Shown: positions 1 to 64,000 of the stretch, one piece after another | How the letters are laid out: each line of letters opens with the position of its first letter | Position numbering within the stretch: the first letter of the stretch is position 1 | From: Mytilus trossulus | Taxonomy: Eukaryota | Reading direction: 5' to 3' | Assembly (NCBI RefSeq): GCF_036588685.1 | Contig: NC_086385.1 | Location: 50,305,216 to 50,369,215, forward strand | DNA: 64,000 nucleotides | Position numbers and translations under genes: made by a program | The notes under the pieces: generated by a model | What the model saw: only the letters and a program-made list of their open reading frames with translations | The model's database searches: none | Told to the model about the DNA's origin: nothing

Positions 1-241
1 TCCGTTTTGAATTTTCCTTGGAATTCAGTATTTTTGTGATTTTACTTCTGTAATAACCGTCATGCATTGTTAACTTAGAAGCGTTTTGATTGCGTATTTG
101 TATTGCTGATAGAAGCTTACCATGTTCATGCACCAAGTATCGCTCCTAAGCTTACCATGTCCATGAACCAAGTATCGCTCCGTTAGGATTAAATTTAATT
201 CCCCCATATTTTGTGTATTCTCTTGATTTGAATCTTCGTAA

Positions 242-508
242 GGGAGCTACCATTTGATTTTTAGGGGGGGGGGGGGGGGGGGGGCTAGGATGAAATTTGA
301 AAAAAAAGGCAGGACAGGATAAGTAACTTGGCAAAAAAAAAAGGCAGGATGACAATTGTTGTAAAAAAGTCAGGATAAGCTAAGAAAAAAAAAAGGCAGG
401 ACCGAATAGACTGAAAAATAAAAAGGCAGGACAGAGATTACAGATAAAAGAAAAGCAGGACAAAATTTTTCATCCTAGCCCCCCCATAAAAATCAAATGG
501 TAGCTCCC
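242..508. mobile_element. Non-autonomous TIR element (MITE) with internal AAAAAAGGCAGGA repeats
   Basis: Inverted termini GGGAGCTACCATTTGATTTTTA-G(n)-CTAGGATGAA / TTCATCCTAG-C(n)-ATAAAAATCAAATGGTAGCTCCC; TTAA-like flanks (gtaa/taaa), Kolobok-like by inference. Confidence 0.75.
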
Positions 509-1366
509 TAAAAGATTTCTGAGATTTGAACATCAACGAATTACTCACACATTGCTTCTTATTTATCAGCATAAAAAACCTTTAAAACACATCCAATGTA
601 TAGATAACAACTGTCATATTCCTGACTTAGTACAGGCATTTCTTATGTGGAAAATGGTGGATTAAACATAGTTTTATAGCTAGCTAAATCTTTCATTTGT
701 ATGACAGTGACTAAATTTAATTTAAATTGACAACGATGTGTGTTCGAAACACAGAGATATTAAAGGTAAAAATGTAAAAAAAGAGGTATATCTTCATTAA
801 TCTTTGTGTTATAATCTAATCACTATATATTAAGACTAATGATTGTCATAAATCATTGTACAGTAAATAGTTATCAAATACAGTTACAGTACAGTTACTC
901 CTGATATAAAGTTCTTGACAAATCAAACCTGCTTTTTATGTTTCAAATATATATTCAACAGACCATTTGACATAATCTTAGGTTGACTAGATCTTTCTTG
1001 GTTTGATTAGTCTCAGATCTAATGTTACTTAGTTTCCAACTTAATGTCGGTAGCGTGTTAAAATGGTATTACACCACAAAGTCTTTCGTGTAGATTTCAA
1101 ATAAACATTAATGAAATATTGAACATTTAGTTCTAAGTCTTTTAAAGACTTAGACAACTAATCACATGATACGTATCAATTTTGTTTTGTTTTGTTTTAT
1201 TTTGGTCCAATGGAATGATTCTGTAACGTCTGTAGTACAAAATTAAGATCATTTTTATTCCAATTATATGCCCCGTCTACAGTATAGGGACAGTATACAG
1301 AAAAAGGCCAAATGCACTGTATTAGTCAACAGTCAACTAAGTGGATCTTGTAGCTATCATATAAAG

Positions 1367-1622
1367 CACACACTATAAAATATAACACACACACTATACA
1401 ATATAACACACACTATACAATATAACACAAACACACTATACTGTATAACACACACACTATACAATATAACACAAACACACTATACAATATAACACACACA
1501 CTATACAATATATCCCACACACACTATACAATATAACACACACAATATACAATGTAACACACACACTATACAATGTAACACACAAAATATTCAATATACT
1601 AGTACACGATATAACACACACA
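1367..1622. repeat. Minisatellite, ~21-25 bp unit (ACACAC)n-TATACAATATA
   Basis: About 10 imperfect tandem copies visible; accounts for spurious ORF 1457..1651. Confidence 0.9.
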
Positions 1623-4469
1623 AGCGCTTGAAATAAAAGCAACAACAACAATAGCTCGATTTTGCAATATCTGTCATTGAAGCATCTTTATTTTGCATTT
1701 GTTGTCAATTTGAGATATTCCACGTAAAGGATTATTTTAGAGATTGAAAAGTAAGGCAATTATTTGATATATATGCACTTGATGCGATTATATATTTCTA
1801 GAAACATGTAGTGAGCACTTTGATTGAGGAGCTATTTACAGCATCTGAACTTTTCCCGTACGTGCATTGAAATAAGTGAATTATACCATAACTGTCAAAT
1901 AGTGCAGTTTCTTTTGTAAATTTTATTATATCTATTAAATCATTTTTACAACACATAATGAACAAGCAAATATAAAACTAGAGCAGATTTGACCTTGGAT
2001 TCTACTTCACTAGATATCTAAGTTACTAATTATGAAAAGAACTTGTTTATTCCATTTTATTTTGTTGACGAATTAAAAGTTTGATTAATCAGAAATTGCT
2101 TTAGAAAAGAATCATTTCATCTCTTCAGATTTGGTTTTAAACAGGCGAATGTGTAATGAATATGTACGCATCGCTTAACTTTTTAATTAGTTTTATTCTA
2201 GCTTCAGGGTCTTGCTGTTAAAGGGTTGTTTCAAAATCGAAAATCAATTAAAAGTTACAACTGCTGGTTGGTAAATGACAGCTACATGGAATATATATAT
2301 ATATTTCTTTTAATTTGTACAAAACTAAAAGTAGGCGACAAAAGTTTACCAATGTTTTAACCTTTGAAAACGCATTTGGGGGATATGCCAACCTAGCAAG
2401 CTATAACTTACCATATGCGACCAATGGAAAATGCCTGTACCAAGTCAGGAACATAACAGTTGTTATCCATTCGTTTGATGTGTTTGAGCTTTCGATGTTG
2501 CCATATGATTACGGACTTTCTGTTTTTAATTTTCGTCGGAGTTCAGTAATATTGTGATTAACATTTTGGCATATACCAATCTATCCTTTAAGTAAAGACA
2601 ACAGTAGTTATTGTCAATCTCTTCAATCGATTGACAATAGAATAATCTAGGTATCAAACAAAAACTGAAGTATCGCATGAACTTTAAAAAAAAAGATAGC
2701 GACCACGTGCTTCTACATGATGCGCGTCTCATGCTATTTATGAATATAACTTTGACATTTATTTGTAAAAAAGCAATCTTTGTTCGACTGTTTTATTTTA
2801 TTGATGTTTGTCTGTCCATGCATTTACTAAACTTATCATACTTGCACATTGACTGAACTTATCACATTTCAACCCTGACTATACTCATATACCCAAACTG
2901 AAATCAATCTACTATCTTATATATTTGATTCTCTTCCTCTCTTTATATGGCACGGTACAAAGTCAGCAACATGACCGTTCTAACCTTTTTGGTTATTTAT
3001 TGTGTCTCCTAATATTTCTTAAATAGCAGAATCTTGAATATAGTGTGATGTTTTTTTATTTCTTTCGGTTTTACTACCTTTCAAATCTTAATCTTACCAT
3101 TCCAATATTTGACCTTTTAGTACTTTTGGAGGGTTGTAGGTACCTAGTTTTAAAATGCTGTCTTTCCCTTAATAGGATACATGAGCTATTGGATATTGCA
3201 TAAAGGACTCAACATAAACATGCATGTTCTGACCTTGGGTATATATTTATCGAGGGTTGAATGTCCTTTAATTAAAAATGCCATCGTTCCCCTAATAATA
3301 AGCCTTGTGCAATCGAATACATGTTGTTGATAGGACACGTGTCGTTCCGTCATATCTTATATTTTACGTTCCATATTTGATAAATTTGACATTTCACAGT
3401 TGCCATGAACAGCATTGTTCTTGTCTAAAAAAAAATGATCAGAACAATCTCTTATGTAATATATTGATGGCATGAATATTTATGTTGTTACTGCTTCAAT
3501 AGCTTTAATTATTATTTTAATGACTTCGAACTGCTAACACAGATGTTGTTTTACACTAGAAGTTTAAACAATGTAAAATTTGCCTCATTATTGTTAGTTT
3601 TAACCTTATGGCATTTTTTTTAATGTCGTACGACTCATGATTTTGTTATTCTGTTATTTTCATTTCAAACGATTTCATTTCTAAAATAGTGAAAGGCGGT
3701 TTTGAATTTTGTTTTTGTCAATTCATTTTCACTGGGCGCATTTAGAAAAATTCTATGAATGCATATTACTATGACACTATCATAGCTTCTTGTTAAATCT
3801 TTGGTGATTGTATTATGTACATCATATCGCTCAACGAATTCGCGAAAGTCGTAAAGGTTATGTAGGTACAAAATTTCGCTCATTTAAATGTACAACGCTA
3901 AGTTGTATTTTGATATTAAGGTGAAATGTATAATTTTATTTTCAAATGTCTGAACTATTGATAAATTCTAATTATACGAAGCGTCATAACTTTTTGACTT
4001 TTTATCCTGTTTATGAAACTAATTCTGGAAAGTTGGTGCAAAACCCTTTTTAATCCTGCTAAAATATAACACTTTTTCTATTACTTCGTTTGGCCAGTAA
4101 GCTATCTAAAATTAGTATATCAAAATATAAAATTAGAATCTAAAAAGGAAAACAGATTTGCACATGTAATAAAAGTCCACCTTGCATGCTGAGAAGTATC
4201 CTGGAAAGATTGAAAACAAATTCTGACATATTGATTATGTTTTTTTTTTACGATTGCATAACTGTTTTAATGGAAATTGATGATTATAAAACCCTTAATT
4301 GAAAGGAAGTGAAAAAACGCATTCTTCAAACGAGGCTTGATTTCTAACGCTTTAAACATTCACATGAGAGAAAGAATTATAATAGAATAGCAAGTATAAG
4401 AAAACCTCGAATTAAAGAAATCAGATCATTGACAAATGGATATAAGCTAAATCGGCATCCAAAATACAT

Positions 4470-4960
4470 AAAAAGTAACATCACAAAAATACTGAACTCC
4501 GAGGAAAATTCAATTGAAAGTCCATAATCACATGGTAAAATCAAATGAAAAAACACATCAAACGGATGTACAACAACTGTCATATTTCTGACTTTGTACA
4601 GGCATTTTCAAATGTGGATTGAATCTTGGTTTATAGCACTAAACCTCTCACTGTTACGACAGTCTCAATAAATTTCGTTTTTTATCACCGCGATGCAAAC
4701 AGTCGTTGGTTAAACAAAACGAAAAGATGTATCCATTGTATGCAATCAAGACTAAAACGACATGACTGAGAGAGGTTTAGCTAGCTATAAAACCAGATTT
4801 AATCCACCATTTACTGAATAAGAAAAATTCTGTACAAAGTCAGGAATATGACGGTTGTAATGTATTTGTTTAATATATTTAAGCTTTTAATTTTACAATT
4901 TGCTTAGGAATTTTTCGTCTATAATTTTCCTCGGAGTTCGATATTTTTGTAATTTAACTT
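4470..4960. mobile_element. Two oppositely oriented copies of an abundant SINE-like interspersed repeat (family A)
   Basis: Core GTCAGGAATATGAC..GTTG...AATTTTCCTCGGAGTTC..TATTTTTGT recurs at ~1-47, 607-760, 2425-2560, 10035-10210, 29001-29243, 35130-35425 and 38452-38534. Confidence 0.8.
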
Positions 4961-7257
4961 TATATTTATAAATTAAAGGCAATGGTTGAAATTGAGACAC
5001 TACTGCAGATGTATATATAAAACTAAAATCTTACATTTTGGTGTTAATTACCTGTTTTTGTTTTAGATAAAATATTGTTTGATCTCGCTTAGTATTTATA
5101 AACATTTGCATTTGTCCAGAAAATACTAATCCAAACAAAGTAAGCTTGACCACTTACGGGCGATTTAATCCTACCGTATATATATAGAAGACCGTGTTCA
5201 TTCATGGTATTGATTTCACTACATAAACGGTATCTGGATATATTATTACGATAGTACTCATCCATTAAGAAAACCTTCTAAATTATTCATTTAGAAAGAA
5301 TGGTAGAGCGACCTGTACTTCAGGGACTCATTTAACTAATTACTACAAAAGTTATATATCACTTTCGCCTTTTATAAACATCATTGTTTTATTCCCATTG
5401 GACAAATAAATATTAGAAAGTAGTAAAATACTTTTGTATGTGCATACAAAAATAGCAATTTTATCTGGGTCTACATCTATCTGCTAGTTACTTACTATAG
5501 ATATTTCATTGATTTTTAAATTCAGTCTTTACGATATCACTGCCTGTGGCTGGTTTTAATGTGAGGTCGTTATTAATCCGGAACAGGGATGATATGGTAA
5601 ATGGTCATGAGTCAACATTTAAAAGATTTAACTGGAAATACTAATCTTTCAAATGAATCGCTAATTTTGTTGCTGGTTTATTTCTGCAAACGATTGTCGA
5701 TTGAGAAAAACTAGAGTATTTCTTATACTAGTACTTAATCTCTTTTGATTTTACATTTTCTTGTCCTCTAAATTTCTTCTAGGAATTTCGTCATCAAGTT
5801 TGAAATTAAGTCGCAAAGTATTAAAGTATTTTCGTTACACATGTAGCGCGGAAACATTTTTTTTTCTCAGATGGTTAACCTTTTTTATAACGTATTTAGT
5901 GTTTTGTTTTGTCTCCTTACTAGAACATTTCTATTTTTTTTTAGGAAAGCTTCATTGACATGATTAATAACAAGCATATTGTCTCTTTACAAATTACCAA
6001 ACACAAACTAAGATTTCAACTAAGGTATAATTGTAGTTACATCGTTTTTGGTCATATTCTTTTTAAGTTCTTTTTGGGTCATAAAAACTCTTCAACTCCT
6101 TTGGTTTTTATACATCTTTTGCCTCAACTGTTAAGCTTTGAATATAGAAAGCCCTACAAACGCATGCAATTGATTAAGTTGTGTTTCCTTTTTATTTTAC
6201 ATAGTAGAAGTTTTTCAAAGTTTGAAAGAAAAACATGTTAGTTTTAGCAATATAGATTTTCATAATTTTACAATATTGCTTTATTCCCTATGCATGTTCT
6301 TGGCGTCTATCTTTTTTGAAAAAAACGCAATCAAATCAATTTCCTTTCAACAGACTCTTGTTTATTTTATTATAAAACTGAAATTTTCATACAAATCAAT
6401 TCAAACGTAACATGACACGCTTTCTATCAAAACACATGATCATTCTCAAGAATCTAATTATTTTGATTGTCTTTTTCATATTTCAATTATAGATCTGAAA
6501 TTCAATTAAAAGGCCATACCAAATGAAAACGTAAATTTTGAAGGAACTTTGATTTTTACCTGTCTTTTTTTTTTTCGAACAATGAGAAATCAAATGACAA
6601 TCTTTATTTTTTTTTTTTTTTTTTTTTTAATATAATTCAATGGTTACATTGTTTTTGCAAATCTTTTGTTGGAACATAATACGGCTTGTAAAAATTAAAC
6701 TTTTAATAAGGTGATATCTAATTTGTGATCAATCGCATTTTGTATAAAAACTTTATTTTTCTTTGCGGAACTGGCGTTATTATAATGATGTTTCAATAAC
6801 AATTAAAATTGTAACAGATTATATGAATGCTATTATTTGTTATGCCCTTTCCATTGGGTACCAGTGGTGCTCAGTATTTTTTTTGGCAGATTAATCAAAA
6901 AACGAAATGGGTATCAATTCCTCATAATGTAAATTCAAGAGTTGAATTACCGCTTAAATCTGTAGATTGATACGGGAAAAGTTGACTTGCTATGACTCAT
7001 AATATTTGCACTAAATGGGTAAGCCAATTTTTAATTGGTTCTTTAGTTAAAACTAATGTATATATATTATATTCTAAAGTATTTAAAATCGAATAGACAA
7101 TAATTCAATTAAAAATGATGACAACACTATATTGTTCTACTAAGAGTCAAACACCGTTTTGTTATGAGTACAATATTAGTGCACAAATTGGCGGTAAAAT
7201 GTAAAGAAACAATTCTGCTTTATTAAGTAATCTTTAAATACAGTCGAAAATTCAACG

Positions 7258-7719
7258 TTGGCACCTCCTCGATATCAAACTATAAATCAAGTATAAAACG
7301 TTGACGATTTGTTTTTCGAAAAGTACGAGTTTAATTGTTCTGAAAAATCATAGAAGAAACTGAAATTATTTGTGTGGCCTTTAAGGCTTTGAATTAAAAG
7401 AAAATAAAACCTTGGCACCTCCTCGATATCAAACTATAAATCAAGTATAAAACGTTGACGATTTGTTTTTCGAAAAGTACGAGGTTAATTGTTCTGAAAA
7501 AATCATACAAGAAACTGAAATTATTTGTGTGGCCTTTAAGGCTTTGAATTAAAAGAAAATAAAACCTTGGCGCCCTTCGATATAAAACTATGAATCTAGT
7601 ATAAAACGTTGACGATTTGTTTTTCGAAAAGTACGAGTTTAATTGTTCTGAAAAAATCATACAAGAAACTGAAATTATTTGTGTGGCCTTTAAGCCTTGG
7701 AATTAAAATAAAATAAAAC
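7258..7719. repeat. Tandem triplication of a ~154-155 bp unit
   Basis: Near-identical units start at 7258, 7412 and 7567; each contains ...TTTGTGTGGCCTTTAA. Confidence 0.9.
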
Positions 7720-9130
7720 AATTGTATAAAATACAGAGACAGTATGGCTGATATCGGTATATTTATCTGGAATCAATAACAGTGACGCAACAAATGTATG
7801 TAAATAACTCAAAGGTATTGCATTCTTACTTCAAGTGGTACGACACTGACAAGTAAGACAATAGAGTTTATACTATGGCTTGATTTTCTCAACGTCTTGA
7901 GAGAAATTGGTCATATGTCTCATTTAATCAATAAAGGTTGCTTTTGTTAGTAAACATATAATTATTACGGTCGTTTTTTAAAAATAATAATAAGTTTTGT
8001 CTTACATATTTTTCTACCTTGATCTTTTTCGGTCATATATCTCTAATGGTGCTGTGTTTTTATATTTGTATTTGTTATTCTCGTGGGATTTTGTCTGATG
8101 CTTGGTCCGTTTCTGTGTGTGTTGCATTTTAGTGTTGTGTCGTTGTTATCCTCTTATGATTAATGCGTTTCCCTCGGTTTTAGTTTGTTACCCCGATTTC
8201 GTTCTTTGTCCATGGATTTATGAGTTTTGAACAACGGTATACTACTGTTGCCTATATTTCTAACGTTATCTTTCAATTCATTAAAAAATTCAAATTTCTC
8301 AAAAATGGAATACTGACCTTTAAAAAAAAAAAATGAAACAAAAAACTCGTCTTTAGTACTTTTGCGAGTAAAGTGCATATGCATTTACAACTTGCATCAT
8401 TAACCATCCCATTTTTAATTAAATATTCATGAATTGTAATACTGATCATCAGTTGAAGTTACATGTTGAAAGTATATCTTTCATGCGATGAACAAAGATC
8501 GTTGAATTGATTTTTATATCCTTTTAAAATATATGAAAATAAAATTATGTGAATTAAGAATTTATAAGGTATACTATTTTTAGATGTGCTATTAAAATAA
8601 TTTCTGGATAGTCGGATTTCAACACATAGTTTTCAGTTGATAGACATTCTACACACGGATAATGAAAAAATCTGGAGGATGGGCCTAGCTTAATTGTTAT
8701 TAAGAAGCGTGTTTTCAAGTAATATCCTTATTTTCCGGATTGAATTTTTAACATGGTTGTTATTTTTGTTACCATTGACACAAAAAAATTCATCTGTGTG
8801 ATTCGAAGCATTTATTTCTAATTGGTTCGTGTTTCTTTTTTGTTTTGTTTTTAATATAAAAAAATGTGTATGTCTGTAAATGGAGTTAAAAACTTTTTTC
8901 TCTTATTCAAAATAAATGTCAAAAGTAAAAAGTATTGTTTATAAATGTATTAAGTTCTAAAAAATATTTATTTGATGATAAAAAATAAGTATTTGTAAAA
9001 GGTTAATAACCGATTACATTTTTAACTTCTTTTTTTTATATCGTGAAAAATGAAACGTTACAAGCTGAAAACTATTCAGTTAACATGTTAAATAAACTCA
9101 TCATAGATACCAGGATTAAATTTCGTATTT

Positions 9131-9174
9131 ACGCAAGACTCGTGTTTCGTCTTCAAAAGATTCATCAGTGACGC
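9131..9174 (-). ncRNA. Degenerate minimal type I hammerhead ribozyme in a retrozyme fragment
   Basis: Minus strand gcgtca-CTGATGA-atcttttgaagac-GAAA-cacgag-TC-ttgcgt; core boxes intact, stems mismatched. Confidence 0.55.
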
Positions 9175-10333
9175 TCGAATTCAAACAAGTCAAAAAGACC
9201 AAATAAGTGTTAAACACAATTGTTCCAAATCGACAGAATTCATGCGTTTTCCTCTTTTATTTATATCATTATGTTATTGTCGGAAGATTATAACGGGATT
9301 TTTGAACTCATGAGTCGAAAACAAACTGGCAATGACAGGGAAAATACGAAACACGACAAAAAGACTGAGCAACACGAATACGACCGAATGGGTAGTCTCG
9401 GGTGCTCCTGCTCCACATGTGAATGAATGTATGAAATGTGAACTTCGGTCAACTACTGTTGCCTCTAATGTTTCCCGACTCAAGTTGTGTCTGTTTAAAC
9501 ATGTCTACGTCTATGCTTTTAATGATTCTCAACTTTGGACAATATCCAGATCTTTATTCATTAGACAGAAAAAAATGATGTTTTATTTCAATTTCTGATC
9601 CTTGTCATAATATGAACATGAATACGTTATTTGCTGTTAGGTGTTGAAATCTTTCGGATTTACAGAATGATATTTGCCATTGCATTCGGGTCATTGATTC
9701 GATTGGTCACTTTTATTAAATTATCTATTAGCTAGTATCATTGTTCGAAGACAATAAAATAAACATGAGGGCAGACAAGAAAAAAAGTCACCCTCATTTG
9801 TTTAATGAACCAAGTTTTTGTGACGGAAACAATTTGTTACAGACACAGGAATGTAAAGATGTGAAGAAAGCTAATTGACAGCTTTATATGCTTTAAAACA
9901 AACGGAGGAGACAGGGTGTAAATTATTATCACGGATGTGTCTTGTCTAGAGTCTCAAGAGAGGTCAGAGTAAGGACATTGTGCTTTCCTGCAAGCCGTAG
10001 TCCGTAAGGTGGAACAGAAGTTTAGTATAAATCTTTAAAACCAGGTTAAGACACCATTTTCTGCATAAGAAAATGCCATTACCAAGTCAGGATTATGACA
10101 GCTGTAATCCATTTTTTATGTGTTTTGGTTTTTCATTTGGCCTTTTGATTACTGACTTTCAGTTTTGAATTTTAGTTGGAGTTCGATAATTTTGTAATTT
10201 TACTTTTTTAATTCAATGTTGTTCCCTGATATTTATGGTTATTATGCAATCTTCACTGAGTTTTTGGTTCAATTTTGTCTGAATGCATGCTGATCTTTTA
10301 AACATCAGCCGAACAAATGAAAATATTTGTTCT

Positions 10334-10650
10334 GATAAAATTAACGGTACCAATTTTCTTGCACCAAATGCGCATTTCGACAATACATGTCTCTTCAGTG
10401 ATGCTCGTGGCCAAAATAATTGAAATCCAAAGCTTATATAAAAGATGAAGAGCTATAATTCAAAAGTTCCAAAAAGTATAGCCAAATCCGTGAAAGGAAT
10501 CAGAGCTCTGCATGAGGGAGATACATTCCTAAATTTATAATAATTTCTAATATTTTGTAACAGCAAATTTTAATAACACCAAAAAATCCGTATTTTCATG
10601 CCAGTACCGAAGTACTGGCTACTGGGCTGGTGATACCCTCGGGGACTAAT
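10334..10650 (-). mobile_element. Retrozyme-like repeat copy with hammerhead ribozyme at 10361-10404
   Basis: Reverse complement of the unit at 49042-49527; HHR gcatca-CTGAAGA-gaca(tgtat)tgtc-GAAA-tgcgca-TT-tggtgc (AUU triplet). Confidence 0.85.
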
Positions 10651-13600
10651 TCTGACATGTACAAAAATAAACTTATCATAGATACCAGGACTAAATTTTA
10701 CAATATTCTGCTTATGATAGAAGTATTCTACTGAGAAAGAGTTTTTTTTTACAAATATGTTAGAAATGCCTGTTGCCATTTATATATGCCATCATGAGTA
10801 ATACGACGGGTGGCAAGAACTGCTTGTCCTCCCTCAGCAACCGATAGCACCTCTTGTTTATATGTAGGTCGTTTTGCTCTGTTTTAAGTTTCCTATGTTG
10901 TGTTTTTCGAACTGCTGTTTTTCTTTTTGGTCTTCTTTTGCAGCCATAATGTTATCAATCTATTTTTGACTTTAAATATCCCTTCGGTACCTTACGATTC
11001 TCCTTGAAGAAATCTTCGTCAATGGTTGGGTTTTTGGATACTTTTTCGTCTTACATTTTAATGGTATTTTAAGTGGTGTTGATGGTAGATATGTAATATT
11101 CTATTTTTAATACATTTTATTTTATTCATTTGGTTTATATATTTACATATGATTATGTATACACATGTCTGCTCTTGATTTAATTCTTGTGTTTGTCTTC
11201 GGTTTGCTGTCTCATATTTGACGTATAACCAAATACTAACTGTGAAAAGTTTTCTTTCTTTTAAATGTTCATACTTCTGCTACTTACATATGTTAAAGAA
11301 GATTCTTTGGAGTATTTATCGAAACCATCTATTAAGAAGCATTTTTATTTTATATACCTTATTATTTGGATAAAGATTTCACAATGGTTGAAGGCCGTAC
11401 AGTGACCTGTAGTTGTATATATCATTGCTCTGGTGTCTTTGATTGGTAGTTTTGTCATTAGATCAGATATAATTTGAATGTAATTAACATGTATTGTTTC
11501 ATTTGATGTAAAAGGATGATATAATTTTCAACAGAATCACCTTAAAGTGGTGTGTATTAAAAGATGTCAAATACAAATTATTTTTTTATAATACCGTTGT
11601 CCGTTTTTATTAAAAAAATGTCACTGATTGACAGAATAAATGTTCTACATACATTTGATAAACACATAATTGTTCAACTAACATATTACAAAAAAGTATT
11701 AGATAGAGAAAAAGACAATATATACATCATGTTACATTCATGCCAATAAATTATTAAAATAATCTAATTTTTTATTAACTTTTTTCAGTTCAATATCTCT
11801 TATATTTGTTGAATCTGCAGATGCTATGATTGACGATTTCTAAATAACATTAGATAACTTGAATAAATAAAAACATGTGGGTTAATTGCAAGTTACAAAA
11901 ACATGATTTTGCAAAACTTTAGAAATTACAAAAATAATTGAAGCTGAATAAAACTATAATAGGATTTTGTACAAGTATTGTTTTCCGATGTTAAGCGATT
12001 CTTGACGATGTTTACCGAAGTTATCATTTCCATTATAATTAAAGATCCCCGTATCAAATCAAAACATTCTTATTGCAAATTTTAATTTTGACATTCATGG
12101 AGTATTTTTACTATAGAATTTTAGATTGTGTATCTATAGTATACAACTCGTAATAAATCACTCGTCAAAACAATAGACCAATATTTAGCAAACACAAATA
12201 GTATTTGGAATTTAGGTATTAATAATAGAAATTGACAATAATGTTTGCCAACTCTTTATCTAATATTCTCTTTTATTGATCTCAATGGATTTCTTTTCAT
12301 TGTGGCAAAAATTGCTATTCAAACGTGTTTAATATCAAATGGGGCAAAATAAGGAGAATTGAGGCTTTAAATGCAACAAGGGTAACAGTTTCAAATAATC
12401 AATGAAATGAAGACCTTACTTATTCACAAACAAAATCTGATTTGTTATATTTTGTTACAGTAACACGACAAAAGGTATAGAAAGAAAAAAGCTTCCATAA
12501 ACATTTTTTTATTTTTAAACAGTAATTGTAATACAAAATAACCATTTCTAATATTTATTTTTTATTGAATAAATGCATGACAAAGATATAAATATTATAT
12601 GATTTATACTTGTTATGCATGCTATAAATGTTCTTCATACACTTACATGTGAAATAACTGGCTATTTGACGAACAAAGTTAAAACGATACGTTCAAGGTA
12701 TAGGATTTTATATTTTCTATGGTCAACTTGAAATCAAAACAATGATTCACCATTATTAGCACAATATAGTGTGGGTAGCTGTAACATTGCCAGAAACCCT
12801 ATTTGATATCTAGCTTTGAATAATCGATAAATTATTTTTTCCCAACTCAGTAAGTTAGTCATACCATGTTATTTAATCATACAATAACTTTTACCTGTCA
12901 AAATATGATAACATTAATTGTTAATAGAAAATTGATTTCTATCATGCAAAACTGAAATTTTGAATATGATCTCCTGCTGTGCACCTCAAACACCGATATA
13001 ACTAGTTTGCACACTCCATACTGGTTAACCAGATATTTAAAAAAAAATCGCATTGTATTAAAAGTTCATTAGTTGTTCAACAATAAATAATTAATTAATT
13101 AACATGTTTTACAGTAACCTAAACATCAACTTGAGATGACGCAACTGTTTCCCGCCATCATAACTGGTCTAGATCATAGAAGTGTTTATTGATATGTCTT
13201 ATAATATAGCAGTATTAAACATTTTAATCACCCTGGACATGCGATGCATGTTAACGCCATATTAAATGTTCATCAACAAGAATAATGCTTCCTCTGGTTC
13301 ATTACCTGATGTCTTTCATTTTACTAAATTTGCATGTCCATTGCTGCGCATGACATTTACAGAGGATGTTGTTTCAGTGCACGGAAATTGATCTCGTTTC
13401 ATATTCTGTACTTTTTTGTTCATTAGCATTGAAACGTAATAACAATATTACTTGTCTACCGACAATAAAAACAAACTACTAAAAGTTGTGGTTCTGAACA
13501 TTCAAATTGTGAATCGAACATTTTTTGTTCATTGTTGAATGATTCATAAGCTCTTTGTTTCATTTATAGTACATTGTACTTAAGGTTTGTTGTATGAGTA

Positions 13601-14251
13601 GATAAAATCATCATTTACACCGTGATAAAAATGTTGTACGCCTAATGCGCGTTTCTTCTTTTAAAGACTCATCAGTTACGCTCGAATCAAAAATGTTAAA
13701 AAGGTCAAATGAAGTAGGAACTGAAGATTTACATTCTGTACAATAATATAAACTTTCTTCTGAAATCTTCGTGAACTAGACTGGTAGTTTGTGATCGAAT
13801 GTGTAATTATATACCAAAGGAAAAAATTTTGTAAGCTCTGAGTATTATGTCTTTCAGACCAAAACTATCGGTATATTTAAAAGGTTAAGAAGTAGTTTCA
13901 TAATAAAATAAGTTTTTTATCTAGATATACTCGTTGTGTTTTGATGTTTGATAAAAAATTAACGATCAAACTTCATCTAAAGGATATATTGTCCTTGTGT
14001 TACTCTGCAATACGAAGCTTAACGTATAGATGCACTTGTACTTAGGGGTAGTATGTTACATGTTAGCCAAAACCCTATAAAACACTGTTTATCTTTAAGA
14101 AAGCTATCCCAGTAACGCATATGCATTTTCATATTACTCAAACGGAATTTCTTCAAGAAATTTTATACCAGTATGAGTACTAAACTGTATAAACTATATC
14201 AGAAAATGTGAGTCTGTTTTATTAACTTTTCATTTTCTTTGATCTTTCCAG

Positions 14252-15455
14252 GCTTGACAGTGTCCTCGGGAGCTTCGCCACATATGCAAGGTTAAAAGGT
14301 CGTTACGATGACGACTGGATCGATAGGTTAAATCATTTATACACGACTATAATTTTCATCATTTTTACCATTGTTGTTAGTACGAAGCAGTATGTTGGCG
14401 AGCCAATCCACTGCTGGTGTCCGGCTGAATTCAAGGAGTCTATGGTTGACTACACTAACAATGTATGTTGGATATCCAATACATACTACGTCCATATTGA
14501 CAAGGATATTCCGAAGTACAATCACGCGAGATATGAAAGCGAGATTACATACTACCAGTGGGTTCCGATGATCTTGTTGTTTCAAGCCTTGTTATTTAAG
14601 GTCCCCTGTATTATGTGGAGAATTTTAACAGCATCAGCCGGAGTCAATTTGGATAAAATAGTCACACTTGCAGCGGAAACACAGTATATTTCTCCAGATG
14701 ATAGAGAACGAACTATAAAACACATAGTACGTTACATGGACAGATGGTTGGAAAATGCTCGTGAATATAGATCCGGATGTTTTATACGCTTGCGTCAAAC
14801 TATTTCAAAATACTGTTGTATAGTATGTGGAAAACGTTATGGAAATTATCTGGTCACCATATATATGTTTATAAAGTTACTATACATGTCGAATGCTATT
14901 GGACAGTTATTCATTTTGAATGAATTTCTAGGGACAAATTACAACGCATATGGACTTGAAGTATTAAGCCATCTGGCCAGTGGCGAGGAGTGGGACGAAT
15001 CAGCAAGGTTCCCAAGGGTGACACTATGTGATTTTAAAATTCGTAAACTTGCTACACTCCAACAGTACACAGTACAATGTGTACTACCTATAAATCTTTT
15101 TAATGAGAAGATTTTCATATTTATCTGGTTCTGGCTTGTTTTTGTGTCTGTTTTAAGTTCGGCGAATTTCTTAGTATGGTGTTATACTATGATTTTTAGA
15201 CAACACCGAATTCGTTATTTGAAAAAATTTCTCAGGATTAATGAATGTTACAAATCAGAATTAGACAAGAAAATGGCCGTCAAATTCGCTGAGCAGTATT
15301 TGCGACAAGATGGTATTTTTGTTTTGAGACTTGTAGGTAAAAACGCTAATGATGTTTTAGTGTCAGAGATAGTGTTGCATCTATGGAACCATTATAGAAA
15401 CAAACCATTATTTAAACATGCTAATCAGGTCAGCGATGACAATAGTAATGTCTGA
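14252..15455 (+). CDS. inx: Innexin (invertebrate gap-junction protein, unc-9/unc-7-like family), main coding exon, ~401 aa; first codon completed by an upstream exon
   Basis: ORF extends upstream of the 14442 ATG to acceptor ttttctttgatctttccag|G at 14251/14252: LDSVLGSFATYARLKGRYDDDWIDRLNHLYTT...KQYVGEPIHCWCP...YYQWVP...FPRVTLCDF...QCVLPINLFNEKIF...YLRQDG. These are hallmark innexin motifs with 4 TM segments and paired extracellular Cys. In-frame TAA at 14223 and no intervening ATG, so splicing is required. Confidence 0.97.
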
Positions 15456-15617
15456 CTAACCGCACAAAAACTACTGAAACTTGTTAAAATCCAGTATTAT
15501 GCATTTGATGATGGAGAAGGTACACAAGGTCAGAGAGTTTCCGATATTTTACTATCAGATGATCTCAACCTTCCGAATGGTGATATCAGCCAATCATCTT
15601 TCGAAACAGAGGTTTAA
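15456..15617 (+). other. Candidate in-frame C-terminal extension of innexin (53 codons) past a UGA-CUA stop, ending ETEV*
   Basis: TGA 15453-15455, then CTA ACC GCA ... GAA ACA GAG GTT TAA (15615-15617) = LTAQKLLKLVKIQYYAFDDGEGTQGQRVSDILLSDDLNLPNGDISQSSFETEV. Confidence 0.7.
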
Positions 15618-15753
15618 ACAATTAGCGCAGACGCAGACCCAACGTCTCTGAAGAACAGTGTTTTAACATTGCATTTCTCTAATTAATTACCAAAAATGCA
15701 TGTTTCATATTAATAAGAATCACCGTCCAATTTAGCGAAGAATGACAGTAATA

Positions 15754-15916
15754 TAAGAGGGTCTGGAAGGGGATTAGAGAATACAGATTAAAAAAAATAC
15801 TTGAATATAAAGAACAGAAAATAATTGATAAAATAGACCAAGCAAATAGAATAATGACTTAAAAATTAAAGATAAGATTAATAAAGACCTTCCATCCCCT
15901 CTATCCAGATCCTTAA
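15754..15916. mobile_element. Small MITE in the probable innexin 3' UTR
   Basis: Inverted termini taagagggtctgga / tccagatcctta; A-rich AAGAATA-type interior; related copy at 34176-34417. Confidence 0.6.
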
Positions 15917-18900
15917 AGAATGTGGAAGGTGATGTATACACATTTCTGGAAATTGTTTCGTTATTTCCAACCTACGGTGCTACTGTATTTCAAGAGACAA
16001 GTCACGTGACAGCTGTTGGTGTTAGGTTATCATGGAATTGATGATGGATATTGCATATATGCAAGTACTTATTTTGCAGTTGTGTTTTCATATTTTATTA
16101 TGTTAAGTAAATGTATATTTCAATTGTAAAATGTAAATAGTAACCATCGGATAGATTATAGGTAGTTTTTAGAATTATATATGTTTGTATTATGTATGTG
16201 AAGAATGTAAAATTGGATGGAAATGATAGATTGTGGTTGACTTTGTACCGTTGAAACTACATTTTTTATATTTTCTCTAACAAACGTAAATTAAAAAAAA
16301 TAATTACCATTTCAAAAATTTCAATTCATTATCATTTTGAGCACCAAATGAATAATGTTTAACACAATTTACTTAAAAGCGCTGCTTTATAATAAGGGAA
16401 ACAAAACAAGAGGTTGATAACGAACAAGAGAATATGTTTCTACTGTGAGTAACTATGTGTCTAACTAATCATTCAATCATTAATAAATAAAAGGAACTCT
16501 TAAACGATCGCTTAAAAAAATGTAAACATTATGTGAATGTAAACCTCATAATCAAATATGGCATATCATTGTATTTTTTTCCATTCAATGTGCCTTGTTT
16601 TCTGACAACTATGTAGCAAAGTCAAATTTTGATAGAAATTGTACATATTAATGTATGAAATAATGATTATGGCAATGGAGCAATTCATATGATAAATTCA
16701 AAATAATAAAATTCTCGTCACAATAAAATGCATTTCAACATGCAAAACCAAGATATAATTAGGCATGTAAACTTTTATCATGTGCCTGAAACATAACAAA
16801 AAAGGGGATTTTTCGTTACTAAATGCAATGCAATTATTTGTTTTTTTAGATAACTCGTTATTTTGACATAGTAATCACAAAAACATATTCAAATCAAAAC
16901 CCAGATATAAACAAAATCACATCTTACCTTTACAATGTGCTTCGAACAAAACCAGATTAGAGAATGTAGTTTTTTTGGCATTAAATTCAATGTAAAATGG
17001 AATTTTATAATTTCTTCTGAATAAGTACCTATTTGTAGATGACACAATTTAAGATTGTACGTATACAGTCTTAATATATACCATTTATGACTACGATATC
17101 TTGTTCAAATTCAATTTATACTCATCTTTTTTATCATTCATTTGTGAACATGATAGGCGGAAATAGCAAATATTGTAGTTGTACTAACCTTTAAAATCAT
17201 AAGCATCATTCTGACGCTTTTTAACATAGAATATTATAGTTATAGTATAAAACCAGAAAGATCATCTTTTTTTATAACCTCAAAAAATTCGAAATAAAAA
17301 TCAATTTACATATTTTTTTCAACACAGTAGTATTTATTAACTTTCCCAACTGCTATTTGTGCTTCAGAACTAGTACTCTTTTACTATTTGCATTGATTAA
17401 CTTTATGATTTTTCTAAAATAACGACATATTGCAGCAAACAGTTGTATTTCATCTAGCTAACCTCATAATGAATCGTTCTTGTTCAAATTGAAAAGATAA
17501 CTTTCATAAGTCATTATATTTACATTTGGAATGTCTAATAATCTGCCAAAAACGTAAAATGTTTGCCAAATAACGTTATGAATGTCAAATTAGTTATCAC
17601 CAGTCGCCACGCACAATTCATGATGAGGCAAACGCCACGATACGGCATACTATAGCATTGAGTCATATTTGTAAATATCCATCAAACCATTTCATTTTAA
17701 AAGAATCGGTATAGACTAAATAGTATAACAATATTTACCTTTAAGAATTTTTTTTACGAAATTCAACCCTTCAAATTGCAGATGACCTGTGTAAAATAAT
17801 ATGTAATGGAATTATGACTATTGAACAACGGCATACTACTGTAGCCTATATATTTATTCATTGCTATTTTCTATCAACTACATTATTTCTGACCTTCCAA
17901 GCAAAATTGTATTTCTTTGATCCAAATTTATGATATGAAAAAAAGGGCTGATAGAGTACTATGATTTCAAAAAAGAATTCAAGGACGCTTCATACCTCTA
18001 ATGAAGATTAATTATCTTTTACTTAGAGGCAAAGGTATGGTTTTGAAAAAAATAAATAATGAATATAACATAGCCGGGTTTTGCTTTCAAATTTACATTT
18101 TTTGATTGAATTAGTGTCTATTAAGACATAGCTTAATTTGAACTAACAAACTGTATACTTTGTTATTTATTTATTGTTTCACTTAATCTTGCTTGTACAC
18201 GTGATTTGAAATTATACTTATTCTAACATATTTAAAATAAACTGTACTTTGAGTTAACTTTAGTCGAACCTTTTTAAGAATTAAGGAACATATTTTTTTT
18301 ATATATGCTTAAGTATGACTGTGTTAACTAGTTACTAACTCAGCAATAGTATTTACCATTGTTAAGCATGACATTAATGGCGTTCTATGAAAATGATCTA
18401 GCGACAAGTATTTTCAACATCAGAGTCTGATGCATTCTGGGTAATATTATTAAAAACGTTATTCAACGTAGTAATTGTTTAAGATCGCCTTTATCAATTG
18501 GGATTCAAAAACGACCAAGATGGGTTGTTGATATTTATTTATTGGTACTAACATTTACATAGGAATTAAAAAGTATCTGAAATGTGTTCAACAATGAATT
18601 GCTTTTAAAAATAACATACTGTTTTCAATTTTACCATAGGATGTATGTCTAGTCTATACTTGTGAATATATTTTAAAATTGTATTTAGCATTAATGTTAT
18701 GTAAATATTGTACAAATCATGATTTTTATACAAATCAGATATCTCATTGTAGTAAGCACTAAACTGTGATCATTCCTTGTTTTTTGTTCTTTATTGGTTA
18801 TCGCCAGGTCATAGTATAAAACCAGTGAAAACAGTTTATTTATTACTTATTTATGTATTATGCAAATGTACTAGTTTATCATTAAAACTTTTTCTATTAG

Positions 18901-20159
18901 CATTAACATTAATCTTACATTCATCTCTCGGTTTTTTGGTGTGTACAAATTTTCGTGGATTGAGGAAAACTTTAATTTTCGTGGATACTTGATTTTGTTG
19001 TTTTTCAAATATTTGCATACAAAACATAGAAGAGAAATTTTATAATTCGTTGCACATTTAAATTCACACATGAAACCTACGAAAATGGGTATCACCACAG
19101 TAGATAGCAAATGGACATTTTATTATAAATGCTGATTTACTGACTATGATATAATATTTTGGGGACACCATACAATAGCGGACCACGTGATATCTGAAAG
19201 GACCAAAACGTTAAAAGTCGTTGATAGTTAATTGACTCTCTGCTTACGGCCTCGGCAAGCAATATACCAATTTGCTTCTCATATGTTGTTTTTTCACGTT
19301 GAAAATCGTTTAATGTGGATACGTATACGTCCCTCTATTAATTGGATTTAAGAATTTAGCATGCAAGCAAAAACATCACCATTTTGATCCTGACAAAATC
19401 CAAAAAGCTCGGAGCGATTTACATTTTCTTTTGTTGCATGGGATTCAAAAACTAAGATATCGTCACCGATACGATTTCATTTACTGTATTTATAACAAGA
19501 TTCAACCGTGATATAATACAAAACCATTGCATAGTGTTTAAATTACATTTAAAGTTTTACGCCATTAAATTATTCAACAATTATTGCTCTCAAATCATCA
19601 AAAACAAACGTAATGAACCAAATCAAGTTATCATTGTAACATTTATGCTTTTAATTTTATTATCTCCTTTAAAATAAATCTATTAAAATGTGAAATAATT
19701 TTGACTTAAATCAAAACCCTCATTATTATGTTTGTTAATGCCATAAGATTTAAGACATTAGGAGTAAAGTCTTCAAAGAAGATCTAGTTCAAGATTTTGA
19801 TTGTAAATAATAAAAATATTAACATGACGAAAAAGAAATCGTTAAGTATGAAAAACAGATTTAAACCATGATTTATAAACTAACATTGATGAAAAAGAAA
19901 TTATCAGAAATTATCGTAACGGTTATTACTGTTTAGGGGAGGGGATGATACCAAATAAGTATGGAGATAATAACCTATACATTACATAAATTCATGTGAT
20001 TTGTCAATAATAATTTTTATAGTTTGGATATTCTCTTTATATATAAAGATTCCTTTTTAATATTTTTTCTGTCAATGTTTTGGGAGAGGGGGTTCGAAAA
20101 TGTCATTTATATACTACTTTTGTCCTCTCGATTTCTTATATTAACAATTTCACTTTTAT

Positions 20160-20610
20160 AAAACAAAGGTTCCGCGATCGTTATTAAAATCTACTTCTCT
20201 AATGCTTGTGCTATTTTCACATTTCCTAACCAGTGTGAGAAAAATATTTCTCCTAACTAGTGAAAAATTTGTTCTCGTCAAATGATTAGTCGAAATTTGA
20301 TTATGACGTCTAAATGTTTTGTTTTCTTCTGAATTTTCCTATTGTGACGCCATGAAAAAAGGCGGCAATGTCTGATGACGTCGCATATATAGAACACAAG
20401 TTTCTGAAAATCTTTGAAAAAAAAGGATAAAAATCATTAGAGAAACAGATTCCGACACTATAACTCGTGTAATACGATATTTCTCCACTCTCGACAGTTA
20501 AATTTTAGTTATTTAAAGTGCTCGGCAAGTCTCGCGCTTTAAATAATAAAATTTAACTGTCTCAAGTGAATAAATATCCTAATACACTTGTTGCAGTGTA
20601 GGAATCTATA
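20160..20610. mobile_element. Non-autonomous element with a long terminal hairpin
   Basis: ~70-bp imperfect inverted arms (agattccgacact...tttaaag / ctttaaa...agtgtaggaatct) around loop tgctcggcaagtctcgcg. Confidence 0.65.
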
Positions 20611-22185
20611 TTTGGACCTTTTGAGTACTAAAACGTACTCATTGCTTGTTTGCAGCTGTTCGTTTTATTACAAATTTGTTTTTGCATTTAAGATAATAAA
20701 TATGTCTTGTCTTGTTAGCTATTATCTTTATAATAACAAATCATCCAGTGACAACATCACAATCAGGTCAACGTATCTTTCTGGAAGTATGAAATTTTAA
20801 TATAATTTCTAATATACTTCTGGTTAATAAGTACTGGATGTCACATTAAAAGTAACCTCATCCAAGCGTTATTATTTAAAGCATTTATTTTGAGATTTAC
20901 TAATTACTTTTGAATTAAATGAACAGCATTTATTAACTGATCCGATCCGCTATCATTATAAGTCAAGAAGGTATGTTTAAGTAGAGTGAGTCAGAACATT
21001 TGCAGCATGATGTTAAATGGCCTGAATTTATAATATTCTTTTTACCTTAGTCAATGACAATTACCAATCAAGCTGCATAATCTTATTTTCATGTACATGA
21101 TTAGATAAGCGCAGATATGACATGTTTTCATTATATAACGCTCGTACAACAGGATAATATGAAATCTTGTTTTGAAAATTTCTTTTGTCTTAAGGGATAT
21201 TTTTTTTTACATTAAACATTGATTATATTGTAATTTCAAGGGTTATGTCCCTTTATAAATGCATTCCATATCACATTTAAGTCCCATTAATGTACAGACA
21301 TTCCACAAATCAAGGCTGACATTTTTATGTGTGTTCATATGACATTTTCAAACTGTGATAGCATTACTGTTTTATCATCACGCTTCTTCCCCATCTGGCT
21401 TTGTTATAATTACCTGTACTCAATTTTGGGATATGGGGAAATTCGTGTAATTGAAATAAGTGTATATAATAAATCAAACAGCATTGTGACAAAATTGAAC
21501 ATTTCAAATTATGATCAAGGGAATGTCATTTGAAAATTTAAATGACTATAAAAGAAACCTGATATTTACTTTTCTTTTCTCAGAAATATTTGGATACTAA
21601 TTTAATGGGAAAATATGATTTGTGTTAATATCAATATTCTTATGACCAACCCACCTGTCCCCCAAAAACAAAAGACTAAGTATTATTGGTTAACACTGAC
21701 TACTTGTACTTAATGTGTATATAATGTTTAACTATGTTTAGTGGATAATTTTCAGCTTTTTCACAAAATATAAAAAGTAAATTTTCATAATTTTCATAAC
21801 CTGTAGCATTGTAATTGAGTAAAAATTGTTGAATAAACTATGCACATACAACTTGTTTTATTATGTTTAACCCACTAATCATCAATTTTTAACATGAATA
21901 GACCCACATTAGTTAGTAATAGGGACGGATGTACTCGAGTTCATTATCTGACTTTAATGAGGTTCTTGTTATTAAATTCGTACTTTCTGTATAATTTATT
22001 ATGCATGTTCTTTGACCATTCTGTTTTTACCTCGATGCTACATGGTCAAATCGTCTTCCTCAAAGATATTCAAATGAGCAACACGACGGGTGCCACATGT
22101 GGAGTAAGCTTACATTTCTTGGTCACCAGACATCACCCAAGTTTTGATGGGGTTCATGTTGCTAAGTTTTTAGTTTTTAACCGGA

Positions 22186-23088
22186 TGTTTGTGACACAAA
22201 TGTCGGTTATTGATTTGGGGATGCTCGGCGGGCGACAATCAAATGTTGTCCGTGCATTAACTCATGAACCGTTCAACCAAAGCTTTTAAAATTTTAATAT
22301 ATTGTTACTGACAACTAACTGAAGGTCAAGTACAATAATGGCGATTTTGACTTTTACCGTTCAGGAGTTATGGTTCTTGAAAGATTGAAAAATGGCATTT
22401 CCAGTCGTGTCTGTGCATTTACGCATGAACTGTTCTACAAAAGCTTCCCAAATTTTAATCTGTTGTTACTGGTGACAAAATAGAGGTCAAGTTCAATAAT
22501 GACGATTTTGACTTTTACCGTTCAGGAGTTATGGTTCTTGAAAGATTGAAAAATGGTGTTTCCAGTCGTGCCCGTGCATTTTCTCATGAACCATTCAACC
22601 AAAGCTTTTCAAATTCTAATACGTTGTTACTGATGACAAAATAGAGGTCAAGTTCAATAATGATGATTTTGACTTTTACCGTTCAGTAGTTATGGTTCTT
22701 GAAAGATCGTAAATGGCGTTTCCAGTCGTGTCCGTGCATTTACGCATGAACTGTTCTACCAAAGCTTCCCAAATTTTAATGCTGTTACTGATGACTAAAT
22801 GGAGGTCAAGTTCAATAATGACGATTTTCACTTTTACCGTTCAGGAGTTATGGTTCTTGAAAGATCGTAAAATGGTGTTTCAATTCACGTTGTTGTATTT
22901 ACTCACGAACCATTCAATCTAAGCTTTTCAAATTTTAATATGTTGATAATGATGACAAAATAGAGGTCAAATTTGATATTGACGATTTTCACTTTCACCA
23001 ATCATCAGTAATGGTTCTTGTGATATTGCCAGGACACAAATAAATGTTAATAAATCCGGTTTGCTGTCGTTGTGACAGCCTCTTGTCT
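22186..23088 (+). mobile_element. Helentron/HINE-like element carrying ~4.7 copies of a ~161-bp satellite
   Basis: Units start at ~22248, 22409, 22570, 22730 and 22891; unique left end, right end with a short stem (gctgtcgttgtgacagc) then ctcttgt; classification is inference from bivalve HINE architecture. Confidence 0.7.
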
Positions 23089-26000
23089 AGATATAACTTT
23101 GAATGAAATGACATTGGATTGGCGGAGAACTCATCTAGTTAAAATAAAAACACTCATAACACAAAAGAGTACTGACAAACACAAAACTATGAGAAGGGTA
23201 GCGATAACACCTTTGCAAGAACGTAAACAGAACCAATCTGTCTGCATCATTTGGACAAACAATGTCTTTGCAAAACTCCAAAACCTAGTACACGTAGAGG
23301 TGATCAATAAAAAGACCAAACACTTAATCAAAAGAAACAAAATTATGAAGATGAGGAAGATCCCAACTGTTTATAATATGATATTTAAAACGTCATGAGA
23401 ACAAATTTAAATTACAACTGCATGTTAAAAGATGTATGGATATATATTGGCGTAAGTTATATATCTATCGGACGCAGTTGATATTTCATTTGAATAAATC
23501 ATTTGACAGCTTACTCTCCAGATAAATCAGTTGGAACCTAGATGAAATAGACTAAATATATCGGCGAGAGTACTAAACAAAGTGGAAGCATCATTGGAAT
23601 AAATACAAGGCAGAAATTAAGTCAGTGAATTGAACTTCATGTATTGTCCAAATAAAAAAAGAGCTAAAATGAAGACATCTGATATAAAATCATAAGTAAA
23701 TAAAGAAAATATTGAAGTATCAATGTTGAAGTTACGGAAGATACAAAAAGGGTTTTACACTCATAAGTCGAAGGAAAACTAAAACGCCATGGCAAATAAA
23801 ACCCCAAAACAACAAGGAGACAAACAGTCTACTAAAAAATACACATTCGGGGCTACATTCAAATTCTATTCTATGAAGTGAGTAAGTCCTTTTGGTGTTC
23901 CTGTATTTATTAATACCGAACTTCAACGTAAATCCCAAAAACGGAAGTGAATACCACCTGACAAAATCAAAAACTGTACTTTATCAGCCGAGGAAACAAA
24001 TAGAAGACACAAATAAATCATATATAGATATAAGAAGATGTGGTATGAGTACCAATGACACAACTCTCCATCCAAGTCACAATATATAAAGCTAAATGAT
24101 TATAGGTCAAAGTTTGGTCTTATATCTGATTAAGTAACGTCGTGAAAGTTACAGCTGTGATTGTTGCCTACACATTATTGTCTTCACATTGACATTAAAA
24201 CACGTAGATATACAATCAAAGCCATGGCGAAACGAAAAGCAACAGAACGACAAAATGACAAGAAGTCTACAAAAGACTACATGGAAATTTAAAGACTCGG
24301 GTATATTCTAAGCAGCCACCAAACCATTATAGTATATTTATTCTTTTGTATACCGAAATCGAACGTAAATTCAAAATGAAAGTACATATAAACTGACAAA
24401 ATCAAACGCTCTACTATACCAGAGAGAGGAAATTAATCGACAACAGCAAAATAGTGTTGTGACCTATAATGGTTTACTTTTATAAATTGTGAATTGGTTC
24501 GAGAGTTGTCCCATTATCACGCATACCACATCTTCTAATATCTAGTTATCATTTCATTTTGGAATACCAACCTGTCTAGAAAGGAACCTATACCCTTGGA
24601 CTAGTAAGGAAGTTATGATTATAGTCTTCTATGTTGTGTGTTCTGTACATTTATTTGTATTTTGCTTTTTTTCGTTCTTTGCCATGACGTTGTCAGTTTG
24701 TTTTTCGACCTATAAGATGAATGTCCATGTAGTATCTTTGTCCTTTCTTTTATAGATGTCATATACTTTTTGTCGTTTCTTTGAATTGTAAAATTTTCAC
24801 AAGAGGAGCTGAAAAACTTCCCAAAGTAACTAAAAACGTCCTAGATTTGTGTTGCGTGTTGTCCAGTACTTAGTCGTTTGTGTAGTACTATGTATACACT
24901 GTTGTGTGTAAGCGCCTTCCTTTTTCGATTGGCACTTAAGTACAATTAAACTCATTATCGATACCAGGATTAAAACTGTGTACGCCAGATGCGCGATTTG
25001 TTTTCAAAAGACACATCAGTGACGCTCGAATCAAAAGTTATAAAGATATAAATCATAGATTTCTTTTCTCTTTTTTGTCTAGATTCATACCGATTGTAAT
25101 ATTGGCATATTGATTTGACGCGTGTCAATCGTTGAAGGTTATGCAGTGATCTGAATGTCTTATTGACGTACACAAAACGCCCATCTCTTTTTTCCCTTTA
25201 CATCACAAGATTCTTAAATTTCAAATATTTCTATTTCGTTAATTTCAATACTAATAAGATACTTCAATCATATTTCTTCAGACTAAAGTTGCATTTGTTG
25301 TCTTTATGATTATTCGCGTACTTAAAATGCATTGTTAAGCCAGTATATATGTCTGCCTATTTAAATTCTAGTATATATTAGAAGCAAAAAATGAAAAGAA
25401 CACTTTATAAATTTCATGCGTCTGAAGCACTTTTGTTTTTTTATTGAACTGCTCATGTCGAGTATTTGAAAGGCAAATATTATAGAAACAGAAAGAGTTG
25501 AAGAACTAAATCAACAAAAAAGACCTTAATAAAAAACCCAAAACCATATCAGGTCAATTTTGCCTTTAGGAGTTGAAATCTAAGTTTCTCTGTAATTTCT
25601 TAATTCATAAACAATGCAACCTGTTTCCGCTCTTTAGTCGGGTTGTTGTCTCTGTGACACATTCGCCATTTCCATTCTCAATTTTAATTTAATGAATATG
25701 TAGCATGTCTGTACAGAAGTACTGAGTGCTGGTGATGCCCACATGGATTGAGGGTCTAACAGCAGCAGTATAGACCCGGTTCTGTAAAAATGAAAACTAC
25801 GCTTATAAATGTCATGCCGACTGTAGATCCCAGATAACAGATGTTCAAAACGCATGAAAAAGGTAAAAATCACAAAGCTGAATATATTAAACCAAAATAA
25901 AAAAAAAACATTAAGGTACAATGAGTCTATATACAAAATGAAAATAACTGACTGCTATATTATAAATAACAGAGATTAAGGAGCAAAAAAGAAGAATAAG

Positions 26001-29000
26001 AAATAACATAAAAGTTAAGGATTACAAAAATGAAAAGTGCCCCTCTAGACCCACATATACCCCGTAACAAAAGACACGGTTTAATATTATGTAATGCTTG
26101 CAAAGCAACATCAAGGAAAACAATTGATTCGTAAGTTGAACTAAAAGCCATCTTGTTCTATTAGTGCAACATATATACTATCTACAAAGAATGTAGTATT
26201 ACTCAAAGGAACATATCCCTTTGCTCAGGTGTACTTTGCACAACGAGGTTAAGTTGCCTTACTATTAGCGAGGATCTTTTATGTAATATATTACCTTTGT
26301 CTTGTAATTAGAAGCAGACGACGTGGATTTGATATGCTGAAGCTGTGCCATTTAGGAAGATTGGTCTAATGCACATCCGGGTTAGAGGAAAGTTTTTTTC
26401 GCATAATTGCATAAAGTCTTCCGTCATGTACTTATTAGTCAATTACATTTTTTGGAAGAAACCGAGATATTATTGAATGCTAACTCTATGCAATATGTTC
26501 ATTATCAAAAAATGTATAGTTTCTATTCAAAGTGATTACAAAAACACATATTAATGATTGTTTTTCATAAAATGTCTTATACTCTGAAATTAAATAATTC
26601 TTCATGGTACTCCTCTTATTTTTTAATATTATTATTTATTAGCCTCAAGTTACATTCCTCAATTTAACCAGAGATTTGATAAATGCATTATGATTATAAA
26701 TCATATAACATGTATAATTGTGTTATATACTGGTGTTGCAAAACTGTAGGCAGACAAAGCGGACATTTTATAGGTTTACTTTCTGTGGATACTTATTATG
26801 TTTGCAAACTTTTATTTACTGGCATTCAAAACATTTGGTGTATTCAATTATTTGTAAAAAACGAAAGTCACGTGCGTGTGCTCTGAAACGGATCATATGT
26901 ATATTATGTGTATAATATAATGAGAAAGAAAGAAAGAGAGAGAGAGAGATGGAAAGGAAATTTTTAATCAAGACAAATGTTCAAAGAGATAATGTTTCAG
27001 AGGTTTTTTTCCAATTTTGCCTGTTTTTTTCCCCTAATATTTGTACTTGTCTCTAGATCATACTTAATGATTTGTAAAAATATTCGTTTGGGAACAACTT
27101 TAACAAATCAAAGATGATATAGAAGTCGTAGGAGTAATAAATAGACCTCAAGCCGTAGAAAAATAACGAAGGAAAGAAGTACAGCACAAGCTTGAGTTGC
27201 ACAAACAAAACAGAAAACCAGGATATGTGCGCTTTGGAGGATTAGGAAATTCCTTCTTCACTTGTAAAGCTTATCATGTAAAAAATCGAAACACGGTCAA
27301 CACAATGACTAAAAAAAACCCTTCAACGAATAGACAAACACAGAGTACAAATGCCATACGAACCTGTAAATAGCAGAACACAGTCTAAAAACACCACATT
27401 GAGCAACATAGACACAACAACAATCCAAGATGAACTTGTGCGGGTAGGTAAAGAGTTCATTATTAGCTTGAAGAACTCTTCGTGTTAGAATCGACACAAA
27501 GTCACAATGGCTAATCGAAAAGCAAGGAATAGATAAACAGTGGGAAAATATAAGAGAGGGCAACACGTGATCCAGGTGAGCTTATGCGCTCTTAAAAGGG
27601 ACGCAGTTCATTCTTCGTTAGTAGAGCTAATCGAGTAAAAATCGACACAGTCATCATAATGACTAAAAATATGAAAAGGAGATAGAAAAATCAGATTGAG
27701 CAGCAATAACCCATGTCGGGATAAAACCAGTTGTTCATAAACGGTAAGTAGTTCCTTGTCAGTAAGTAGACCTCAGTGTGTACAAGTCAAGTTGCTCAAA
27801 GTATATTTCGTGAAATGTACTTTTAAAACCTGCATACAATTCTTCAAATATATTTACAATTTCAATTTTATTCAAATAAATTAAAATTGTAATAAACATT
27901 TTGAATTTGAGAGTAAAAGTTAAAAACAAAACGTTGACAGAATTGTCCAGTGAGATGTAAGCAGTAACATTTCATGCGAAATTATTTATAATGCGTCATG
28001 TAGTTAGTTGGCGAAATCTTTATCAAATTTCTTCCATCATTACACCTATCTGTCATAGTCGCTAATATGTTATTCATATATCTATATCAATTATTAATTT
28101 TTAAAGCATATCGTTTGCACGACGTAGACGAACAATTCGAAAAAAGAGTTGATTAATTATTAGTGGGTTAACGAAGCTTATAATTCTATAAATATTGAGT
28201 TGCTTTCATACATCATTGATTGTTTTCGTACAAGATTAAAACATATGGCGAAATCATATGACTTGTCGTTCAGCCAATTAAAAATCAGCACTTGTAGAAA
28301 TTAAGATATCTACTGTATTGAACATTTTGATACAAAAAAAACAACAAAAAAAAAACCCACTTGTACTGATGAATTATCTAAAAAAAAGATTCTCATTTAC
28401 CATGTTGAGGGCATGAATCATATCATTATGTAAATCACATATTTTATTAGCCTGCTCCAAGTCGATTATCTGAAAGTCAAAAATGTATAGCAATCAAAAA
28501 AATTGAGGAACAATATGAAAATTACAGAAAAACAAAACAAAATGAATCTACAGAATCACAGAATGTAGACTTTCAGTGTATTTCTGCTGTGAATGAACCA
28601 ATTTTTCATATCCTTTGATTTTCTAGTATATGCTTATACGAAATTATAAATCTATATTTTTTTCTCCAGGTAATTGTCAACCACTGATGACACCTTTATT
28701 GTAATCAAAATGTAACAGTATATAACATTTAATTATTAACCTCATCTTTCAAACCTAACTGATTGATCTTCAGCAAATTAACAACAGTATGTAAGTAGTC
28801 CACAAGAAACATATCTACCGGGTTTTTTTTTAAATAGCTTCAATTGCTTTAATCATTCTCAGGAAGAATCTATTTTTTTTTCTAAATTCGAGACCTTCAT
28901 TGTAAAACTTAATCGTAGTCCATTGAAAGGCAAAAAGTAACAATTGATTCAGTTATTTTCAGGAAAATTTTAATTATAATATTCAATCGATTCCAATACA

Positions 29001-29299
29001 AAAAAGTAAAATCACAAAGATACCGAACTCCGAGGAAAATTCAAACTGGCAAATATCTTATCAATTAGCAAAATCAAACGCTCAAACACATCCCACGAAT
29101 TGACAACAACTGTCATAATCCTGATTTCTAACAGGCACTTTGTATCTACAAAATGGTGGATTAACCCTGGTTTTATTGCTAGATAAACCTCTCACTTGTA
29201 TGACATAAAATTTATTTATATTGACAACGATGTCTGAACAAAACTATCTTATTTGCTTATTCTCAAAAAGATTATTATTCTAAAATTTCTACTGTAAAA

Positions 29300-30312
29300 G
29301 TTGACCGAAAGATACCAGAGAGATATTCAAACTCATAAATTAAAAATAAAATGACAACACCATGACTAAAAAAAGGAAGACACAAAGACAAACAAAAGTA
29401 CACAAAACACAACATAGAAAAATAAATACTAAACAACCCAAACCCTACGGAAACCTGGGGTGACCTCAGGTGCTCAGGAATGTTAAGCAGATCCTGCTTC
29501 ACATATGGCACCCATCGTGTTTCTCATGAAAGAACAAATGCTGCAATAAATACAATTCGGTGGGTTACATTCGTGAAAGGAGAACGAGATTATAGTAACG
29601 ACAAAAGGAACATATCCGCTATCATCTCTGAAATAGATATTCCATAACGGTCAACCAGATCGTATTGGCGTCCGTAAAATTTACGAAGGGATGATTTCAT
29701 CTTCACCATTTGGAACTCTTGGTTGAATTGCTTCCATGTGAGAAAAACCACTCTTTTAATGAATCATGATAGGAAATACAAGTCCTAGAATATCGTAACA
29801 TTTTGGAAATTAATACCCCGTAAGCCGGCCCGGGAATGTTGCTATATAGAAATGGAAAGTTCACAATTGGGAAGCTCAAATCATCTCTTTTGTCGAAAGT
29901 TTTGTTTCAACCGACCCTCATTGTCAATTTCTACAATTAAGTCAAGATATAAGAAAGAATCAATCATATCTGTTAAATCCTTTGTCTCTAGTTGGATGGA
30001 ATGTGTTCAACATAGTTCACAAATTTAGAATTATTCAACGAGAGAACAGTATATATATAGCGGAGAATATAATTAAAGGATACTGCTTATATATTTTCTT
30101 TCTTCTTCTGTATGAAGTCAGAATCATGGGAATAAAAGAAGTGGGAACATATAGTTCCAATTGGAATAGCGATAGTTTGATTTAACAAATGTCCTCCAAA
30201 TGTGACGAATATCTTGTCAATAAAGAAATCAAGCATCTTGATGATGTCTGTTTCATAGATTTCTTTTTTATTTGAGTGGTTTTTAACAAAGAAGGATTTG
30301 TAATCATCTACC
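29300..30312 (-). pseudogene. Degenerate Penelope-like element: RT remnant plus 3' repeat
   Basis: Minus-strand remnants IIKMLDFFIDKIFVTFGG..QTIAIPIGT (PLE RT GIPMGT-like) and EIDNEGRLK..DKRDD..FPIVNFPFL.SNIP..AYGV..S..LRYSR.C, with frameshifts; 3' part matches repeats at 41093-41452 and 41529-41682. Confidence 0.8.
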
Positions 30313-31829
30313 ATTGTCGGTCATTCAATTATAATATAGCCGTTATTCAGTCTGTAAGCCGTTGTTATAACCCCAAAAAATTAAAAACAACGGACCCGAC
30401 AACGATAATAGAAATCATAGAAACTCAGCAAGACTTAACAACATGGATTCAGATAGTCTGACCTGATCAACTTGTAAACAAGTCTTTGGTGTAACAAATC
30501 TATATCATAACTAATTGTACTACTATAACTAAAAGGAAACTGAGAACCTTCTACTACACTTACTAACAATTGTAATATTATATTTGTGTTTTGTTGTAGA
30601 TGAAATCAACTTTAAAAATCACGAAGCAATAGAAACGTACGTGACAATCCACAGTTGATTGAAAGGTTTAAAGATATATTTAATAAGCACTTGTCGATGA
30701 AACAGAGCATCTCATGCCATGGACGTGACTGGTTAGTTCTAACGATAAATTACGAAACATTAAAAAACGAAAGGATAATATTACAGTATTAATGGTTAAT
30801 GTGTCGTGTTGCATTTAGGGTTTAAAAGTATTTGCTAATCAACATATAGGAGGTAATTATACAATTACTGTTATGCGGTTATCTATGGTCCCTTTGTATA
30901 TACAATATTGAAAGAAAAATGAATGCATGTGGTGTTTTTGTCGGGTCGAGTCATCTTTTAACTTTAATATTTTGAACTTATCATTCGAAGGGTCATTGCA
31001 GAAGATTTTTTTTTATTATTATGCTGATTTTATTTTGAGCTCACAGAGTGACGTGTTTGCAAGTACATTTAAAATTGACCAAGGAGTCTAGCTGAACATA
31101 TTATAGACTGTTCCTCTGGTATCTTTTTCCCCTCTTTTCTTGTATGTCAGGAGGGAAAATGATATGGATATCGAACTATATGGACAATGGTAACGAGACG
31201 GGTACATGGACCAACATGAATAGCGAAAACAGAAAGCACTCAGAGAAAGCTTGAAAAACTATGATAACTTAAATTAAAACTGCAACTAGCAGCAGGTGCT
31301 CTTAAAAACAAATAACAGAAAAAAAATTGATTAACTAGTCGCCAGTCGAGTATTCTTAAAACTTTTTCTTGATGACACTATCATCTTGGCTAAGCTATTT
31401 ATGTGACATTAATTGTTTTCCCTTACGTAGGTATTAGTAGAGGACATAAGCTCCAGAAAATCCAAGCAACTAATATTCGTTTGTCTTTACTTATAAAACT
31501 ATTGTGTATAGAATTTATTCCAGATTCCTATGTTTCCTTACATTTCAGACCGTATAAGTTTTTTTATGTTCCGCCATGCAATTAGATCACAGTTCCAGTT
31601 CCAGATAAGAAAAATTGTCGGAAAATATACATGTATGCAGGTAACACTATAAAATGATAACAATTACAAAAATAAGTTATCCGTATAAAGAAGAAAAAAG
31701 AGTTTCCTCCATAATTTGTCATGTGGTTTGACGATCAGATGCTTGTAGGGATTAAAATAGTTCCCTTCGTTTTCTATCGTGTCAACTGTCGATTACATAC
31801 TTTATTATCTTGCAATATTTCTCTCCAGT

Positions 31830-32760
31830 ATTTGATTTGTCATTTGATTTGTCGATCAGATTCTGGGAAAGCCGAAATCATTCCCTCCTTTATTTCTCAT
31901 GTGATTTCAATTCACGATCAGATTTTTTGAGGGCTTGGAATAATTTTCTCATTTTCTTGTCATTTGATTTGTCGATCAGATTCTTGGAAAGCCCGAAATC
32001 ATTCCCTCTATTAATTGACATGTGATTTCTATATCAGATTCTTAGAGAGCTTGAAGTTATTCGCTCCATTTTCTTGTCATTTGATATGTCGATCAGATTC
32101 TTGGAGAGCTTGATATCATTCCCTCCCTTATTTGTCATGTGATTTGTCGATCAGACACTTGGAGAGCTTGAAATCATTCCCTGTATTATTTGTCATGTGA
32201 TTTGTCGGTCAGACTCTTGGAGAGCTTGACACCATTCCCTCTATTATTTGTCATGTGATTTGTCTATCAGATTCCTGGAGGGCTTGAAATCATTCTCTCC
32301 TTTATTTGTCATGTGATTTGTCGATCTGATTCTTGGAGAGCTCGAAATCATTCCCTCTATTAATTGTCATGTGATTTGTCGATCAGATTCTTGGAGAGCT
32401 TGAAACCATTCCCGTCTATTTTTTGTCATGTGATTTGTCGATCAGATTCTCGGAGAGCTTGAAATCATTCCCTCCATTATTTGTCATGTGATTTGTCTAT
32501 CAGATTATTGAAGAGCTTAAAATCATTCCCTCTATTATTTGTCATGTGATTTGTCGATCAGATTCTTGGATGGAGAGTTTGAAATCATTCCCTCTATTAT
32601 TTGTCATGTGATTTGTCGATCAGATTCTTGGAGAGCTTGAAATCATTCCCTCCATTATTTGTCTAGTGATTTCTATATCAAATTCTTGTCATTGATTTGT
32701 AGAAAAGATTCTTGGAGGGTTTGAAATCATTCTTTTATTTATAATTTGATTTGTTGATTA
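31830..32760. repeat. 58-bp tandem satellite, ~15 copies
   Basis: Unit TTTGTCATGTGATTTGTCGATCAGATTCTTGGAGAGCTTGAAATCATTCCCTCTATTA, e.g. starts at 32131, 32189 and 32247; no unique spacers. Confidence 0.92.
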
Positions 32761-33569
32761 GATTGTTTATTTATTATTGGAGGGATTAAAATCTTTCCCT
32801 TTATTATTTGTTATGTGGTTAGTTGACCATTGTATTATCTGTCCTATCTTTCACGTATGAGTTTTGCTGCGCCTGAATATTTTATATTTCTGGTTTTCTA
32901 TGTGAAATTTGGTGGATGGTTGTCTGTATAATTCTATCAATACCTCATGTTATCTTGTTTGCAATGTAATATAACCATATTCATTTGTATGTTTTCATCC
33001 CGGGAGTACTTAAATTTAATTCCCTTTTTCTAATATACTTTTATCATAGTGCATAAGAGTCAAACACACCGACGTTTACATCATTATTAAACTTTACCAT
33101 TTTCCAGAAAAGTGAATTTGAAAGCAAAGACCACATAGAACTCCCTGATTTCATTTTAAATATATCCAATTTCGACTATCAGATTATATATAATGGTTAA
33201 ATAGCGTCAAATCAACTTTATAGGGTAACTTGACCTAGGTACACTAAAATAAGATCATATTTCCTATTATAATTCTCTATCAAATTTTAAATGATTGCTA
33301 CTGCGGTTACACCATTAAGTTATAAAGATAACAAAGTAAGCTAGTATCTAGTTCTTTTTGCTCATTGGTTATATATAATCACTCACTTATTGGACAGCTA
33401 TATTTTAGGATCTTTGTTAGTGGTCGTTTGTTCTGTATTCTTTAATATGATTTATGTCCTTTTTCTCTATTCTTTACTTTTACTTATGTTTGTATTTTAT
33501 TCCCTAGCTTATGTTTATATTGTTTTTCCATTAATCTCTAATCTTTATATTTCAGTACACCATTATATG

Positions 33570-33881
33570 AACTCATCATAGATACCAGGACTAAATTTAG
33601 TATATACGACAGACGCGCGTTTCGTCTACAAAAGACTCATCAATGACGCTCGAATCAAAAAAAGTTAAATAGGCCAAATAAAGTACGAAGTTGAAGAGCA
33701 TTGAGAACCAAACTTCATAAGAGTTTTGCCAGATACAGCTAAGGCGATCTATGCCTGAGGTAGAAAAGCCTTAGTATTTCAAAAAAATGAAAAATTTGTA
33801 AACAGTAAATTTATAAATATAACCATATCAATGACAATTTATGTCAGCACAAAAGCGCTGACTACTGGGCTTGTAATACCC
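33570..33881 (-). mobile_element. Retrozyme-like repeat with mutated hammerhead (33606-33649)
   Basis: Minus gcgtca-TTGATGA-gtct(tttgt)agac-GAAA-cgcgcg-TC-tgtcgt; core C changed to U; related fragments at 9090-9205, 13638-13725 and 24947-25040. Confidence 0.75.
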
Positions 33882-34689
33882 TGTGATATTATGTTTCCCC
33901 TATTTGTTTTCTTCTCTTTTTTTTTCTGGCCAAATATTATGTAGTTATGGTCAATTGTTATGCTGTGCTTAAAAAAACCCATCAGACCCGCCTTAATGTA
34001 GTTGCTCCTCTAAAAACAGACACATCAAAGACGAAAAAAAATAATAGACTGTTTGATTTATTCTTATGCGATCAAATACGTTTTCTATATAATTATAACT
34101 TTGCCACTCTAAAGACTATCTGATTCAGAAACTGACTTTCTTGGTTATACATCGACATATTATTTCGATAAAATATGAGGGTCTTGGTAAGGGTCTTCAT
34201 TCCTGTATTATTCTTTAATTATGCATTTCATTTTACACTCTTACTTAATAAAATCTTGTCTTTTATTCTCTTTTCTTCATGTTTCGTTCTCTTTTTGTCT
34301 TGTATTATTTTTTTGTGTATTTTCTCTTTTCTTCAAATAATTTTGTTCATTATAGTACGTTTTTGAAAGGTCATTTACACATTGTTCTCTTTTCTATTAA
34401 CTCCATCCAGACCCTCAAATATTGCTTCGATTAAAGGGTTGTTTTTGATCTTCTGGTATATTTTCTATTCAATTGAGTTAACATAACAACAAAGGACTAT
34501 GTCAAACTCAACGTGATATGACCTAAATAAAGCAATTAATATTTTATTTGAATACCTTTTTTGAAAATGATTTAAAGATGTTTTTCCAATTTCTTTAATT
34601 TTCAAACTTTTAATATATTTATTTTCCAAAACTGTTTCTTAACTTGGCAATTTTTACATGAAATCAATTATTATATATAAATCATTGCA

Positions 34690-34912
34690 TCTACAAGCTA
34701 TATTTCCCCAACTTATTCGGTATTTAAGAGCATGCAACAACTACTCAGACTTTGTGAAACGTCACCAGTGTCTGGGTAGAAAGTGTATGACCCTGGAGTA
34801 TGTCAAAGAACGTCTTGTCATTTTTCTAAAAAAAAGTTCAATAGAAGGTACCAAGACTTTGTTGATAAATATTCTGTATCAAGTTTTCATATAATATATA
34901 CATGATGGTCTA
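34690..34912 (+). pseudogene. Penelope-like RT C-terminal (thumb) fragment
   Basis: IFPQLIRYLRACNNYSDFVKRHQCLGRK...YVKERL resembles the PLE YISQLIRYSRAC..Y.DF motif. Confidence 0.65.
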
Positions 34913-35504
34913 TTATATCATATTATTATAGTGCTATGATAACTTTAGTATTTTTGTTTTTCACTTTTGCTTATATGCTTTGTTTATATACCTTTTTGTG
35001 TTTCGTTGATGCATATGACGTGGCTGTGTTTTTATTCATTGTTTAATTGTGCCATAGTAAATTTTTGTTTACATACCTGGTTTTTTTTTATAGTGATTCA
35101 TGTAATAACACAATGATGATTGCTGTATCCCTATTGTTGACATTTTACCTATTATGCCCGTTTGTTATGTTTACACATCGTTATCATATAATGGAATTCT
35201 ATGCTATTGTCATACAGGTGATATGTTTATCTAGCTATAAAACCAGGATTTTTAAAACCCAGGTTAAATCCACATTTTCAACAAAAAAAATGTAAGTACC
35301 AAGTCAGGAACAGTTTTTGTCCATTCTTTTGATGTGTTTGAGTCTTTGATTTTGCCGCTTGGTAAAGGACCTTTCGCTTTGAATTTTTATCGGAGTATAG
35401 TTTTATTATATGTGATTTTACCTTTCATTTATAACATTAATATCCCTACAAGACTACTTAAAGTATGCAACTGTCGTCATTTCATTATATGTTGTCCATG
35501 CAAG

Positions 35505-36672
35505 ATTAATATCTTCACTAGACTATCTTCACTTGGTCACTGTTGTCACTTTATTCAACGTTGAACACGTGAATTTACGAGCTTCACTATGAAAAAGAAG
35601 AGATGGCTTGACCGCCAATGAGACAACTGTCCACAAGAGACCAAAATGGCACATACATAAACAACTATAGTTCACCCTATGGTCTTCAACAAAAGCCCAT
35701 ACCGCATAGTCAGCTATAAAAGGCCCTGATATGACAATGTAAAACAATTTAACATAAGAAACTAACGGCCTTATCTATATGAAATAATTGGCTTTTTGAA
35801 TTAGGCCACTGTGGTTAATTATTATATGCTGAGCATTTGAGGTAAATATCTTAAATATTTAAATTAGGCTACTGTTATCACATCATTTCATGTTGAGCAT
35901 GTGAGATTAGTATCTTCTCATTTAAACTAGGACATTGTTATAACTCTATTCTATGTTGAGCATGTGATAATAATATCTTCACTTGACATTATAAGCTAGG
36001 CTACTATTGTCGCTTTATTTAATGCTGAGCATGCAGATACATATATTCACTAGACTATTTAAACTAGGCCACTGTTGTCACTACATTCTATGTTGAGCAT
36101 GTGATAATAATATCTTTACTCGACTATTTAAAATAGGTTTCTGTTGTCACTACATTCTATGTTGAGCATGTGATAATATAGGGTTATTGCATGAATATTG
36201 GGGAATATTGTCCCGAGTAGAAATTTATATTGCACGAGCTTGCGAGTGCAATATATGTTCTAGGAAAGACAATATTCCCCCATATTCATGCAATAAACCT
36301 TTTATTGTATAGCAATATAATATTTGAAAGTAAAAAGTGGTTTAAACTAGGATTTTGTCTTTGATGACGTAATGAAATTTGAAGACTTATTGCACTAGTG
36401 CAATAATAGAATTTATTGCACGCTAACTTTTGGTTACTTTCTGTAGGATATATTATATTGCTATACAATAATAATATTTTCAATAGACTATTTAAACTAG
36501 GTTTCTGTTGTCACTTTATTCTATTTGAACATGTGAGATTAATATATTCACTAGACTATTTAAACTAGGTTACTATTGTCACTTTATGCTATGATGAACA
36601 TGTGATAATACATTCTTCACTTGACTTTTTAAACTAGACTATTGTTGTCAATTCATTCTATGTTCACTAGAT
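35505..36672. repeat. Degenerate ~65-bp tandem array interrupted by a SINE-like copy (35600-35780) and a hairpin element (36177-36470)
   Basis: Unit ~CACTAGACTATTTAAACTAGGCCACTGTTGTCACT..ATTCTATGTTGAGCATGTGATAATA repeated on both sides of the insertions. Confidence 0.8.
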
Positions 36673-36749
36673 TATCGGTGATTAATTGTCGGACAACACA
36701 GCTCTCTTTTGGCTATTTACAAATAAAACGTTCAAAGTATAACACACTT

Positions 36750-37355
36750 AAAATTATGTACAACTGGTATTGCCTTCTTGCTTTCAGTGCATGATTTAGG
36801 GCAGTTCTAAATCCCTTAACTGTATTGGCTAATGAAACTGGTGTTGGTAAGTTGTTCCAATCCCTGATGGTCCTCGGAGAGAAAAATTGGTCGTAGGCAT
36901 CTGTACATGTTCTCTCTTGGTAGAAGCTGTTTTTAAATAATGATGATGATCTTTGTCTATAAGCTCATTCTGGATCGTGAATGGCATGCATAGTCTGTTT
37001 GTTTTCTTCCGTTCTTCGAGGCAAATTTATAGTTTTTACCATATTTCTGACACAGCCAAGTGTTTTTATTTTTGTCCATGCGGTTCATTATGTTGCTCTG
37101 CACAATATGTTCTAAGACCTAAGATGTAATGGAAGTTAGAGATACTGGTCTGTAATTAGATGCTAAGTGCCTTTCATCTTTTTTGAAATGGGGAACTACA
37201 TGGGCATATCTTCAATCTTACGGGACTTCGCCAGTGTTCAATGATGCTTGGTATGTTCTGTCAGTATATGTGCAAGTTTTTCTGCTGCTGCTTTAAGTAT
37301 AAAGGAAAGTATTGAGTGGGGACCTGTAGTTTTATGAGTTTTGAGGTTTAAGACA
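36750..37355 (-). pseudogene. Internally deleted CR1/L2-group LINE RT remnant
   Basis: Minus strand ...ASLNTGEVP*D*RYAHVVPHFKKDERHLASNYRPVSLTSITS*VLEHIV and C-terminal FFSPRTIRDWNNLP, with stops. Confidence 0.85.
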
Positions 37356-39555
37356 TTCTTTAATGAGATTTGTTTCAAATTACAGGTAATAACATTTCAT
37401 AATTTCCTAGTAGACTCAGTGTTGGTTAAAACTATAAGAAATCGTTAGTTAGATAATAAAAATAGAAAAATCACCAAATCTGTGAAATAAAAGGCTGAAT
37501 CGCGATGTAACGAATTAAACAAAGTCATGCATGCTGTAAAACAAATCAATATTCAGGTCGATCGATTGTTTGTTAAAAAAAGTCACCTGTATAAAACACT
37601 GTGATTGCACTTAAATGGCACTCAATTGCCTTGTTAAAAATATGCTTTTAGTACACGATTTTCATCTTAATTGTTTTGTTTTTCTCCAACTATTATCATA
37701 TTATCAAGATATATCCGTTGCCTTGACACTGTTCTTTGCAGAATTTTAATGATTTATTTCATAGACTCTAAAGAGTTAAATGTTATCATTATGTCGCGTG
37801 TAATTAACTAATCAGAAACCTCATTTATTCTGCTTAATTGCATTTTAATTCAGTGTAACCTGGTTGAAACCCTGATAGAAAAGATATGGTAACTGATTCT
37901 TGGATTGAACTAAACGATTAGAGAAACAAGAGAATGCCTTTTACTTTAAGGTATCTCCCATCTGGCCAATATAATAACATAATTTACCCTTTGACCACGA
38001 TTTTTTTCGAACAAATGTTGCGTTGTACGCGGTTTATGCTGAGAATTTCAGGAAATCTTGACACACTACATTTTCATGTTCTGTAACAGTTCCGAATGAT
38101 GTTTTCTAAACATAACTGACTGGGGCATTATGTTTTTCGGTCTGTGTATATCGTTCGGTCATTAATCCATCCGTTTGTTCGTTCGACCGTCCATCTGTCT
38201 CGCTTCGGATTACAGTTTTTTGTCACGGTTTTTTTGGTGAAGTTGACGTCCAATTAACATGAACTGACTTGGTATACATGTTCCATTTGCTTTGATTTTA
38301 CTTATTTTAATGCCAAATTATAGTTTTTTCGCCAATTTCGCGGTCCACTGAACATAGCAAATGATAGTGCGAGTGGGGACACATTCTTGTTTTTCTTGAG
38401 ACACTGCAAAACATGTAAACTATGACAAGTTAACAATTTTTAATAAATGTGTTTTGTCATTTGATTTTGCCATGTGATTAGAGACTTTCTGATTTAATTT
38501 TCCTCTTTTCAGTATTTTTGTGATTTTACTTTTCACAACGTTTTGGCGTTATATTTAGATTCGGAAACTATGAATTCATGACATGGGAACACATTTATTT
38601 CAGAATACTTTACCAAAAGATTGATACGGAACAAAAAGATCCATGCATTAATCTTAATATCAAAATTTCCTCTTACAAAGGGCATAGAAAGGGACAATTG
38701 CCTTATTCAGTCGTATTCTTGTAACAAAACTTTTTTGTAAAAATACTGCATTACAGTAATTTGAGTGAGGGGATCTTTTGGAAGAGTCATTATCTATTTG
38801 ATTAATGTTGCCACGTTACATCTGTATAAACGTATGCTAAGAAATACTTCTATTATAAATAAGAAAGTTTAGTTTTCGTAGTTACTTGCCATTAATTTAC
38901 TAAGTACCAACATGAAAGGCCGTAAGACGAACATGAAAGGCCGTAAGACGATGATGTTAACAAAATTAAAGATGTACGAATAACAGACACCATAAAAAGT
39001 AGCTATATATATAGTATACGAAATTCAGGTATTGATGACAGATTGGTCTAGAAAAAAAATGACGGACAACGTTCTTGTCTTACACTGTTTTTTTGTTGTA
39101 AAATTTGTCATATTTTTTTTAATGTGGTTAGATGCTTTGAAACCAGTATTAATTATGTATTAGCTTATTGTAGGGAGGATGAACCAGTTTTGTATTATCG
39201 CACTAGTCCCTGGTTGTAATTTTCATTTAAAAAAATAAAACTACAAATCGACTTAGCTGTAACAAACAGCAATGAGGGTCTGAGTTTATTTACAATTATA
39301 AGTGTATATCAGTGTGGTTAATCTTAATATTTTGTATTCAGAATTACTTTTCGGTAACCTATCTAAAAGGAATCACACGCAGTATTGTCATACTATTTTG
39401 TAGAGAAAAGGTGCAAATCAAATCCTTCTAATTCATTGGTGAAAATAGCGATTATACTTTTGATTTGTCAAATATAATGAATGAAACTTGATGCATTTAT
39501 CTGTACGGCAAATTGCGAAAATATTAAAATTACGGAAGACTGGCAAATGTGTTTT

Positions 39556-39932
39556 TTATAATCCTGGTACCTTTGATAACACCACTGGGCCGATGTGCGG
39601 CACTGCTGGAGGACGTTTTGTCTCCGAGGGTATCACCAGCCCAGTAGTCAATGCTTCGATGTTGACATGAATATCAATGATGTGGTAATTTGTATATATT
39701 TCCTGTTTATAAAACTGAATTTGTCGAAAAAAAATAAGAATGTTCTTATCCCAGGCACAGATTACCTTAGCCTTATTTGGCACAATGTTTTGGAATTTTG
39801 GATCCTCAATGCTCTTCAACTTTATACTTGTTTGGCTTTATAAATATTTTGATATGAGCGTCACTGATGAGTCTTATGAAGACGAAACGCGCGTCTGACG
39901 TACTAAATTATAATCCTTGTACCTTTGATAAC
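39556..39932 (+). mobile_element. Unit-length (352-nt) retrozyme-like element with ~25-nt terminal redundancy
   Basis: TTATAATCCTGGTACCTTTGATAAC at 39556 repeats with one mismatch at 39908; contains an intact HHR. Confidence 0.85.
39858..39901 (+). ncRNA. Minimal type I hammerhead ribozyme (intact)
   Basis: Stem I gcgtca/tgacgt, CTGATGA 39864-39870, stem II gtctt/aagac, GAAA 39884-39887, palindromic cgcgcg stem III, GUC triplet; predicted cut after 39895. Confidence 0.9.
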
Positions 39933-40365
39933 TATTGTGTTTACTCTTTACCTGTTTGTTCTATTATTTAATTATACTGTAACACGTGACAACCTGCTAG
40001 GTAAACGAAGACTATCAGAATCCAAATACAAATCTTAGAAAAAATAAAATCGAATTAACGTCATTTTGATTATAGCTTTTCCCTGATAGCAATGACTTGC
40101 CATTATTCAAGATCATTTACATTGCTATATATCTAATTACACTTGATTTTTTCTAATAAAAATACATTTGTAAAAGGCGAGCTTGTTCAAAGTTCAAACT
40201 AAAGTTCTATTAAAATGACAAACAGATGCATGAAACAGTCTGGATAGAGGCTAACAGACAAGAGAATAATATGGACAAAACAAAAAGATTAAATAGAAGA
40301 ATACAGAAAAGCCGGATGAGCATAAAGAATAGAGAATAAATTATCAAAATTATAAAGAATTTAAG

Positions 40366-40580
40366 AAATATGGACCATAAATATAAAGAATAGAGAAAAA
40401 TGGACCAAAGATATAAAGAATACAGAAAAATGGACCAAAAATATAAAGAATAAAGGAAAATGGACCAAAAATATAAAGAATAGAGAAAAATGGACCAAAA
40501 ATATAAAGAATACAGAAAAATTGACCAAAAATATAAAGAATACAGAAAAATTGACCAAAAATATAAAGAATAGAGAAAAA
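40366..40580. repeat. 30-bp tandem repeat, ~7 copies
   Basis: AAAAATGGACCAAAAATATAAAGAATAGAG; generates spurious ORFs 40210..40617 and 40361..40639. Confidence 0.92.
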
Positions 40581-41092
40581 CTATTTTTTTTAAAAAGAAA
40601 ACAGAAATGTAATGCATACAAATAAAAGAAACAAATCAATCATGTTATCAAACTTTCCTGTATAGTGCGAGTACTTTACGTCTGTGCTTCTGTTAGTCTT
40701 AGTCCGTGGAAATCTATTTTGTTGTTAATTACGATAATAGGAGCGTGGGTGAAATGTCTGGACTACTTTTGGAAATAGAATAAAATACCGTGACATGTTA
40801 TAGATAAGATTAAACAATTTACACAAGTAATTTACTCGTTTGTAATACGAGTGATAGATTACGTTCGCCTGTCTCCTGCTATTTACAGCATTTCTGGTTT
40901 CCTACGAAATTTAGTTACAGAATGATGTTTTTGGAAGCAAGAGGAATTATAAAGTTGCTGTCTAAGCTATTTACAGCATTTTTTGGTTTCCAACGAAATT
41001 TAGTTACAGAATGATTTTCTTGAAAGTAAGAAGAATTGTAAAGATGCAGTCTCAGAAGAAAGATATCTTAGATCAAGTTAGCATGTACAGTT

Positions 41093-41682
41093 ATGGTTGA
41101 CCGTTATGGAATAACCGTTTCACAAATGATATCGGATATGTTCCTTACGTCGTAACTACAACCCCCTTCCCTTTCATGAATTTGACCTACCGAATTAGAC
41201 TATTTACCGGATTTGTAATCACATAAGCAACACGACGGGTGCCGCATGTGGAGCAGGATCTGCTTACCCTTCCGGAGCACCTGAGATCACCCCTAGTTTT
41301 TGGTGGGGTTCGTGTTGTTTATTCTTTAGTTCTCTATGTTGTGTCATGTGTACTATTGTTTTTCTGTTTGTCTTTTTCATATTTAGCCATGGCGTTGTCA
41401 GTTTAATAAGATTTATGAGTTTTACTGTCCCTTTGGTATTTTCCGTCCCTCTTCTATGTTTATCAGTGTAAGTTACAAAATATACGCAAGTAGAGAAAAT
41501 AATACATTGTTTTGTAATTGGAAATTAAAAGAGGAACGAAAGATACCTGACGGACAGTCAAACTCATAAATCGCAAATAAACTGACAACGTCATGGCTTA
41601 AAATGAAAAAGACAAACAGACAAACAATAGTACACATGACACAACATAAAAAACTAAAGAATAAGCAACACGAACCCCACAC
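41093..41682. mobile_element. Penelope-like 3' end (41093-41452, +) and an inverted shorter copy (41529-41682, -), tail-to-tail
   Basis: VDRYGITVSQMISDMFLTS* followed by the shared repeat ...GCCATGGCGTTGTCAGTTT...CCCTCTT; second copy is its reverse complement. Confidence 0.75.
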
Positions 41683-44580
41683 AAAAAGAAAGCATCACGT
41701 CATCTCGTCTCAAGTTATTAATAAATATACATTTATGTTAACCTAGTGTAACGCAATTGGTCGTTTAAGAATCTAAAGGACTATGGGTAATTTCATTGTT
41801 CGTTCCCCCAAATGAAAATAACGTCACGACATTGGTTGAATTTCCATTTTTTGGACGTTTTCAACTAATCGCGACGTTTTAATTTGGTGTACACTTTAAG
41901 AAATATAACCAAGTTTGCATTAGATTCTGAAACGGCGAATTATTAGGGAAATACATTGTATTGGATTTTGAGATACACAACCACTTCATCCAATCTAAAG
42001 TACTATCACGGATTTCTTAATTCAAAAATAAATAAATATCAAAATTTATGAACCATGCAAAATGAGGTTTAGGTCGTATGAAAACTGCCAGACAGACATG
42101 TCCATCTATCTATCATTTCATATACCAAATATACTTGGTATCTAAGAAATATAGAAAACAAGAAAAAATTAACATTGTTCAAGGTCATATCGAGCCGGTC
42201 AGGCAGACATATATATGTACACCTTACAAAATTTTCATACATAAAATATACTTGACCTATTGCTTACACCTGCCCTTCACAAATGTACACCTTTGAATAA
42301 TTCAAACTATAGTTAACCAACTACTAAAATTGAGAATGGAAATGGTGAATGTGTCAAAGAGACAACAACCCGACCAAAGAAAAAAATAACAGCAGAAGGT
42401 CACCAACAGGTCTTCAATGTAGCGATAAATTCCCCCTACCGGAGGCGTCCTTCAGCTGGCTAACTGTATTTACTAACTGTATTTGAGAAAACTTATCCAA
42501 GTAACTTTTAACTTTGTTAACTGGTCCACAAAATTTGAGCACGGTCTAGTGACCCTAACTAACAGATATGTTGACCTTACAAGGAACCCATATACTAAAT
42601 TGTGTTATCACTCTCTCATAATCAAGACTAAAAGATTATCACTTGAAACAATCAAAGAGCTGAAAGCTCTGAAGAAAAATGACGCCACTGTCTCTAATAT
42701 TGGGATAGTTTTTATGCAAGTCTTGATTTTCACATACCGTAATTAGTTTAACAATGCAACATGTCTCGTAAGCATATAATTGATATTCGTATATGTGTGT
42801 GTGTGAAGTGAAGGTGCCAACTGGCTGTTTTTTTTAAAGACAAATGAATAGGTCAAGACTACCTGAATTGTACAAATAAATACCGTAGAAAGGCTTCTAT
42901 ATTTCTCACTGGTACATAGGCTGAATCCGGGTCCGTTCGCGGCCATTCACGTTTGCACCAACTCATGTTCGCCCCCTTTCACTTTCACACCCTACATGTT
43001 CGCAACTACTCTTAATTGGTTTTGTGTTTAATAACTCTGTAAGCAAGTGTTTTCTTATAAGTATAATTGTTGTCATTGTCTCAAAATAAAGTGAGACAGC
43101 ATTTTTTTTTTGTTTTGAATAAATCTTAATCATGTTTTGGATAGCGTATTGTTAAAGATAATAATAATCCTTTCTAAATAAAGTGGTATTTTGTCAACGT
43201 TTTATTTAGCGTTGAATAACTCTTAATCATGTTTTGGTTAGTGTATTGCTATACTTTGTTTCATTGACCTCTTTCATAATGAAGTGAGATTCTGACTATT
43301 TTTTTTCTGTGTGTTGAATAAATTTTATCATGTTTTGGTTATAATAGTGGATTGCTATATTTTGGTTCCTATATTTTATTGTTTCTTTGTTTCAGATCAA
43401 AGGGCTTAAAAACAATTATCTTTTGTGTTTTTCCTTTAAAATCTTCAATGTTTTACTCATACCAAGCTAAAAATACATTCAGTATTTACACCAAAGCAAT
43501 TTCAAACAACAATCATGATTTTCCAATTATTCAACTTGAATTTGAATTAAAATTGGGCGCGAATGAGTAGAGTGCGAACGGACCTTGGGTGTGAACGTGC
43601 GAGGTGCGAAAGTGTATTGGGCGCAAACAAACCACATAGTCTGAACCCCCTTCTCCCACAAAATATGATGTAAATTAAAAACAAATTGTTCAGAGAACAG
43701 TTGAAGTCTTTCCACTAGAAAAGATCTATTTTTATATTGAAATATGAAAAATCAGTTTAAAATGTTAGTTCCTATGGCTTTATGACGTCCTATTAACCTA
43801 TGACCTTGACCTTAATTTCAAGGTCACAAACCATGGACCTTGAATCAAAATATCCTAGGTCTTTAATATGTTTGGTTAATGAGTACTACCACTTGACGCG
43901 TAATTTTAAATGTAAGATGGACAAAAACTCTCTTTTATTGTATGCGCAGCCTTTCAACCAAAATATACAAGTAAGGACATGTCGCAACTAATAATTTATG
44001 AAAAATTATTTGTCAAAATGTCATACAGTATTTGAAAAGAAGTGAAAATAAGCCAAAATCAAAATTTATAATATGACCTTGACCTTTGACATTGACCTCA
44101 TTTTCATTTTTAGTACCAATGACCTCATGAAGACCCTAGGTCTCTATCAGTTATGGTTTACCAGTTGAAAATGCATATCGCTTGAATCAAATGAAAAAGG
44201 GGGAATAACTCTCATATGGAGTCCCCATAGAGCTATGGTTCAAACGAGTATTCTTATCCTAAATATGTAACGAGCAATTTGGTAAAATAAAATCTTTTAC
44301 GGTTACGAAGGAGAGGTGGCCACAAGAAAAACAGTGTTTGGGGAGATAACTCTTACAACGTAATGTATTTTGTTATAATTACATTTGATATATGTTTCAT
44401 TATAATACTTTATTCTGATTGGCTAACTGCACATCACATGTTATTCCTCAAGCAATTGCATGACTCAATAAAACTTTTCATTCATGATAACACGTGGTCC
44501 CACAATAAAGTGCACAGATGAATTGAATAAAAAGTTATAAAATTCGTGTTTTCATGATCCTAGCTAAAAAAAGTAATTAT

Positions 44581-45159
44581 TACACATATTAAAGACCTAG
44601 GATATTTTGATTCAAGGTCCATGGTTTGTGACCTTGAAATTAAGGTCAAGGTCATAGGTTAATAGGACGTCATAAAGCCATAGGAACATTTCTCTTTTTG
44701 CTTTAAAAATTTACAACTGCATTACCTGGAGTATGGTTTACCAGTTGAAAATGCATATCGCTTGAATCAAATGAAAAAGGGGGAATAACTCTCATATGGA
44801 GTCCCCATAGAGCTATGGTTCAAACGAGTATTCTTATCCTAAATATGTAACGAGCAATTTGGTAAAATAAATATTCCTACGAACGTCTTTTTTTAAACTG
44901 ATTTTTCATATTTCAATATAAAAATAGATCTTTTCTAGTGGAAAGACTTCAACTGTTCTCTGAACAATTTGTTTTTAATTTACATCATATTTTGTGGGAG
45001 AAGGGGGTTCAGACTATGTGGTTTGTTTGCGCCCAATACACTTTCGCACCTCGCACGTTCACACCCAAATTGAAATTAAGGTCAAGGTCATAGGTTAATA
45101 GGACGTCATAAAGCCATAGGAACATTTCTCTTTTTGCTTTAAAAATTTACAACTGCATT
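44581..45159. other. Complex templated insertion, a mosaic of local sequence copies
   Basis: Segments match 43768-43871(rc), 45321-45352(rc), 46964-46977, 44152-44291, 45569-45584, 43585-43762(rc) and 44634-44723. Confidence 0.88.
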
Positions 45160-47867
45160 TAAGTATTGAATGCTTTTTTTTTGTAACCTCATAGGGTTGC
45201 AAAAGCGTTGACCGGGTGCACATTTTTAGAATGAAGCGCTTACGCGCTTCATACAAAAAGTACTTCGGTCAACGCTTTTACACCTCAATGAATTTACAAA
45301 AAAAAAGCATTCAATACTTAAATGCAGTTGTAAATTTTTAAAGCAAAAAGAGTTAATACTAACTTTCACTTTTTTGGATGTTCATGTACATTTTGAATGT
45401 ATTTATTTTTCTCAACTACATGAATTTTTTGGTGTATTTTTAATGATATATATGAGTAGTCCAAATAATTATTACGTCTGGCAAGGCTTTTTAAATTTTA
45501 TTCTGGGACACCTTCCTATGACCACAAGGCTATGTTAATTTTTTTCTGGGACGCCTTCTTAGGAAGCCTTCCTACGAACGTCTTAGGAAGGCGTCCCAGA
45601 AAAAAAATTAGCCTTATTGGATATTTTTATGCATTATTTTACCATTTGAGTCTTTTACAGGATTGTTTGTTTAATGCTGTTTAAACATTACTGAAAAAAA
45701 AACCACCTTAAATTTGCTAATTATTTGGCATGAAAGTTTGATTTATTGAAAGGGACTCATAGTTTTCCATTTAATTTTGATAATTGTCTAATGGTTAAAA
45801 CAATAGCTTCGTTGTTTACTTTTATACACAACAACATATTCACTTTGGTCTCGTTGTTTACCTAATATTCACTATGTACTTGGTAACAGTTATTAATTAA
45901 TTGAATAGAAAATATTATAATAAATCTTATTGGAAGCCGAATTGACGTCAAATAGGTGCCGATTTGACTAGATGCCAATTTAACCAGGTGCCGACTTGAC
46001 TTGTACGTTTCAATTCCTCTGCGATCGTTTGCGGTATTTTCTTGAGAAAATCTATTTTCCATCATCAAAGAGAAGAAGAAACTGCTTGAAATGATTCCCG
46101 AACGCTTCGTGATTGTTAAAATAAGTTTAATTCACTAAAAAAACAATTTTAAAACTTGCGATGTTTAAACAGGAAGTTTCAAAAGCACGTGTAAAAGAAG
46201 AAATTAGCCGGTGAGAGTGGAAATCCGTACATAACATATATCACTATAGTACGACTTTTAAAGCAAAACAGTTTCATCCTTTTGTAAAACAGTCTTTAAT
46301 ATACCTATCACATTAATGTTTGAAGGGTCTTAAGCTTATTCAAACCATATAAGTCGGTATGAAACACCAAAACGGAATGATAATAACCGATTACGTTTTG
46401 TAGTTTACAAAATTCTGGACTGGTTCCTGTCAAACTACAACACTTTCTTCGACTGTAGTGGAATACAAACAGAAACCAGTTAGTTTGTAAACTGGTTCCT
46501 GGCTGATTACTACACAATGCTCATGCATAATGATAACGCAAGCACATTCCAGTTTGTATTGAAATTAGTAAATACGAAACCAAGCGCGGTAGGCAGAGAA
46601 ATCAGGTCGGCAGTTATGGAACAATGACTGCGTCATTTTCCAAAAAACAGTCACTGAACCATAAAAATGAGATCATGGACAATTGTCATATGACTAATGG
46701 AAAATTTATAGCTTCAAGATATAAAGCATCCATGTCTTTTATCCTCTTTACCTTTGCTCTAGTATACTTATAGTATATCCACCAGATTGCAACCCCTTTG
46801 TCTTGCATTCTAATATTTTAGTTGCAGACAGGGCAAAACATGATATCAAAACTTTCCTCGGATATATCTAAATATCTAACTAAAATCGTCATAAAAAAAC
46901 AATCTTATTTTCAAGAACAATTTACTTTTTAATAAACATTGAAATGGGACTTTTTAACAACTTCATTACCTGGAGTAAACTCAATCATTCTATGAGATTT
47001 ATTAGAAACAAACAGGATTTATCAGAAAAAGAGTAAGGTGTTATGTTATGTTGGTATCAACTGCATCAACCATATATATATATATTGGTTGCTGTCTCAT
47101 GATTTGCTTACCCAGTTTACGCATCATTTAGATATGAACATCGTCATAAAGAGCAGAAACATTGGTTTGCTCAAAGGTCTACCTTGATGTAGTTCGTTTT
47201 AGTGTATGTATGCATATAACATGAATTACATTTATCATTATTTCTGTTTTCTGACAATTGCTCTAGTGGATACGCATATCAAGTTCTGTTTTTGTTTGGA
47301 TACCGTTTGCATGTTGTAACATGTGTACTGGAAAGGATTTACAAATAAAATATTTCGTGAATCACAGACAACTTACATAGATATAGGAAGATGTGGTGTG
47401 AGTTCTAATGAGACAACTCTCCATCCCAATAACAATTTATAAAAGTAAACCATTATAGGTAAAGGTACGGCCTTCAACACAGAGCCTTGGTTCACACCAA
47501 ACAACAAGCTATAAAGGGCCCAATATTTGTATGTATATTCATATAGTGTATAGCATAAATATCAACAACACTTTACATATTTTCAATTGACTGATATTCA
47601 CAGTATCAAATGACAAGATGTAGGTGTTGGTCCAGAAAATACCCACATGTTAATATTCAATGATAAGGTGCCGACTAGTAGATGTGTAGTCATTCTGTAT
47701 GACAGTTCTTGAAAAATAATTTAAAGTTCATTGAACATATTGAAAAAGTATTACCAAGGCGACCAGAAAAAAGGGGTCAACAAAAAAATACAATCACACA
47801 GTAAAACTCATGACTGTGAAGCTGCTGATTAACTCTAAAGTCAGGAAGTACTTACAACAAATCTTAA

Positions 47868-48138
47868 GGTGGTACCCAACACTTTGACTAAAACTAATTT
47901 GGCTCGTTCAATTTTCATAAAATTTTGTCAAAATATGAAATTTACTTTGACCCTTTGACAAAAATATAAAAATTTCAAAAAAATTGAAGCAACCAATTTA
48001 AATTACACTGGTTATATAGCAGTTTGACAAACATTAATTTTCATCATTGAGAAGCTTAATATTCCCTTATCTACACAAAGTTATTAAAAAGTTAAGCTGA
48101 TTTTACAGAGTTATCTCCCTGTAGTGTAAAGTACCACC
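47868..48138. mobile_element. MITE with TTAA target-site duplication (Kolobok-like)
   Basis: TTAA-GGTGGTAC ... GTACCACC-TTAA. Confidence 0.8.
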
Positions 48139-48494
48139 TTAAATGAAACATTGTGTTTGCTTTTAACAAAAACATAAAACATACAGTGACTGAAACTACT
48201 TATCTAGGAGAGTTGTACCATTTTATGTAATCAGCTAATACATTTATTACTAAATTTGATTTAAACTTATTTTTAACTTAATTAAGTTTCAAAAGATATA
48301 AAATTATAGTAATTTCACATATGGGTTGGCTTATTACAAAATATCTACAAAAAAGCTAAGAAACAAAGTTCATGTAACGCACAATATTAACAAGCTTTTT
48401 GTTATCGTTACCCATAGGCAAAAGCATGTAAGAATGACTGTTCACAAGTTCCCTATTCACCATCTAATCCTATGTCTGAAGGAAAGTAACCAAC

Positions 48495-48945
48495 AACGGC
48501 CACGTTCACTTGTATTTTTGTTCATCTGACCAGTTAAGCCTTTTTCAGGTGATTTTTATAGTTCTTTCTTATGTTGCACTGTTAAACCACTGTCCCAGGT
48601 TAGGGGGATGTTTGGGATCCTGCTAACATGTTTCACCCCGCCACATTATTTATGTATGTGTCTGTCCCAAGTCAGGAGCCTGTAACTCACTGGTTGTCGT
48701 TTGTTTATGTGTCACATATTTGTTTTTAGTTCATTTTTTTACATAAATAAGGCAGTTAGTTTTCTCGTTTAAATTGTTTTACATTGACTTATCGGGGCCT
48801 TTTATAGCTGACTATTCGGTATTGACTTTGCTCATTGTTGAAGGCTGTACGGTGACCTATAGTTATTATTGTCTGTGTCGTTTTCAAAATTGGTCTCTTG
48901 TGAATAGTTGTCTCATTGGCAATCATACAACATCTTCTTTTTTAT
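48495..48945. mobile_element. Abundant SINE-like interspersed repeat (family B)
   Basis: ...GGTGACCTATAGTT...AGTTGTCTCATTGGCAATCATAC.ACATCTTCTTTTTTATA; related copies at ~24025-24120, 35600-35780, 47378-47522, 54567-54828 and 55480-55872. Confidence 0.8.
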
Positions 48946-49103
48946 AATACAAGAAATAATGTCTTGATGGATTGTGTTTTTGAGAAGGTAATATATGTTG
49001 ACAGAGTAGATTTGGTAGAGGTGAATACTACTTAAAAACTACTTTTGGATTATAGCTCTTCATCTTTTATATAAGCTTTGGATTTCAAATATTTTGGCTA
49101 CAA

Positions 49104-49147
49104 GCATCACTGAAGAGACATGTATTGTCGAAATGCGCATCTGGTGC
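49104..49147 (+). ncRNA. Minimal type I hammerhead ribozyme, copy 1
   Basis: gcatca-CTGAAGA-gaca(tgtat)tgtc-GAAA-tgcgca-TC^tggtgc; predicted cut after 49141. Confidence 0.9.
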
Positions 49148-49454
49148 AAGAAAATTAGTACCGTTAATTTTATTTACTACCACTGGGTCGATGCCTCTGC
49201 TGGTGGACTATTAGTCCCTGATGGTATCACCAGACCAGTAGCCAGTACTTCGGTACTGGCATGAAAATACGGATTTTATGTGTTATTAAAATTTGCTGTT
49301 ACAAAATGATAGAAATTATTATAAATTAAGGAATGTATCTCCCTCGTGCAAAGCTCTGATTTCTTTCACGGATTTGGCTATACTTTTTGGACCTTTTGGA
49401 TTATAGCTCTTCATCTTTTATATAAGCTTTGGATTTCAAATATTTTGGCCACGA

Positions 49455-49498
49455 GCATCACTGAAGAGACATGTATTGTCGAAATGCGCATCTGGTGC
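49455..49498 (+). ncRNA. Minimal type I hammerhead ribozyme, copy 2
   Basis: Identical to copy 1; predicted cut after 49492. Confidence 0.9.
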
Positions 49499-50476
49499 AA
49501 GAAAATTAGTACCGTTAATTTTATTTAATAAAATAGCTCACTTTTACCTCTTGAACCAGGTATGCTGAAAAAAGGGAATTCTACAGTAATCTGTATCTGT
49601 AATCAATGGCAACCCAACAATACAACAAATTATACATGTTTTAATTAATTTCTTGAACTTTTCTGAGAAAACTATGTTATATTTCAACAGATAGATAGTT
49701 AGAAATACAATACATTTTCAATAGCTCACACAAGTGACTTAGTTTAGCATTTCTACTGATATAGAAAATAAACATACAAAATGGCACTTATAAATACAGT
49801 TGATACCCAGAACAAACCTGAATCACTAACAATTAAAATAAACACAATATAACCTAATCAAGTGTAAAGGAAATCCACCCATGAATTACAGATCTGTATA
49901 AAATTTAAATATTTATTTTAGCATGGGAAATGTGTCATTTTTTTTAAATTTAGATTTCATGTCGGCTAAATAGCCATTATAAGCTATTTATAATGTAATG
50001 TGGTTCAATTTGATAAGACATTTTATCGTGAGTGCACTTAAAAAAGCATCAATAAATTACCTCCTTTTGCTGCACTTAGAAAAAATACATCTTAAAATGT
50101 GGTTAAAGTAGAATAAATCTGTAATTTATAGTTTTTTCCATGTTTACTATATTTTATAACTCAAAATAAAATAAAAAATAACAAGATATTGCTGTAGTAC
50201 TGTGGATTCCAATTTTGGTGGGTTTCTTGGGTACAGTCGAACCACTAATTTAAATGAGTAACAAATTATAAATTTTCAATAGGGTTTGCATGCAGACTGG
50301 CAACACCATGAACTTAAATATCTGTGTATAATAAGTTTTCAGCAATCCACAAAAATAAATGAATCCACAGTATATCTTAAAATGTGGTCAACATCAAATA
50401 AATCTGTCCTTTATAATGTTGTTCATGTTTACTATATGTTATAATTCAAAATAAATAAAAAGAAACAAAACATTAC

Positions 50477-50780
50477 TTAAGGAATGACTGTAATATTTTT
50501 TCTGTCTATGAAGAAATAACATAAAAAATTTGGTGCACACTGAATAACATGCGTAGCGGGTTTTTTAACAGTGTGCACCAAATTTTTTATGTTATTTCGA
50601 ATACACATAAAAAATATTACAGTCATTTCTTAAAATTTAATTCTAAATTCCATTTTAAACCGTAGAAAACCATGAAAAAATGTTGATGACGTCATGGTCA
50701 CAAGACTTCATTATGTCTATGGGCTCATAACAAAATTACGTCAGCCAATCAGAAGACGCGTTTCATCCAAAATTAAATCA
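50477..50780. mobile_element. Hairpin-type non-autonomous element, uninterrupted paralogue of 52959-53860
   Basis: ~70-bp inverted arms (ggaatgactgtaatattttt...ggtgcacactg / cagtgtgcacc...aaatattacagtcatt). Confidence 0.75.
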
Positions 50781-51946
50781 TTGTAGTTTAACACATAAGA
50801 TTTACTTGCTTCAAAGGAAATATGTTTAATGATATAGTTATCTCCCTTGATTATACATCAATCAAAAATATCAGGGAATAATTGCAAGTTCGGACTATTA
50901 AAATAATCTCAATACAAATTTTCACCAAGGTCAATGGGGCAGTTCATTTATAAAATAGAAATTAGAAATGAGTCTCTTGCATCAAAAATGTTTCTCATTG
51001 ATTCTACTGATCTGCACCATGTGTACAATGAACCATACATAAATGTTTGAAATTATTTTCCCTAGCTCTTCCCAGGGCATAATACCAAATTGGTAGAAGC
51101 TTCTATGTTTAAACATTATTGAAGATTAAGTAATGTTCTAACATAACAGAGTTTCATAAAAAAAAATAATATCAAAAGTCAATACATGTAGTAACAATTG
51201 TATCTTTTTACTACAAATTTTAAATAAAGATGTCTAAACTAAATCTTCAAAATAAAATTGTCAAACTAATCAAAGTTGTCTAAATAATGCTTAACATTTC
51301 TATTTGCAAACTTAGATTTCAAGCCAAATTTTGACAACTTGAAATCATTTAGGTCAGTAACCTATACAGAATGAGAGTGACCTGTGCAAGATTTTATGAT
51401 GTGTCTTTAAATTTATTTTTATAAAATCAAAAATGCAATACTTGATTTCAAGAAACTAACATATGATTGAACATGTTGAACAAGAATTTGTCCCAAGTAT
51501 AGGGATGCCCCATCTACACTATCATTTTTTATGTTCAGTGGACTGTGAAAATAGGATAAAATCTCTAATTTGCATGGAAATTAGAAAAATCATATCATTA
51601 GGAACATGTTTACTGATGATGGGACTTCAACTTCATCAAAAACTACCTTGAACAAAAACTTTAACCTGATGGACAAACGGACCCACAGACCAGAAAACAT
51701 AATGCCCATACATGGGGCATACAAAACAGTACATGTATAAATCAAGTATGCAGTACTTATGAAACTAAAACTAACATATTAATCAAATAACAGTTATTCC
51801 ATACATGTAAATTTTAACCTGGTTCAGTCACACCAGTTCTTGTCCAGGAACCAGCTCTTTGTATGCATCTCATCCTTAGTCTTGTTAGTTTAAATGATGT
51901 CTCTGCATTTAGGTCCAAAGTCCAATATATAATATCTTTGGTCCAA

Positions 51947-52081
51947 TCACATGTTTGACTCTTCATCGGTTTCCATGGTAACAGTTGTTGATGGTCCAGC
52001 TTTCTTTTTACTCTTTTTCTGTTTCTTACCATCTTGTTTATTTTCATTTAATTTCTCATGGACTCCACTTACATATTTATG
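51947..52081 (-). CDS. CENPS: CENP-S exon 4 (terminal; proximal acceptor shown)
   Basis: ttgtag|CAT AAA TAT...: HKYVSGVHEKLNENKQDGKKQKKSKKKAGPSTTVTMETDEESNM*; phase 0 fits exon 3; Lys-rich tail as in vertebrate CENP-S. Confidence 0.85.
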   Translation of the reverse strand, partial: HKYVSGVHEKLNENKQDGKKQKKSKKKAGPSTTVTMETDEESNM

Positions 52082-52268
52082 CTACAATGTAATTATTTTC
52101 ATTTAATTTCTCATGGACTCCACTTACATATTTATGCTACAATGTAATTATTTTTATTTAATTTCTCATGGACTCCACTTACATATTTATGCTACAATGT
52201 AATTATTTTCATTTAATTTCTCATGGACTCCACTTACATATTTATGCTACAATGTAATTATTTTCATT
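52038..52268. repeat. 55-bp tandem repeat x4 spanning the CENP-S intron 3/exon 4 boundary
   Basis: Unit TTATTTTCATTTAATTTCTCATGGACTCCACTTACATATTTATGCTACAATGTAA; one substitution at 52155. Confidence 0.95.
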
Positions 52269-53147
52269 ATTATTTTGTAATAAATTAAGACTGTTTTTGT
52301 CTGAAATCACTCACAGAATACATTGCAGTTACACTGTATCCTGTTTTCTTATGATTTTATTGTGTACTTCAGTCATCAATACAAATTCATACAGTTTAGA
52401 TGTACATGTATAAATACTGTGGAATGACTCATCTATTATTAAACATGCAGTTTTAGTAAACCACTTTATGATAGCTACGGTCTGGTCATGTCACCGTATT
52501 TATATACATGCTTCTACATTTAATCAACAGAATGTGATGAAAGGGAAATAACTCCAAAATTAAATCAAACTACCAATGAAGATCTATTGAAAGTTGTGTT
52601 GAGCTCTTTGTTCATATGTTGCCCTCACTGGACATGCCAGACATAACATAGTTGTAAACTCATTCAATTAACATAAATGCCATTTAAGGAAGTTGCCACT
52701 GATGCCATATACTGGCCCTGCAACGTATTTTTTCAGATTCAGATTTATTCAGATTCAGATACTCAGTTTCAAAATAACAAGCTTTTCATAATGTTAATTT
52801 ACAGTATGTGATAGAGTAATAGAATAGTAAAGGAACAAGGAGAGCAAAACTATAAAAGAGGTCAATGTGCTTGTTTTTAAGATATTAGCCATTGCAATTT
52901 TGGTGGGAAAATGTTCTCTCTTGATTTTTCATTGCTTTATCAAGTTCTCAAAAACTATTTAAGATATGACTGCAATATATTTTCTGTCTATGAAGAAATA
53001 ACATCAAAAATGTGGTGCACACCTTATAACAGGTTAGGTGGGTTATTTTAGAGTGTGATCATGGTGATCCACATTTTTTATGTTATTTCAAATAGACAGA
53101 AAAAATATTACAGTCATTCCTTATAATATAATTCTAAATTCCATTTA

Positions 53148-53732
53148 TAGTCGCCGTCACGTAAAATTGGCACCATGATTTTTGTCAAAATTTTCTAAAA
53201 TATCGACCGCGTTTACTCGAGATCATGTTTTTCAATTAGCGGGATAAATATCCAATCCAAATATATACTACTGTCCTACCTTTTATTGTGTTTGCACAGT
53301 ATAATCCTGACCTTCACAAAATCAAGGATTATTTTGTATGGTGGAATCCGACATTGTTATTACCGGAAGTGTTGCCGTGGAGTCCACGTGCTCTCAATTT
53401 TCTTGTGTCTCTCGGTGCTGTGCGTCATCTCTATGTAAAAAGCGCGGGAAATCGTATCATCAATGACAATGATATTACCTGGAGAGTAACGAATGTTATG
53501 TAGTAAGGGATCCTCATAGAAACCAAGATGGCGGTTTTACAATGAAAACAATCTTGAAAAATGTGAAGGTCAGGATTATACAGTGCAAACACAATAAAAG
53601 GTAGGACAGTAGTATATATTTGGATTGAATTTTTATCCCGCTAATTGAAAAACATGATCTCGAGTAAACGCGGTCGATATTTTAGAAAATTTGGACAAAA
53701 ATCATGGTGCCAATTTTACGTGACGGCGACTA
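53148..53732. mobile_element. Young MITE with ~171-bp TIRs and TA target duplication (Tc1/mariner-type target)
   Basis: TA-TAGTCGCCGTCACGTAAAATTGGCACC...GGTGCCAATTTTACGTGACGGCGACTA-TA; arms 53148-53318 and 53562-53732 nearly perfect. Confidence 0.92.
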
Positions 53733-54423
53733 TAAAGCTGGAGTAAATCATGAAAAACATTGACAACTTCATGGTCTCATGACAAAATTATGTCTATGAG
53801 GTGATAGACAAAACACTGTCAGCCAATCAGAAGACGCATTGCATCCTAAATTAAATTATTTTAAAATACCAAAGATTTTATAAGACTTTTACAGATGGCT
53901 TATTATCATGATAATTATACATGTAAAAGATTTTCAAAAAGAAAATTGGGGTCAATGAACAAAATATTTAAAAAATTTAAAATGGATGAAACCAGAGAAT
54001 TCAGAAAATCGGACAAAAATTCCAAAACATGACAAGCGAACCTCCTTAACCAATTTGCTGTCAATTAACTACTTAATTTAGAAATGATTAATTTGTTCAA
54101 AGTAGATATGACAACAGAAATGGATATTGAAACATTCCCCTTTTCCTTTCTCAATTTTATATATATGTTTAATTTCTATGTCAATTTTTCATACGTTACC
54201 AATACTTGTTTTTACTTTTGCAAATGACATGTTTATAGCTTTCTGTTAAAATATTTTCCTATCATGGATTTAATCTATCTTTTTTATACATGTACAATCT
54301 CAAGTATTTTTGTAGAAAAAAGTTAATGCACTCTGAAATTCACTCATTAGCATGATAAGTTGGACATGTACGGTGGCTATTTCTCCAACATAATCATTAT
54401 CTTGTTCTCTTTATAAAACATAC

Positions 54424-54490
54424 CAGAGACCCAGACCTTCTTGTTAGCATTTTGATGTCGTCTGCATTTACTGTTGTCCTTTTGGCATGC
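54424..54490 (-). CDS. CENPS: CENP-S exon 3 (67 nt)
   Basis: tttttag|G CAT GCC AAA AGG...CTG|gtatgt: (K)HAKRTTVNADDIKMLTRRSGSL, the histone-fold HAKR.T...D signature. Confidence 0.95.
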
Positions 54491-56303
54491 CTAAAAAAAT
54501 AAGGAAATAGATTTCAAATATTATTAATCAAAGTGCAAGTACTTAGTTGTGTTAAAAGATGTAGGACGATGTGGTGTGAGTGCCAATGAGACAACTCTTC
54601 ATCCAAATAACAATTTATAAAAGTAAACCATTATAGGTCAATGTACGGCCTTCAACACAGAAGCCTTGGCTCACACCAAACAATAAGCTATAAAGGGCCC
54701 CAAAATAACTAGTGTAAAACCATTCAAACAGGAAAACCAACGATCTAATCTATAAAAAAAACGAGAAACAAGAAACACATATAAATTACATAAACAAATG
54801 ACAACTACTGTACATCAGATTCCTGACTAATGTTTAACAGTTATATACTTGTTAAAAAAAGGTTTTTCAAATTTAGAAGTGCCTAAGGGTTAGGCAAGAG
54901 GCATGATGCAATATTAACAATAGTTGTAACAGATTAAGCAGCAAGTACTGACATTATACATGTTTAATATGGAGTATATTTTTCAAATGAAAGTTATAGG
55001 ATATTCCATAATCCAGAGTTCGTTTTTACTATCAAAATTTTCATCATAGAGTGTTGCTGCCTACTAGCCATAGGCAGCTATTGATCCAAGGGTTCCAAAT
55101 GCTTAAGTTAAATTCATTCATTTGAAAGATTAATTAAAGTCATTATTGTTGACCATTATATATGATGCAGATGACCATGAATATTAAGTAGCCATAATAC
55201 TGTCCTCTTTACAAGATTGAATGAATTTGATTTAATCTATCAACCAATTTTTACTTATATTACCAGTTTGTACTAACATGTGCAACACAACAGCTGTCCC
55301 ATATGGAGCAGGATATACCTACATTGTACCTTTACAGAGTATCTTAGATCACTCATTTCTTTGGTTGGGTTTGTGAATATTAACCCTTTTTTTTGTAAAG
55401 TTTTAACATGAGTGCAGATATCCAAATAATGATTTGTGGCCTTCCTCTTATTTCTTATTTTCAATTTTCACTTCTTTCTTATAAATGTTGTACTTTTACA
55501 CCATTCTCCCAGGTTAGGGGGAAGTTTGAAATCCAGCTTACATTTTAAACCCAACCTTATGATGTATGTACCTGACCCAAGTCAGGAGCCTGTAATTCAG
55601 TGGCCATTGTGGGTGTTGTTTGTTCCTGTGTTACTTATATATTTGCATTTTTTTCATTTTATGTACATAACTTAGGCTGTTTAGTTTCTCATTTGAACTG
55701 TTTTACATTTGTCATTTCCATGATTTCTGGGCCTTTTATAGCTGACTATGCAGTATAAGCTTTGCTCATTGTTGAAGGCAGTATGGTGACATGTAGTTGT
55801 TAATTGATGTGTTACTTGGTCTCTTGTGAAGAGTTGTCTCATTGGCAATCATACCACATCTTCTTTTTTATAAGTACTTGCAAATCTTTTTGTTAACAAA
55901 ATTGATCTCTTTCTTTGAGAGCGATTCTAAATCATGATCACATCACCATGATCACAATTATCATTTCTCTGTTTACTTGACATCAATAAATGAGAATGTA
56001 TTGTAAAAGGAGTTTATGAAACTATCTCTTAGAATATAAGTCTATTTTCTAAACAAGAATGTGTCCATAGTACACAAATGTCCAACTCACACTATCATTT
56101 TGTATGTTCAATGGACAGAGAAACTGGTGTCAAATCTCTAATTTGGCATATAAATTAGAAAGATCACATCATAGGGAAAATGTGTCATGTGTGAACTGAG
56201 TATCAAATTTATTGGACTTCATTTATTAAACTTTACTAATAACTGTCATGAAATGCCTACAAATAAATCATTTGTAAATGGGGCATAAAAAAGAAAATCA
56301 TAC

Positions 56304-56461
56304 TTGGCAAACATCTCCATATCTTCTGCAAACTTTTGACATTGTCTCCATGCTGTTTCTGATATTGAGGCTACCAGCTGTTTTGTGCAGACAACATCTA
56401 GCTCGGAGGACTGCTGTTGGCATATCTTCATTGTAGTGTAATGGAGTGCTGCTTTTAATCT
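56304..56461 (-). CDS. CENPS: CENP-S exon 2 (158 nt)
   Basis: tttttag|AGA...GCC AA|gtatga: RLKAALHYTTMKICQQQSSELDVVCTKQLVASISETAWRQCQKFAEDMEMFA; matches the CENP-S/MHF1 RLKAA.HY and D.EMFA motifs. Confidence 0.95.
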
Positions 56462-59400
56462 CTAAAAACATGAAAAATAAAAGGTAAATACATTTGAGAT
56501 AATTTTTTTATCAGTTTCAAGTTACTATTTTAATTACTTGATCGTCATCTAATAGTTATAATAAAATACTATGTAAATAATATTTTCGGATTTGGTACAG
56601 TACAGCCTGTGACATCCTCTTAGTAATGTCCACCCTCTTGCATGGTCAACATCCAATGGTGGACATTAATTGGGGTATTCAATTTTGAGATGTTGGCCAT
56701 TTATTGGGGGTCATAAATCATAGGTTGATTTTTTTTATCTAATTATGTTACCTGTTAAAATCAACCTGAAGTTTTCAGCTGGTATGTTTTATTAAAATTT
56801 ACCTGTACAGGTAATTTGGGTTTCTTTTAAAATTGACATTCCACCTTTTTTGGAAAATGTAGAATAAAAAATTGTTTTACTAAGTCTGTTAAATTTTTAT
56901 AATTTTTTGTCTTTAATTTTATTTAATATTTTTTTTTTTTTTAATTGTTATTTTTATTTCATCCTGTTTTGTTTCTTATTCTTTAATAATTTCTATTTAT
57001 AGTAAGAATCTTGAGTAAAAATGGCAAAAAGTCAAAGATAAAGTTATTGACTAGAATTTGAAATAAACAGACTTTCAATAATTGTTTTTTAAGTAAAAGG
57101 TTTATATAAATGTACATGTTGTACATTGTATTCAATCGTTTCTTAACATTATTAAATGAGTTATTACTATTAATAAAAACTAATAATCATGCAAGTATAT
57201 TTTAAATAAAAAAATAAGATGATCAATATCTATCCTTTTACAATAAATTTTTATAACATCTAATGTCCTTATATATATATCTGAATAAAGTGAATCTTAT
57301 GAAAAGAAATTATTTAAAGAAATTGTCTTGAAACTTATTAAATACATTATCGTCAGTTTGGTGAATTTCTTTCAAAATTTGTCTCCAGAAAAAATGAAGT
57401 GCACTTCTAAAGATGGTGACACTTTTATGGTCTATTATTTAAATCATTTTTTTCCAGTGTATTATATAGTCAATAGTGCTGGACTGACATGATACATATT
57501 CTTGGTATACATTTACTATGATTTACAAAGAATATGTCAATTAACCTAGGCCTTTCAGATAAAGTTAATAATTGCAGGGACTTGAATGAATTAAGACTCT
57601 TAAAGTCATGAAAGTCCTTAATAAAAACTGAATTTAAATCAAAATCTAAAAATAAAAATTTATGATAAAAACTGTAAACTTGATTGTGTCAATAGGTAGA
57701 GAATTTTGGTCATAATTTAGTAATAGAAAATAAATTCCTAGAAGGATAGAGTGTGTAAAATTATTTACCTTCTCATTATAATGTCTCTTACCCAAGAACA
57801 AAAAGTAAAAGAAATGCTTAACCTCTAAAACATGGATCATGTTTAAAATATCATATGACAATAAAAATATTATCAAATTTTGCTGTAATGAATATTTCAA
57901 ATACTTATAAATATTCTATTCAATAAAGAAATAATGAATTGCCTAAATTTTATTTAGCTTAAGTCCTAATGACAATCTTAATCATTTGTTAAACCATGTT
58001 GAATGCAGATCAGTTTATCTACAATAATAAAACATTTTGATTTTAGAAAAATAATTTGAGAAACACTTTGTCTATAAAAAAAAAAAAAAAGCATGCATTG
58101 TAAATGATATTCATTTATTCTTTACTTACATGACTACCAAAAAATAGAATTATTATAAAAAAGACTTAAAACTGATTAAAAATTATTTAAAGGGTATAAT
58201 AATAAATATCAAAACTAATAGTCATGAGACATTTATTTTTTAATTAAGCTGTGTGTTCAACTAGTTTTATTATTTCATTTTATATTCATGATATTTGAAA
58301 ATTCTTCGTCATTATCACAGTTATTAAATTTGACAAACACATACATGTATATTTTACCTGAGACATGTGACCTGTAAGTTATATAATTTTAACACTTGAA
58401 TGCATTCAAGATTTCCCTTTATCCTTGACTAGTTTTTGATTAATACCTTGTGTATTAGAAAAGCAACAGAGGTATGATGATGGACATATAGGGCCACCAT
58501 GGTCAACATAATTTTTATGGCCACCATTAATAAGATAAAGTCACAGGTAGTACTGTAAGATTACAAGGAGGCTACATGAGTACATTGTACATGTATTATC
58601 AACAGAAGACCTAAGGACTGTACATGTATGTGTTTATCTTGACTAATGAGAAAACTCCTACGTTATATTTTAGATTAGCATTAATACATTAATGTGTTTC
58701 TTTGTTTTTTCTAATTATGTACATGTACTATTAACATGAATAATCCATTGTTCTATGTGATTTAAGAAATTAGAATCATTGACATTCCATTATTCCATTT
58801 AGGGAAGCGTGCATGTACAATGTACACAATGTAGCAAAATGAGGCCCCATAAAGAAGTGTCCAAGTAATTAGATAATTACATTGTTTTGCAAATACATGA
58901 ATATAATCATATTCTATACATCATTGTTCATTCATGTCATTAATTATTCATTAATCATGTTACTTATTTGTTTGACCAAGATGATGAAGATAATAAAATA
59001 ATAAAAAATACCGTCCTAGTAGAACTTATCACAAACATGACAAATGATCAGGAAATATCTGGTAAGGATTTCAAAATCAAATGAACAGTATAAAAAGGCC
59101 AAGGTTTCAAACAATCAAAAACCCCATGTGAATTATAAAGGCTTTCTGAACAAATAAGTGGAATTGTATCAGACCTATATGCATGAAGACTAGTATTTGT
59201 AAACTGTCTATTCTCGGACTAAGCCCTGTATAATGTTACCAAATCCTGATTTTGAGGCAATTCAAGATACTCTAATTGCATCTATTATAAATATAAGTTG
59301 TATTTTGTATTTGAAAAAAACACATATGTATGTACATGTATGGCTTGCATGAACCTGGCAGGGGCGAATGTGTTAACAGTAATGATTGCGATTTTGTCCA

Positions 59401-61056
59401 ATTAATTATGACACCTTGAAATATTATTTCAATTTTTTACTTATGACGCTCCCTACAGCCATAACAGCATCACAGAAATTTTTTAAAAAGCCTTTCGGGA
59501 TGTCATCATAGTCATAATTATTTGCCATGTTCATCTTTGTTCATAAGGTAATGCAAATATATTAATAAAAATGAAAACAATATATGCAGATGTGTTAGAT
59601 GGCATTTATATATTTATATGTGTTCGGTGATCTTCTGCAGTGTTTGGTGGTGAAAAGACCTACCAGGTGTCTAGGTCCAGATAAGTTGGGTAGAGTGAGC
59701 TCACAAACAGCCTACATGGTCATGTACACCATGGAAGGTTGTAGTCCAAATAATTATGACATCTTGAAAGGCTATTATATTTTTTTTCTTTGACGCCTTA
59801 CTTCAACGATGTAAGGCGTCAAAGAAAAAAATATATAATAGCCTTTCAAGACGTCATATCCAGGTGTAATGATAAGTCGTTAAATACTAAGGCTATTTTT
59901 TTCTTAGTTTTTCTGTAGACTTAGCTTTCATTTTTTATAACCATGCATTGTCAAGCTTGGTAAATCATAATTGTTTGTCAGTAACTAAATGTACGATGCT
60001 GTCCCATACTGAACCTTCTGACCTTGTTTGTTTACATTAAAATTTCAATGGGGTCAAAATCACGTGATGTCAATTCGTTATATCCAATCAAATTGCTCTA
60101 CTGTCAATTAGGGGATTTTTCAGTCCACGGCAATTACGTTATTTCTTTGTGGGATATTGCTTCAAAATAGTTTGCAATAGTTCTGGGTTTTATTCAACAG
60201 GAAAACTTTTTTTTTGCCATCCCTTTTGACATCAAGGGAATTTTGTATGATTATTTTCCTACAGTCATGATGGTCAGACATTGTCAGAATATCGATCTTT
60301 TTATAATGAATAAAAAGAAAATTCTAAGAAAAAATAAATGTAAATTGTTTTTTATTAACCAACTCTATATGCCTGTACAAAATTATGGCATGGACATCGT
60401 TTTTTCATGTAGTTTTCCTTTCATTTTGGTTGGGCTTTTTTCGCGTAAGACGTATAAAGAAGCATGTCATTTTAAAATTCCTAAAAATACGATTTGCTTG
60501 ACCTGTATTGCCTGCCACAAGATTGATGACGCTGAATGGTATGTACACAAAGCAATGGAGGCTGGCAGTGGGATTTTGTGAAGTTCTAGAATGTTTTAAG
60601 ACATTTGGAAGTCGGGATTGAAATGGGCATTAGAAAATTGGCATTTTTTAGCAATAATTGAGAACAACAATGAAAACTTACCTTTTGAATTGTTTTTTTA
60701 TTCAAAAGAGCAGGTATTCTGTACAGTTTTTCTACGCCAGAAGCAGCTTAGTGATGTCAATGTGGAGTTTCCCCGTTTGTTAAGTTCAAACACAAATACC
60801 TAACGAACTGACAAGATGAACGATCTTAGACTACGGTAGGATAATTATTTGGACTAGGAAGATTGCTGAGCATGCAAATCTTTATCCATATTGTGCACGG
60901 GTCGCCACTCAATTACATTTGAGGTAAAACACAGAGAAAAAAATGATAATGTAATATTGATAAACATGATAAAGAAATTCAATCATCGAAGTAACAAGTG
61001 TTTGTCCAAATTTTAAAATTATTTGGAGAAACTTCGATGATTGAATTCATCATTAC

Positions 61057-61107
61057 CTGCTGATATTGAAGACTTTCGTAATCATCATCTGTGATGTTGT
61101 CTGCCAT
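61057..61107 (-). CDS. CENPS: CENP-S exon 1 coding part (51 nt)
   Basis: aaaATGG start; MADNITDDDYESLQYQQ|gtaatg; YQQ|RLKAA junction as in vertebrate CENP-S; exons sum to 411 nt = 136 aa + stop. Confidence 0.9.
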
Positions 61108-62899
61108 TTTCGTCAATCTCAAACAGTCTGTAAAATGCCTAGTTCCATATTTTCTTTGTAAAATGATTATTTTTCATTTTTAATTATTGCGGGTAAATTA
61201 TGACTGGTTTATCTGTAAGAATCTTCTTTCGCTTTATCTTTTATCGCATTATGAAACTCTTTGATAACCTTGACTGAATTATAATAAACGTTTTACAAAT
61301 TGCTGACGGTATGTCTAGAATTCCGTGTATAATGTATTTTCGTACCTTAACCATTTCGTACCTCTGCAATTTTACAGCCAACATAATTCACCATTTCGTA
61401 CCTATTAAAATTTGTTGTTCGCTATGGTTGCATTACTTATAACATTTCGCCATGTCGTACCTCATAGACTTAGTTACTCAAATCCTTTGATAACTATTTT
61501 ACATGTTAAAAAAAACACAATTTGAGATAATCTTAATAGAAAAATATTGTTTTAACCGGGCTAAACGTGTACACTGGTCGATTAATTTAATCAAAATATG
61601 TTCGTTACAAGTTTGAGATTGGTTCAAAAATGTGTCATTTACAAAATAAACAACGATTTAAGTTCAATTATATGGGGACATCAATGAACTAAAATATGTA
61701 CAAATGCTCTTTCCCCTAAACTTTTTCACATTCTTTTAATTTTGTACTTTATCTGTACACTGGATCATATCAAGGCATTGATAGCATTGCTACTAGTTTT
61801 TTAAAAGTGCATTTGAACAGCAGGGTACCTTCCAACAACTGGCATCTGTTATAAATGAATTAGTGGACAATCGAAATAAAGAAGTTAAAATTCCTGCAAT
61901 GGACAAATCATCTAAGCCAAAATTGACCTTAGCCAGTAAAAAAGCAAGTTTATCAAAAGTACACAACAAAATCCATGCATTGGGTCTTTCCCAAATTGTA
62001 GTTCACATGAACCATCAACCGCACCAACCATGTTGAAGGTTTTTTAACCTTCAGTCAAAAGTCCTATGACAGGGCCCTTGGCCCTGCATGAGACAGTTCA
62101 AATTATTCAACAACAATCTCCTTTCAATAACATACTATAAACCTCTAGTTCTAATCAAGGATACCAGCAAAAGGCTTATGTGTCTTCTTACACACACTTA
62201 CCATCTACTATGAGTCAATAATATTTGGTTCAGAGCAGCACACCAGTACAGAAACAATTGGCTACAAGTGGATTCTATCATGTTTCTCCAATGCTGAATG
62301 CAGTGCCTACTTACGGTATAGGTGTAATTCATGTACCACCATTCATTTTCCCCTATTATTCTTTGTTAAATTTGCACTTTTCAAAAAATTGTGCAGAATT
62401 TATCTTTGTTTCAAATAAAGAAATACTTGGCATGAGTAAAGTTTTATTCTGTCCAGTTCTATAGAAAAAGTTTCACATAACAGTTCATTGCATATAAGAA
62501 AATAACCATCATTGGAAGTTAACCAATCCAATTTCTCCCCTTATTCTATCTGTGTATACAAGGTTTAGTCACCATGTAACCTCAAGATTACAAAATTTTC
62601 TATAGAAATCACAAATAAAATAATGGTGTTTTGAAATACCCAAGGAATATGTGTATGACACAGAAATAGTTTTACTGCAATAAAATGTAGGATTAATTAC
62701 CTACAACGGTCAAATTCAAGGGAATATTTTTCAGACCTTTTTTCGTATACAACCGGATGTGACGTACCATGATTTATTGGTATTACACCTATAATCCACG
62801 TCGAGTCAATTGCAAATCCCACATTTATCACTCCAATAATGACAACCTCGTCAGCTCTTTGAGCTCTAACAGGCTTCCTATAACAGAAATCTGACTACA

Positions 62900-64000
62900 C
62901 TGACCGATGCAAGAAAGAGCAGAGGAAGCCAAAAGAGTGTGGCAACACATCTTCTTCAGACTCCTGATTGGAGAGAGGATTTACCAGATGGCAAGAAAAT
63001 CTTGGTGCAAATGACCGGAGCCGAAGCCCACAGCTCTCAAAAATGCAAAAACTCAATTGGAGAGGAACCATGACTTGGAAGGCGTTCATTTACCAATTTG
63101 AATAACTTGCGGTAGATTCGACAATGGGAAATCAGGAGAAATGTGTGTAGGCCCCAGATTGCCAGGCCTATGTTGGCGTTGAGTACGCTCGAAAGGTAAA
63201 AACAGATGGTGATTCCAAGGCCTTACAAAAGCATTCATTTGGAGCAGCGATTCAGCAAGAAAGACGATCAAACCAGATTGGAACAGAAGCATTCCGTCGA
63301 GGATGTAAAGACAAAGATCAAGGCATGTGATAGAGAGGAACCCAGAAACAATCAAAAAGACGTTAAAACAATTTAAAACCCCAATAGCAAACCAGATGAC
63401 GATATATGGATCAAAAGTGCCAATTATGGCCATCAATAAGTCTATTTTGCTGATGACGCAGTATCACCGACCGGTAAAGAAAATCAGAGCAGTCCTTTTG
63501 GATAATGACATGCATAACCTCACACAAATTGTCACAAAACTAGCTGATGTTATGCTTTGAACTACTAGTAATCAGCATAACCATGGGTTGACCGATCAAT
63601 ATAACCTCTGTTCTTCTGATAAAAAAATCATGGAAGATCACCAGTTCAATGGAAGATCATCTGAACAATATACACGTGGAAGATCTCCTGAGCAATACAA
63701 TCGCGGTCGATCGCCAAATAGAAATACGCCCAAGCTTAATGCTTATTGATCAGCAACACCCCTACTAAGCTAGGGATCATATACTCCCTAAAGACAACGG
63801 TTAACTCCACGGACAAGGTACTATACATGACTAGAATGTGAGCATGATTGTGGACACTGCTGCAATGATAACATTAGTATATGAGAAATCAATTCCGGCA
63901 GAAAATGAAGATTTGGAGAACGTAACGCTACGTGGTTTGGGTTAACAGCTTGTTATTGGGAAGATTATAAAGAACGACTCTCGACAATAATAGAGTAAAC
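62900..64000 (+). pseudogene. Degenerate Gypsy-like LTR retrotransposon gag-protease remnant (runs off window)
   Basis: Gag-like WKAFIYQFE and AFRRGCKDK..IERNPETIKK pieces; retropepsin-like MIVDTAAMITLV...VTLRGLG* from 63844; stops and frameshifts. Confidence 0.65.

What the first reader, a model, noticed from the sequence alone, without database searches (positions are those of the whole stretch)
15453..15617. Innexin stop is UGA-CUA followed by a 53-codon open extension: candidate programmed stop-codon readthrough in a gap-junction gene
Seen: ...AAT GTC TGA CTA ACC GCA... stays open in frame to TAA at 15615-15617, giving x-LTAQKLLKLVKIQYYAFDDGEGTQGQRVSDILLSDDLNLPNGDISQSSFETEV*. The segment looks more coding-like than the AT-rich DNA after it. 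Established: UGA-CUA is a canonical leaky context (alphavirus nsP3/nsP4 readthrough; UGA-CUAG in mammalian AQP4, LDHB, MDH1, OPRL1). Inference: at ~30% GC roughly 8% of random codons are stops, so 53 open codons arise by chance about 1% of the time (rough estimate). Adding the leaky context and a terminal PDZ ligand makes a functional +54 aa isoform likely. Sub-stoichiometric extended subunits in oligomeric innexin channels could control anchoring, much as the AQP4 readthrough isoform controls localisation. I cannot check whether this has been described for molluscan innexins.
Basis: partly seen in the sequence, partly recalled or inferred. Interest (0 to 1): 0.92.

Follow-up and report, generated by a model that had tools for sequence, protein, structure and literature searches.

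The report
Conserved stop-codon readthrough tail on innexin
A mussel gap-junction (innexin) gene ends in a leaky UGA-CUA stop followed by a 53-codon in-frame tail, and the same tail is kept as protein-coding sequence in oysters and clams, so a longer channel subunit with a different docking motif is very probably made by ribosomes reading through the stop.

Summary
The innexin exon (14252-15452, identical to Mytilus trossulus innexin unc-9-like) ends NSNV-TGA (15453-15455). CTA ACC follows, then 53 open codons to TAA 15615-15617, ending ETEV.

Openness alone is weak evidence: 2.9% of stop-to-stop intervals in this window are that long, and 1 of 19 paralogues has a longer junk frame.

Conservation is decisive. 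A venerid-like clam contig (L030) has the same TGA CTA ACC, 49 open codons and SETEV-stop. Oyster, a second clam and an unidentified mollusc-like sequence, seen through database ORF calls that read TGA as W, carry 48-72-residue tails. All share L1, K5, Q13, an NG pair (PNG in four of five) and a terminal E-T-x-V.

- Similarity exists only in frame 0 (scores 68-82 against 19±4 for shuffles).
- Indels are whole codons.
- 10 of 17 identical residues use different codons.
- pN is 0.43 while pS is saturated.
- Similarity stops at the second stop.

No SECIS, no stable RNA structure and no conserved splice donor were found, and every RefSeq isoform examined ends NSNV.

It is a new member of a known kind.

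The parts
14252..15452 (+). Main coding exon of the innexin (unc-9-like). It follows the AG acceptor at 14250-14251. Codons start at 14253 and give 400 residues, from LDSVLGSF to DDNSNV.
   Evidence: translation; Pfam Innexin, E 4e-104; 400/400 identical to M. trossulus XP_063410968/9. The alternative 5' coding exons are not in the window.
15441..15452 (+). Codons for N-S-N-V, the canonical C-terminus. It fits the class I PDZ-ligand pattern S-x-V and is near-invariant in orthologues of bivalves, gastropods, octopus and chiton; one Mya paralogue (P0012) ends NDTIV.
   Evidence: every named RefSeq/GenBank orthologue examined except P0012 ends DDNSNV. The motif class comes from general knowledge, not from a test.
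15453..15455 (+). The first, leaky stop codon, TGA.
   Evidence: TGA sits at the same place in clam contig L030. Oyster, clam B and the unknown relative carry W here in table-4-type ORF calls. The W equals TGA where DNA is available: L030 against P0379.
15456..15461 (+). CTA ACC, the six bases after the stop (readthrough context UGA-CUA).
   Evidence: Identical six bases in the window and in L030. Their role as a stimulator is inferred from the known UGA-CUA(G) motif.
15456..15614 (+). Readthrough extension of 53 codons. It has a conserved start (L1, T/A2, K5, Q13), a variable acidic/polar middle, then P-N-G at 15573-15581.
   Evidence: frame-specific similarity to clam and oyster tails (0 of 5000 shuffles reach it), whole-codon indels, pN 0.43 against pS 0.85, and no Pfam family.
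15603..15614 (+). Codons for E-T-E-V, the new C-terminus. It fits the class I PDZ-ligand pattern (E-[ST]-x-V).
   Evidence: The terminal E-T-x-V is kept in all five sequences. Between mussel and clam, three of these four codons differ only synonymously.
15615..15617 (+). Second stop codon, TAA; end of the extended isoform.
   Evidence: The alignment with the clam ends exactly here (clam: TAG). Nucleotide similarity after it is at shuffle level, and stops become frequent in this frame.

Best explanation
This is a programmed stop-codon readthrough site in a strongly conserved molluscan innexin. Most ribosomes terminate at UGA 15453-15455 and make the canonical subunit ending ...DDNSNV. A minority decode the UGA with a near-cognate tRNA (Trp, Arg or Cys by analogy with other systems), helped by the CUA-ACC that follows. 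They add 1+53 residues and stop at UAA 15615. The extended subunit buries the S-x-V end and exposes a different, conserved E-T-x-V end. Gap-junction hemichannels are oligomers, so a few per cent of readthrough would put an extended subunit in many channels and could change which scaffold they dock to.

Shown here: the sequence anatomy; conservation of the TGA-CTA-ACC context in two bivalve orders; protein-type conservation of the extension in at least four lineages; and absence of SECIS, of stable RNA structure and of a conserved splice route.

Inferred: that ribosomes really read through, which amino acid is inserted, the efficiency, and the PDZ-switch function.
For: 1. Context. TGA CTA ACC is identical in the Mytilus window and in the venerid-like clam contig L030, which was found by an unbiased tblastn scan.
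2. Open frame. It is kept at 53, 48, 49, 49 and 72 codons in mussel, oyster, clam A, clam B and an unidentified relative, with no internal TGA (no further W).
3. Alignment. It runs from the first codon after the stop to the last codon before the second stop. BLOSUM62 local scores are 68 (mussel-clam) and 82 (mussel-oyster) against 19.3±3.7 for shuffles, 0 of 5000. Oyster-clam scores 40, reached by 1 of 5000. The other eight frame combinations score 14-25.
4. Indels are whole codons.
5. Between mussel and clam, 17 of 49 residues are identical and 10 of those use different codons. pN is 0.43 against a saturated pS of 0.85, and the core has pN 0.105.
6. After the second stop there is no nucleotide similarity (score 14 against 13.9±1.6), and stops are frequent.
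7. L1, K5, Q13, an NG pair about 12 residues before the end (PNG in four of five) and the terminal E-T-x-V are conserved.
8. The W in database ORFs is a table-4 reading of TGA. P0379 is identical to the L030 translation, and L030's DNA has TGA.
9. Oyster contigs that carry the spliced 5' exon (P0131 and P0002, whose N-terminus matches RefSeq X2) still have the stop and extension contiguous.
10. Every named RefSeq/GenBank isoform fetched, from 11 bivalve genera, ends at the canonical stop; none has a spliced alternative tail.
11. Rfam finds no SECIS at E<=10 in 3.7 kb (window) or 3 kb (L030) after the stop.
Against: - A minor spliced or edited mRNA is therefore not excluded in Mytilus.
- Only two species give DNA.
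- The three protein-only extensions are ascertained through ORF callers that can read only TGA as sense. 'TGA in 5 of 5' is therefore biased, and species with TAA or TAG would be invisible.
- Nothing is known for gastropods, cephalopods or chitons, although their canonical end is the same.
- Between the two clams the core is 265/265 identical but the extension only 40/49. Constraint on the tail is much weaker than on the channel, and its recent rate cannot be compared with neutral without DNA.
- No stimulatory RNA structure follows the stop (z -1.0 and 0.0), so efficiency would rest on the short context alone.
Confidence: 0.7

Rival explanations
1. A small in-frame 'exitron' removes the stop. 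In Mytilus this would be the 66-nt GT(15429)...AG(15494) interval with a CTGACTAAC branch-like site. The conserved tail would then be joined by splicing, not readthrough.
For: The window has CAG|GTCAGC at 15429 and ...TCCAG|TAT at 15494, in frame, with a branch-point-like CTAAC between them.
Against: The donor is not conserved. Oysters have Met (ATG) and the clam has CAA ATC at that place. The only GT shared by mussel and clam is the Val codon of NSNV. It has a poor donor (GTCTGA / GTTTGA), would make 45-48-nt introns, and sits 9 nt from the branch-like site. Residues inside the putative intron (L1, T/A2, K5, Q13) are conserved as amino acids in five sequences. All RefSeq isoforms examined end NSNV. 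5'-spliced oyster transcript contigs keep the stop and tail contiguous.
Confidence: 0.08
2. A-to-I RNA editing turns UGA into UGG (Trp) in part of the mRNAs, and the tail is then translated normally.
For: Molluscs have ADARs, and stop-loss editing exists in cephalopods (general knowledge). Database ORFs from transcript-type oyster contigs show W at the stop, which cannot by itself be told apart from a table-4 call.
Against: The A of UGA has a 5' G neighbour, the context ADARs disfavour most (general knowledge). The region around the stop has no stable duplex in either species (z +0.43 and +0.36 for 61 nt; -1.0 and 0.0 for 108 nt). Where DNA is available, the W call stands on a genomic TGA, and the same W artefact occurs in an unrelated paralogue with a random tail (P0028).
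Confidence: 0.04
3. The stretch is conserved for a reason other than extension of the innexin: a nucleotide-level 3'UTR element, or an independently initiated downstream ORF.
For: The first six bases after the stop are identical at nucleotide level. 3'UTR elements can be old.
Against: Conservation is at amino-acid level, not nucleotide level: 10 of 17 identical residues use different codons, pS is saturated and pN is 0.43. Only frame 0 aligns. There is no conserved AUG: none in the Mytilus tail, and Met at non-homologous places in clam and oyster. Conservation begins at the very first codon after the stop.
Confidence: 0.06
4. Chance: an ordinary 3'UTR that happens to be open in the innexin's frame.
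For: 2.9% of stop-to-stop intervals in the window are 53 codons or longer. One paralogue (L006) has 86 open junk codons after its stop.
Against: The same frame is open in all five orthologue sequences, ends at the homologous E-T-x-V, and shows highly significant frame-specific similarity.
Confidence: 0.02
5. The UGA encodes selenocysteine.
For: A conserved in-frame UGA followed by conserved coding sequence is also the signature of selenoproteins.
Against: No SECIS-like match at E<=10 in the 3.7 kb after the stop in the window or the 3 kb in L030. The canonical product ending at this UGA is conserved and annotated in every species. No redox motif surrounds the site.
Confidence: 0.01

Closest known systems
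Mammalian AQP4 / AQP4ex (UGA-CUAG readthrough of a channel subunit)
   Same: An oligomeric membrane-channel subunit whose canonical end is an S-x-V PDZ-type ligand (SSV in AQP4). It is followed directly by UGA CUA and a short conserved in-frame tail. The extended minor isoform co-assembles with the canonical one and governs anchoring (PMC6444679).
   Different: An unrelated protein family and phylum. The seventh base is A here, not the G of the CUAG motif. The tail is 53 rather than 29 residues. Here the tail itself ends in a strong class I ligand (E-T-x-V). Nothing has been tested experimentally here.
UGA-CUA(G) readthrough genes of vertebrates (MDH1, LDHB, OPRL1, OPRK1) and alphavirus nsP3/nsP4 UGA-C
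   Same: Same stop codon and same three following bases. Function is gained through a short linear motif at the new C-terminus (PTS1 in MDH1 and LDHB; class I PDZ patterns noted in OPRL1 and OPRK1 extensions; PMC4999894).
   Different: Those were validated by reporters, Ribo-seq or MS. This case rests on comparative sequence evidence only.
PhyloCSF-type conserved readthrough extensions in Drosophila and Anopheles
   Same: Detected by the same logic: a conserved stop, usually TGA-C, followed by a region with protein-coding evolutionary signatures up to the next stop. Extensions are disordered and rich in linear motifs, and often sit in neuronal genes (PMC4999894; the rest from general knowledge).
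   Different: A different phylum (Mollusca). No paper in the searchable library links innexins or molluscan genes with readthrough. The divergence spanned here (Pteriomorphia to Heterodonta) is deeper than within the fly or mosquito sets.

Membership tests
Innexin (PF00876) gap-junction subunit | Full-length match to the Innexin profile above the curated cut-off | tested here: met
   348.8 bits against a cut-off of 25, profile positions 1-333 of 333; 400/400 identical to M. trossulus innexin unc-9-like.
Programmed stop-codon readthrough (UGA-CUA type) | Leaky stop context: UGA followed by C, ideally CUA(G) | tested here: met
   TGA CTA ACC in the window and in clam L030. The seventh base is A, not G.
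Programmed stop-codon readthrough (UGA-CUA type) | The stop codon itself is conserved rather than replaced by a sense codon in relatives | tested here: met
   All named orthologues end at this position. DNA shows TGA in 2 of 2 species. The three W-calls imply TGA but are ascertainment-biased.
Programmed stop-codon readthrough (UGA-CUA type) | The region between the first and second stop evolves like protein-coding sequence in the same frame (open frame, whole-codon indels, synonymous bias, signal ends at the second stop) | tested here: met
   (details in the For line). Based on 5 peptide sequences and 2 DNA sequences; no formal PhyloCSF.
Programmed stop-codon readthrough (UGA-CUA type) | Other routes to the tail are excluded (splicing, RNA editing, selenocysteine) | tested here: inconclusive
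   No conserved donor, no SECIS, no duplex, and no spliced isoform among the RefSeq models examined. RNA reads could not be examined.
Programmed stop-codon readthrough (UGA-CUA type) | Extended protein or ribosome footprints observed; reporter readthrough above background | not testable with these tools
   Needs Ribo-seq, mass spectrometry or a dual-luciferase assay.
Class I PDZ-binding C-terminus | C-terminal x-[S/T]-x-[V/I/L] with a free carboxylate, conserved | tested here: met
   ETEV, ETEV, ETEV, ETEV and ETAV at the end of all five extensions, and NSNV at the canonical end. This is a pattern match only.
Class I PDZ-binding C-terminus | Demonstrated binding to a PDZ domain | not tested
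   No partner was identified, and complex prediction was not used because no specific partner is claimed.

The most novel reading that the evidence does not exclude
An ancient programmed readthrough, dating at least to the common ancestor of pteriomorph and heterodont bivalves (roughly half a billion years by general knowledge), works as a PDZ-ligand switch on a gap-junction channel. Sub-stoichiometric extended subunits replace the S-x-V end with an E-T-x-V end. That would set which scaffold anchors innexin channels, for example at electrical synapses. It would be the first recoding event described for any gap-junction protein and for any molluscan nuclear gene.
Probability: 0.35. Interest if true: 0.85.

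Novelty: new member of a known kind. Interest (0 to 1): 0.7.

Why it matters
Functional stop-codon readthrough in animals is documented mainly in flies, mosquitoes and mammals. A case kept across bivalve orders would be among the oldest known, and to my knowledge the first in Lophotrochozoa and in the innexin/pannexin superfamily.

It offers a concrete, testable way of tuning the scaffolding of gap-junction channels without a second gene or splice form, parallel to AQP4ex. It also means that current annotations of this gene in all bivalve genomes miss an isoform.

There is a practical by-product. ORF callers that switch to genetic code 4 on low-GC animal contigs leave 'W-readthrough' proteins in large protein collections. 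These can be mined systematically for conserved post-TGA extensions.

Tried and rejected
- The search of protein representatives with an extension alignment (collected) was wasted. The profile took all 451 columns of the one full-length row and returned only innexin-domain hits. None of the 150 listed hits reached the extension columns.
- A region search with the oyster tail found only its own cluster.
- Scans of genome contigs and viral contigs found no orthologue. The metagenome scan gave one orthologue, L030.
- The idea that the start of the tail is an amphipathic helix is not supported: the hydrophobic moment is no higher than for shuffles.
- No stimulatory RNA structure after the stop.
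- No Pfam family in the tail.
- The alternative 5' coding exons known from RefSeq isoforms are not in the window.
- The paralogue L002/L003 also has TGA-CTAG plus a 29-codon tail ending ASTV. A table-4 ORF call of that orthogroup from another species (P0028) has an unrelated 20-residue tail, so that one is not shown to be conserved.

Full report
**What is in the window**

Positions 14252-15452 (+) are one long coding exon. It follows an AG acceptor at 14250-14251 and encodes 400 residues, from LDSVLGSF... to ...DDNSNV.

It is a full-length innexin (Pfam PF00876, 348.8 bits). It is 400/400 identical to Mytilus trossulus 'innexin unc-9-like' isoforms X1 and X2, so the window comes from a Mytilus genome. 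Those isoforms differ only in short alternative 5' exons, which are not in the window.

The reading frame ends AAT GTC TGA (15453-15455). CTA ACC follows, then an open frame of 53 codons to TAA at 15615-15617.

**Is an open frame of that length unusual?**

Only mildly.
- Composition gives P = 1.4%.
- Among 8346 stop-to-stop intervals in this window, 2.9% are 53 codons or longer.
- Among 19 further innexin paralogues of the same genome, post-stop frames run 0-28 codons, except one of 86 codons that is plainly AT-rich junk.

The case therefore had to be decided by comparison with other species.

**The canonical end is ancient**

The orthogroup is extremely conserved: 83-92% identity between mussel, oysters, scallops, clams, abalone and whelk, and 78-82% to octopus- and chiton-type sequences. 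Every named protein examined ends ...[SN]DDNSNV, apart from one Mya paralogue (P0012) that ends NDTIV. The stop is therefore at a fixed, old position. It is not a recent nonsense mutation or an assembly error.

**The extension is conserved too**

1. An unbiased tblastn-confirmed scan of metagenome contigs returned one orthologue with DNA, L030. Its core is 98.5% identical to Mercenaria, so it is a venerid-like heterodont clam. Its DNA reads ...AAC GTT TGA CTA ACC GTA..., stays open for 49 codons and ends ...SETEV TAG.
2. Large protein collections hold ORF calls that read this TGA as W.
   - Oyster-type sequences are P0125, P0126, P0128, P0124, P0131 and P0002. They stand on hundreds of contigs and have a 48-residue tail ending FETEV.
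   - P0379 and P0382 are identical to the L030 translation. This shows that W stands on a genomic TGA.
   - A second clam is P0383, with a 49-residue tail that is 40/49 identical to L030.
   - An unidentified relative is P0394, with a 72-residue tail ending AETAV.

   The same caller artefact on an unrelated paralogue (P0028) gives a random tail. The artefact itself therefore does not create similarity.
3. The five tails align end to end. They share L1, T/A2, K5 and Q13, then a variable middle with whole-codon indels, an N-G pair (P-N-G in four of five) about 12 residues before the end, and a terminal E-T-x-V.

**Statistics**

| Comparison | BLOSUM62 local score | Shuffles reaching it |
|---|---|---|
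| Mussel-clam | 68 | 0 of 5000 |
| Mussel-oyster | 82 | 0 of 5000 |
| Oyster-clam | 40 | 1 of 5000 |

Shuffles score 19±4. Of the nine frame combinations between mussel and clam DNA, only frame 0 against frame 0 scores; the others give 14-25.

Of 49 aligned codons, 17 encode the same residue, and 10 of these use different codons. For example, ETEV is GAA ACA GAG GTT in the mussel and GAA ACG GAA GTG in the clam. Nei-Gojobori counts give pN 0.43 against pS 0.85 (saturated) in the tail, and pN 0.105 against pS 0.92 in the adjacent core.

After the second stop, nucleotide similarity is at shuffle level (14 against 13.9±1.6) and stops are frequent in that frame.

This is the pattern of a translated region under purifying selection, weaker than on the channel core. 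Between the two clams the core is 265/265 identical and the tail 40/49.

**How is the tail reached?**

*Readthrough.* It fits every observation. The stop is TGA, the leakiest stop. It is followed by C and by CUA, the context of alphavirus and mammalian UGA-CUA(G) readthrough (general knowledge). AQP4 has ...TAT GAC TAG... with an SSV end (PMC6444679). The six bases after the stop are identical in mussel and clam, and amino-acid conservation starts at the very first codon after the stop.

- Its donor CAG|GT is specific to Mytilus. Oysters have ATG there and the clam has CAA ATC.
- The only GT shared by mussel and clam is the Val codon of NSNV. Using it would give a 45-48-nt intron with a poor donor, 9 nt from the branch-like CTAAC.
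- Residues inside the putative intron are conserved as amino acids.
- RefSeq isoform sets of 11 bivalve genera vary only at the N-terminus; every isoform fetched ends at the canonical stop.
- Oyster contigs that already carry the spliced 5' exon (P0131, P0002) keep the stop and tail contiguous.

*Editing (UGA to UGG).* This is disfavoured by the 5' G neighbour (general knowledge) and by the lack of any stable duplex.

*Selenocysteine.* This is disfavoured by the absence of any SECIS-like hit at E<=10 in either species.

*An independent downstream ORF.* There is no conserved start codon.

**What it probably does**

They differ at the positions that set PDZ specificity, and E-[ST]-x-V resembles the ends of Shaker-type and NMDA-type channel subunits (general knowledge).

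Readthrough would bury the first ligand and expose the second on a minority of subunits of an oligomeric channel. This is a plausible way to change anchoring, as in AQP4ex. It is inference only: no partner was identified or tested. The middle of the tail is variable and acidic/polar, as is usual for readthrough extensions (PMC4999894). The idea of an amphipathic helix at its start was tested and not supported.

**Limits**
- DNA is available for two species only.
- The three protein-only tails could be seen only because their stop is TGA.
- The state in gastropods, cephalopods and chitons is unknown.
- The lineage of P0394 is unknown; its 78-residue core is closest to Solemya at 91%.
- No expression, Ribo-seq or MS evidence is available.

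**Novelty**

The searchable literature holds no paper that links innexins, gap junctions or molluscan genes with stop-codon readthrough. The mechanism is a known kind; the gene family, the phylum and the depth of conservation are new.

**Verdict**
- Observation: confirmed.
- Confidence that this is a selected readthrough extension: 0.7.
- Interest: 0.7.

Noticed in passing
L002:~2680-2780 (G000:C13:57821475-57822659 +) and L003 (G000:C23:2753971-2755155 -): The closest paralogue (52% identity, canonical end ...EGEDV) also stops at TGA followed by CTAG, the full UGA-CUAG motif. It has 29 open codons ending A-S-T-V. A table-4 ORF call of this orthogroup from another species (P0028) has an unrelated 20-residue tail, so conservation is not shown. 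The two loci give identical scores and tails, so they are a duplicate or a haplotig.
   Followed up: partly
G000:C13:26.70-27.04 Mb (L004, L005, L007, L008, L010, L012, L013, L015) and C13:62.58-62.75 Mb (L014, L016, L017, L023/L024): There are two tandem arrays of single-exon innexin paralogues on the same chromosome-scale contig as the window. L015 has an in-frame TAG, and L021/L022 (C13:50.13 Mb, about 180 kb from the window) each have an in-frame TGA. These are pseudogenes, introns or further recoding candidates.
   Followed up: no
proteins P0125, P0002, P0379, P0383, P0394, P0028: ORF callers behind the Logan, ENA and JGI protein sets sometimes apply genetic code 4 to low-GC mollusc contigs, reading TGA as W. 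This was verified on L030 (DNA TGA) against P0379 (W). It creates artificial 'readthrough' proteins in the collection, which can be exploited to survey post-TGA frames.
   Followed up: yes
L006 (G000:C5:58667811-58668956 +), after its TAA stop: There is an 86-codon open frame after the stop of an innexin paralogue. It is hydrophobic, AT-rich and looks like junk. It was a useful reminder that long post-stop frames arise by chance in this 31% GC genome.
   Followed up: partly
window 15787-15885: Three poly(A)-signal-like hexamers (ATTAAA at 15787 and 15865, AATAAA at 15880) lie 170-265 nt after the second stop. If they are used, the 3'UTR beyond the extension would be short. This was not checked with reads.
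   Followed up: no

Follow-up and report, generated by a model that had tools for sequence, protein, structure and literature searches.

Several described systems carry a splice site within a duplicated segment. In the potato RdRp gene, the duplicated segment runs from an intron's 3' end into the 5' part of the following exon, and its exonic portion holds a cryptic GTAAG donor. The potato gene has two copies with an inherited branch site and pyrimidine tract, two species share the duplication, and 106 RNA reads cross the new junction (Ma, Lan and Niu 2016; PMC4974935, accessible text). According to the same text, proven and source-identified intron gains are few. Human CBS c.844_845ins68 is a polymorphic duplication of a 3' splice site and the flanking exon. 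It is 68 bp long (52 intronic and 16 exonic bases), a few bases distinguish its two copies, and splicing goes to the distal site (accessible parts of PMC2630376 and PMC7490669). The human F7 IVS7 37-bp minisatellite is a variable-number repeat with an identical splice site in each unit; its repeated site is a donor, not an acceptor, and the extra sites are silent (PMC1557585, accessible text).

[quoted passage not shown] Here, single-copy segments between short arms duplicate and may expand, and longer arms recur more; expansion to tandem repeats follows the model of Haber and Louis, as cited in the accessible text of PMC13167724. The string 'splic' is absent from the main text of that paper.

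The locus described here is a 55-bp array at the start of the last exon of CENP-S (MHF1), a gene of chromosome segregation and DNA repair, in Mytilus. The kind of variant is already known from CBS 844ins68, potato RdRp and F7 IVS7. Compared with potato, the mussel array has two to four copies, is polymorphic, includes 22 intronic bases, lies at a terminal exon and has a stop in each unit, and it is known here from DNA. Compared with CBS, it has four near-identical copies with latent donors and a predicted acceptor choice. As in MTD, short direct repeats flank a single-copy segment, copies are head-to-tail and copy number varies within a species group, and the duplication may have recurred; unlike in MTD, one mussel arm is intronic and the other exonic, so the unit carries an acceptor and a latent donor. 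The novelty lies in the living series of copy numbers: a new intron would be long enough to be workable only with three or more copies. The named cases were seen after the event, while here the allele states segregate together in an easily collected animal. With its alleles on two haplotype backgrounds, the series opens a direct test of the choice among identical acceptors, of intron birth and of the rescue of a broken splice site through repeat expansion.

The CENP-S gene and its array

The window, which is the whole stretch of 64,000 nucleotides that was analyzed, contains the single-copy CENP-S gene of a Mytilus mussel on its minus strand (Table 1). The original prediction had named the gene as CENP-S, and this is borne out by Pfam and by homologues. 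Exons 2 and 3 both pass the cutoff (28 bits) of PF15630, the CENP-S histone-fold domain. The homologue search with exon 2 gave three matches among six candidates, and the best cluster consists of CENP-S records named Mytilus edulis, galloprovincialis, trossulus and californianus. One relative, P0003, matches human CENP-S chains with an E-value of 5.9e-31. The stop codon is at 51949–51947. A Pfam match of the last exon to Mrx7 (E 0.051) is below the cutoff and was dismissed. In G000, the exon 2 match (one), the full match of the 601-base region (one) and the unit matches (four) are all at the CENP-S locus, and confusion with a paralogue or a haplotig is rejected on this basis. The literature search found no paper naming both Mytilus and CENP-S.

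Table 1. Features of the CENP-S gene and of its tandem array (window positions)
Feature	Position	Strand	Evidence or remark
CENP-S exon 1, coding part, 17 codons	61057..61107	-	joined product identical to record P0008
CENP-S exon 2	56304..56461	-	PF15630 E 5.2e-17, 62.4 bits; RNA contigs X6, X20, X21
CENP-S exon 3, 67 nt, phase-0 donor at 54423	54424..54490	-	PF15630 28.3 bits; X6, X20 contigs
Last exon, A4 to stop; encodes final helix and basic tail	51947..52081	-	RNA contigs
Array with terminal 11-bp microhomology	52038..52268	-	straddles intron 3/exon 4 boundary; junction contigs X1, X3
Intronic copy of 11-bp microhomology	52258..52268	-	X2 single-unit alleles pass through into native intron
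Exonic copy of 11-bp microhomology	52038..52048	-	codons N104-K107 region
Single substitution in one unit's microhomology	52155..52155	.	contig depth fit
Candidate 9-nt micro-exon (HKY) opened by acceptor A1, with D1 (latent donor) at 52237	52238..52246	-	predicted use
Candidate new 156-nt intron, D1 to A4	52082..52237	-	frame computed; absent from RNA contigs
Intron 3 branch-point candidate with the best score: TTAAT, its A at -39 from 52246	52285..52288	-	outside unit; function inferred

Tandem Repeats Finder (TRF) reports the array with a period of 55, 4.2 copies and 98% matches. Each unit, read on the minus strand, has 22 intronic and 33 exonic bases, and the intronic part is the 11-bp microhomology followed by 11 bases ending in TAG. 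The acceptors A1 to A4 give exon starts at 52246, 52191, 52136 and 52081, and the donors D1 to D4 (TAT/GTAAGT) are at 52237, 52182, 52127 and 52072. The TRF result and these motif positions confirm the quadruplicated acceptor with one GTAAGT donor per unit, as first proposed. The proposal that the 11-bp microhomology bounds the array in both intron and exon also holds, with both copies located. The 11-bp motif starts at 52268, 52213, 52103 and 52048, and with one substitution at 52158; the fifth copy terminates the array within the exon. Three of the units share one sequence, from which the fourth departs at 52155 alone. The units are head-to-tail with one microhomology arm per junction and no inserted bases. 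By a rough, after-the-fact estimate (40 × 60 position grid, local composition), about 0.002 such 11-mer pairs are expected by chance.

RNA folding of 52030–52300 gave no clear structure that hides the acceptors (z -1.74; 10 of 200 shuffles as good). The metagenome scan for the exon start gave 0 matches, and the literature search for a VNTR combined with an acceptor gave nothing that looked related. Just upstream of the array, at 52343–52403, lies a dispersed repeat of ~60 bp, for which the scored G000 candidates include 40 further matches.

Copy number and origin of the array

Seven of 24 sequencing runs were compared, all as contigs, and four of them are DNA runs. The joint table of the contig comparison over 51700–56600 is dominated by intronic repeats and is uninformative on the array. 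Five of 20 contig rows were dropped (X2 record 12 and X8 records 17–20), as short AT-rich chance matches with loose ends.

In the DNA run X1, one contig set equals the window without difference over pieces of 179–330 bases and a second set differs, each at a depth of ~20. This indicates that X1 is heterozygous and probably the assembled animal; it therefore checks the assembly but is not a second individual. The X1 contig 52054–52122 crosses the unit junction at a depth of 56.9, against ~20 per haplotype, and 19 of its 39 words are impossible in any single-unit allele. For a 46-base contig made of words that the units share, the depth is 89.1. The second haplotype departs from the unit at 52249, where A>G makes the acceptor CAG, and continues into the intron. 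A word-count model with four assembled units and one CAG unit predicts depths of 57.3 and 90.1, within ~1% of those seen. The other seven of the eight scored models (18 were computed) are off by at least 10% on at least one contig, with three units off by 13% and 10%; contig depth is no copy number, so close a match owes something to chance, and four rather than three units are the probable count. The contig depths of X1 thus fit four units on one haplotype and one CAG-acceptor unit on the other. The window haplotype has no listed X1 contig at 52250–52339 or across the 52155 junction. The missing cover of 52250–52339, like that of the native intron in X3, was not counted as evidence, and graph cleaning as its source is a guess.

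The second run with the junction is X3, from organism B. Its 85-base contig 52038–52122 makes one full turn of the 55-base cycle (85 = 55 + 30) and continues for 19 bases beyond the microhomology, a stretch in which 14 of 19 positions distinguish the junction from the native intron. The unit letters of X3 (52084 G, 52091 T) are those of the single-unit haplotype of X1, and its flank differs from the window at three of 178 bases. X3 has a depth of 11 in the array and of 4.79 in the flank, which is consistent with roughly two to four units, and at least two units are present. X2, from the same organism and study, has two haplotypes that pass 52103 into the native intron; both are single-unit and CAG. 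X8, from organism C, is also CAG, and is single-unit as judged by eye from a loose end, with one mismatch in the intronic microhomology.

Mis-assembly of a single-unit locus had been named as what would overturn the prediction, and it is largely refuted, as the read-derived contigs of X1 and X3 contain the unit junction. An artefact of the assembly or library, with one unit as the true locus, could draw on the probable identity of X1 with the assembly's own sample, on the low depth of X3 (4.8 to 11) and on the lack of the 52155 variant among the listed contigs. The junction words of X1 are, however, at well over the depth of one haplotype, and X3, which comes from another study, has the same junction with different unit letters. 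Such an artefact is therefore very improbable. As for the argument first drawn from 52155 against an artefact, the variant letter is in no listed contig, and it is the depth fit that supports the substitution.

X3 carries the junction too, with CAG-type unit letters and other flanking sequence, and X2 and X8 are single-unit; the array is therefore a segregating minisatellite. The copy numbers are one (X2, X8 and the second haplotype of X1), four (the window and X1) and at least two (X3). The junction is present in two of the four DNA runs examined (X1 and X3), or in one of three when X1 is excluded. The suggestion of a copy-number-variable allele is upheld by these runs. The ancestral state is without duplication, given the single-unit alleles of X1, X2 and X8 and the extra HKY in none of the nine aligned proteins.

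There are two unit types, with a TAG and with a CAG acceptor. The TAG acceptor (52249) is seen only on the window haplotype, while CAG is seen in the other haplotype of X1 and in X2, X3 and X8. Alleles with a single copy already have the 11-bp microhomologies on either side of the unit, and duplication between these likely gave rise to the array, possibly twice. The simplest reading of two unit types with unlike flanks is that this microhomology was the site of two origins; one old origin with conversion or homogenization may instead explain them. Slippage between the two 11-base direct repeats would duplicate the 55-base piece at the start of the last CENP-S exon. Microhomology-mediated tandem duplication would come first, and expansion via slippage or unequal exchange may have followed. 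The DNA-level account taken by itself can be held with high confidence. The minisatellite works like the MTD-born type and shows its microhomology-flanked single-copy ancestor, head-to-tail copies and copy-number variation. Splicing of the array allele being a prediction, the locus is classed as a minisatellite rather than as an intron gain.

Splice-site choice

Direct use of A1, A2, A3 and A4 gives products of 111, 111, 111 and 136 aa, respectively. The A2 product has Lys where the other products have Glu, which corrects the first reading. The claim that only 52081 gives the full tail is right for direct acceptor use, but micro-exon paths also keep the tail. Of 21 possible splice paths, eight keep the basic tail and 13 lose it. 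The tail-losing paths stop inside a unit and give 111–117 aa. If introns of at least 50 nt only are allowed, eight paths are left and three keep the tail: direct A4, A1-D1-A4 (156 nt) and A2-D2-A4 (101 nt).

The acceptors differ in upstream context, as judged by donor and branch scores that are simple consensus counts and by splice rules that come from mammals. A1 alone has two full yTnAy sites (-39 and -35), and its AG-free zone is 44 nt, against 28 nt at A2–A4. A2–A4 have no yTnAy; they have only TTAAA at -22, which scores like the native -24 and -21 sites. The change 52288 A>G, in the second haplotype of X1 and in X2, gives CTAAT and is conservative for the -39 site. The array acceptor is 44% pyrimidine, the same as the native one, against 83–89% for the gene's other two acceptors. 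The purine content at +45 to +90 is 80% after A4 and 61% otherwise. A first-AG rule and a branch range of 18–37 are described for cattle and human (PMC8531310, accessible text).

It is proposed tentatively, at somewhat less than an even chance, that the array draws splicing mostly to an upstream copy, which would remove the basic DNA-binding tail. A1 would win because it alone keeps the native branch-point and U-rich context, with the longer AG-free zone and the first-AG rule on its side. In the 13 tail-losing paths, the predicted protein would keep the histone fold and the last helix (to residue 106). The stop is more than 50 nt before the last junction in only one of the 21 paths, and by the 50-nt rule of nonsense-mediated decay the truncated transcripts would mostly escape. 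A minority full-length product would come from A4 or from the micro-exon path, and the array allele would be a mild, partly leaky hypomorph in heterozygotes. Several facts weigh against truncation. A2–A4 retain a passable branch site, the best A1 site (-39) is just outside the usual range of 18–37, and the purine-rich native exon is only behind A4. The distal acceptor is strongly favoured in CBS 844ins68, in the accessible text. The presence of the array on two divergent haplotypes and in two of four DNA runs fits a harmless allele.

In another expectation, exon definition favours A4, the extra units leave with intron 3 and a normal 136-aa CENP-S is made, as in CBS 844ins68. Besides this precedent, F7 IVS7 uses the site with the authentic exon context (PMC1557585, accessible text). 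In the mussel, each later unit has a usable branch site at -22, the purine-rich stretch comes only after A4, and the weak acceptor may lean on exonic enhancers. Carriers are not rare. Nevertheless, A1 equals A4 over the last 22 intronic and the first 44 exonic bases, has the better upstream context and is transcribed first. The CBS copies, moreover, differ by a few bases and include 52 intronic bases, whereas the mussel copies are identical and include 22. A silent outcome of this kind is rather unlikely. Should A4 simply win, the array would be a silent minisatellite of an ordinary sort, and a source of confusion in read mapping and gene annotation. Reed and Maniatis reportedly performed splicing experiments with duplicated sites, which are not used as evidence here.

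The RNA assemblies bear on the normal allele. In X6 and X20 (organism A; taken as RNA by guess), exactly 67 letters, corresponding to exon 3, lie between exon 2 and 52081. In X21 (organism C, RNA), the last-exon piece begins at 52081. The contigs of these three runs contain no micro-exon, no doubled 9-mer and no unit junction, and none is the window haplotype. The RNA depth over 52028–52191 is fully accounted for by these contigs, with nothing on the junction. Each of the three departs from the window's sequence in its last exon or 3' UTR. The RNA contigs therefore do not discriminate for the array allele; contigs also drop rare forms, and what this RNA shows, for those animals only, is the normal form, with the latent donor silent. 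The 136-aa form in all three assemblies and in P0008 agrees with use of A4 but does not discriminate either. The A4 product equals P0008 and differs from P0006 by one residue; its identity with P0008 was excluded as support for A4, as that record may derive from the same assembly and from RNA of a single-unit animal.

A third outcome is the birth of an intron. D1 would pair with A4, the 156-nt intron would be removed, and the 9-nt exon would add HKY. The original prediction that this restores the frame with three more residues is sound as computed, giving 139 aa with the tail, yet it concerns one of 21 paths. The potato RdRp gain has the same geometry. The unit donor matches the U1 consensus at seven of nine positions, like the gene's true donors (7, 6 and 7), and the frame is kept (156 = 0 mod 3). 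The GT of the donor sits in a Val codon, where three of the nine aligned proteins have Val and six, including that of californianus, have Ile; for this reason the latent donor is probably young. The longest new intron grows from 46 to 101 and 156 nt with two, three and four copies, and it would become spliceable. In F7, the donor chosen among identical ones is reported to be the most upstream (PMC1557585, accessible text). The obstacles are that D1 and A4 must beat D2, D3, A2 and A3, that the unit has no polypyrimidine tract, and that among the eight paths with introns of at least 50 nt only two are tail-keeping micro-exon paths. The doubled 9-mer is in no RNA contig of X6, X20 and X21, whose haplotypes differ from the window, and the allele is not fixed. 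Intron birth as the main outcome is unlikely, and mixtures of truncation, silent use of A4 and intron birth are likely.

It can be speculated that repeated intron birth is under way at a single spot in wild mussels, although this is more doubtful than intron birth as such. The young Ile-to-Val change would have made the latent donor, and the 11-bp microhomology would keep duplicating the surrounding acceptor. Two copies would give a tail-less CENP-S, since a 46-nt intron would be too short, and three or four copies would rescue the protein via a spliceable intron and the 9-nt exon. If this is true, alleles of one, two, three and four units are a natural series of intron gain.

In one haplotype of X2, 52070 T>C alters the third base of the latent donor, with GT and Val kept. 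A second latent donor is at 52029 (6 of 9 consensus positions), in the last exon and outside the unit; it is silent in the X6, X20 and X21 RNA assemblies.

The basic tail and neighbouring repeats

The part at stake in the favoured but tentative truncation is the basic C-terminal tail. The CENP-S basic tail binds DNA (PMC9067375); the accessible text of PMC6952179 contains nothing on it. The A4 product has eight Lys or Arg beyond residue 106, and these eight basic residues are lost in the truncated form. The basic cluster is present, by eye, in nine of nine aligned CENP-S proteins. The residue numbering of mussel and human CENP-S coincides, and the solved chains 4ne3_A, 4dra_A, 3b0b_B and 4e44_A stop at the equivalents of residues 106, 107, 109 and 110. 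By analogy with these chains, the truncated CENP-S resembles the core constructs of crystallographers, and its folding with CENP-X should be preserved. An allele that truncates would be a CENP-S made tail-less by nature.

In the last exon, G at 51994 encodes Pro122, while Thr is found in the second haplotype of X1, in X2, X3, X6, X8 and X20 and in P0006 and P0007; X21 is without T.

Intron 3 contains inverted-repeat arms of 192 bp at 53144–53736, which are 94% complementary and 209 nt apart. The very high contig depth indicates that this is probably a MITE-like or foldback element. Beside it, 52960–53123 has nested short inverted repeats with arms of 32 and 26 nt, which are also high-copy. A high-copy element is found twice in intron 2, in opposite orientations, at 54565–54706 and 55723–55863. 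More diverged, older minisatellites are at 7246–7719, 22247–23020, 31835–32688, 35856–36662 and 40322–40580, with periods of 154, 161, 58, 69 and 30 and with 76–95% matches.
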